Positions 1-64,000 of a stretch of DNA of 64,000 nt are shown in pieces. Below the pieces are notes generated by a model that saw only the letters and a list, made by a program, of their open reading frames with translations, did no database searches and was not told the DNA's origin. The DNA is from Trichosphaerium sp. ATCC 40318. Lineage: Eukaryota > Protista > Tubulinea. Position 1 is the stretch's first letter; every line of letters begins with the position of its first letter. Position numbers and translations under genes: made by a program. The stretch is taken from contig JALMLS010000062.1 of assembly GCA_038496445.1 (NCBI GenBank), positions 674,870 to 738,869 on the forward strand. The letters run 5' to 3'.

Positions 1-3000
1 CTCCAGCCGAAGAAGGATACAATCCAAAGAGCAGTCAAAGTTATCAATTGCCTGATGGTTACACATACCCAGCTGATTTCTTGCTTTCCCAAGAGGATGC
101 TAAACAAAACGATATGTTAACTGAATGGGAAGAAAGAGTAATACCTGAGATTAAGGCTTGGATGGAGAAGGATGGATACCCTCGCTTTGAAGTGTCAGAG
201 TATATTCAACAAATTAAAAATGAGTTGATGAATGGTGACGAAAACTCAGCACGCACAATGGTCTTACAAATTCTTGGTGACTCATCTGCTAATATAAGGT
301 ACTGTTTGATTGTTTTTATGCGTGTCCTTGTTCTAATAGTTGTAAGGTTACCTTCCGGCACAAGCCAAGCTGCCAAGTCTCAACCGAAGAAACAACAACT
401 TGATATTGATCGTGTTGTTGTTGGTTTACTTTTGTCGGTTAAAGAACAAGACCCAACTGATATCTCATCTCGTCATTGGCTCTCTGCAATGAACGCTACA
501 ATGGGTAGAATTGGTTGTGTTAAAGCTGTAGATAGAAAGGAGAACCTCATCTTTTTGGAGTTCTACGATCCAGAATCTGGTGTTCTTAAAGAGTGGTGGT
601 TCCCAGTTCAGACTCTACAACGCCCTGCTGCCACACAAACAGGAGTTGAAAAGTCTTTAAATATACCATTCGTGAATGCTGCCTATGATACAGTGCAACA
701 ACAGCTTGTAACCACAGAATCACAACTCGGCCGTATATACATGCGCAGAATTGTGTTATCCTTGTTGAGGCATACTGGCTTGGATAAGAACGGTACGTTT
801 AGAAATCAAATTTGGATCTCCTTTTTGTGGCTTATTTTTCTGTTAAGGTTTGAATGTTGATGATCTACTTCAACTGAGTGCTGCGGAATACATGTCATCT
901 GATACTGTTATTGCTACTAATAAACTACTTCGTGGTAGCGAGACTGTTAAGGGTATGGAATTGATTGACAGCAAGCTTGTTGAGCTGTACAAGAGAGGAA
1001 GTGAGGCAGAACTGACACAATTGCTATCAACGAAGGCTGTTAAAATGCTACGCAGATTTGGTAAACGTATGATAGACAACCAATCCATTGTCAATGCTAA
1101 AAACGTACGACTTGGTCCTATATTCATAAACAAACCCAAGAGAACGAGCTTACTAATTTCTTAGGTTGGTACAATCACAAAGATTAGCGTACCTGACACC
1201 AGGTCAATGATGGTTGTATTTGATCGATCCACAAACCTGCCTGCTGATTCTAAAGGAAAACTTGGCTTCTACCTAGACGCTGAGTGCACCAAACCTGTAA
1301 AGGTATTCCCTGGTGTTGGACCGTTCCTCCCATTCGTTATTGATGCCAATGAATCATTCATTCGTCTAAAGGTACTATTTCTATTCCATCATCTCTTCAG
1401 TTTATACTGACCTTGTTTTAAAAGGCCAAATCGAAGATTGCCAATTGCAAGTTCAAGCTAGACGCATTGCCACTATCAGTGAATGCACCTCTAAGTAAAT
1501 GGCTTGTTGAGTTCATTGTAGATCAAGGCTTTAAATTATCGCCTACATCACCTGACCTTGTACCTGTATTCAACTGTATTCTAGATTTTATATACCATTC
1601 AAAAACACCTTCCAATCTAAAGGAGGGTATGTATAACCTCTTGGCATCTACTTTCGGACGTCTAAGAAGAGACAGCGCTGGAAGAGAGACGCTAAAGAAA
1701 CTTCCTTTGAAGGTACTATTTTTTCAAAAAAAAAATGGAGTTGACAGGTTTGTTTTCTTATGCTGTCTGTAGCGCCTTTCAAAGCTGAAACAAGAAATGC
1801 AATACCTTTATGAACAAGAGACAAAGAGGGGTGTATTACACTCTACGTACTTGCAGAGCTTAACAGAATTCATGGTTGAGGTCAAACTATTCGATCTTGA
1901 AGTCAAAGCAATGCGTCGTTCTAGAATGAAAAAAGACGATACACTCTCTGTTGCTATTTATTTAAGCTCCTTCCTTGAATTAAAGAAGGAATCTATCGAA
2001 AAGGCATCCAAAGGTGCGTTAATAAGAACACTCCGCGTTTCATTGTTCGTTTAGCGAGCTAACCGTATTATCAAGGTGAGAAGGCCAAAACAGAGCCATC
2101 AGGCGATAGTGAGTTGGAACGTGCCCTCAAAGCCTCCCTCGCAAACGCCAATGCAGGAGAAGATGCTCCTGCAACTCAAGCCCAGGATGATGCATCATCT
2201 GGAGGATCCCTATCATGTTCAGGATCTGATTCTGAGGACGCCGATTTTAAGGCTGCTCTTGAAGCCTCTGTTCAGTCTTTTGGTGGTGACGCCGCTCCAA
2301 TGGAAGTTGACGCTCAACCAACTCCAGTAAAATTGGATTTTGATGTCGCCAACGATGATGAAGACGATGACGATGAAGAAGAAGCAATGCGTGCAGCCAT
2401 CGCAGCCTCTCTTGCAACCCACGAACCAGAAAATGCCGGAGAAGGACAAGCCGATTCTATGGAAGTGGACAAGCCTGAAGAAGCTGCTGATGATACCAAA
2501 CCTTCTGAAGATAAGTCAGAGGATAAACCAGAAGAAAAGCCTGAGGATAAAGAACCTGAAAACAAGGAAGAAGAAGAGCCTAAAGAACCTATTGACGACA
2601 ACCAAAACCAAGGTGGACTTGCACCTCCGCCTGTTCCAAACATGTTTGGCTTTGGTGGTGTAGGTGGCGAAGAAGATGACTTAGCCATGGCTATACGTCT
2701 CTCAATGGCTCAAGGTGACGGTGAAGGCTTTAGTATCCCGGCAGATATGGATCCAAACATGCCTATGCAGATAGACTTGAACCGTGTACTTCAAGAGTCA
2801 CTTGGTGGCGCTGATTTGGGATTCCCATTTGGTGCTCCAAACAATCAAGATGACAACCAAGACAATCAACCTAAGGATGACGATAAGGCTGAAAACGATG
2901 GAAACGACAATAAGGATACTGGTGATAAACCAGACGAGCCTATGAAGGACGTTGAACCTAATGTCGATGGTGCTGAACCTAAAACACCAGCTCCACCAAA

Positions 3001-6000
3001 ACCACGTAAGTTTTTTTGTTTTAAATCTATGGATTTTGTATTGTTGTTTGTTTAACTCTTTTATGTGTTTAGCTACTGGTTTCCCTAAACCTCCTACGAA
3101 AAAGACTAAGTCTAGAAGGTCTCGACCTACTGAAACCGACTGGTTCATTAAGATTTGTGCAGTAACACAAGTCTTGGATGTTCTTTGCTTCAGAAAAAAG
3201 AAGGCTTATCCTTTCCGCCGTCAAGTGCTTCATGATTTGACAAGGAAGAGCTGGCAGGAAACAAAGAAGGAGACTATCAAACCACGGATCATTATGGTTG
3301 AGAATCTTCCTTGTGTTCCTCTTGATCGCCACTCAGAACTCGTTTCTACACTTGCTGTAGTTTTCGATGACTTGATCGCAAGTGTCCGTAATAGCCTTTA
3401 TGTACCTTTCGATCATGCCAACAAGATAAGTTGCAAGTACGTCAATCCCTTTATTTAAATCCAAGCCTACTTGTGTGCTAATCATAAACTACCTAGCTTT
3501 GGTTTTGTTGAAATACAGAGCTTGTCTAAGGTTGACGAAGCAATTGAAAAGCTTTCCAAGTATAAATTCAAACTCCCTCAACAACTAAAGGATGTTGTTC
3601 CTAAAACAGATAAGACATCTTATTCATTAAAAGCAAAGAGCTTTTTGGAGCTAGAAACGAACAAAGACCCACGTGTAACAATTGTACGTCATTTCAAAAA
3701 AATTAGTACATGTAAGCGCTGACCTCTTTTTGTTTTAGTTCCTTAAAGGACTGTTGTATGACGAGAGCAAAAAAGAATTATCTCCTGCCTTCAAGAAAGT
3801 GCTATCAGAGGTGTTCGTTTTATTCGCTGGAGACAAAGCAGGTGTTCTTGGTATGTGGTCACTAAAGAAAGATTGTTACTTTATTCAACACATTACTTAT
3901 TGGTTTTTTTTACTACAGACTTTAAAGCGTTATCTGCACTACAGCTTCAATCAATGGGTGAAAAAATGGATCAAAAGACTTTTGACTTTATAGTATCCAA
4001 GTACGATAATAACACAATCGTTCGTGAAGTCCCAGGTAAAGATGGTGCCGAGTGCGTTTCAGAAAAGATTCATGGTCTAACCCTAAAGGTACGTTGTCTC
4101 TGTTTTTTTTTGTTTGGCCTTTCTGTCTAATGTACGATAAAGGGATTCATTGCACACTATGAAACAGATCAAGTACCTAACCAAGATCCTGGGTACACTT
4201 GGTCAGAGCTAGAGGCTCTGGGTTACGACCTGCACCTTGAACGCAGTTTCTACTTTAAGCTTGAAGATGCTATTACAGCTATGGAGTCTAATCACTTTGC
4301 AAAACTGATTGTTGATGAACAAATTGTTCGTTATGCTGAAGACCTTGTAGCAGAGTTCGAACTGGCATCTCCTTTGCTTCTAAGTCACTCCCACATCAAA
4401 CCTATCGAAGAATCAAATTATCTTTCTCAAGTGTTCCCTCTTGTTGCCAAACTTCCTTTGCCTGCACTAAGGCTCAGGTTCCAAATCTTGCACCACTTGA
4501 ATACCGCTCTTAAAGATGTGCTATCATGCATAAACTTTGGATCAAGCGGATGGCTCTCTCAGACGGTGACAAAGTGTCGTGGGTTAATGTTCCACATGGT
4601 CAAGATGACATTCTTCTACAAGGTCTTGGGCCAAACTGCTGTCAAGGTACTGAATACTTCTGTTTTCGTTTCTAAGAACCCAGATTTTGACTTTTTTTCT
4701 TGAAGGTACCACAGCCTACTGTATCTATCAACAGGCTCAAACTTGCTGCTGTTAAAGAGAAGGACCCACCAAAATGTCTTGATGATTATCTTAAAAACAC
4801 GTGCTTTGGTATTACATTCCATCACTTGAAGAAGACCCCACCATCACACTTTAGACAAAAGAAACCTCCTGGCGCAGAACCTCACTTTGCCTTGAAGATT
4901 GACTTTAAAGGAGAAAACGTTGAGGGTGAAGGTGGTCCATACCGACAATTCTTTACTGATATCTCACGTGAGCTCACACACGTGCTACCGCTATTGATAC
5001 CTTGCCCTAATGCCATTACTGGCACTGGTACGCTTATTTTCGATGTAGAATGGTTTTTTTTTTGTTCTGACATTTCACCTAAGGTAAGAACCAAGATAAG
5101 TATATTACAGCTCCATCGTGCAAATCCCGAGTTCATTTGGAAATGTACAAGTTCCTTGGTAAATTGATGGGCATGGCTATACGAACAGGCGTCATGTTGA
5201 CAATTGACTTTCCAGAGTTCTTTTGGAAGCCTCTTGTTGGACAACCATTAGAGCTAGCGGATCTCAGTAAGGTCGACAAGTCGCTTTATGGGTTCCTTGA
5301 GTTTATCAAAAACTGCGAACGCGAGGTACCTATATTTCTAACTAATACCAGCGGAATGCTGACTCCTTTGTCAAGGATCTTGAAGGACCAAACCGCAAGA
5401 TATTCGAAAAGTTCCAAATATTGCTAAGCGATAAGACTGAAGTGTTATTGAAGCCTCATGGTGACCAAATAGATGTCAACTGGGCAAACAGAGGAGAATA
5501 TGTTGATTTAGTCATTTCTAAACGACTACATGAAGCTAGAGCTCAGACTAACGCCATACGTGAAGGTACGTACCTAACAAAGATACTGTAGTATTTCTTG
5601 AGTGCATAAGCTAATAATCTGTTTAGGTATGAACTCTGTTGTACCACCTATGCTCATGAAGATATGCACTTGGCGCGATTTAGAATGGCGCGTCTGTGGC
5701 AAACCAATCATTGACATTAAGCTCCTTAAACGTCATACAGAATATAGTGGTGTTCTTCCTACTGCACCTCATATTATGTACTTTTGGCAGACACTGCAGA
5801 GCTTCTCTCAGGAAGATAGAAGGTAAACAATCGTTAACCCTCAATAATATCAAGAAAAAAAAAAGGATTTTTCTTGAGGTGCAATATCTTCGTGATACTT
5901 ATCTTTGTTAATAGAGCGTTTGTTCGCTTTGCATGGGCACAAGAGAGACTACCAGGTTCTGATCAAGAATTCGAACGCACACGGACACGCATGTTGATCA

Positions 6001-6224
6001 AACCGTTCGATACATCTAACCCTGATAATTGCTTCCCAAAGGCTGATACTTGTTTCTTCAACCTTATGCTCCCAGCCTACTCTAGTGCTGAAATTCTGCG
6101 TAAGCAGTTCTTGTTTGCTATCCACACAGACGCTGACTCTATGGATGCGGATGATCCTCAAGAAGAGGAACCACTAGGACGGCCTACACGAACAGGATTA
6201 TCGGCCTTTTTGGATTTTAGGTAA
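1..6224 (+). CDS. Large HECT-type E3 ubiquitin ligase (HECTD4-like), 5'-truncated by window; multi-exon
   Basis: C-terminal HECT motifs FKGENVEGEGGPYRQFF, YKFLGKLMGMAIR and FPKADTCFFNLMLPAY (catalytic Cys). Four UIM-like motifs in the acidic exon 2.1-3.0 kb. GT-AG introns link the ORF-track fragments. Stop TAA at 6222-6224. Confidence 0.92.
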
Positions 6225-6749
6225 ACCTTTTGCCAATTCACAAAAAAAAGTGTAAACATTTTTCAACCGAACCAAAAAACAAACCTGAACAGACCCTATT
6301 GGCATATTTTGTAAATTGTACCACAATATCCATGCAATAAATGTACAGATCCTACCTGTAAAAAGTGTCTTTTGAGTCATTGATCAAAAAAAGTTGGACA
6401 GAAAAGCAATTTCACGTATTTCTATGGTACACGTGTCAAAATGTGAAGGTACGTATGTACTGCTTACTTTAGCTCTACGTTGAACATTATTTTAGCAATT
6501 GGACAGTGTGTTTCACGTTTATAGTAAACCTGTTTCTGCTAAAGCTCAATTTCATGGATGGCTAATATATTTAGCAATGCTTATTGTTTTATGCACGCAC
6601 ATTAACATGCGCTGTCTATTCGACTAACTCACAAAATGTGTTTCTTGTTGAAATTGGAACTGTAAACAATGCAACCTAACTATGAAAACGAATAGTAGTA
6701 AAACTTGGGTACTTTATTTAGTTTTACATTCGATTGGAGTGCCAAGATC

Positions 6750-7142
6750 TCAGCAGCTTCCACAAGCAGCTTCGCTCCAGCAACACCATTTATCACTTCT
6801 TATGCGAAAGCATAGTGGAGATCCAGGGTAGCAGTATGCAGTTGAACCTATCAAAATAAACGTGAGATACTGAACAACACATTTTTCTTTTCACATACAT
6901 TGACCATTCTTTTCACGACCACGTTTACGCCATCCAGGAGGACACCATCCATTTGTATCACATGTTTCACCACACAACAGTGGTCCTTGCTATACAAACA
7001 ATAGTTAGAAAAGGAAATGTAAGAGGAGATCTTGACTTACTTCAGTTGCTCGTTTAGCTCTTTCACTGAGCTCATTAGATTGGACCGCCAAGGCAACAGT
7101 TAATGCCATGAGTACAAAAGCGAAAAGTGTTGTTGTTTGCAT
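6750..7142 (-). CDS. Secreted Cys-rich prepropeptide, copy 1 (96 aa, 3 exons)
   Basis: Spliced product is MQTTTLFAFVLMALTVALAVQSNELSERAKRATE-QGPLLCGETCDTNGWCPPGWRKRGREKNGQCSTAYCYPGSPLCFRIRSDKWCCWSEAACGSC*. It has a hydrophobic signal peptide, a KR site and two GT-AG introns at the same positions as in copies 2 and 3. Confidence 0.9.
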
Positions 7143-7348
7143 TGTTCTATGAGGTGTGGTTGTTCTTGTTATGGTTTGTATTTATGACTGGAAGGTCAAT
7201 ATGATTTAAGTCTCCATTTCACTTGAATTTTACGGTAAATTATATTTGTTTCACTATCGTAAGTCTACTTTGCAAAACCCAGATAGAATAGTGTTGTTGT
7301 TTTAGTATATTGATGACTAACGATCATGGATAACAAGTGTTGGATTTA
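7140..7348. repeat. Inverted duplicate: 7140-7263 matches ~10005-10125 and 7264-7348 matches ~8585-8660
   Basis: Direct reverse-complement comparison, e.g. cttacgatagtgaaacaaatataatttaccgtaaaattc and gttttagtatattgatgactaacgatcatggataacaagtgttggatt. Confidence 0.9.
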
Positions 7349-7391
7349 GCGAAAAAGAAATGTGGTAAACAGCTTATGATACTTTTATTCA

Positions 7392-7412
7392 GTGAATATG
7401 AAGACTTAAATC
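7392..7412 (+). promoter_or_regulatory. Conserved upstream motif of the peptide genes (GTGAA(T)ATG(G/A)AGACTTAAATC)
   Basis: The same motif lies ~60 bp upstream of the ATG in all three intact copies (7203-7222 minus, 7392-7412, 10046-10065). The copy 2 promoter is otherwise dissimilar. Confidence 0.5.
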
Positions 7413-7476
7413 GTCTAAGTGCATTCAAACAAAACCAATTTACAAAACCTCAACCAACAACAAACCTCATCTTCAA

Positions 7477-7897
7477 ATGAAAACAACAATATTATTTGTA
7501 TTGGTGACTTTGGCATTGATACCAATTGCCTTGACGACCCAATCTAAGCATGCTCAAGACTCTGAAGAAATGCCAGATATGCACGAAAAGAGATCAACTG
7601 AGGTATGTCGACACTTGCTACTTTTACATTGTATTGTTAATTAACATGCGATTTAGCAAGGACCACTGTTGTGTGGCGAAACATGTGATACAAATGGATG
7701 GTGTCCTCCTGGATGGCGTAAACGTGGTCGTGAAAAGAATGGTCAATGTATGTGAAAATCAAATATTGGTAACACTTCTTTAATACTAACCTTTATTAGG
7801 TTCAACTGCATACTGCTACCCTGGATCTCCATTATGCTTTCGCATAAGAAGTGATAAATGGTGTTGCTGGAGCGAAGCTGCTTGTGGAAGTTGCTAA
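7477..7897 (+). CDS. Secreted Cys-rich prepropeptide, copy 2 (104 aa, 3 exons)
   Basis: Exons 7477-7602, 7657-7747 and 7800-7897. MKTTILFVLVTLALIPIALTTQSKHAQDSEEMPDMHEKRSTE is followed by the identical 62-aa, 10-Cys mature region. Confidence 0.92.
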
Positions 7898-8045
7898 GAT
7901 TGCAAAGCCACACTTGTTGTGCCACATATCATTGTAAAGAATCAATAAAAGTGCCAACAAGTAGAATCAGACTCAGTTTACTAACTAAAGTGCTGGTTGT
8001 ATCAAAATGTAGCATAAATATCAGTCACAATTCTTCGGCCAATGA

Positions 8046-8582
8046 GGAATTTCGACTCGTAAAAAGTTGAGCGTAAAAATAATATGGTTCAGAGATTTGG
8101 TCTTTTTTTGGTTTATTTTTACGCTCAAAACTTTTCACTCGTAATCGTAATTTACATGTAAATGTTGTTAGTGAACTACTGAGGCTTAACCTATGTTTTA
8201 TTAAGTTTACAAGGTTGTTAATAATGACAGTGCTGTCACAGTGATTGAAAAAAAACCAATTGATTCACTTCTATTGATGAGAGCCTACTGAGCACTTTCT
8301 AATGACTTTAAAGTATAACGTTGCAAAAACAGCGTTAAACAACGTCTCAATGTATCTGAAGAGCTTGTATAAGGACCAATAACAAGTGGTGATCTTTTTT
8401 TGTATTAATGACTGTATTGTGCAACCAATAAATAAAGTGTTTTTGAATGAGTTACGATTTACGAGTGAAAAGCATTGAGCGTAAAAAAAACGTAAAAAAC
8501 TAAACCCAAAACTGTCGTAAAACTAAGTCCATTCTTTGAAACCAGCAATTTTTACGCTCAGCTTTTTACGAGTCGAAATTCC
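8046..8582. mobile_element. Non-autonomous TIR element (MITE), 537 bp
   Basis: Termini GGAATTTCGACTCGTAAAAAG(T/C)TGAGCGTAAAAAT in inverted orientation, with imperfect inverted similarity extending over 100 bp. Flanks are TGA/TTA (near-match 3-bp TWA-type TSD). No coding capacity. Confidence 0.82.
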
Positions 8583-8637
8583 TTAATCCAACACTTGTTA
8601 TCCATGATCGTTAGTCATCAATATACTAAAACAACAC

Positions 8638-9161
8638 TATCTGGGTTTTGCAAAGTAGAGGACTTCACAGTACGGCATGCCGCTGTATTCGAAAAATACG
8701 TTGTTGGCGAACGCTTTTTTGCACGTGTGGCACGTGAAACAATCTGGATGCCACGTGGCGCCCAAAGCGCTAATGTAGGATCCAAATATTTGTTTGTTAC
8801 AGGACTTATGCGAAAAGAACGTTTAATATCTCCGTGGCCTTACTAGAAAGAACGTACTTGCACATTGGAGCAAAACCAGAGTAAAAGCACGATTGGCAGT
8901 ACGGCTTGCCGGTCCTTGTTTTTCAAAAAAGTTACCTCCTGGGAACGTACGGATACAATTCATGCAAACAAAGCAGTTCATGTGCCACAGTTTTCCCAGT
9001 GCACTTACACCTTGTCCTTGCACCACCTTTTGAGGGATTAATGGATGACTCATAAAATAGAGATACTCAGTACTGGTTGTACTCTGCACAGACATCGGTG
9101 GAGCTGTGCGAGGCGTTTTATTTGCAGATATATCATTTAAGAGGTCCTCGAGTTCATCCAT
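8638..9161 (-). pseudogene. Paxillin-like two-LIM-domain gene, probably decayed
   Basis: N-terminal LD-like motif MDELEDLLNDI and LIM motifs ALGKLWHMNCFVCMNC, GKPYCQSC and ALGATWHPDCFTCHTC..GMPYCE. Frameshifts are needed near 9095 and 8912, splice sites are off-phase, and Zn ligands are replaced (CAEY, YCEVLY). Confidence 0.75.
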
Positions 9162-9381
9162 TGTGTATTAATTGTTTAGTTATTCGTACAACTTTTTTGG
9201 GGTTACCTCCCTTAACTAGCACTGCAATTACAACTAACCACTGCAACAAGGACTGCCGTGCGCTATTAAACGCGTCCTAACTAAACCAGTGACTCAAGTA
9301 TGGAAGGATACAGTTTTTTTATTGTTTTTCCTAACATGATCATTTCGACAAAAAAAGGCTAGTAGTAGCAATAACCGTTGG

Positions 9382-9884
9382 CTAAGTGTTGCGTTGAGAT
9401 ATAAAGCGCTTCAACACTGATTGTTGCAATGGCCTATGTTCCAATTGCTTGAGCGCTTCGGACACGTCGAACCATTTGCGGCTTCTAAAGGTGCTTTCAG
9501 GAAAGTCTTTGAGCTCTTGCTCTACGTGCATGCCGTAGAAGTGCGTTCTTGTTTTCTTTTTGTGGTTTTCAAATACACCCAACGTGCATACAATGCTACC
9601 TTTTACGCCAGCTTCTTCGTACGTCTCGCGTGTAGCTCCATTCATGGGGTTATCGAACTCATCTAATTCTAAGGCTCCTAAATGAAAACTGTTACGGTAA
9701 AATTCTATTCTATCTCTCTTCGTTTGTTACACCGTTAGATCGCACCTGCAGGTATGATAAACTTGTTGCGGTTGCTTGAGCTCGAAATGAGCAACACGCG
9801 CCGTTCATCAGCGGAAACCAGCAAACAGCCAGCACGTGCGCGCCAACCATCAATTCTATCCGGTTTTGATACAACTGGCTTCAT
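9382..9884 (-). CDS. Nudix hydrolase, diphosphoinositol-polyphosphate phosphohydrolase (DIPP/NUDT3-like)
   Basis: Two exons: RARAGCLL..VLLISSS...FIIPAG|ALELDE....GATRETYEEAGVKG (Nudix box), then FPESTFRSRKWF. Confidence 0.88.
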
Positions 9885-10122
9885 CGTAAGCAACAGGCTC
9901 GAAGTCTACACGTTATGTAAAATAGTGAGGACCATGAATTGTAGCTTAAAAACATCTTGCGTGGTATTCTTGGCGAGTGTTTATGGTACACGCTTTTTAA
10001 GTTGCTTACGATAGTGAAACAAATATAATTTACCGTAAAATTCACGTGAAATGGAGACTTAAATCATCTCCTTTCAGTCATAAATACAAACCATAACAAG
10101 AACAACCACACCTCATAGAACA

Positions 10123-10529
10123 ATGCAAATAACAACACTTTTCATTTTTGTACTCATGGCATTAACTGTTGCCTTGACGACCCAATCTAAGCACGCTCAA
10201 GACTCTGAAGAAATGCCAGATATGCACGAAAAGAGATCAACTGAGGCACTTGCTACTTCTACTTTGTACATGACTAACATACGATTTAGCAAGGACCATT
10301 GTTGTGTGGTGAAACATGTGATACAAATGGATGGTGTCCTCCTGGATGGCGTAAACGTGGTCGTGAAAAGAATGGTCAATGTATGTGAAAAGAAAAATAT
10401 GTTGTACAGTATCTCACGTTTATTTTATTAGGTTCAACTGCATACTGCTACCCTGGATCTCCATTATGTTTCCGTATCAGAAGTGATAAATGGTGTTGCT
10501 GGAGTGAAGCTGCTTGTGGAAGCTGCTAA
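10123..10529 (+). CDS. Secreted Cys-rich prepropeptide, copy 3 (103 aa; first intron GC-AG)
   Basis: MQITTLFIFVLMALTVALTTQSKHAQDSEEMPDMHEKRSTE is followed by the identical mature region, with only synonymous differences. Intron 10246-10289 starts GC. Confidence 0.82.
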
Positions 10530-10749
10530 TATCCACAAATGTGTAAAACTTGAAATAAAGTTCCCAGCTACAAATTCTTGTTTCATTTCAACAAGTGGAA
10601 TAAGATTACAGTTTACTCACCAAAGTGCTGGTTATATCAAAATGTAGCATAAATATCAGTCATATATGTTTTGGTCTCAATGAACTATTACATGCTTTTG
10701 TTGCACTAACAAGTCGTAGTTGTATAAATTTAATCCATTAAGTTTCAGT

Positions 10750-11090
10750 TCAAGGTGATCCACGCTTACAGCAAATTGCCTCATTCCAGCAGCACCTCTA
10801 GGTACTAGTACCTTGTTATTAATGATCCAGGGTAGTAGCATACTAGTATGGACAATTTTGTTTGATAACAAATAATTGTAGCTCTTAATGAATTTGTTCC
10901 TACTCCATCCAGGAGGAAGCTGTATTAGGAACATGCTTACTATAAGGCGTTAGCAAGGTAGACTGTTCAAGAAATAGTTGACTTACTTCTTATGCTCACA
11001 GTTCTAAGCATTCGCTCGCTGAGCTAATCAGATTGGACTACCAAGGTAGAACTCAATGTCATAAGGACAAAGGTCAAAAGGATTGCATTG
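10750..11090 (-). pseudogene. Diverged, decayed copy 4 of the Cys-rich peptide family
   Basis: Remnants ILLTFVLMTLSSTLVVQSD*LSER (GAG>TAG relative to copy 1), a GTAAGT donor at the homologous position, PPGWSR, YYPGS and RCCWNEAICC. Confidence 0.8.
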
Positions 11091-11949
11091 CCTTCAGTTA
11101 TATCTTATCCAATAAAATATGCACACAATTAAAGTAATTGTTCGACACTTTCTCATGCAGCTTCATCTTTTGCCCATCTTACTCTATGGAGTTGGTATCC
11201 ATGTATCGTTTGTCTATCTTCCCATCACAAACCAATGTTTACAAAAAAGAATCGGAACTGGATCTGTGTTAAGCACCAACAAACTTTAATTCAAGGAACT
11301 ATGGATATGCAGTTGTTTCGAAAATAGAAATACTGAAAAAACATAGAGAATTTAGTAAAGGCCATCGGAGACACCTTAGCAAGCAACGGTTGTGTCTGTA
11401 CATACAAAATTTGTAGGTCGCTATATATGGCGTTATATCTCGGACTCTCACGGAGCCCGTTAAGTCTCGGATCATTATCTTCATGTTAACATAACGTTCA
11501 TATTTCGCAAGTTTTGTTTATTGGCCGCCGGGAACACTAATTAACGCGTCAAAGACACGTAGTATATTTACATCAACATTAAACAACTGCAACAAGGTTT
11601 TAGGCGGGGAAACTTTTTTTTTTGATGGCGCGTGTCATACGACACTAGGGCACCATTAGAAGTTTGGCTCTCTTACTGGGTTTGTTACGGGACAACTATT
11701 TTCCTTTTTGGGCTAGAGGCAGTACGGGATACCATTCTCGTGAATAAATGTAAGCTCCATAATTCCACTCATGGAAAGTGCCGAGCACGTGTGATCACCA
11801 GTCACGTAAAAAACAGCAAATTCACGTGAACTGTTTTTGGGTAAAGCAAGAAGTTTACCCATTTCTCACAAGCATCACAACACTTTAACAAATAATAAAC
11901 TAAATAGACGGAGGAACTAAACAAAGAGTAGATTTACCCTGACAAAAGC

Positions 11950-12761
11950 ATGGAAGATAATCTTAAAGAAGAAACTAAAAATAAGCATTATGACTTCACA
12001 ATACCTTTGGAAGACAACAACATTAGAAAACTATTGGTAGCATGTGCGCTAGATGTTTATAGATTCAAACAAGTTGGCAACTTCTCGCAACATCTGGAGC
12101 GAATAGGAGAACAGAAGGAGTATTTTACAAGTGGCAACTTCATTCAATATGGTTTATACAAAGTTCTTAAAGGCAAGTACGAGGGCAAGACGATACTAGC
12201 CCTTAGAGGAACAGACTCTGTATTCGGTGAGTAGTTTTTTTGTTCCTATTGTTTTATAGTACTGATGAACTGTGTAGGGGTGGTACAAGATGTATCTCTG
12301 ATTTATGCCGGACCAACTATTAGCAAGGCTAAAAAATATGCAGTAGCCATAGCAAAGAAACTGGAACCTGACTTTATCACAGGTCAGTAAAAAAACAACT
12401 TTAAGCTATTGCAACATTCCTAACTTTTATTTGTATAGGTCACTCACTAGGCGGAGCTCTCGCTGAAATGGCAGCGTCAGAAGTACCGCTCCCTGGAGCA
12501 TCATTTAATTCACCTGGAGTATATTCACGTTTCAAACGGTTCAATTTATGTGCAAAGAGCAAAAATTATGCTGGCATACAATACGAAGTGCACTTAACAA
12601 AAGGAGACATTTTTTCGAAATTCGCTGGTTGCCGATCAGCCAACACTGGACACATTGCCAGACCAATATGGCACAAAGCTGTTGCTGTACCTGAAGGTCC
12701 AAAGAACGCAAAAATAAAACACGGCATCAGGGGTTGTGTAGCCAGAATTGGGGAACTGTAA
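11950..12761 (+). CDS. Class-3 lipase-like alpha/beta hydrolase (3 exons)
   Basis: TILALRGTD, a spliced DFITG|HSLGGALAE nucleophile motif, SFNSPG, GDIFS and a C-terminal KHGI. Confidence 0.85.
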
Positions 12762-13229
12762 AAATTGTATAATAATATTCCCTTTTATCTCATGATTTCG
12801 TTGCTACACTTTTGCTAAACTAAGAATCCTTAAACTCACGACTTTTTGGAGGCAATCTCATCAATGGCAATAGAAGCTTTCAACACACGGCACATCTTGC
12901 TACAGCCTATACTGTTCATAAACTTGATAAAAACTTCTTTTGGAATGAATTGGAAAGAAAGTCTACTTTCACTATGACTTTACGTAGAAGAAACTCGAGT
13001 GTGCCTCTATGTATGCGATTTCAGTGGCGTTGTAAGCGACAGTCTTATGCAGGTTCACAAAAAAAGATTTCCCGCTTACACGTGAGAATTGTCTATTTTA
13101 CGGTGGTTTGAAATCCTCACACTACATTAACCTAGCTTGTTACAGTTCTTACTAATATAATTTCGCTAGTTAGAGCAGACCAACCTTATTGTTTACTGTA
13201 CTGTTACTCATCGACGCCTTTGCAGTTCA

Positions 13230-16200
13230 CGGAGATACACTCAACGCCAAGACTGTCGTAACTGTTGCGAAATTACTTACCTTGACTATGCTCCAACCGC
13301 CAGCGTTTAGAGACAAAAGTACGTGAACATCGCAAATGGAGGCTTCGTACGTGCATAATTGCTAATACAAAAATAACAGCGTATCCAGGCCCTTAATCGC
13401 CCCTGTGAACGAGCACACGGGTCGTCGTGGAGTCCGGAAGACTGTACATGCTATTAATAAGCGAAAGTATGCTTAGACTAATATTTCAACGCTAAAACCG
13501 CTAGGGGATCTTATTTTGCTGACTTAGCAAAGCACAGCAGTATTTTTTTTGGTGACACTTGGTATGGATTGACTTTCGAACTGTTGGTTGTGCTGATTAA
13601 CCTCTCCAACGCTGGATTATTTGTATGGAGCACTTACAGCAAGTTGGGAAAATGGTACTGCCGATAACTTATTGTTGATTTTTACAAGAGTCTAGGTATG
13701 ATTTCTTGCAAGCTGCTTACGCCGTTGTGTACGTCTATGATTTACCTAAAAAACCACGAGCAAATTGACGTGTAGATACGTTATTGACTTTATTGTTCAC
13801 TTGCTCATGTCGCCCTTAAAAGTACGTCTATCAACGTTGTACAACTGAGGTATTTACGAGTGAGTAGTGGAGATTTTTACTGGCACTGACATCCCTAATT
13901 GATTATGCAACAATACCTCTACTATTTGCAAACGCATTTATAACAAACGACATTAACATTGGATATTGGCGTGTCATGCGTTTATTCAGGTTCAATCACA
14001 TAATTCTCTTTTAAAAAATCCCTTCTCACAATACTTGTAGATTCTGGAACAAGGCCAAGTACCTCCCATTCCTCGGTGAGTAAAAAAAAAAAAAGAAAAA
14101 AAAAGAGGATTCATCACTTTCTTCTAACTAGATTTCAGAGGACTTGAGTATTGTTTTAAGACCATTGTACTATACAATTATACGCTTGGCTATCATTCTG
14201 ATTATATTGATTATCGTATTCGTACGTATTTGGTGACTTTTTTGTGCATACATGCTTTACGTGTAACGTATGGTAGGCTGGCGTGTTTCTTGATGTTGAA
14301 AACTTGTACAGGAGCAAGCACGGCGAACCACTCACGTACTGGGATTGTTTGTACTATCTCGTCGTTGTACGTAACTCTAGTGGCTTTATATGGCTCACTT
14401 TAACCTGCTACTTGCTTTAGACATTCTCAACAGTCGGATACGGAGACATCTCACCATCGTAAGTGCAAATTACTAGATTTTTCGCAGAGATTTTACAATT
14501 CCTGTAGGACGCCAGAATCTAAGCTTGTTGTTGTACTAATTATATTGGTTGGCTTGACAGTAATACCAAGTGAGCTTAGCGAGCTCCTTGATCTATTAGC
14601 TCAAACATCACGTATGTACATGCAGATTCTCTTGTCAATCCGTTTTTTTTGTACTTTACTCAAATGATTTGTAGGTTTTGATGGCAAGTACACGTCGTGG
14701 AGGCGAAAACACATTATCATTGCTGGGTACATTAATACTGAGAATGTGGAGGAGTTTATCGGCGAGTTTTACCATGAAGATCATCGTGGAACATTGAGAA
14801 AGAGAACAGTAATCCTTGCTCCAGGTAAACCTACACCTGAGGTGGTAAGCGGTCTTATGTATTTTTAGATGAGCCAGACAGAAGTTTGATAACAACGATA
14901 TCTCAGCCACAATTCGCCAGCTTAGTGCGTACTAACATTCAATCGTCGTGTCTCAGTATGCGCCTAACACACTATTGTTAAGGTCCGATATGTAAAAGGA
15001 AGTGTAATGAATGACTCAGATTTGGAGAGATGTTTAGCAAAGAAAGGTACATCAAACAACAAAGTTGAGCTGAACAAATTTGTTTGTAATTCACAAACTT
15101 TTCTGGCATTGAAGTAAAGTGTATCTATCAACTTATTTTTCAAACCAGCGGAGGCTGTATTTTTACTGGTCGATCCACAAGATTTTTACAATGAAGATAG
15201 AGAAAAAGTTGATGCGAGTACGACAAAACAGGAAAAGGAGTCTGCGATCTAAGTTTTTTTTTAGGCATTGTAATGCGAGCACTCTCATTGCGCAAGTACA
15301 TTACAGATATGTCCATCCCTGTCCACACTATGCTTATTACAGATAAATATGCTAACCACTTGCGTGGAGCTGGTGTAAACGTAATAGGGTCCATAGAGAC
15401 GCTTAAAATGGTACAATCACACTCCCTCCATTAAATATTTTTTACAACTTCTAATGTTATTAGGGATTGATGGGTTACACATGTGTTGTCCCTGGTCTAT
15501 CCACTATCCTTGCGAATCTAATCCTTACTTCTTCTCCTAATCCAGAGAAGAAGCATAAATGGCAGAGACAATATGGTACACAAGGATGACTGTACTGTTT
15601 GTATCTATGTGGCTAACATACACTTTGTAGACTACAGCAAGTCTCAAGAGATTTACCCTCTGTTAGCCCCACCTAACTTTCGTGGACATTCTTTTACAGA
15701 AGCTGCAATGGAGTGCTATCATGACAGTGAAGTGCTACTATTTGCAGTAACATACAAGATACAAGGCAAAGAAATAATCCTTTGGAATCCTGGTAAAAAG
15801 TTTGTGTTCAAGGTTAGTGTTCTCATCTTTGTTTTTTCCGTCGCTGATAACCACTTAGGGTGGCGAGCGTTGTTTCTTCATTGCAGATAATTTGGAAGAA
15901 TTAGACGGTGTGAATTCCATAAGATTCCCTGGAGACTCCATGGTACCACTTGAGTACCCTGCAAAGGAGCCTTTATTGCCTATGAAAAGGGCTATACAAA
16001 CAGTACAAAACATTATACTAGTATAACGACTATAACTTAGTATGTAGAAGGACTTTGATGGTCAAGTGAGGGAAGATGCAGGTTTGAACGAAGACGAACA
16101 GAAAGAGGTTTGTATTTGTCTTGTAAATTAGCCATATATGGCTTACACGTGTTTTCTTAGGCCGAAGAGCGAAAAAAAGAAGAAGAACTGGCCAAGGAAA

Positions 16201-17722
16201 CTTACGCTGAAGGTGAATCCGAGGATGTTATCGAGGATTTCGCTGAAATGAACTTATCTGATATCCCACATGGCTTAAAAAAGACGGAGGAATACAAAGG
16301 TATACAGCAATGTTGAAAAAGTTTGAATACTAAACAAGATGTACTTGTACAGACTATTTGGCAAAGGCACTCAAAAGCATAACAAGGTACCGTATTAAAT
16401 CCGGATTTAGGTTTTTTATTTTTTCTTTCTTAATACCTGTCAAGGACACGAGCAGCTGTTGACAACCACATAATTGTGACTGGATCAACACTTGGACTAC
16501 AACATCTACTCCGTGCGATAAGATCAAGTGATAGAGATGTACGTCATAACCTGGTCACCAATATACCGAACTCTTTACGTCTCATTACGTTTTTAGATAC
16601 CAGTGGTTATTCTTAACGAGGACGAGCCACAAGGTACGCTATAAAAGAGGTTACAGATAGCATACTCAACAATAAATTTGTAGATAGGTTTTGGGAGAAG
16701 AAACAGGATCTCAAACACGTTTATTTCGTTCGCGTACGATATTTATAAGCTAATGCATAGATGGTCATTAATATTCACTTTAGGGTTCTCTGCTTGATAG
16801 AAACGATAGAACGCGAGTACGTCATGAGTTTGCATCACGTGCAGTTGTGTTAGCGAATGGTTCTCTGCAAGAATGGTCCAACACCGAGAGGTAGCTTCAT
16901 TACTCTGTGTAATTGCAAAACTAATTTGGGATTAGAGCCTTAATGGATTGGAACGAAATTCTGGCTTACCTGGAGGTAGACAAGCTAAATAAACTGCTAG
17001 GCAACGCTTTCTTTGGCATCACTGAAATCAGTACGTTCTGCCAATCATTTTTATTCGAGACTAAATACATTGTCGCTTAGCTTATGAGAAGAATGTCAAG
17101 TACTTTGCAGGACACATTAGCTCCGAGGGAGACAATTTTTATGACTCGGTTCCTTTCGCTTCGGGACACTGTTTTTGTGTATCCCTACTAGACAATCTGT
17201 TGTGTCAAGTCTACTTCAAGGTACGTTTACCACCTCATCATCATCATGACGAATTTGTAACACTAACTGATACCTATCCTCTTAGCCATACCTTCCATTT
17301 ATTTTTGGTGGTATTCTATCAGACAGAGCGTTTTGTGTGCTTCGTTCTATACCTTTGCCAGCAGGTTTTGATGGTAAAACATTTAGAGAAGTATGGGATC
17401 ATCTCATCTCAAGTGAGCAATCAATTTTGCCTATAGCACTGTACCGCAAGTCAAAACAACGAGGGAGGATAACAGCGTACGCTCACTATCATGAATATAC
17501 TTTAAGACCTGTGTTTGACATACCATTTAAGGTCCGGAGAGCCATGGAACTCTTTTCCACTGACCAACCCACAACCAGATACAGGTACTTTTTTAGAAAG
17601 TGCTAAATCGTTTGTATTTACACCATCATTTAGAACTGTGCCGGTCGGATAAGATTATAGTCTGTATTCCTAAAAACTTGGCAGAAGACTTGAACGACTT
17701 TGATCCTTACGGCCAATTATAA
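13230..17722 (+). CDS. BK/Slo-type (Ca2+-activated) potassium channel, highly intron-rich; 5' end approximate
   Basis: TM segments, the pore motif TFSTVGYGDISP (~14420-14457), RCK-domain motifs (HIIIAG, EFYHEDH, YVKGSVMNDSDLERC, VPGLSTILANL, PFASG). Stop at 17720-17722. Confidence 0.85.
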
Positions 17723-17842
17723 ACCGAGCGATCAAGACGGTTGACAAGCTGCTATTATGTTATTGTTAAAGCAATCAAAAAAACACAATTTTTTTTAAAG
17801 AGTTCTTTTTACTTTTTTGTCATCCACTTTCAGACAACCAAA

Positions 17843-19128
17843 CTAATTTACATTGCTACTTCTTTTGTACATTACAATTAAAGTAACACAGATGAGTACT
17901 ATAGAACATAGAAGACTACCTTCAACACCAAAATTGGCACCACATATTGGCCCTTAGCGTCCTTAGTATCAACTATTTTTATTTTTGTTATTTGCTTACC
18001 TGGTTCAATGCTTGATTCATAGAACGAAGCAGAAACCGAATATCCGCTTAAGCGAGAACCCATCACATTGCTCTATAATCAAAAGATAAGAATCGGTGGC
18101 AACTAGAGTAATATGACAGTCGTACAACTCCGAAATTCCACATTGCATGAAAACCAATAGACAAGGCCAAACTATCACCTACCAATTATTTAAACCTTGA
18201 TACACGGATAACGTGAGCACGTGTATGCATGAGGGGAAACGATAGCAAAGCCCCCAACAAAAACAAATTAAACATCGCCACGCCAGTAATGTTTGCATTG
18301 AAGGCGTGCATCAAAGAGAAATAGGCGCTAGACAACAGCAGGCAAATCCACGATTCACGTGTTCCTTGAGGACGCCCAAAGTAGAAGGGAACACCTCTGG
18401 CCACCACTTCTTCATGAACGGCGTGCAAAAGCCATGTAAACCACCATAATGTCTTTTCTTCGGTTAGCGTACTGCGGTTGGTATAAACCTGACGCACCAC
18501 ATCTACAACATGCAGTTGCTTATCAACAGCCACGAAAGAAAGACATCCAAATCCCAGCAACAGTGCAACCACCAACAAAAGCTATAAAATCGCACGTGAA
18601 TCATCTACCAACCAGCACCCACGTACCACACAGCAAGAATACAAGGCACCAATAAGTAAATTGTATAGCTGAGTGGGATACCGTCTAGCATCTTGTAGGA
18701 TCCTAGGGTTTTTTCAGAAAAAAGAGTCGCTAAATTACAACTTGTACAACTTCTTACCATGCTGGACGTTCCTTACCACGCGCTCTTAGCGCTATAGATG
18801 CCAAAACGACAGTGTACGTTATGGAAACGCATACTAACCGCGACATGAACGCCTACACATTGTAACTGCGTTTTTAAGCGTATGTAGCGACTGTAAAGAG
18901 AGCTAACGTGACAATTACGTACTTGCAAAGCTGTAAGCGCAAAAAAGTGTGGTGTACTGAATATCGCCTTGTTAATCAGCTTTGGAATAGAAGAGGATAA
19001 CCCACAGATAAAAAAAATGAGCCAGCCTGACACAAAACCGATTAATACAAAATTGAATCAGCAACAATACAACCTCTTCTCAATGAAACCACGCCACCAA
19101 CCTCCCTCCAGAAGAGCTGAAAGAGCAT
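17843..19128 (-). CDS. CPBP (type II CAAX/Abi) intramembrane glutamic/metalloprotease
   Basis: Motifs AVHEEVVARG, FSLMHAFN, IGFHAMWNF and C-terminal GANFGVEGSLL, with multiple TM segments. The start is inferred from splicing. Confidence 0.82.
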
Positions 19129-19197
19129 TTTGAAGAATTGCTTGTAATTACAGGAGGACAAGTAACATAAGAAAAAAGGATGGCTTTATTTTACGAC

Positions 19198-20743
19198 TTA
19201 AAACATCCAATGCCCACGTTTTGCCTCAGTAACAAGCACCAAGGTGTTGTGTTGGTACAGAGCATCGATTTCGGCATAAACGTGGCGGACTGCACGTGTT
19301 ACAAAGGCAGAAGTTGTCCAAATGTGAAGAATTTGCTTTTTCCACCTGTACCGCTTGAGTACGCCTTTTGTGGAAGCCTATAGTGCGTAAGAATGGATAC
19401 ATTACAAAGGTAACGAATAATAGACGTACAATAACACCAAACAACTTTTTGTAGAGGAGGTCACGCACGCCGTCATAAGTAAAAGAGCGTCTAACGTGTC
19501 CCTTATGTTTCAAATCACGAAAATTAATAACACGCGTTACAGAAACGCCAACCGGTTCACCGTCAATGCACACGGAGTAATCTGTAATTTTGGACGTTGG
19601 TCGGTACTACAAGCTATCCGTCAGTACGACTGTTGATCCATACAACGCTAACGAACGTACTTGAATGTCCAATTCTGTGTGCAACAGCTCTGCGCCAAAA
19701 CAGGCGCGGATGACTTCAAAGCTCATGACTTCAGACCAAATCTATGAAAATAGATTAGTTTCGCGAGCGTTTTTTAAAGGCAACGGCTTTACTTACGGAA
19801 TTTCCACCAGCGTTGGGCGTCTCCAAGAGCGTACGACCGCCTGCAGTGAGCTGCACTGCATCTCGTGGTTTTGTAAAGACGCAGCGCGTGTCAATAAAAC
19901 CAGCTTTCGTTGGATGTGCCATCCAATTATCAAAGGTCGTGCGATTGGTTCTGGTCGCTTTGATTATGTATGTGGGTTCCAAAATCAAACAATTGAACGC
20001 CTACCGGGTCAAAAATTAGCGCTGTGTGGCGAAAGAAGCATTCGTACAGTTTGAGGAGGTCGTTTTGCTGGAGCGTAAAGTGGCTTGTAGTCTGGCTCGC
20101 GTTTCCAAGCCCATTGCTTGAATTTAGCATTCTTAACGCCATCTAGATAGAAATAAGCCAACGTGTTCAGAGTTGTGGAATTGAAGCGAATAATTATGTG
20201 AAAGGAATGTTGAATGTTTTAAACCACGTACCAGTTGTGTGGAGCTTGAAATGAGCAAATTTATCAAGTTCCGTTGCTATATACTTTTGTGGTCGTGGTT
20301 GATGCTGGTATATTATTTGTAGGAGTGTATGATAGTTTTTAGCGATGTAGGGGATAATTGTAGCCACTACTACCTCGCGACGATTTATGCAAGCCCAACG
20401 TACGGCACAAGGTCTGAAGAAGGCAATACAGTACGCAGCAAAGGGATTTGTAGCATTCGTATGAGTTCGCCAGGGGCTGTAAGGACCACGACTTGTCCAA
20501 GGTCTGCAAGGGTTGCGACGTGTAGTGGGGCGACGGCCAAGACAGATTTGAGTTGCCACAGGAAACCCAATACGGGGACGGAGTAGAAAGAGCTTTAACG
20601 ACCTGTGTTTGGGTTTGCGGCGCGTTTGGTTGAATTGTACGTGGCGTTTGCGGCGTGGTTGATTGAATTTTACGTGGCGTTTGTTCTTGTCGGTTATTAT
20701 TAGTATTCATTTGATTAGCGTTTTGTTGATTAATGACTTGCAT
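19198..20743 (-). CDS. AAC4-like protein (Dictyostelium AAC-rich mRNA clone AAC4 family) with N/Q/T-rich N-terminus
   Basis: Spliced core PNAGGNS|IWSEVMSFE...LLHTELDIQ|Y...KITDYSVCIDGEPVGVSVTR...LLYKKL...WKKQILHIW. Confidence 0.75.
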
Positions 20744-20901
20744 CGATGCGAAGAGCAGGGAGAGGTGGTTGTAAACAGAAAGTGTTCGTTGAACTTACGA
20801 CTTAAAAAAAATATTCTGGCTTATTCGACGAAATTATTCAATGAACAAACGTCTTTCGCGTATCATTTCTAAGTTGGTATTATTATCATTTACTGAGTTT
20901 A

Positions 20902-26607
<5,706 letters not shown>

Positions 26608-27050
26608 GTTCTACTGTGGTTTGATAGTGCTTTCCGTTTTGCACCTGAAAAGATAAGAAATTAAATACAAGACTGGCGAAAACACTCACAGTACGATAAA
26701 CAGTGCGACACAGTTTTTTCACAGTCAGGAGAAGCAGCCACCGCCGTTGTATTATGTGAGAAAATGTACTGCCAAATTCTCAACGCTCGTCCTTAACAGC
26801 AACCGTTTTTTACATTTAATATATGTCTGCTGTCCTCGTTGTAGCACTGCTATCGCTTTAGCCAATATAAGCTAAGTAGGCGCTGTACTGATTGGTGATT
26901 CTCAAAACTTCCCACCGCTTTTCTTGGGAACTATTACGCCGGGTACACTAATTTGGCTTTATTTTAAACACAACACCACCAGCCAGTGACTGACTCAGTG
27001 GCAGGTATGCTTTTTGTACTGACTTATTTTTGTAACGGCGGATTATTAAA

Positions 27051-27750
27051 TCAAGCGCCTTTGGCGACGGCTTTGTTCAACTTTACGGGTTCTAAAGTAT
27101 GTATAAGTTGTTTTAGATTTGTGACAAGATTTCAGTGTACCTAGAGGTCTGTCGTTCTGGTCTGTTTGAATAATCCCCATGCGTTGTACCGTGCGCATGC
27201 CAGACGTGACACGTCCAAATATCGTGTGTTTACCGTCTAACCAAGGAGAAGGGGCCAGTGTGATAAAGAACTGTGAGCCGTCTGTAAATGTCAGTCGTGT
27301 TTTGTACAAACAAATCTCTAATTGACAAAATGTCGCACTTGTATTAGGTCCGCTGTTGGCCATTGACAATATACCAGCGCCTGTGTGCTTCAAATCACGC
27401 GTAATTTCGTCTTCAAACTTGCCTCTTTGGTTGTGTCAGTTGCAATTTGATATTTTTGTTCACCAACTAAAAAAAGCAAACTTGCAGGTCAACGCACCCG
27501 TAAATAGACTCTCCGCCTCTACCAGTACCCGTAGGATCACCTCCTTGTACTATAAAGTCCTGAAAAAGCTTTGAGATTTACAATTAAATTGAAACCGTAC
27601 CGAAACGATTCTGTGGAATACTGTATTATCGTAATAGCCTCGTTTCGCTAATTCAACAAAGTTTTTGCATGTCTTCTCAGCGTGATCCCAATACAGTTCG
27701 AATTCAATCTTCCCTACGGAAGTAGATAGTTCTACAGTGCCTCTACTCAT
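27051..27750 (-). CDS. PPIL1: Cyclophilin-type peptidyl-prolyl isomerase PPIL1 (spliceosomal)
   Basis: [56 protein letters not shown] and [24 protein letters not shown]. Confidence 0.93.
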
Positions 27751-27830
27751 TTTGACGCGAAAAAAACAACGCTACACTTAAACAGCATAAGTCACTTTTA
27801 TTTAGTGCTGATAATTCAGTAAATGGAGGT

Positions 27831-28934
27831 TTAAGGTGTAAACAATCCCCGGTTGCTATCAAGGACGGGTGTTGTTGGTCGGCGCAATCTGTTTGTTGTA
27901 AATCTTCTCAACGTTGAACGTGCCTAATTGATGCTGTTAGCAACTGCTCAACAAGAGGTCAACTGTACATCAGCGAAGTTGTTTTCGTTTCCTTTGGAAT
28001 ATCGTAATGGAGACGTCGCTTTTAATCTATTTGGTGGTTTTCTCACTGGCGACTCTACACCAGAGCGTTCTGGCCTCGTGGGGCTAGAGTACATTCGCAA
28101 TCTATTAAACTGTCCTGCGCAGCACTTTAGCAAAATCAATGAGTGATAGCGTACTTGAGACGGGCCTCTTTGGTGGCGCGCTAAGAGAAGCGCGCAATAT
28201 CGGACCAGCACGAGGCGCCACGCGTGTAGGACGCTTGTCAAAAAACGACCTGTCAAGTGGCAGACTCTTTTTTGTTACAGCGGGTAATCCAATTCTATTG
28301 TCGCTTCCGAATGCCATACGCGGGCTCATAGATTCTCTCGTAGCGGCAGACAGTTTAGTTTTGAGATTTTCGATCTCGTCTACTTGCTTCCCGATGCGCC
28401 TGTTTAACTCATCCAAGCGTTGTTGGAGTGCTGTCTTTTCTCTACCCGCTTGAGCTTTGGATTGCGATAATTGCAAAGCGTGCTGTACTGAATAAAGTGA
28501 ATGAGCAGCGGCAACAATAGATACGTACAATCATGGAATTGTCTAGTCTACAAAATATTGAGATTGTAAATCAAATACCATGTACATGCGTACCTTGTCG
28601 AATACAAGGTACAGTTCTTCGCTGGATAGGCCAAGCAAGGCAAAGACTTTGTCGCTACGCACAATCAGCGACAAGGTAAATTGTATGTAGAACCTTGATA
28701 GAGTCGCATCTACTGCAGTAATGCCAGTGTTGCTTAAAAGATTAGGCAGAATACAATGCGCGTAACGGAGTAGACGCACCTGTCTAGGATGGCTTCACAC
28801 ACAGGGCACGAACGTGAGGATGAGAAATGTTTACGTGCGCACGATTCACAAAAGAGATGGAAGCAGTGAGTCACGTAGGCCACATTGGACGTCTGTCTTG
28901 ATTTGATTGGTGCCCAGCACGAGTTGCAACTCAT
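27831..28934 (-). CDS. HEI10: HEI10/CCNB1IP1-like (Zip3 family) RING - coiled-coil protein; internal exon boundaries uncertain
   Basis: N-terminal CNSCW...AYVTHCFHLFCESC...CPVC RING, then ALLGLSSEE (cf. HEI10 LAGLxPE), a coiled coil and an S/P/R-rich tail. Confidence 0.65.
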
Positions 28935-29378
28935 AAATGTGGACTTTGGTTTAGCAACTTTTGTAACTGAAATACACTTAAGTTTGTTTCACAACAGCAA
29001 CCAAACAAATGCTCAGAATCAAGAGCGCAGCAGGAACCTACTTGCTTTCCTTTGTCGAATAAACACATTCCTTGAGTCTAATTGTGCTGGTTTAACGACA
29101 CTTAACTTGACTTCTATTTCTATTGTGTGGATTGTGCCTGCTAATGTATTTGTCAAAACAGCGTATTTCGGTGAACTGCGCACATGTTAAAATAATTAAA
29201 CGATTAACAAGCCATCATAACATAAGTACGCTATTGAGCGGTACTCTCAGGTACAACCAACTTGCGTTACCGGTAATTGTACAGTCAGACTTAAGCGCTA
29301 GCACACTTTTTGTGTAGCACGTAAAAGCCATAACCAGAAAATTTTCACGTCGTTGGCCGCTCCTGCGCTACTTTACTA

Positions 29379-32300
29379 ATGGCGGTACGCAACAGTCACT
29401 GCTAAACGCAAACGAATTAACATCATGGTAGTTAAAATACCGTTTATCGGGTTCCCTGGCAGGGATAAGGTAATTCTAGGGTTATACTGTTCCATCTAAC
29501 TTTCGTTAAATTAGTATGCTTGGTTCTAGTGTCATAATACTCAGTTACCTCCTTATACGCGATTTGAGGTGCCGTTGAGGATTTATGTAGTGGCAGTTAT
29601 TCACATTAATACAGGAGACACCCAACCACTCTAGTATTCATACTGGCGATATGTGACTTTATTTTCAGCGCCAAATACCTAGTGCGCACATTTTCACTTT
29701 CGAGGTTGTTGCTAATTTCAACTTGGTCGTTTCCATTATACCTGGCTCAGAAGCGTTACAAAATAACGAGATTTGGTGTCTTTGTCAAGCCATCTTTGTA
29801 CGCAAACCATTCCACCTTCCAAAAACAATTTGCATTCTTACACTTATTGCAGTCACAACTTTTTGGTATGGCGTCTATCAGTTGGACAGCGGTTATAACA
29901 ACCAATCTCTTTTTCGAGACGAGGAAACCGTTCAGCTCTACACGTGGATTGCGGCCTTTCTATCACATGTGCGTATTCGGCTTTGAAATTACATGGTGCT
30001 GACTCTACAAAAAAAGTTATGTGTGGGTGGTCGCTATAGGCACCACGTTGGCTCTTATTATACCTCCGTTTTGTGCTTCTGATATTGATTGCACCAACAG
30101 AAAGTAAGTCTGAAACTCTTACAACCTCACGCCACACTGATAATGATAATAATAAACTATAAGGTTTGGTATAAGCGGAGACGGATCGTGCTGGACAAAA
30201 CCTGATAACAAATATGGGTATGTATTCCTTGTAATGCCAACCCCCTCCTTCTGCCTCTAACTCTTTTTTTGAAATCAAGGTGGCTATTTTATGGACCTTT
30301 GCTCATATATGTGTGCTGGTCTCTCTTTGTAGTTGTTTATTCCATCATTCGGGCTTCGCGCCTAGCGAAAGCGACATTATACAAGCGACGTGTCACTACA
30401 AGAATGATATTCTATGTTGTAGTGTTTATCCTTGTATGGTCAGGTACCAATATATTTTTTTTGTTTTTTGAATGCACGATATCCACGCATCCAACGCACT
30501 CAGTTCGCTTATTTTTGCGAAAGGACCAATGGCGTCGGCCGTTTATGCCCACGTTGTACAAGAATCAAAACAAAGTACTTCAGCGCCAACACAACAACCT
30601 GTGATAAAGACTGTGTTACAATATTGGGATGCAGTAGGTGTGGCCTTACAAGGCTTTGGAAATGCTTTAGTATGGGTCTCTACACCGGAGTTTTATGTAG
30701 TCTTGAAAAAGAAGGTCATAGCACCGTACTTGCCCTTCTTGCTCAATGCTCAAGGCAAGATTCCATTACTCCCAGGACAGGTACGTTTTACTTTGAGATG
30801 GCACCTTTTTTTTTGGACATTTTAAATCTAAGCCACATACAGGAATTCCTTGAGGACGAAAAGTCAGGTATGACTACCATGAACCAAGCCCTGCGCAGAA
30901 ACATGCTGACATGCATACTACTTGCAATGCGATCCTCAGTACGTTAACTGAAATGAGAGGTCTCAGTAGCTTAATATCCCCAGTTGAAAGATCTGGCTCC
31001 TGATGAAGCTGTTGGTGCCGATGATTTTACCATAACAAGCACACACCTAAAGCAAGAAAGGGTGCGTAATTTACCATTAAGGTATACAGCCTTATTGACT
31101 AAAACTGAATTTTAGGTTTTGCGTATCGTGCCTAGCCAAGGTGCTGGTGATCTGCAACAAGGACGGAAGACCATCCTACGGGACAATGGTGCTGACGAGA
31201 ATATGCACGTCCGGCCTTTGAGCCAACAATACGGTTCGGATTTGCTCGTGCGTTGATTAAGATTTTCTTCGAGCACCAAACCTCAGCGACTAATGAATAC
31301 CTCTAGACTGACCTGGCCAAAGACAACATGTACACTAGTGAATTTGTATTTTACGATTATGCGCCCGTTGTATATCAGCGATTGCGCTTACTCTCCGGCA
31401 TAACGCGAGAAGATTATTTCGTACGTTTCTATTTTCTAACAGCCTATTAACTTTCGGTTGATTATCAGGAATCCATGAATCCCTCTGTTTTCTTGGCAAA
31501 TGTTTTGAAAAATCAAAAATTTTCAGATGGGCGAAGCGGCTCATTCTTTTGTTTCTCACCTGACAACAAATTTATCATTAAAACAATACCACAAACTGAA
31601 AGCGCCATGCTTCAAGGAGCCTTACCGGCATACTACAACGTACGGATATTGCGATGTACAGCCCTAACTTACACATTTGTTCAAGCACCTAAAACGAAAC
31701 AGAAATTCGTTGATCACTAGGTTTTACGGCAACCACGCTATAAAGATGCCTCAAGGAGGCATATTACATATCATTGTAATGGCTAACGTGTTTAACTACC
31801 CATTTAAAATCCACAATACATTTGATCTCAAGGTTAGCAACACAAAACTCACATTTTTATTGACATAACAAAATCGTTTAGGGCTCTTGGATTGCACGTG
31901 GAGGACACTTGGATATAAAAAAGTTGGGCAAGGATAATGACTTGCGCAACAGCGGCGAAAATATTGATATTGGCGCCATTGAGAAAAAGCAAGTATTGGC
32001 TGTCATCACAAAGGACGTTGAGGTAAATCATGACACTTGCATAGCCATATAATTAACTACGTTTGTACAGCTTCTCAGGGACGCCGGCATTATGGATTAT
32101 AGTCTACTATTAGGCGTTCATCATAGAGGAGACCGTGCACAAAGTCGAAAGGGCAGCAATGCTTCAGTTACGTCAGATAAGATACCATTGATAGATGATG
32201 TCGTGCGACAGTATGCAAATACAAAACAAACAAAAAAAAGGATGTAACTTCAGTAGGGTTGACCCAGTTAGTTACGACCTAGATGACTGCGAAGACATGG

Positions 32301-32619
32301 AAAGCGGTAGTCCTGAATTTGGTATGATGTACTCTAGAGATAGATCAAAGATTTATGTGATGGGCATTATCGACATTCTACAAGGATGGGATAGGTACCT
32401 TATACAACTTTTTTTTTTCTTTTTGATAAGCTTACGTGATTTTTCAGACAAAAGAAGATGGAGAGGTGTTGTAAAGTGTGTTGTTTGTGCAAAGACAAGG
32501 TACCAACGTAATGATTGTTTCTATTCGACTGACGCATGCGGTAGCGTGGTGTGTCTTGTGTTGAGCCATACGAGTATTGTGATAGGTTTTTACGTGAGGT
32601 TGGAGGCTACTTTGCTTAA
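29379..32619 (+). CDS. GPCR - phosphatidylinositol phosphate kinase fusion (RpkA/GPCR-PIPK type)
   Basis: cAMP-receptor-like 7TM N-terminus (SMLGSSVIILSY..LRRHPTTLVFILAICD, CW, RMIFYVVVFILVWSG), followed by PIPK motifs FYDYAP, GRSGSFFCFSPDNKFIIKT, DLK|GS, MDYSLLLG and GIIDILQ. Confidence 0.9.
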
Positions 32620-32907
32620 TTTTTTTAAAACTCACTGTAATAAATGTGGATAGAAGTGATCCCTAGTATTGTTTACTCGTTTAAATGGTTAGTTGTCCAT
32701 AGGATATTATTGCAACACCAACAATGCATGCTACACGTGCTTTATTTTCAACAGGAAAAATACACAATTACTTCAACGCAGAATCTCTAGCCTTCAATGT
32801 GCTCTTATTTGCAATAATCAGCGTCATGAAACGTTTAAACAAGAATTGTAGAGACCAGCAAAATCAGTCGGGCCACAAACTTTTGCCATTTTTGTAAACT
32901 GTCACTT

Positions 32908-34037
32908 ATGGCGGAGTCAAACAAACCTGAAGAGCCAATAGACGGTGCTGAAGCCACCACCGGTGAGGAATCTAAAAATGCTTGGGAGAATGAGGTTTTA
33001 AATGTACAAGATAGCGGAAAATTAACACCCTATCTAGGTCGTTGTAACAAAAGAAAACTACGAGTCAATAGCCAAGCAATTGGCTGAAGCTTTCGTCAAA
33101 ACAGCTACAGCAGGCAGTGATGCCGGATGGGAGGTACGTTAACACCAGGTAACGCAAATTCGCCAATTAAATATCTGAATAGCCAGAACGTGTCAAATAC
33201 GGTTTGAAAATGACGAAAAAGAAAACTAGCCACTCAAGACTGCTACTACTGAGGTACGCCATGGATGACTGTATTGCCCTAGATTTTTAGGACTCTTGAG
33301 CCGAAATTTAACATGGTCATGTGCCGCTACATTCTCACAATCTACTCAAGGGCTACCGCAGTAATTGACAAACCAGCGTCAGAAGTGTTCGCTTTAGTGA
33401 GCACGCCAGACCATTTACAGTACGTAGACAGTCACTACATGGACTGTAAAGTACTTGAAAAGCTTGATGACACCCACAGTTTGACTTCATACAAATACAA
33501 GTACACTACAAATGCGTTCTACTTGCTTTTAATTGTTTTTCTTCAGATTTCCTTTCCCATGCAAGAACAGAGACTTTATTGTTATGGAAGTCAATTCAAA
33601 GGTAGCAGAAGGATCATATCTGTCATTTGTTCGGTACTTTTTTTTTTCACGTTGTCAAGTTGTTTTGATACCCACACACCCTGCTAAATAGATCCGTCAT
33701 CAATTCGGAGCTCATGCCAATCGACAAAAAGTTTGAAAGAGGCGATATTCAATGCTCAGGTTATAAAATAGATGCGTACGTTATATTTGGGTACCCGGCA
33801 ATCCATCGTTAATGACAGCTGTAGCGTTGAAGGAGATGACACCAAGTGTAATGTCACATTTCTGATCCAATGTGATCCAAGAGGTACATGGATCTAACCA
33901 ATACCACCAAATGTAACATAATTTGTTTAGGCTGGTTGCCAAAGGTTCTGGTAAATATAGACGCGCCAAAGGAGCTTCAGATACTGACACGCATCAAATT
34001 ATTGGTAGAAAAAGGAGAAAAGACCTTCAACAAATAA
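32908..34037 (+). CDS. Stand-alone START-domain lipid transfer protein
   Basis: RATAVIDKPASEVF, VLEKLDD..YKYK|ISFP..RDFIV, ERGDIQCSGYKI and IQCDP.|GWLPKVLVN. Confidence 0.8.
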
Positions 34038-34171
34038 GCGCTTAATGCCATTACCCACCACCCACTTCGATCTTTCCTAATATTGCAAATAAACCTATTT
34101 CGAATAATCAACCTAAAATTGAGTCGGTGAATCTACAAACACGTGTTTGACTTACCTTCTCCAATTAAGCC

Positions 34172-35995
34172 ATGAAACCAGAATTACACCGGCTGAGTCA
34201 GCATCACACAGCAACACCCGGCATGTTGCTAGTATGGGCCTTCGCATACTCAGGGCTCATACTGGTTCTCGGCAGCTTCTTTGTTGCCATGTACTGTAGA
34301 ATACGCAAGCAATTGTCTTCAAAGACCGTAATAGGCTTCTTTCATCCTTATTGGTGCGTAAAATGTAACTGACTTGTCAATTTACCATCAATCGCGTAGC
34401 AATGATGGTGGCGGTGGTGAACGCGTACTGTGGGAGATGATAGCAGCAATACAAGGTAACTACATTACTAACGTGACTGTAAAGCTCAGCTATAACTGTA
34501 GAATCGACGTACAACTCCAAGCTCGATATTTGCGTATACACTGGTGACGTTGGTGCATCAAAGGATGCGATCCTCGCTAAAGCACTTGTACGGCTCTCCA
34601 GCGCTTGTGCCACCTGTTAAATACATTTTAGTCTCGATTTTCGATACGTGTCGCTCCTGAAAATGTGACAATGGTGTACCTCAGAAGTCGTTGGCTAGTT
34701 CAAAAAGAAACGTACAGCCAGCGCATAAACTGGTTTTTCGACTGACACGTTTGTTTTTGACAGGTGGCCAGTCGCTACTATTATCGGACAGTCCATTGGC
34801 GGAGCACTGCTTGGATTGGAGGCTATTATACGTCGCCCTCCTCACATTTTCATTGACACGATGGGATATTCATTCACATTCCCCGTTGCGCGATTGTTCA
34901 GCCAGTCTGTCATACTCGCCTACGTCCACTACCCCACAATTAGCACAGACATGATTAAAAATGTTGACAGTGGAGCCAAGTCCATCAATAACACAGCGAG
35001 GCGCACGGGATTAGTCAAAAAGCTCAAGTTGTTGTATGTAAACTTTAGAAGCCGGATTTTATTGTGAACTAACCGTATTACACCAGGTACTACAGATTGT
35101 ATTGCGGCATATACAGCTTCATGGGACAGTTCCCTGTCGTAATTTGGGTAAACTCGTCGTGGACTTGCGAGCACATACGCCATCTCTGGGGTACAAATGG
35201 ACAAAAAGCAGTTATAGTGTTCCCTCCTGCCAACACTGGCGCCTTGTCTAGATTACCTCTCCAAAACAGGCAACGTTTAATCGTTTCTCTGGGTCAGTTC
35301 CGACCAGAAAAGAATCACTCACTACAAATCTCAATCATGGAGAAACTCTTGGCTACTCATGATAGATACAACAATGTCAAACTTGCAATGATAGGTGGCT
35401 TGCGCGTGAACAATAGTTCAGACGCTGTGTTGTTGGACAGCTTGCGGACAATGATCAAGGACAAAGGACTAGAAAACAACGTCGAGATTATGCTCAACGT
35501 CACAGACACACAAAAGATGGCGTGCATAGGCCAAGCCTCAGTGGCTATACACACTATGGTAGATGAACACTTTGGCATTAGTCCTGTCGAACTCATGGCA
35601 GGAGGTATGTGGTACCAGGTGTTGTTGTGGTTACAAATTTTTGTGCTTGCTCCATTGCCAACTGCATTACTAACGACTTGTATTTGTCAGGTGCTGTAGT
35701 CGTTGCACACAATTCAGGAGGACCAAAGAAGGATATTGTGCTTGATGGCGTTACAGGTTCGTCTCGTTTGTGGTAATTTCTCGTCGATTGCAGTATAATG
35801 ATCAAATGATTAGGTTATTTGTGCAAGACGGCTGACGAATACTGTCAAAAAGTATGTACATTGCTAGACGACCCAGAGATGCAAGCAAAGATGGCGAACA
35901 AGGCCAGAAGTAGAGCACATGCCAAGTTCTCCGATGTTAGTTTTAAAGCGCGGATCATGCAGGATCTGGAACAGTTGTTCAAAGTGTACACTTGA
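34172..35995 (+). CDS. ALG11: GDP-Man:Man3GlcNAc2-PP-Dol alpha-1,2-mannosyltransferase
   Basis: IGFFHPY|CNDGGGGERVLW, FIDTMGYSFTFP, YVHYPTISTDM, GQFRPEKNH, EHFGISPVE and AHNSGGP. Confidence 0.95.
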
Positions 35996-36215
35996 TTGTC
36001 TGATAGATAAAATAAAAAAAACAAGAAAAGAAAAACAAACGTTGTAGCAAGGCCACTTGGTTTTATTATCATTTGTATTTTGAATCAAATCTAGTGAATA
36101 GCACAATGAGGTAGGGCTGACAAATATACAGGGCATTGTATAAAAATTAGTTGGAGTAGATAGAGGAGACCACAGGGGACGGACACTGGCGAGACCGAAG
36201 ATGAGCGCAGTTAAT

Positions 36216-36996
36216 TTACATATCTTCGTTTCTGTTCGAGCGAGGGTCTCGCTCTTCGTTTCCTAATTGTCGGTCGTTGAAGCGCGAATCCAATGCGGCA
36301 TTGTATCTAAACAATATTTAGCGCTGGAGTTCAAATGTGCGGTCGACGGCTGATCGAAAGATAATCATGAGGTGGTGCAGGGTAATCGTACGTCAAGCGA
36401 TCTTCTGGATGGTACTTCTCATTGAGCAAGTAGTAATGTGGGGCGTATGCCTCTCCACCACCTGTCTTGTTCTCTTGATGATCTTGCACAAATCTTGGCT
36501 TGACGTGTCGTTGAACTCTAAACGAGAACGGTGCGTGTCAGAAAATCTGTTTCACTCGTATTTAGCTGTAGTCGCTTGACTGTACCTGAATGATCCCGGT
36601 ATGTCATCAGTTACATGGTGGAGCCAAGAATGCCTTGAAGAAAAACGTTAATAGCGCGAATAGTGCCAACTCTACTTTACCACTCGGCTGGGACTGTACT
36701 TGCGTCCATTGTGAAATTAGCGGATGCGTATTGTACCCAGCGCTCCCTTCCTACGTTTTTGTTGAGCTACAGCACTATTCACTTATTTTCATCGCGTAAT
36801 TACCTGATACAGCGTCTTTATCTTCGTAGTACCTTTTTCAAATGAGAACTACAACCAAACAGCAATAGACGCACCTGTTGCCGAAATTATCAATGCCTAC
36901 TTGTTTACCGACAGGAATTTGCGATGCATTGCGAAGTAAACGAAATACGCCTTCCCTTACCCCAAGTTGTCTAAAAGCTTTTATAAAACTAGCCAT
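36216..36996 (-). CDS. NDUFA12: NADH:ubiquinone oxidoreductase subunit A12; 3' end approximate
   Basis: Spliced GKQVGIDNFGNRYYED....GRERWVQY......DASTVPAEWHSWLHH...ENKTG...AYAP. Confidence 0.88.
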
Positions 36997-37262
36997 GTTA
37001 CAACCAGTAATAGGTGTTTATGTTATTCGCTGTTGTAATCAAAAAAACAAAAAACAACAAAAGTCAAGCCATCAAAAAAAAAATTAAAAGCTGTCACTCG
37101 TTTAGCATCAACCAATCAGCTCAACCATACAAGTTTCATTGCGCGTGTAGTGGTTTGGCATATTTTACCACGTGCAGCTGTTTGTATTAACGTTTGCGCA
37201 TACCTGAGAGTGTTCAAGGACGTCAGCGCACTAAACTTACTTTCAAACACAAACAACAGAAA

Positions 37263-39024
37263 ATGCTTGGTTTTCGCGCTATACACCGGACACGAGTATG
37301 TACACGCAAGGAGTCGCGTCAGAACGCATTTATAGGGTATATAAACCCGAAACATTCCGTTCAACGCCAATTCTGCACCGAAACAGTCAAAGATGAGCTT
37401 TCTGAGTTAGCAGAGGAGCTAGATAGTGGTAAAACTACTGGAGGCGCAATAAGTAAAGAATACGGTCACGAGCCAACCAGCTACTACCACGGTACTATAA
37501 TGGAGATTAACAATCCGTATTTATGAACGACACATAGGACGTCGCGTCGATAAATGGCTGACAAGCGAGTTCAATGTACAAATTTCAGTCATAAAGAAAC
37601 TATTCAAAAAGCGAAAGGTACGCTTGCAGCTAGGCACAAAAACAAAATGTGGTGTACATTTTGACACGTGAAGGATTGTACTAACCAAGGGCTTTGTTCA
37701 GATCCGTGGTTCCACGTATGAAGACCCATCCAAATTCACCACAGTGACTGCATCATCAACCATTCGTGCAGGTCAAAGATTCTTCATCCCAACAGTATTG
37801 CTAGAGGCCTCCAAAAACAATGCCCCGAAATATGCGGACAAGGTCAAGGCACGATACACCTACCAAATGAAAACCTGTACCTAATCGTATACATGTGTAC
37901 AGCCACTATCGGGTGCTGAGAGACGTGCAGTGAAGAGCTGGATCATCTATGAGGACGACGATATAATCGTGTTGAACAAGCCGCCTGGTCTAGCCTCCAT
38001 GGTACGCTCTCACATGCGCAGTATATTACACAATCCTAACGTGGACTGTACAGCCAGGCAAGGGCCATCACGATAAAAACCTGCTGACGTACATGCCTGC
38101 ATTACAAGGGGACAATCCCACGCCGCCTGTGCCTGTACATCGACTAGACAAACAAACAAGTGGTACGTGAACTTACCAACCCCTCCTCATTTCTTACCAA
38201 AATACGCTCCAGGATGCATAGTGTTAGCAAGGCACATTGCCGCTGCCAGAAATATGACTGATGTAAGAAAAGCCAATGATATTTGAAAAATTGCTCACAT
38301 TGAAATCTGACTACTCGTTGCAGGCAATAAAAGAAGGCAAGATGAACAAGATGTACATGGCGATACTCGTAGGTACTCCAGTGCCAAGGCGAGGTATCAT
38401 TAAGGCGCCATTGCACATACTACCAATAGAGAATGGAGAGGAGCGCACGCAGATCTACTCGGTTCCCAGTATGTCACAATGTACACACTACTCTCACGTA
38501 GACTAATACCCAATCAACCAGAGGAAGACCCTGATGACTGGCGCAATACAAAACCAAAAAAAGCGATAACTTACTATGACTTGGTATCAACTGGTCACAA
38601 GCAGGTAGGCTACTTTACTGGGAGGCAGTATTTGCACATTTTGTTGACACTTTTGCAGTTTTCTTTGGCAATGTTGAGGCCAGAGACAGGAAGAAAGCAC
38701 CAGCTCCGCGTGCACTGTAGCGATTTTCTTGGATGCCCAATACTAGGCGACTACAAATATGGTATTGGTTTTCCGGAGGAGTTCAGTGACATTATGGAAA
38801 ATCCAGATAGGCTCTTCCTACACGCTCGCGAGCTCGAATTACCTCATCCTATCACAAACAAGCTGTTGACGGTCACTGCCAATCCACCAGCTCACTTTAC
38901 CTCGTTTGCGAAACACATGTCCATGACCGAAGACCTCAAGCAATTCACGCCCTTGGCACAGTTCATGGATAACACACGAGGCCTAGACATGCTCAAAACA
39001 TCGTCATACAGAGAGTTCAAGTAG
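37263..39024 (+). CDS. RluA/RluC/RluD-family pseudouridine synthase, probably organelle-targeted
   Basis: S4-like GRRVDKWL, IIYEDDDIIVLNKPPGL, catalytic VHRLDKQTSG, PETGRKHQLRVH, PILGDYKYG and LFLHA. The N-terminus is Arg-rich. Confidence 0.92.
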
Positions 39025-39129
39025 ATGACATACAGCAAACACATTTTTTTCCTTTTTTTTTTTGTGCAAGGACGAACTGCACACGCATGTAAAAACAGTA
39101 GTTGTGTATGTACATAATTAAACACAACT

Positions 39130-40033
39130 CGTCTCATACGCTAGCACGTTTGTCTTGTTTTCATTTTGACAGCCACGCGAATCCACAAGACAAACACCAA
39201 GGCATATATGCTGGTAAAAAAACCAGTAATGCACGTGCTCTTTGAATGACGCTGTCCCAAATATCCACAGCACTGTCGAGAATTGGGCGTTTTTTTGCAC
39301 AGTCTGTAAAGGAACGGTTGTGATTTATTGTTATTATGGTTGTGGTGTTAATACTCGTTGTCGCTGTTGCGTGTTGTATTCAAGTTTTTTTTTTGTTTTT
39401 TTTTTGTTTTTTTTGTCCGTTGCCTTTTGTTGTTGTATACATACATACCAAATATCCCTGAACTGATCCAAATTTTCGGTGTCGTGTCGGTTGCTCAGAG
39501 GCTACGTTGGGTTTTTTTTTGTTTTTGTGTGGTTTCAAAAGAAGGCGATAGTGAGACGTGAGCCTACCTGTCATCTAATGAAACTCAGTTTGTTATACAC
39601 CCTCGTCTATCGAACTGTAAATAGGAGCTTTTTTGATGTCCTGAAAGACGGTTCGACTGCCACACACCGAAAAAATTCAAAAAACTTTTGCTGAGCGTAC
39701 CTAGCATTGAAAACAACCACATACCCACCAAAAGGCTGAGAGACACGGTGGTGAATTGATGCAAGTTGAAAATAGCGCTATAGAAGGTCAGGTGTCGATG
39801 ACAACGCAATGAACGTACACAGATACTGGTTTGACGGCTTGTGTAAATCTATACCTACTGGAAGCGAAAAACGATGTACCAGGTGCGCTTTGTTGTTGGG
39901 CACCAAGTGGAGCAGCTTTCTTGAAGCTCTGTCGTTGTTGTGGCGCTGCTTTAGTGAGTAGCTGCCTCTTCTTGTTGGCAGAACGCGCTTTGTTATCGCG
40001 ACCGCCTCTACAAACCCGCCCAAAGCGATTCAT
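39130..40033 (-). CDS. Possible small spliced hypothetical gene
   Basis: Basic 81-aa ORF from ATG 40033 followed by a GTAC donor, plus GC-richer exon-like blocks between A-rich intron-like blocks. No family recognised and exon structure unresolved. Confidence 0.3.
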
Positions 40034-40244
40034 GTGCGTTGTGGATGTGTATAATGCAGTTGGTTTGAGGAAAGTGCAATTGAGTCAATGAGGGTAAAGT
40101 CAAAACAAGAAAAAAAGGGATTGGGTATTTGTTCTATCTTTATAAAATATTTTACAACCTAACAACAATTGTAGGCTTGGGGAACCAAGGTTCCACCCTG
40201 AGTCGCCCACTAGCTCAGGATTTGTTTTTTTTTAATCTATTGGA

Positions 40245-43200
40245 TCATTGCCCTCGTAGCTTGTCACGTTCTCTTTTCAGGGCGTCTATTTCATCTTGCA
40301 TATCCTTCAGTCGGATGGCAATGGCTGCTTTCTCGTTGTTAAGCTTGCTCTGTTCGCTCAATAAGCCATCTATCACAGTCGTTTGGCCGTTAATTTGTTC
40401 GTTGAGCACTTTGATTTGGTTCGTCTGACTGTCTGATCCCTTTTTCTGCTGTTTCGTAGTTTTGGCCTTTAGCAACTCGAACTTGCGTGTGATGAGTTTG
40501 TTCTCGCTTTCAAGTTTGTTGTTGCGCTCCTTTTCCGCTTTCAGTTCGGTGGTGAGTGCCTCAGTCTTTACATTGTCAGATGAGGCGGCTATTGGTTGAC
40601 GCTGAGGTCTGGTAGATAGTTCGTCCAACAGCTTTTGATTGTTGCTTTGTAGTTGCTCCGCTAATGTTTCAAGCTCAGATATGCGCTGCTCTGGTTCTAC
40701 AAAGGGTGTCATGTCAGTTTGGTGAGGGCCAACAAGAAAGGGATAGAGTAGCATCGTACCTGCAATAATGTGCACGAAATCCTCAAAGTCTGAGACGGAT
40801 GCAGCTGGGTTCGTCGTCTCTATGCTAGGTACAGGAGGCAACGAAGCTGGTAGTATTTGACTGACATTGATGTGTGGTACAGTTGATGGTTTCGTCGCCA
40901 AAAAATCAGCCAACCCAGCCATACGTTGCGAACCATAAACCTCGTGGAAACTACAACCAATAGTATCAGCGCACTGCAAAATTTTTACGAATTGAAAAAA
41001 ATGTACTCACGTTTGGCGCAGACCGAGCTCTGTTCGTTGCATATCATCAAAGAATTTTTTGAGCTTGAGTGTCACTGTCGACAGGTTCGTTTCATAAGCA
41101 CTGCGGCGTGTCGCTTCTTTGAGGCATGCGTCATACACGCTATCATAAGATAGTACTGGAAGCAGCTCATCCAAGCTCTTTTGTAGGCGCTGTAAGGAGG
41201 CGTTGTTTACTCCTAGCTTGGTGTCCACAGCACTGCACTTAGACAACAGCTGTCCGAATTCGAAAAGAGCCAAAAAGATGACACGTGATGCTGTCGTCTA
41301 CACGTAGGGAATGAGTTATAAATGACAATCAAAGTTATTGTAAAAATACGTCAAAGAATAAATACAAAATCATGTTTACTCCGAATTAGGAATTTACCTT
41401 GGCAACAGCGCACTCATCTACAGCAACTGCAATGTCATCACTTGCTTGACTGAAGTCTCCGTATAGGGTATCTAGCTCCTTCAAGGTGGTTTGTGAGACG
41501 CTGGAGTGATTTGTGATTGCTTCTCGTTCAAGCTGCCATTCTACAAACAACCTTGTTAGTATGATACACAGCGCGATCATATGTTTCAATTTGAAATGAC
41601 GTACTTCTTGTCCAAGTTTGTAGGTCATCCTTGAGCTTATTGCACAGTTTGTGTACGCGTGCTAGAACCTTATCCACCATTGAGGCACTAACAGACAAAG
41701 ACATATCAGCACGTGATACAATCGCAAAGAAGTTGGTAGGTCAACTTGCTTAGAACAAAAAGTGCCGTACGGTTTGTTATCGAACAGTTGACCAACCACC
41801 TCATCTCTTTTTGTCATTAGAGCTTTAACATCATTGCGCAAGAAAGTGAGGTCGGCCGCCGTCATGGTTAAAGTATTCTTGTATTGTTCATAGCTGTTGA
41901 CCAGGCTGTTTTGTGACAACAACGCTAGTAGTGTCTTTCCTTCCTTAACCATCGCAGGGTGAACTTGTATAGTGGACAACTACGAGACATTAGGTTAGTT
42001 TATTCTGAGATACCGATATCATGAAAAGACTACGATAAAAACACTTTCTTCCTTGCGCTTTTTTTTTGGTGAACAAGTCGAAGTTACAAAAAAAAAGAAA
42101 TAGGAGCTGCTCACCTTCTCCAATGCTGGCATAAAGCTCTTGTTCAATTTGGCGATGTTGTCTTGCATGCCTGCATAAAGCTCCTCAACTGGTTGAAGCT
42201 TTTCCCACGATTGAGCTGACGTTGTAATGACATGTGTCTTGACAACCATCCATACTTTCAGCTGACATTCGAGCTGTTTAGCACAAGAATAAATGCTTCT
42301 GTATCGCTCTTTTGCGGCGGTGTAGATAGCGTTCATGTGTTCATCGATGGCATTGTACCGATCCAAGTAGTCGCGTACAGTTTTGGGGTTCTTGACGTAT
42401 CTGTCGGATATGGTAGGCGTCAACACCTTCTTGCCACTATACTTTGCCACCTTTGAGCCACGGTCCTTGTTGAAGCACTCCTTTGTTACCAAGTACATCT
42501 TTTTAGAAGCCTATTTCTGTCTTAGTTTGTGAAGTTATCGGGGGGTCGGCAATATCTATTTACCTCGTGGAAGCCGTAGTCACGCAATTGCTTTTCGTCC
42601 TCTAACTTGATGCCGTCGTCGCCCAGCAATGTTTGATCGCATAGCGGCACTCCAGATATGCGATGTATGAGCGTTTTGATTTGTCGGATCCTTCGTGAAC
42701 AACGTTAGAACAAGGAACACACAACATAGAGATCGATAGTCAAAAATCAAATTGGTTGTGAAATATTTGTTGAATTTAATCGTACGTGTGGTGTCCCAAC
42801 ACGTTAATCGTGAGCATGCCTCCGTGTTCACGAGAAAACAATATTGGTTGCGTCCAAGACTCGGATTCACCATTCTCACCGAATAACTTACTTCCAGAGA
42901 GGTTTTCCTTGGTACTGTGATGAGGTCGGAGGTATGGATGTTCGAAAAATTCATCCCAACCTATGCGTGCTTTTCTTTGTACGGTTAATAACGCCTTGAG
43001 AAGGGTTTTGGCATGCTAGGTAAAAATGTAAGTGGTCGCTAGATCGCAATTTCACGTGTAGAGTGTGTGGTTTACATACCTCGCTAATGTAGTCCGGGTA
43101 TGGAATCTTATCCTCGATCACCATTTTCAACAACTCTACTTGCGTTCTAGCCTTTATAAATGGTGATACGCCAACCAACATTTCGTAAAATATGAGCCCA

Positions 43201-44058
43201 ACAGACCAGAGGTCGGTCTTGTTCGTGTATTTATGAGACATCAATATTTCTGGTGCCTGTAACGCGATAAGCCTGTTATGTCGCCAAAGAAGGTAATAAT
43301 TGTACCATGTACAAAGGACTGCCTAGAAATGACTCCATCAATTCGGTAGGTTCCTCTCTCGCGAATCCGAAATCACCAATTTTCAACGCTGCGGTGTCTG
43401 ATGCTTCAAGGAGTAACAGATTTTGTGGCTAGCGAACAGTGTAAATACAAACACCAAAAAAAAAAACAAAAAAAAAGTGTAATTCGCCGTTACCTTTAGA
43501 TCTCTGTGCACAATACGATGCGAATGTAAATGTTGTAACCCAGCGGCTTTTAAACTCGTGAGTAAACAGTTCCTACAAAAAAATCGGTGTACCAGTTTGT
43601 ATTAAAAAGTGTCTTGCGACCGCTTCTGGAAGTCTTGAACTACTTTTCTTTTGCTCGCGTTTACGCCTTGTCATGTATTGTCTAATATCGCCACCGCCGC
43701 AAAATTCCATAACAATATAGCGTTTATGGCCATTTTTCTGATATAAAAGATTAAATAATTTCAGAGATCAGTTGTAAGCAACGGAAATTCCTGCTGATGG
43801 CACCAAAGTTGGCCAACGAGTACGCACCCTATACGCGAGAAGTTGGACAAGGTTTGGATGCGAAACAGCTCCAAGTATGCGGATCTCTTGGTCCATGTAA
43901 TGTAATTCTCGCGGTTTCGCCTTAGAAGTGTCCATAACCTTTATGGCAACCTCTTGCTTTGTTTTTGTGTGCGTTCCAACGAATACAGTTGCAAAGGATC
44001 CCTTGCCCAATGCCTTGGCATGGGGTGGTAGCACGTACTCACCAACAGCAACAGACAT
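40245..44058 (-). CDS. Atg1/ULK-type Ser/Thr kinase fused to an Atg11/FIP200-like ubiquitin-like plus helical scaffold region
   Basis: Kinase motifs [18 protein letters not shown]|PQNLLL, DFGFAR, GSPLYM|APE and DLWSVG. In-frame [24 protein letters not shown]|[22 protein letters not shown]...[13 protein letters not shown]. Atg11-like motifs LEK|[10 protein letters not shown]...TLLALL and [12 protein letters not shown]-terminal coiled coil. Confidence 0.85.
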
Positions 44059-44429
44059 GCTGTAAATTATGTATTACGTGAAGTGAATGTAAAGGGTTAT
44101 ATATATTCTATCAGCAACGAGTAGACGTCAATGGTCTATCGCGGTTTTTAGTTACGAGAACAAGACTATGTTTTACCCAATGTTTTTTTTGGGTTTTCTA
44201 CAAACTTGTTAATTTCAAGCTTTTTGAGCACGTGCCGGAGAAAAAGTTAGTACAATGTTACGTAAATCAGCACGCTTATAAAGCCAACAAAATACGAGTT
44301 TTATATAGACTTAACGTTGGTCATTTCAGTATTTTAACTCGTATTTACTTTACAACGCTGCAGCAGCTATACACAAGCAATTATTTTTCATATTTGACGC
44401 TCAAAGGGGCTTTTTGATTGCAGTTTGCC

Positions 44430-45742
44430 ATGCTTCGTCTTCGTGCTACTGCAAGGCACGCTCAAACACAAAAAACAGGTAGTTAATAAGCTACAAGCGA
44501 TATTTAACGCAATTGTAAGCAGTATCGCAACTTTCTAGCCTAAGAGATGGCCGTAGAACATGCACCACCGATTATTCGTACGCCAAGGAGTGTAGAGATC
44601 TTGTTAGGTAAGAGTTACTTCAAAAAATGTACCAATTGGTCACCAAATACTCTTAGAAGCGCAGACAGAGGTAATTACATTTGCGCACTGATGTATCCAC
44701 CACATGTCAAGAAATTAGTGATCGCAAGCAGAGCAATGAACATAGAAACGGCATTGATACGCATTAAGGCAAAAGACGCAGCACGTGCAAAGATGCGTAT
44801 AACGTGGTGGCGTGACGTTGTCAATTTTGCTCTTGCAGGAAAGCCAATCCACAACCATCCCGTGTCAAATGCACTCACAGACGCCCTCAAGGATGTTTCA
44901 GTTTCAAAATTGTGGCTCAAACGGTTGCTTGATGCGCGTGAAAAGGATATAGACGCGGGGCAACCAGCAACAATGAAAGAGCTTGAGGATTATGCAGATG
45001 GCAAGTCTTAAAAATAATTGAAATTGCAACAACATAATGTTGCTCAGCCTTGTTCGCTTGCATTAACCAACTTCACAGGCACCCAATCTGCGTTATTGTA
45101 CCTAACCCTAGAAGCGTTTGGCATCAAGAATGTCAACTCGGACCACGCCGCCAGTCACGTTGGTAAAGCCGCTGGATTGTGCACTGTCATTAAGGTACAT
45201 ACATTGTGCCGACTTTAGACAATACTTGGTTGTTAACATCACGAACAGGCAATACCATTCAACGTACGAGAGGGGCTAATCACTATACCTGCTGAAATTA
45301 TGGCAAAGGCAAGATACTTTGTACGTTGTTTCTACTAACGGCCGTCACAGCACAAGCTCACTTCCAAATCACTTTTAAGTGGAGAAACAAGCAAAGAGTT
45401 GCGGGACGTAGTATACGAATTGGTACTCAACACTCGCTGAAGTTACATTGTCTAATCCCCATAGGCTGACACCGCACATGCCCACTTGGAACATGCTAGA
45501 AAGCTACCGAAACACAGCAAAGAGTGGCCAAAGGGTACTCACAAAGCTCTAATATCAGCAGTACGTAATTGAAAACTTTGTACCATTCTGGAATCTCACC
45601 AAAGGTGCAGGCTTTCATCGACGACTTTCTCGCCCTTTTGCAACAATGTAATTTTAACCCAAATGACGCGCGCCTTATACGGAAACCCACTGCGTGGCCA
45701 ATTTTAAAAGCAATTAAGAATTTCTACTTTGGTCACTTTTGA
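44430..45742 (+). CDS. NDUFAF6: Complex I assembly factor 6 (squalene/phytoene synthase-like)
   Basis: [43 protein letters not shown]|[12 protein letters not shown] and [13 protein letters not shown]. Confidence 0.9.
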
Positions 45743-46051
45743 AGAATCCTCAAATAAACACGTGTTCCTCCAAACCTAGCTTTCTTCTTTGACATTATCA
45801 ATATCTTGTGTGTACGAGCATTGCATTCCTATCGTTTATCACAACTTTTTTACTTAACTTGCAACTGATTCTAAGCCCAACTGTGTTCACCACAGCAACT
45901 TGCGCGGAAATAAGCGACAAATGCTAAAATCGATAGCCTCAATTCGAAAAATTAACGCGGTAGAATTTGGCGCAAAAAAATCGCAAAACAAAATTAATTG
46001 CTTTGACTAAAATTATTTCTTGTTTGTTTTACTAATCCACTTCAGCACATC

Positions 46052-47310
46052 ATGGTACGTGTCGTATATTTGTTTTTCGTAGCGTGGTGCATTGTATAGT
46101 GCCACTGCAACACGTATCTCTCATTTTTCCTGATCGCTGTGTAGCCTTGGTTAAAGCTTCAAAAGACTAGAGCCTTCTTCGCCCGCTACAAGGTCCGTTA
46201 TCGACGACGAAGAGGTACGTTCTAATCGTTTTACTGTGACTGGCTCTGATCTGCTTTTAAAGAGGGAAAAACCAACTACCACTTGAGGAAACGTCTTGTT
46301 GCTCAATACAAAACCAAGTATGATGCTCCAAAATACAGATTGGTTGTCAGAATTGTACGTATAATGCGCATTACGCGTTCAAAAGATGTGGAAGCTATTC
46401 TCTGACATTTCTTGCACCAGACTAACAAAGATGTTGTTTGCCAAATCATCTACGCCAGAATTGTTGGTGATTTCGTACTTTGCTGCGCATACGCCCACGA
46501 ATTGCCACGCTACGGAATCAAAGTTGGTCTCACAAACTACGCTGCTTGCTACGCAACAGGTCTATTGCTCGCACGCCGCTTGAACAAACAAGTAAACCTC
46601 GCTGATACTTACGAGGGTATTACTGCCGTACGTTTTTTTATTTTATAATATCCACCAAAAACCAACCCTGTATGCTATAATTTATTTCTTACGCTCTATT
46701 TAGCCTGATGGTACACTTTCCCACACAGAAAACGAGGATGAGGAAGAAGACGAAAAGAGTCCATTCCAATGTATTCTCGATTGTGGTCTACACGTCTGCT
46801 CCACTGGTGCTAGAGTAAGTTTTTTTGCTTACATTTTTACCAAAACCTTTGCAACAACATCAAAATAATCCATGTTAACGTCATTTTCCTCTTTAGATTT
46901 TTGCTGCTGTTAAGGGTGTATCTGATGGTGGTTTGTACATTAGCCACTCTGAAAAGAGATTTGTTGGTTTCAACGAGCGCACCAAGAAGTTTAACCCAAA
47001 GGTTATGCGCAAATACATTTTTGGTGGTCATGTTGCAGATTACATGAAGAAACTTCAAGCTGACGATGAGGATCTTTACAAAAAGCAATTCTCTCGCTTC
47101 ATCAAAGAGGGCCTCACTGCTGACACACTTGAAGCCATGTACAAAAAGGGTCACGACGCTATTCGCGCCAAACCTGAAATGGTCAAAACTGCAAAGAAGA
47201 CCGGCTGCGAGAGATACCCACGCCCACGCAAACTCACATGGGAGGAAAGAACCGCGAATCGCGAAAAGAAACTCGAATTGTTGCGTCAACAAGCTATCGC
47301 TGGCGCTTAA
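46052..47310 (+). CDS. RPL5: 60S ribosomal protein L5 (uL18)
   Basis: RRRR|[58 protein letters not shown] and [11 protein letters not shown]. Confidence 0.97.
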
Positions 47311-47670
47311 TATGGGTTTGGCGAAAACAAATAAAAAGAATTCGACACTCCAAACTCTGGACTTGCCTTTTTTATTAAGAATCGTGATTTTTACATTCAA
47401 AAAAAACTTTTTCATTAGTAGGCTCAAGTGGCCGCTTCTCCATCGCTAGGGGGCTCCTTTGTAGCGAATGCGCGTTAGTCACAAAAACGGTGTACCGACT
47501 GATCGCGCATGTGGCTTATGGCGAGTTTTAAGGTACACAGAATTAACACACCAAGCCTGTACAGTAGGCCCCACCCGAAAGTGCACGCCACACTACTAAG
47601 TGCATCACTTTTTGCACATCGACGAGTTTTTAAAAGGCGAAACCCTCGTCGTCTATTTCACTGCCGAACA

Positions 47671-49598
47671 ATGTCCAGTAAAGATGACGTTACTTCCTTG
47701 CCTATTGAGACGCTCCTAAAGCTTCGCCAACAGAACAAAGGAACATATCGAAACCACCGCCGTATAGGTGAAGATATTAGCGATTTGCGCGAGCACGTAA
47801 AGTTTCTGTATGAAGCTACGCCTATGGCACCAGAATATAATGGTTTTGACGTCGAATTCAATGTACGGCGCTCTACTGACGCACAAGCAAATTTCACTTG
47901 CGACAATGGACGCTGCTGGCATTGTAGTTTTAATTTATGCCGTAGATAGCCAGTTTGTTTTCGCTACACTTTTTTTTTTATTTTTTAGTCGTTTATTTAC
48001 AAAAAATTCTGTTTGCTTAGTATTGTTTTGTAGTTCATTGAGAGGAGAACAGGCCAAGAGGATTTCGAAAAAAATTACACTACAGCAAACCTAGAAGTCA
48101 ATCGCAACAAAAACCGTTATACGAACGTATTACCACGTACGTTTCCCGTAGTATATACAAGCGTAATTTGTAAATTTATGAGAGCGCTTTAAAAACCGTT
48201 GTACACGTACAAACGCTACAATTACCCAAAAAAACATACAAGAAAAAACGCCTGTTAACCATCAATGCAGCTGAGGATACGCGCGTTTCGCTTGACATGT
48301 TGCAGTCACAGGAAGGCACTGATTACATAAATGCGAATTTCATTGCTGTACGTTCAGTTGCTACAAGTAGGCCAGTACTTGCTTGTTTAATTAAATTGCG
48401 GGAGGGAAGCTGGTGGTTATACTTTTTGTAAATTATCGCACTTGGTCACGTAACGATACTGACGGGCACTTCCAAGGGTGATGTTTCAGCCAGAGAATTT
48501 ATTTCAACACAAGGGCCACTGCCTAACACAGTATGCGATTTTTGGCGTATGATTTGGGAACACAAGTCAACAGTTATTGTCATGCTAACAAAGGAAACTG
48601 AAAATGGAAGAGTACGTGCTTTTTTTTTGGTTGTCGCAACGCTCAAAAGCTCTTTCGTTTTTTTTTTAAACACGGTCTACATACCACCAAGCGTTGTTAT
48701 CCCTTTTTTTTGATTTGTTGTACCAATCTTGCGCTAGGAAAAATGCCATCGCTACTGGCCAGAAAAACGTGAGACACTTGTATTCGATAGCATACGCGTT
48801 CAATCCATAAGTGAGGACACAAACAAGCCGTACCTGGTTGAACGTCGTTTAGTCATAAGTCATGTTGATGTACGTCTTAGATTTATGCGTGGTGTACCAT
48901 TTAGGAACTATATCACACCTTTGTTTTTACCCCCTTTGATTCTTATTTTGTCGTGTACTTACAGCCATAATGCATTAGGAACCAGAAGTGCGTCGAGATG
49001 TATGGCACTTGCAATACACAGCGTGGCCTGATCACGGCTTGCCTTCAGACACATCTACGTTTCTATCACTGATTGCGATGGTTGATGACTGGAACCAAGG
49101 CAAGGCACCTATCGCTGTACACTGCAGGTACGCAACACGAGCTCAGAGTACAAGTGTTTTGACAGCGGCACGTCATTAGCGCTGGGATTGGCCGGACTGG
49201 CACATTTTGTACTGTACACAACACGATACACCAGCTACGCCGTATTGAGGCAGAGAGGGGCGAAGTACCCTTAATGAATATAGTTAAAGCCGTTCTTGAT
49301 TTACGCGACCAACGTCCAGGCATGGTGCAAACAAAGGTGCGTTACCAGTAAAGAGTATATCCACGACGGTTTGCGTGTAATATTGAACAATTGACTATTA
49401 ACCATATTTTGGATTTTACACATTGTTCAAGCGTGGTATTGACAGTTTGTGGCTTAGGACCAATACAAATTTTGTTATTTGGCTGTTCTGGACGAGTACA
49501 ACAAGATTGTAGAAAACGCTGAAAAAAAATACAAACAAAAAAAACACCTTGAGGGCACTGTTCCTTCAGACAAAGATACGGAGGACAAAAAATTGTAA
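47671..49598 (+). CDS. Classical protein tyrosine phosphatase (non-receptor)
   Basis: [22 protein letters not shown]...[23 protein letters not shown]|SAGIGRTG and QRPGMVQT. Confidence 0.93.
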
Positions 49599-49956
49599 CA
49601 CTAATTCCATTCACCAAAACGTACTGTTGGTAGTGAAGGAAAATTAAAAAAAAATAAAGTAAAAAGAATTCACCAAAAAAAAGAAACTTTACAAAGGTTT
49701 TGACAGCTCTTTTTACCAACTCCGACACTGGTCATACCTATTTGCAGTACGTTCATTGTACCTTTGGCGAATAGATGTGTTTTTAGTAGTTTTCAAGTTC
49801 TCTATTATTGAAACCCACCAATATATTAAAAAAACGCCTCCAGTCACGTGCGCCTCAAGTGGTGCATTTGAGAAGGGTGCTAAGATCCAAGCAGTGCACA
49901 TATGGCTATCACACAACCTCGCTTAGTTCTCGGTCGACAATTACAACAGCACTAGA

Positions 49957-50446
49957 ATGAAGCTTCTTCTCGTTGTATTCGCCATTTTTGCGCTAGCTTG
50001 TGCCTCCACGGAGAGTTCTGAAAAGACAGAGGGAGAAAAAAAAAATAGTTACTTTGACGCTGACCCTTCTACAATCACCTTCCCCCCACAGACGCCTCCA
50101 TTATCGTTGTTCGCCTGTAATGCTACGGCTGTATCTGGCTGTGGTATCGCGTCTAGTTGCGAGAGTTTCGTCGATGCTTGTAATCGCGCCCAAGAACACG
50201 GTCTCGTTGGCATGGTAAAGTACGTAAAACAATATTAATTTATAAAATGGATCTATTTTTTTTACAGTTCTGCTTGCGACGCGAATATCCTGTTACTTAC
50301 GCCTAACTTTTGTAATAGACAATGCGCAAAATTACAAACGAGAGGTGGATATCTGTGCCTCCCAGATCCTGGCTTTGCTAGCACTGGTGCTTCACCACCT
50401 GTTTGCACCAAAGTAGGACAAATTAAAGACCGTACGCAGCAGCTCG

Positions 50447-50481
<35 letters not shown>

Positions 50482-52364
50482 TTGTCTGTTTCATAATGGA
50501 ACAACCTTTATTATTTACGGACAAAAAAGTACTTGTTATGATTAACTTACTATGTTTAGATGTCTACTATTGTACTGACATGACTGCATACCAATGTACA
50601 GCATGGTGCAGTGGCAACTGTTATGAATTAGACGCTGTTATGGTCTTCTTAGATATGGCGCCATGATTCCAAAAATGATTTGTACAACATACTGTTTTGC
50701 GCCATTGCAACCACCACCCTTTTGACAGAATAAATTTTGCACGTATACAATTCTATTGCTTTATCAGTTTGAATCTTGCGTTGTCTTTTTCGTATTTGTA
50801 ATTCGAAGACACGTGATTGTTGACTTTTGGATACTGGCTTTCGCGCTGTTGTGTTTTATTCTTGCAGGTTTCTTTCCAAGTGTACATCATGTTGACGAGG
50901 TTATCTGTGACCAACTCGACAACGCCTACACCAAGGCAAACTTGTATTTTGTGTGTCGGCACTATTCATCGTTTTTTAGTTCTGGAAGTACAACAGGCGC
51001 AGTTATAGGCTTCGCTGTGCTCAATCTTTTGATTGGTGTCACCTTCTCGTTCTTACCATGGTGTATGCGCTCAACCAACACTAAAAAGTGGTTTAGTTGC
51101 GCAAACGTGCGTTTTTTTTAGCTGTTATGATGGTTTTCACCACTTTCAAAGGCATTTGGTGCAGGATGTTTCATAGCAGTGTCATTTACTCACCTCAGTT
51201 ACCACAACGTCGGTCATGACCGGTTATCGCATTTATAGCCTCCTAGGTCCAGAATCAGTTATGTTATTGGACAGTATTCAAGGCAGCAAACACGTGCTTG
51301 ATTTGTTTGTGTTAACACTTGTACCTCTATAGGACAATACCCAACTGCATTCACTCTCATAGGCCTGTCTTTTGTGCTAGTGTTCATTGCGTCGACAGCA
51401 ATAGAGCTATGGGTTGGCCAACGCAAAGGGTACCCTATATTTTGTATATGGAGCAGCGTTTGTCTTGTGTGCTGAAAGGCTGCTAGAGAACAAATACCTC
51501 TTCTCTCTTTTTCAGACAAATCGGGAAAGACTAGCAAAGTACCGACACTGCTTGTACATAGTTTGGCATAACTTTAATGTTTAGTCAGTGTTGGATGGAG
51601 AGCGGATTGGAACACATTCAAAAGATGGCGTTAATGTGATTCATTACTCGATTGTGTGGCTCTTTATGGCACGATCTTTTTTTTTTTCGGCCATCACTGA
51701 AGGGCCCACTATTAGGTGCTTCACGCTGCATTGGAAGGCCTCGTCTTGGGCACGTTTTATACCAGATTCTACGTTGCTGGTTCTAATATGCGTTACAGGC
51801 TTCCAATCATCAACGCAGGAGGTTGTAGCATTGGGCATTGCGATCGCTGTTCACAAGGTTTTGCAGTGCTTACTCAACCTTTATGCTAACTGCTGGAGGT
51901 GAACTAGTGGGTGGAAGCCTATGTCATAGGTACACTTTGTGTGAGGTATGTCAGTCTCTGTGTCTTCCCTTTATGGAGCATTGTCAAGGACGCGCAGATG
52001 GTCTTCCTACAGGCTTGGTACTTTACTTGCATACTCAATGGCTACGCCAGGTCGGTTTGTCACATTTTTTTGTAAGTTTTGACATTTGTCCAAGCTGGCA
52101 TAGCAGTAGGCGCACTTTTGCAACAAACCGCCTCCAATACTGCTCTTGGTGTTGTCAACGCTCTGGCAACAGGGGCATTTATGTACGTTGGCTTACATGA
52201 GTTGCTTGTCACCGAGTTCTATGGCAGCACAGGTACCGAACTAGACGCTTTTGGAACAATCTAAATGCCATTTTGCAAAAGGAACGATATTTACAGCTCT
52301 CAAATTGGGATTGTTGGCACTTGGCTTCGGTGTAGTGGCGCTACTACCATTGCTTGAATTGTAA
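49957..52364 (+). CDS. ZIP-family metal (Zn/Fe) transporter, apparently with a signal peptide and Cys-rich N-terminal ectodomain
   Basis: TM motifs AFGAGCFIAVSFTHL, HAALEGL, AIAVHK and ALATGAFMYVGLHELL. Upstream exons encode a signal peptide and Cys-rich segments. The link across ~50620-50867 is plausible but not certain. Confidence 0.75.
50449..50480. repeat. Poly-T tract (~32 nt), intronic
   Basis: Visible homopolymer. Confidence 0.9.
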
Positions 52365-52741
52365 AAGATGGAGTTGTTATGGAGTGCAACCGTGAGGACT
52401 TTGGAACCACGTTGTTAACAGTGAAAATTTGACTTATTTTCCTTGAACTGAATTATCTTAATAGAAGTGAAAAAAGCGTTCCTGATAAAGTTGATAAAAT
52501 GGTATTATTACACAAAAATTCTGAACACTCGAACAGCAACAAGTACTCCAAATAAATTTTGCAAACTACCCTGATGGAAACTGGACGCTTTATTTCAAGA
52601 ATTAACAACCCAAGCTCTGGATTTTTGCCTTTGGACTTGTTTCCAGAGGCGCATTACACTTTCCCGGCTTTGAGCACTCCTTCGTTGGTTAAACGAAGCT
52701 TGTGAGCAAACTACTTTCACCGAAGCCCACACCAACAACGT

Positions 52742-54045
52742 ATGGCTAACAAACACGCACTAAGTAGTTGTACTGATGACATTTATAGACAAATAAGCGC
52801 AAGAGATCAACATCGAGCGCGAACTCCCATGCTTCTAAGAGGAGAAGACAACGAACACCTGTGGCTCAACGCGACCCTGACGTACGTAACAAAAAAAGGA
52901 AATTGCTTTTTCTGCACCTTTTTTATGTATTCTTCACCTCACATCCATCACAACCAAACCTCACACTCATTTTAGACACTTGTTCCATTATCGGAGATGT
53001 TCATTGGTAATGCAGCGTACCCTGCTCGCGGATCTACAATCCCATTGAACTTGGCCAAGATTACGCCTCTTGGCTGGCACACCACCACGCCTCAGCCTCT
53101 TTGCTCTGTATTGAACAAGGATGGAGGCTCATACACGCTCCTGACGTGGCCTCTTGCAAGCCCTGGCGTTGCTGTTCAAGGCCATATAACAATTTTTCCT
53201 TGCTTGTACGACTGCAATCCTGATAATACTGATGGTCCTTCGTTCTCGCCAGAGCTCAATTTTGGCACAAACCTTTCCATTTATTGGGACGAGAAGGCCA
53301 AGTCTATTGTCCTTCTCGGTGGCAAGGATTGGGGCAAGCTCTCTGACTATGCGCGCTCACACACGCAGTACAAGAGGGTACGTTTATCTTTTTTTTAAAC
53401 TATTATTATTATTGTTGCTTGTTTTCATTTTCTAAACAACCCTTCCCAACACTATATTATACTCACTCAACTCTTTAGAGCAATCTTCCTAGACACCTTT
53501 GGAATTATTTGGTCATTGTGGTGGATGTACTAGGTGGTCGGTTTGTTTACAAGACTCAACCGTTCCGCAAGTTGTCTAACCGCCAATGGCGAAATGTCCG
53601 AAATAAGCCTGACAAGAACTGCATCGAAATTGGCGTTTTTGAGTACCGTGACATGGTGCACGTTAACGACAACCTCACTCGTGATGTTAATGCTTTTCTT
53701 CCTTTTTCTGCCGTGTATGGGTCGCTCACATGCCCTTCTTCGCCTGGTTTGCCATTGCCTGCGCCTCAGTCTGTCCCTGATACGACACCAAATGCTGTAT
53801 CTGCTGCACCTGGATCGCCTTGTGTATCGTCCCCTTCGACTGTGTCCTGCGATGACGATGCGTCACCTCCTTGTTCTACTGCCACATCGCAACCTCCACT
53901 CTCTCCTTCAACGTGTTCTTCTGATGAGGGAATTGCCCCTTCGTTCCCTTCCCTGTCTTCTTCCGACTCTGACATTTGGGATTTCTTGCAAGATGACAGC
54001 CAAACCTACTTTTCAAATTTTTTGGGTTTGGATGACCTCCAATAG
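52742..54045 (+). CDS. Hypothetical protein (3 exons) with globular N-terminus and Ser/Pro-rich, acidic-aromatic C-terminus
   Basis: ORF-track fragments are joined by GT-AG introns. The tail is SDSDIWDFLQDDSQTYFSNFLGLDDLQ. AATAAA follows the stop. Confidence 0.7.
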
Positions 54046-54219
54046 ACTTGACCTCTTCAAAACAATCTGTAAATAAAACCGTGTTGTATTGTAAAGGCGA
54101 TGTAGTTGTTATTTTTTTTTTTTTGGCTTGAGGATTGTGAAGGAACGCATTCAGTAATTTGTATTTTAAGTCTGGTTTTTCAACAAAACCGCCTGCGTAA
54201 CAAAATTCGTTAAACCACC

Positions 54220-54988
54220 ATGAGTCACACAGGTACTGCCAAGCTTAAACAGAACCTACTAGACCAATTGGAGCGGTTATTACAACAAAAGGCCGACTTG
54301 GACGAGTCAAAGGACGAACTTGACGACGATGAATACGAGGAGATGCTAAGCGATACAATGGAGCAATTAAAGGATTTTAGCGAGCAATTAGAGAAAATGA
54401 TATCAGGCGATATGACACTGGTGTCTGAGCTTGGTGCCATGCGTATGGTACATCTTTTCCGTTAAATAACACATGAAATGTGGTGTAATGGCAATAGTCG
54501 CACTAACTATTCGCTAGGCGCTTCAAGCTACTGTTTCAGATGCGTTCAAGACGACAGCTGTCATTAAACTGTTCGCCAAACGCGAACCAGGCCAACTGCG
54601 TAACAGACTCGCCGCGCTACAAGTAAGTTTGTTTATGATACAAAGCAACCGATTGATCGTTGGTACAGCGTGATCAAAAATTGGGAAAGTTGTCCGGTGA
54701 TGCGTATCAACAACAAGCTGTCGAAATTCTGGCAGCACTAAAAAAGTTGGGTGAAAAGGTAGGCATGTGGTTGTTCATTAGTTAATAATACCTTGTTTAG
54801 TTGACAACGCAAGAACAAGCATATCTATCCAGTCACATGACAGCATCTTTGCAACAATTTGAGCATGATGGCAGCATTGGTACATTTTGTTTTATCAAAA
54901 ACTGGATTTATTAACATTTTTAGCATCAACTTCAAAACAAGGTGTCTCCAACATAGCTGCTGCACATATTAAAAAAGCACAAAATTAA
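54220..54988 (+). CDS. LZIC: Leucine zipper and CTNNBIP1-domain protein
   Basis: LKQNLLDQLERLLQQKADL...EYEEM...TMEQLKDF...GDMTLV, AFKT..VIKLFAKREPGQLR and VEILAALKKLGEKL. Confidence 0.92.
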
Positions 54989-55516
54989 ATAAAAACCTCT
55001 TGTGAAGGTAAATCCATTTTATGTAAATTGTGGTGGAGTAAGTTACACATACACTACAAATCAATCAAGTTATCCACTCAAATTAATTCTGTTGTAAACA
55101 TTTTTCACAAAAAAAAAGAAAATTAATTGTTTATTATTGTGTTAACAACTTGGAAATAATTCACACAAACAGTGATGATAGTGAATTTCTATGTTCTTTT
55201 GTGTGACATGGGCAAATTTTGAGGTACTCAACTGAGTTGACAAGGAGCTTTTTGGAGCTGGGCTCAAAGTTGTGGCGTTTGCTTGTAGGCGTAAGCGAGT
55301 GCATTGCCCAATACTTGTTGGTTGTTGGATGCACCAGCAGTGACACCCTCCATAGGCAAGGGAGTTGGAGTAGGGTTGGGATCCTACTTTTACTCCCCCT
55401 CCTTCCCTTCCTCCTATGCCTGGTACCAAACAGGTACAAAGCCCCCTGCAACAAATTCCACTACCAAGTCCACCAAAAGCAAACCACAGACTTCGTGTCA
55501 GAAAGAACTACTATAA

Positions 55517-56393
55517 CAGGGCTGAAATTAAATAAGGCTTTTTTTGCAAAAGCCTTTTTTTTGCCACCAAATACAGCCTTATTTTTCATCAAATTGCCTT
55601 GTTTTTGCCAAAAAAAAAGCAAATATGAGGCATTGCCTTGTAATTTTGGGCTTTGGAGCCTCATATTTGGGCTAAATAGCAAGCAACTGGTTCACTAATT
55701 AGCCTTAAAATAGCCTGCATTGTTGGTCCAATAATGCCTCATTTTTAGTGCAACAATAAGGCATTTTTGCCCTCAATTTTTGGGCATAACCCAAACACCA
55801 TATACTCATAAAACAAGGCTTTATATAGACATACAATAATGATTCATTTATTAAAGTACAGTACACAAAACACAAAAAACTTCAATGTCCTCCATGTGAA
55901 AAAACCTTTAGCTAGAAAAAAAAATTAACAAAGTATTGGTATAATTTTCGCGGACTGGAAAAATGGTTTAAAGTACCTGTACTCTTGTTGTAGGTGCACT
56001 TGGGTGCTGCGGTTCGAATGGAGGCGGTTTCGTTAGAATCCATAAAATACTAAGCGCATGGTGACACTGTCTATATAAAACGTCAGTAGTAAATGGAAAA
56101 AAATGTTTAGGAAGTGTTAGTGTGGTGGAGACTTACTTTAAACCAATGCATCCTTAATGTACAATGTGTACACAACCAATGCCTAATTATTGCCTGTAAA
56201 TTTAAGGTTGGCAATGCATACAAAAAAATAGGGCAACAAAGCCTTATTTCAATGCCTGATTTTTGCCTTTGTTGCCATTGCCTTTGCAAGATCAGGCATT
56301 GCCATTTTTAAATGCCTGATTTTTGCCATCAATGCCTGATTTTAAAAAAATGCCTTCATATTTAAGGCAAAGCTTTGTTTAGTTTCAGCTCTG
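55517..56393. mobile_element. Non-autonomous TIR element (877 bp)
   Basis: 24-bp TIRs CAG(G/A)GCTGAAA(T/C)TAAA(T/C)AA(G/A)GCTTT, with TAA on both flanks. Many subterminal AAGGC/TGCCT motifs. Confidence 0.75.
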
Positions 56394-56477
56394 TAAAGAC
56401 AATTTTAGCTCAGATGAATGGATTTCAGATAATGATTTTTATTTTGACTTGTAATATTTTTATCATGTAATATCCTA

Positions 56478-57570
56478 CAGTAGTAAAATCGGGAGTACGG
56501 ATAATGTATGGGTAGAGTACAGGTCAAAAAGTACAGATCCTGTACGGGTTTTGTACGGGTCAATAACTCCATTAAACCCCTTTTTAAAGACAATTATTGG
56601 ATTTGAGATTTTTTGCCTAATTCTTGCTTAAGTATTTACAATAAGGCAGAATTGGCAAAAAAAGCAGGTAAAATGGCAAAAACATGAAGTTGGTTGATAT
56701 AAACTGGGTTTATTGTGCTGTGGATGACAATAACCACACGTGCTACAATACACATATATCACATGTGTGCCAAAACCACAACCATCAGTATACACGTTGC
56801 AATCAAAAAAAAACATTTGGCCACGCAAATTTTGTTTGGATTTGTGCAATCAAAAAATCCTTTAAAAAATTACTGCAATGAAATGGCAGCTTGTAATCGT
56901 AAGGTACAAAAACATTTATTATTAATAGAAAAGGGTGTTTTAAGGTTATTAGGGCATTTATTAAAAAGTTTTGAGACAAACTTAATAAAGTACAAAATGT
57001 AGCTTTTTGCTGAATTTTGTTGTTTTATTGAATAACTTTGGTCTGCCTGTACAAACTGTTCAGAAAATGTACATTAGGTGGAATTAGGAACAATGCATGG
57101 TTTTGGTGGTTTGGGGCAACTCACCATTTTTAGGCAAAAACGACAGAAAATATGTATTTGGAGTAGTTTAAGGATATTATGGCCTAATAGCTCTATTAAA
57201 CCACTTTTTAAAGGTGATTATGGGTTTCAAGCATTTTTCTGAAATAGTTGTTAAGTTGTGGATATTAAGTTGGGTTTTAGGACAATTAAGACATGATGTC
57301 TAAAATATCTCCTCAAACAGGTCAAAAACATGGTCGTTTAGTGGTAATGGGGTTGTAATGTAATGTAATGTATTGTAATGTGTTGTAATGTAAATGTACT
57401 TGTAATAGTTAAGAAAACAATAAACCAATCCATCGTTTTTACTATTTTGTGTACACAATTATAACTGCCAACACATATTTTGACCCATACCTAACCCGTA
57501 CGGGTTCCGTACTTTTGACCCGTACTCAACCTGTACGGAACCTGTACTTTTGACCCGTACTTTCGACCCT
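56478..57570. mobile_element. Rearranged partial copy of the CCCGTAC element family
   Basis: Terminus CAGTAGTAAAATCGGGAG at 56478. The stretch ~56750-57570 is a direct repeat of ~58090-58900. Confidence 0.75.
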
Positions 57571-57821
57571 AAATATCTATTTTCTATCATTTTTGCCTTA
57601 AAAAGGGGCACCTAACACCAAACCACCACAAAACCATGCATTATACCTAATAGTGGGCCATACCTCATTTTTTAAAGGATTGGGCAACAGAACATCTTTA
57701 TCCTTCCATCTTGGTGGTTTCAATTCCAAACTTATCCACTATTGCCAACAACTTTAAGGCCTTTTTGTGATCCAAGCACCTCTCCACTGCTTTGAGGTAA
57801 GTTGCAGTACTGGAATCGGGA

Positions 57822-58012
57822 TTTTGACCCGTACTAAACCCGTACGGAACCCGTACTTTTGACCCGTACTTAACCCGTACGGGTTCCGTACTTTTGACCC
57901 GTACAAAACCCGTACGGAACCCGTACTTTTGACCCGTACTTAACCCGTACGGGTTCCGTATTGTTGACCCGTACTCTACCCGTACGGGTTACGTACGGGA
58001 TCCGTACGGGTA
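57822..58012. repeat. Tandem 35-bp units TTTTGACCCGTAC-WNAACCCGTAC-GGRWYCCGTAC
   Basis: Visible head-to-tail units. Sister arrays lie at ~57480-57570, ~58822-59100 and, reversed and decayed, ~61095-61270. Confidence 0.9.
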
Positions 58013-58821
58013 GAGTACAATTAAATAGTATGAAAAATTGTAATTATTGGATACAGAATATACTCCTCTTTTTTCCATACAATGTATGTGTACACATATA
58101 TCACATGTGTGCCAAAACCACAACCATCAGTATATACTTGCAATCAAAAAAAAAATTTGGCCATCAAATTTTGTTTGGATTTGGCGATCAAAAAATCCAA
58201 AAAAAAATTACTGCAATTAAATGGCAGCTTGTAATCGTAAGGTACAAAAACATGTATTATTAATAGATGAGGGTGTTTTAAGGTTATTAGGGCATTTACT
58301 TAAAAAGTAGAGGAGAAAACTTAATAAAGTGCAAAATGTAGCTTTTTGCTGAATTTTGTTGTTTTATTGAATAACTTTGGTCTGACTGTACGAACTGCTC
58401 AGAAAATGTAGCATTAGGTATATTTAGGTACAATGCATGGTTTCATGATGGTTTGGGGATCAGCTCACCATTTTTAGGCAAAAACGACAGAAAATATGTA
58501 TTTGGAGTAGTTTAAGGCTATTATGGCCTAATAGCTCTATTAAACCACTTTTTAAAGGCGATTATGGGTTTCAAGCATTTTTCTGAAATAGTTGTTAAGT
58601 TGTGGATATTAAGTTGGGTTTTAGGACAATTAAGACATGATGTCTAAAATATCTCCTCAAACAGGTCAAAAACATGGCCGTTTAGTGGTAATGGGGTTGT
58701 AATGTAATGTAATGTATTGTAATGTGTTGTAATGTAAATGTACTTGTAATAGTTAAGAAAACAATAAACCAATCCATCGTTTTTACTATTTTGTGTAAAC
58801 AATTATAACTGCCAACACATA

Positions 58822-59100
58822 TTTTGACCCGTACCTAACCCGTACGGGTTCCGTACTTTTGACCCGTACAAAACCCGTACGGAACCCGTACTTTTGACCC
58901 GTACTCAACCCGTACGGAACCCGTACTTTTGACCCGTACTCAACCCGTACGGAACCCGTACTTTTGACCCGTACTCTACCCGTATGGGTTCCGTACTTTT
59001 GACCCGGATTAAACCCGTACGTAACCCGTACTTCCGACCCATACAAAACCCGTACAGGATCCGTACTTTTTGACCCGTACTCTACCCGTACATTATCCGT
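58822..59100. repeat. Tandem 35-bp CCCGTAC units (right subterminal array)
   Basis: Visible head-to-tail units. Confidence 0.9.
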
Positions 59101-59249
59101 ACTCCCGATTTTACTACTGTGTGAGCTTTGTAGGAGTGTTGGCTATGAGGTAAGGTGCTGTTGGCTTTGAAGTAGTTGGTGAGGTCATCGACTGTGAGGT
59201 AGTGTTGGCTTTGAAGCAGTAAAGATATCAACTTTGTCAAATTACAAGT

Positions 59250-59990
59250 ACTATTAGTACCAATACCATTCTTCATTTGGTATTGATTCACATTGAGAAT
59301 TATCTATAATAAGAGCAACAAGTATGTTTTGTTGGTGCCAAAACATCACTTTGTGTGGGTGGAATCTCTTCATCAAAGAGGAAAGAATTCCTGCATTTCC
59401 ATACATACAATGTATAGCTTTTTCTTTGTTGTTTGAATATTTGAGAGTGTTTTCAGACCATCTGTTCAGTATGCTGGACAAGAAGCAGTTTGAGCATAAA
59501 TCTCCAAAGAATATCATGTGGTCTATTGATACCGTTAAAAGAACTATTTGTCTTGAGCATCTTGGAAACATTCCACTTTTTATCTATCATTGCTTGAAGT
59601 GAGAGGCCATAACATCTAAGGGTTTAGGTGTATTGTTTTTGACAATATCAGACACTTTAACATGCTTTTGGTTGGGAGGTACCTTGATATAGTGTGACAA
59701 CTCTAGTGTGTCTCAACCATAACAATGCTTTAAAGTTGTTGGCAATGGTGGAGATGTCTGGGACTGGCAGGCCACCTAGATGGAAAGATAAACAATTTTT
59801 AGAGCCTAAAGAGGAATAATTATGAGAATTGTTACATACTTTAGAAACATTGTTGATGTCATAGTAACCATAAAAAAGGAACCAATTAACAATGTTGTGC
59901 CATTGCCTGTCAATATGGATGAAAATAGCCAATGGTCTAGCAAAGTAAAGCACTTGGGACTGTGCGTATGTTCTCAAAATAGAATGTTTG
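59250..59990 (-). mobile_element. Decayed non-LTR retrotransposon ORF2 C-terminal fragment (L1/Tx1-like)
   Basis: SQVLYF...IVNWFLF...CLSFHLGGLPVPDISTIANNFKALLWLR resembles the GGLxxPD thumb motif, followed by a degenerate C..H..C region with stops. A homologous fragment lies at ~57690-57780 (+). Confidence 0.6.
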
Positions 59991-59994
59991 GCAC

Positions 59995-60357
59995 AGGGTA
60001 AAGTACAATTAAATAATATGGAAAATTGTAATTATTGGATACCCCTCTTTTTCCCATACAATAAAATATCTTCTCAAACAGATCAAAAACATGGTTGTTT
60101 AGTGGTAATGGGGTTGTAATGTAATGTAATTTATTGTAATAATGTAAATGTGCTTGTAATAGTTAAGAAAACAACAAACCAATCCATTGTTTTTACTATT
60201 TTGTGTACACAATTATAACTGCTGACACATATTTTGACCCATAACTCATAGAGGTTTTGTACTTTTTACACTGATTAAACACATACATGACCCATACTTT
60301 CAATCCATACAAGAGTACTCTACCTGTACATTATTAGTACTCCTGGTTTTACTACTG
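59995..60357. mobile_element. Internally deleted, CpG-decayed copy of the CCCGTAC element
   Basis: Matches 58009-58083 joined to ~58646 onward. It ends TTTTACTACTG, and CG sites are converted to TG/CA. Confidence 0.75.
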
Positions 60358-61072
60358 ATTTACCCTTATGCTTGAGCCTCAACTGCATGATAAATCAATG
60401 CAACAATGTGGCAGGAGCCAAGGCCACTTAGACATGATCAATAGATTTTCATCAGCCTCTGGCCTGTTTTTTAACATGTTCAAATGTTTTCAGATCAAAG
60501 GGGTAGACAACTTACAACAGACACTTTTCTACAGGTTCTGTACAGGTTTAGTACAGGTCAAAATCCGATTTCAGTACTGAATAGGGTAGGAAAGAGTGGG
60601 TTACCTTGTCCTGTATGTACCATGTTCAACTTTGAATGTTCTGTTGGAGACAACCCTTTTTTTTTTTTTTTGCAAAAAAAGGTGGGTTTATTGTGCTGTG
60701 GACAACAATAACCACATGTGCAATTTTAGTACAGAAGTTACATTGTTAGAATAAATGGTTTAAATCCCATTCTTCTGAGCTATCACTAGCTGAGCTTCAT
60801 AGTCTGAATAATATTTATATCTTTTTCTAGTAAATCTGCAAGTTACAGGGGAGATTGGTGGGGCATGATACTATTGATTTGAGTTTTTGCAAACATTGCT
60901 GTAGGTAATGGAGGAGGCTTGGGTGGAGGTAGGCCAGCACCCCAGTCTTCCCAAGAGTCTTTAAAGTCTGATAGCCAGTTAGTTGATTTCCAATAGTCAC
61001 CAGTACAAATAAACTTGGCTTCATCTAAGGGCCAATCACATTGTGAGTTGTCAATATTGAAAGCCACCAATA

Positions 61073-61270
61073 CAGTAGTAAAATCAGGAGTACGGATAAT
61101 GTACAGGTAGAGTACGGGTCAAAAAGTACGGATTCCATACAGGTTTTGTATGGGTCGAAAGTACAGGTTTAATCTGTGTCAAAAGTACAGAACCTGTATG
61201 GGTTGAGTATGGATCAAAAGTATGGAACCCGTATGGGTTGAGTATGAATCAAAAGTACAGGTTCTGTACA
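61073..61270. mobile_element. Terminal fragment of the CCCGTAC element (inverted, decayed)
   Basis: TA|CAGTAGTAAAATCAGGAGTACGGATAATG, followed by decayed GTACGGG units. Confidence 0.75.
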
Positions 61271-61741
61271 GTAACAAATGCTACAACAATTGGATTAAAT
61301 CAGCTTCAAGTGTTAAATTTCCACCAACCCAAAAGTATGCTAAGGTTTCTAACATTGTCAAATTTAATACCCCCAAACCTGAAGATGTAATGTGGCCACC
61401 TACCCTACAATCCATGATCAATGACAGTTGGAAAGTCCACAAAATGCTCAAAAGTGCTAGTACCCTGCAGGGTATTAATAACCCTTTACATGCTATAGCT
61501 ATTGGTAAAATGTTATAAGCATCATGGTGAGAAAATATAAAAAAAATCATCCACTGACATCCAAACACTGGCTAATTGCCATGGTAGTAAAGTGAAGACA
61601 GCTAGAAGTAAAATCCTTTAGGAGATGTTGCATGCTTTGCTTAATTCTGGAAGCCTCCTTAAGACTACTGGTTGAGTGAAAATGATTACATTAGTGAGAA
61701 TCAACAGGATATTGAAAAGCTGCAAGATTTATTATTTTACA

Positions 61742-64000
61742 TTAAGCCAAATAAGATGCAGAGTTGGATTGTTTAATAGCCTGTACTTGTTCATAGGAGA
61801 ATAACTAAACAACAATCAACAGAAAAATAAAACAACAAAAACCAACCTGTTTTACTTCAACCCATTGATCTTGGTGAGTTCTGTTAAAGCTTCTTAATGC
61901 TTCAGCAACAGCTTCATTTATTGGATTTGGAGCATTGCGGTGACTGGCTATTTCCTCCCTATTGACTAGTTAGTTTAATAGCTAACAACCACTTGGGACT
62001 TGCATTATACTTGGTAACCACTTTGGCAAGCTGTATGGACAACTCTCTGCAATGGCAATCAAACCCAACACAGCCCCATGACGTTTAGCAATTGCCAGTT
62101 TTGCATCTGTTATGTTGTTTAGTGGCAATAACCTGCATCACATGTGTACCTTTGGCGTTTAACAGTTTCATTTGCTTTTTGGACAAAGGCAATGCTTGTA
62201 ACTTGAACCCATCAACCAATTTATCAACAGTCCATGCTGTTGACTTAATGATTGATGACAGACAAGTTTTGGCAACATTTCTGACTTCAACCTGGACATC
62301 CACCAAGCTTTGAGATACAAACACTAAAATGTGTTCAACATCTTGTTTAGACATGACACATGCGTGATTGAATGTCAATATCCTAAACAACAGCTCAATT
62401 GGTGGGCAGGAAATACAGAAACATGCACATACTGAAGGAATGGAAGCAATGCAACACGCACTCTCCATGCAGGATGGTCAGCTACCACCTGGATTTGTGA
62501 ATAGATTATATCATGAATATCTTTCTTGGTGTATAATATTTGTGAAGCAAGGGCCAATACAGCTCGTGCCAAATTCCTGGTTGGTTGAGTTAAACACATT
62601 GTAATAAATGTGAGACTATTGTACCTAACGTCTTCGTGTAATGCCACATGAAGTTTTAAAATAATTGGTAAAAGCTGTGGCAAGTAGTGAACCATAGGTG
62701 ATGAAATAGAAATACTGAGAACCATCTATTATTATTGGTTAAAAATTAAATGAACACTAACAACGCTTATCATACCCATTCAAGTATTGTTTCACATGCA
62801 TGTGCTATCGTGTCATTATCAGCAACTTTAAGCACAATGTAATTTTGGAGTATTTGTTTGAACTGCTGGACGTAAGATTGCAACGTTGAATCAATTGTCA
62901 GCTTCCATTTTCCCTGTTGTTGATAGGACCTGCCTAACTCGAATACCTACAACCCCTAAGCATTGTGTATGCTATGTGTATACACTGTACCTTGCTTATG
63001 ATGCTTGCTATTTGCTGGCGCACACGCTTGTAGTCATGGCCGAGTATATTCGCATCAGATACTGATTTTAGTAATGCCACTAGCCCACACTCAATTCAAA
63101 TATGCACAAGTAAAACGTACAGGCTTTTGGGTACGACCGCCAAGAAGTTCCAATGAGATATGCTTCTATAAAGGACAGCTTCTTTATCAGAGATGTGGAC
63201 GACTGGTTAGGATCAAACTCAATTGAGTCTAGCTCTTGTGGTATAAAACTGCAGCGTCTAGGATCCCTACTAGATTTTAGCATATCGAAATAACCACACA
63301 GTTGCGTGTGGTAACTAGTGTACCTGTCTTGTGCAGCATAACGCAATGCGAACTGCCAATCGTTGAGAGATTGTGGGGATTCGAATTTAGCGTGTAATGC
63401 ACGTGTGATGACGTCTTGAGCGAGTTTGCACTATTCAAATATGTTAGCCGCACTGTTGTTAACAATAACTAAAACAAAAGCATCACACACCATGACAACA
63501 CTACGAGCGTAGTCCGTCTTATTTGAGGCAAGGACGAGTCCAATGAAGATCTCAATAACTACACATTGTCTAGATAGAACCACAATATTAGCTGCGGCCA
63601 CATGGATGAAACACAAACGCACGAAGCACGTGAAGTGGACATTGCTTTCTCTAGGAGTAATTCTCTACAGGCTTCACAAGCACCATCAACCATGTCAAAG
63701 ATGGCCATCCAAAAGTATGTTAGTTCTACGCCACCACGTGAACTATTAGACGCAAAGCTCACAGACCTGCCTTATTTGTGAGTGTGGATAGTGGCGTAAA
63801 GTTGTAGGTAGGAAACGTACTCAAAGGAAGCGGTCATGTGGAAAAGGTTGCTCATCGATGATTTTAGCAAGTTAACTCCAGACAAGCCACGACCATTGTC
63901 TCCTGACTTGGTAAAAACGTATTGCTCTTCCAATCGTGTCAGGAGCTGCTCTAGTTGAGGCCGTTCAACCAACCACGTCAAGCTGCGTAGCAATATAGGG
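61742..64000 (-). CDS. PSME4: Proteasome activator PA200/Blm10, 3' part (5'-truncated by window)
   Basis: HPAWRVRVALLPFLQ, LVDVQVEVRNVAKTCLSSII, RHGAVLGLIA...PYSLPKWLP, FNRTHQDQW and C-terminus SASYLA*. Confidence 0.9.

Follow-up and report, generated by a model that had tools for sequence, protein, structure and literature searches.

Among the major grazers of bacteria are the free-living amoebae, from which, to our knowledge, very few secreted effector peptides are known. The nearest described counterparts of an effector such as the one proposed here are the amoebapores and acanthaporin, small disulfide-stabilised effectors of bacterivorous amoebae that bear a signal peptide and are phagosomal or extracellular (PMC5198042). 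The amoebapores are saposin-like, helical and have 6 Cys, and a histidine pH switch is described for this group. By organisation, the closest systems are the cysteine-rich prepropeptides of the defensin and toxin type processed by kexin or furin, in which a signal peptide, a short propeptide (anionic in a number of them) and a KR site precede a small, cationic, disulfide-rich mature part. In many families of antimicrobial peptides and toxins it is this mature part that diversifies. Among protists, the prepropheromones of Euplotes are likewise secreted Cys-rich precursors with signal, pro and mature regions.

In a stretch of 64,000 nucleotides from Trichosphaerium sp. ATCC 40318 (the window) we analysed a group of small genes that share the order of the kexin/furin-processed precursors, their multi-copy genes and the presence of a convertase in the genome. 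The acidic propeptide was found here in one of two precursor types only, and the diversification known from conotoxins and defensins is reversed: the prepro part varies and the mature part stays the same. The peptide differs from the amoebapores in having 10 Cys; its half-models contained short strands only, at low confidence. It has no His and no counterpart of the pH switch, and neither exon product was similar to any PDB chain at a meaningful level.

Gene Structure

The features are listed in Table 1. The family has four copies in the window, the genes A, B and C and the decayed copy D. The initial annotation had described three intact three-exon genes, each coding for a signal peptide, a propeptide ending in KR-(A/S)TE and an identical region of 62 residues. 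By translation of the loci and tblastn, the products of exons 2 and 3 were the same in A, B and C, and exon 1 of all three carried the signal peptide and the propeptide with its KR-(A/S)TE end. The coding exons of the three genes were intact as well; the description was slightly too strong for gene C, whose intron 1 has a GC donor, so that "intact" is unproven for this copy.

Table 1: Features of the peptide genes, in positions of the window.
Feature	Position	Strand	Description
Gene A	6750-7142	minus	3 exons; signal peptide, propeptide and 62-aa peptide
Gene A, exon 1	7142-7041	minus	A-type signal peptide, short propeptide; ends ...AKR-ATE
Gene A, intron 1	7040-6990	minus	GTAAGT..AG
Gene A, exon 2	6989-6899	minus	
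Gene A, intron 2	6898-6848	minus	donor GTATGT, acceptor AG
Gene A, exon 3 with stop	6847-6750	minus	
Spacer of the A/B head-to-head pair	7143-7476		shared divergent promoter
Gene B	7477-7897	plus	3 exons; signal peptide, propeptide and 62-aa peptide
Gene B, exon 1	7477-7602	plus	B-type signal peptide, acidic propeptide; ends ...EKR-STE
Gene B, intron 1	7603-7656	plus	GTATGT..AG
Gene B, exon 2	7657-7747	plus	
Gene B, intron 2	7748-7799	plus	GTATGT..AG
Gene B, exon 3 with stop	7800-7897	plus	
Gene C	10123-10529	plus	3 exons; signal peptide, propeptide and 62-aa peptide
Gene C, exon 1	10123-10245	plus	ends ...EKR-STE
Gene C, intron 1	10246-10289	plus	44 nt, GC..AG, begins GCACTT
Gene C, exon 2	10290-10380	plus	
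Gene C, intron 2	10381-10431	plus	
Gene C, exon 3 with stop	10432-10529	plus	
Copy D	about 10760-11092	minus	decayed pseudogene, tail-to-tail with C

This intron has 8 nt fewer than that of gene B at the donor. The GC donor recurs in one other copy of the family (G000:C12:655887), and the two copies that have it differ at only 2 sites over exons 2 and 3, both silent. Exon 1 of gene C is chimeric, with a B-like propeptide placed behind an A-like start and upstream region (inverted repeats I1, I2, and I5). In copy D the start frame is lost and the translation contains stops and frameshifts. Its remnants are LLTFVLM..VVQSD*LSER from exon 1 (the exon-1-like tblastn match at 11003-11080 has an internal stop), PPGW from exon 2, and YYPGS and CCWNEAICC from exon 3.

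Peptide and Precursor

Throughout the family, exons 2 and 3 code for a Trp-rich peptide of 62-63 residues with 10 Cys and a net charge of +3. The translation of the genes in the window reproduced the annotated spacing C-x3-C-x5-C-x14-C-x4-C-x6-C-x8-CC-x5-C-x2-C, as well as the 4 Trp and the net +3 (8 K/R against 5 D/E) counted in the 62-residue peptide. All 10 Cys are retained in every variant without stop codons, and the same holds for a basic loop, W-R-K/R-R-G-R-E-K, between Cys3 and Cys4.

In the signal-peptide region, the mean Kyte-Doolittle hydropathy of 15-residue windows rises to 2.5-3.0 (2.8-3.0 for the hydrophobic cores LFAFVLMALTVALAV and ILFVLVTLALIPIAL), and small residues, V/T-Q-S, come next. 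Exon 1 closes with KR-(A/S)TE whichever the prepro type, and does so in nearly all stop-free copies; the dibasic site is kept although the A-type and B-type propeptides differ. Convertases of the kexin/furin type are encoded in the genome: the P domain PF01483 gave 4 matches above the cut-off, and locus L050 has, besides this domain, the boxes of a kexin-type subtilase (SWGPNDDGKT, WASGNG, and GTSTSAP). The predicted organisation is that of a secretory prepropeptide processed at a dibasic site by kexin or furin, which is an organisational class and not a family by homology.

Transcription and Splicing

Public RNA contigs carry both splice junctions of the family. Contig 6 of X1 reads ...GAAAAGAGATCAACTG-AG-CAAGG..., in which exon 1 runs directly into exon 2; aligned to gene C, the end of a B-type exon 1 is joined to exon 2 at 10288/10290. 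In contig 12 of X4, exon 2 is joined to exon 3 at GT..AG, and the contig enters exon 3 of C at 10432. Both contigs contain mismatches and so come from copies other than C. Gene B is covered by an X1 RNA contig on 7556-7602 and by an X4 contig that lies on 7684-7747 and continues into exon 3. No intronless copy of the family was found in the genome, and the adjoining LIM and Nudix genes are also spliced in the same RNA runs. This evidence is at contig level and gives neither the level of expression nor which copies are used. The multigene family, lineage-specific and numbering about 46 copies, consists of real genes that are transcribed and spliced.

Family Size, Pairs and Selection

The amplification that had been deduced from the window was confirmed on the scale of the genome, where it is strong. 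Exon-2 and exon-3 matches numbered at least 50, and 46 full-length copies of exon 2 were catalogued among these small three-exon genes. Considering that some small contigs are possibly redundant haplotigs (C518~C99, C584~C15, and C480~C152), the haploid number could be nearer 40. The copies are dispersed over at least 20 contigs; several are pseudogenes, and three loci carry fragments of the exons in fusion with a Lys-rich repeat. Every exon-1 match in the genome fell within a gene of the family, and no other mature peptide was found behind the prepro exon.

Thirteen head-to-head pairs were found, each made of one gene with an A-type and one with a B-type prepro region around a shared promoter spacer, and these pairs have been copied as units. 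The A/B spacer of the window shares 72-91% identity with those of other pairs. On either side of it a TATA-like box of the GAGACTTAAATC type lies some 70-80 nt before the ATG, and this motif is conserved over 42 aligned upstream regions. In 5 of the 13 pairs the 3′ part has been converted from arm to arm. Neither a transposase nor terminal repeats bounding the pairs were found, nor was a linked receptor gene seen next to them.

Exactly the peptide of the window is encoded by 27 copies, with dS of 0.18 and dN of 0. In the set of 43 copies that are complete for exons 1-3 and free of stop codons within the aligned parts, dN/dS was 0.076. The 30 distinct nucleotide versions of exon 2 give 6 protein versions and the 36 of exon 3 give 7; third codon positions account for 18 of the 27 columns that vary in exon 2 and, in exon 3, for 21 of 31. 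Around the unchanged peptide, introns (p 0.25-0.38) and exon 1 (p 0.20-0.23) have diverged by 20-38%. Taking into account the silent divergence together with the diverged introns and exon 1, the peptide is kept by purifying selection, and gene conversion in some pairs aids its constancy. The third-position bias and the RNA contigs with both junctions also mean that the family is not a chance pattern. The constancy of the product under selection fits the amplification for dosage that had been proposed.

Searches for Relatives

The cysteine framework had not been recognised at the outset, and no described family was matched in Pfam, PDB, HMMER, word-index, or ESM Atlas searches, made with the product of each exon (halves of 31 aa), for which sensitivity to known 10-Cys domains is limited. 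In Pfam, hmmscan with E up to 10 gave 0 families for the single products of exons 2 and 3 and of either type of exon 1. The word-index protein search found no match for two natural frames, one of 135 aa holding exons 1 and 3 (L009:1331-1735) and one of 51 aa holding a copy of exon 2 (L039:1522-1674). With the product of exon 3 as query, HMMER returned three matches among 1.84 billion representative proteins, to RCC1 repeats and to two repeat proteins without a name; these were rejected as spurious, since in tandem-repeat proteins weak repeated matches sum up. By phmmer against all PDB chain sequences, exon 3 had no match and exon 2 only AVR-Pik and MBD6, at an E of about 1, which is noise.

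The feature search of the ESM Atlas gave, for both halves, best values of 0.84-0.85, under the lead level of 0.9, and neighbours that were only generic (small Cys-rich toxin or lantibiotic). The degenerate DNA patterns of K-W-C-C-W-x-E-A-x-C-G and C-D-x-N-G-W-C-P-P-G-W had 0 matches in contigs of metagenomes, viruses, and prokaryote genomes. AlphaFold2 models of the two 31-aa halves, folded singly, reached pLDDT of 62 and 73.5 and showed nothing but short strands, which is no evidence on the whole fold; the better of them found nothing in PDB by Foldseek. The Trichosphaerium genome paper (PMC10521059) does not mention the terms cysteine, antimicrobial or secreted, and a full-text literature search on Trichosphaerium cysteine-rich peptides and amoebozoan disulfide antimicrobial propeptides gave nothing relevant.

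The CS-alpha-beta signature, in which CxxxC is paired with CxC, is absent, CxxxC being present and the terminal element being CxxC only. Hevein and the chitin-binding type 1 domain (PF00187) have the 8-Cys pattern C-x8-C-x4-CC-x5-C-x6-C-x3-C-x3-C. With hevein and other lectin-like peptides of 8-10 Cys such as tachycitin, the C-terminal half shares only a local CC-x5-C-G and flanking aromatic residues; however, x8 precedes the CC here and x4 in hevein, other spacings differ too, and the halves had no Pfam or PDB match. In Ly6/uPAR proteins and three-finger toxins, which also have 10 Cys, CC is formed by the 8th and 9th and is followed by x4-C-N, whereas here the pair is made by Cys 7 and Cys 8, with another two Cys behind it and a C-terminus that does not read C-N; exon by exon, Pfam gave no match. 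The Euplotes prepropheromones, similar in layout, are allelic and vary between mating types rather than occurring as tens of identical genes, and no sequence similarity to them was found.

Proposed Function

The explanation that we favour, with a probability of roughly 55%, is that of a spliced, many-copy family of secreted, KR-processed peptides which may act as effectors. The precursor would enter the secretory pathway and a convertase of the kexin/furin type would cut it after KR, releasing a peptide that would measure about 65 aa (about 7 kDa) and hold five predicted disulfides; the high copy number would serve bulk production. An invariant mature peptide behind a variable signal peptide and propeptide is the reverse of what arms-race toxins show; it argues against a diversifying toxin of that kind, and we read the product as an effector made in bulk. 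The peptide may act outside the cell or in the phagosome on a target that is conserved, for instance the membrane or the wall of microbial cells, as an antimicrobial or prey-killing agent whose cationic mature part would be masked by the acidic propiece. We hold this role to be the most likely one, at odds somewhat below even. Two points speak against it: a peptide that acts on membranes would have only a modest net charge with +3, and the invariance of the mature part is unlike many antimicrobial and toxin families.

The same dosage and invariance would also be expected of a stoichiometric, self-assembling material. Trichosphaerium makes a test of calcite spicules glued by secreted material (PMC11575492), and about 46 copies of an unchanging product are typical of bulk structural products, so that the peptide could serve as a bulk unit or a cross-linker in the flexible, fibrous covering or in the organic spicule matrix. 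We consider this unlikely, given that the matrix proteins of biominerals are usually acidic, repetitive or of low complexity, features that this peptide lacks, and that a KR-processed, knot-like peptide of 7 kDa would be an unusual structural subunit. Small five-disulfide peptides are often canonical protease inhibitors. The conserved basic loop, probably exposed, could accordingly be a substrate-like reactive loop against proteases of the trypsin or convertase type, with the peptide needed in molar excess; but it may just as well be a patch that binds membranes or a second site of processing, and no inhibitor family was matched exon by exon in Pfam or in PDB sequences. We hold inhibition to be improbable. 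The chances are slightly poorer still for a pheromone or autocrine factor with a conserved receptor. A ligand constrained by its receptor would fit the strictly conserved mature part and the layout, which resembles that of ciliate prepropheromones, but signals rarely need about 46 genes, mating pheromones usually differ by type where here there is essentially one product, and no linked receptor gene was seen at the side of the pairs.

It could also be argued that there is no functional peptide, only a repeated DNA unit, transposon-spread or recently duplicated, whose open frames persist through recency or gene conversion. The dispersal over contigs, the pseudogenes, the fragments fused to the Lys-rich repeat and the conversion within pairs agree with such a unit. 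Silent-site divergence and spliced RNA nevertheless refute this reading for the most part, the divergence of introns, spacers and exon 1 around the same peptide and the lack of a transposase or terminal repeats at the pairs speak against it too, and we give it almost no credence.

As an orphan, Trp-rich peptide of five disulfides whose protein sequence is unchanged over so many genes, the product of the family is a strong candidate for something abundant in the cell, an abundant and functionally important product, be it a new antimicrobial scaffold or part of the mineralised cell covering. More tentatively, at odds clearly short of even, the family may represent a new, lineage-restricted class of disulfide-rich peptides with a fold outside PDB, encoded by some 40 or more genes of identical product and serving as broad-spectrum antimicrobial or prey-lysing agent or as building block of test and spicules. 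It offers a clean natural case of dosage amplification in which head-to-head pairs and gene conversion act together with purifying selection. The peptide is small enough for synthesis or expression and for mass spectrometry, and is thus directly testable. A further cut at the conserved internal RKR might give a form of two chains linked by disulfides.

Gene Structure and Expression

Reading of positions 6500-11400 and translation of the four loci found there gave the gene structures (see the table). Genes A and B are separated by a spacer of 334 bp, and two unrelated minus-strand genes, LIM-domain and Nudix, lie between this pair and gene C. Genes A, B, and C each begin with an exon for a hydrophobic signal peptide and a propeptide, which ends in KR-ATE in A and in KR-STE in B and C; the 62 residues common to all three come from exon 2, which starts in phase 0, and exon 3, which starts in phase 1. 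This is the layout proposed in the initial annotation, whose figures for Cys spacing, number of Trp, and charge are matched exactly. By the repeat analysis, the coding parts of the window copies are 94-97% identical in DNA.

Gene C is chimeric, with an upstream region and exon-1 start that match those of A (inverted repeats I2 and I5) and a propeptide that matches that of B (repeat D3). Its first intron starts with GCACTT and not with GT because 8 nt were lost relative to B. The three genes had been called intact, which is true of the coding exons of A, B, and C; the GC donor makes it less certain for C as a gene. A 44-nt first intron with the same GC start is shared by two members (window 10246-10289 and G000:C12:655843-655886, on another contig), both with undamaged coding exons; the two are recent null copies unless GC-AG introns are in use here. 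Copy D, with its start shifted and its frame interrupted by stops and frameshifts, is a pseudogene.

The RNA material consisted throughout of Logan contigs, which carry neither expression level nor copy assignment. A 132-nt contig of run X1 covers exon 2 with GAAAAGAGATCAACTG directly before it; taken with the AG in which exon and intron both end, this gives the exact exon 1-exon 2 junction (...K-R-S-T-E/Q-G-P...). In run X4, a contig of 164 nt passes from exon 2 (up to 7747) over GT..AG into exon 3 (starting at 10432) and reaches the stop codon. Mismatches indicate that both contigs are from other copies of the family. Spliced contigs of the adjacent LIM and Nudix genes occur in the same runs as well. 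Since there is no intronless copy in the genome, every exon 2/3 pair being 45-77 nt apart, the junctions come from RNA, and the spliced transcript that had been suggested as a check is thus found at both junctions.

Features of the peptide gene family and its surroundings
Feature	Location	Strand	Remarks
Gene A	7142-6750	minus	translation; head to head with B
Gene B	7477-7897	plus	translation; head to head with A
Gene C	10123-10529	plus	translation; 2.2 kb past the A/B pair
Copy D	about 11092-10760	minus	translation; tail to tail with C
Upstream box, gene A	about 7205-7222	minus	
Upstream box, gene B	about 7390-7405		
Upstream box, gene C	about 10046-10060		
Foldback element, MITE-like	8045-8583		545 bp; just downstream of gene B; terminal inverted repeats of about 110 nt
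LIM-domain gene	8637-9161	minus	between B and C; spliced contigs in X1, X2
Nudix-hydrolase-like gene	9351-9899	minus	between B and C; spliced contigs in X1, X2
Exon-3 fragment by Lys-rich repeat	G000:C25:340996-341076		
Exon-3 fragment by Lys-rich repeat	C3:769035-769112		
Exon-3 fragment by Lys-rich repeat	C131:123566-123646		
Kexin/furin-type proprotein convertase (L050)	G000:C36:151711-154881		intron-rich; subtilase boxes and P domain

Family Size and Selection

The products of exon 2 and of exon 3, searched in six frames against the entire 70.3-Mb assembly (642 contigs), matched at least 50 places each. Among the matches listed we catalogued 46 full-length exon-2 copies; in 43 of them all three exons are present and the aligned parts are free of stop codons. 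The window peptide is encoded exactly by 27 copies, and N28R is the sole difference in 5. A sub-family of about seven copies carries T12E, K22R, N28R, S55N, and A58V, a GQTC C-terminus, and 63 residues. The ten Cys and four Trp are kept in every stop-free variant. Clear pseudogenes or fragments are those on C601, C185, C480, C152 (15037), C32, C25, C3, and C131 and window copy D; those of C480 and C152:15037 have an identical 1-nt insertion. Both exon-1 types, used as queries, returned only the already catalogued peptide genes, so the prepro cassette is not shared with another peptide and the exon-2/3 copy count is not an artefact of listing. Some of the smaller contigs are possibly redundant haplotigs, and the haploid copy number could then be nearer 40. 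Exon-3 fragments adjoin the same Lys-rich repeat (KKKNKKTKK...) at three unrelated loci (L047-L049), where a repeat or mobile element seems to have captured the 3′ portion of a peptide gene.

Most of the variable columns are third codon positions: 30 distinct exon-2 nucleotide sequences give 6 protein sequences, and 36 of exon 3 give 7. By Nei-Gojobori counts per exon, then summed, dS was 0.18 and dN 0 (dN/dS 0) in the 27 identical-peptide copies, and 0.31 and 0.024 (dN/dS 0.076) in all 43. Divergence is far greater elsewhere in the genes, promoter spacers included, and amounts to 25-38% in introns and 20-23% in exon 1. Gene conversion helps to keep the copies the same; a protein that has not changed while silent sites differ by 16-25% is a hallmark of strong purifying selection, and a non-functional repeat is essentially excluded.

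Head-to-Head Pairs and Promoters

The genome holds 13 head-to-head pairs, mostly of an A-type and a B-type prepro gene. Each arm has its nearest relative in another pair (d 0.015-0.10), and the arm-to-arm distance within a pair is 0.055-0.21 (0.10-0.21 except on C55, where the two arms are closest to each other); the pair is thus an old unit, copied whole. In 5 of the 13 pairs the arms are mutual nearest neighbours over exon 2, intron 2, and exon 3 (d 0.004-0.033), whereas the 5′ parts have diverged by 9-40% (9% in the C55 pair and 33-40% in the other four), which shows arm-to-arm gene conversion in these five. The window pair A/B gave no such signal (d 0.105), and the 3′ part of A matches C instead of B (inverted repeat I1).

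Promoter spacers differ by 9-28% between pairs. About 70-80 nt upstream of each ATG there is a conserved box, GAGACTTAAATCAT / AAGACTTAAATCG, common to the A-type and B-type promoters of almost every copy; its form in the divergent sub-family is the near-palindrome GTGATTTAATTCAC. This box is probably the family's TATA-like core promoter. Beyond the foldback element lies an inverted partial copy of the A/B spacer (8582-8660 against 7264-7349), about 90% identical along some 86 nt and 98% identical in a 55-nt core (7295-7349 / 8582-8636); it looks like the remnant of another, broken gene pair.

Search for Relatives

Relatives were sought exon by exon, with single exon products as queries. The Cys framework had not been recognised at first reading, and these searches brought no credible relative. 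Pfam gave no match for any exon product, nor did word-index protein searches with natural open frames; PDB chain sequences gave none for exon 3, and for exon 2 only noise at E of about 1. HMMER with exon 3 against 1.84 billion representatives returned repeat proteins only, which are additive noise. Scores of the ESM Atlas feature search were under lead level, degenerate DNA patterns had 0 matches in metagenome, viral, and prokaryote contigs, and half-peptide AlphaFold models, of low to moderate confidence, had no structural match. The published Trichosphaerium sp. draft genome (70.87 Mb, 710 scaffolds) is described without mention of such peptides (PMC10521059), and further literature searches found none. 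This is a real, well-defined orphan peptide family of a familiar kind, the secreted cysteine-rich prepropeptides.

Processing and Possible Role

In the signal-peptide cores, 15-residue stretches reach mean hydropathies of 2.5-3.0. The proprotein-convertase P domain had four above-threshold matches in the genome, one in a convertase gene (L050) with the kexin-type boxes SWGPNDDGKT, WASGNG, and GTSTSAP and the others on C188, C27, and C11. Taking into account these cores and the genomic convertase, cleavage after KR is plausible and would release a 65-residue peptide with ATE or STE at its N-terminus. A second conserved basic cluster, W-R-K/R-R-G-R-E-K, in the long Cys3-Cys4 loop may serve as an additional site of cleavage, as a reactive loop, or as a patch for binding.

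A secretory, predicted dibasic-processed peptide with five predicted disulfides, expressed from tens of genes with a constant product, is well supported at the gene level. The pattern is opposite to conotoxin- or defensin-style diversification: the mature part is conserved and the prepro part variable, which suggests that the target or partner is conserved and that the peptide is needed in quantity. Considering that the peptide is cationic, Trp-rich, and disulfide-stabilised, that the B-type propiece is acidic, and that the host is a bacterivorous or algivorous amoeba, we rank an antimicrobial or prey-directed effector first, with a probability of roughly 35-40%. A structural or test/spicule-matrix component comes next and is unlikely; a protease inhibitor is less likely still, and a self-signal is the least probable of the four.

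Neighbouring Elements

As single-stranded DNA, the foldback element folds with -102 kcal/mol (z = -12). At least 4 full-length copies, 88-99% identical, are on C41, C582, C204, and C274, and on these contigs they have no association with peptide genes. Within the LIM gene, RNA contigs of X1 and X2 are without 5 letters of the genome at 8907, which suggests an assembly indel or a frame-shifting allele. At 9869, X1 has G for A.
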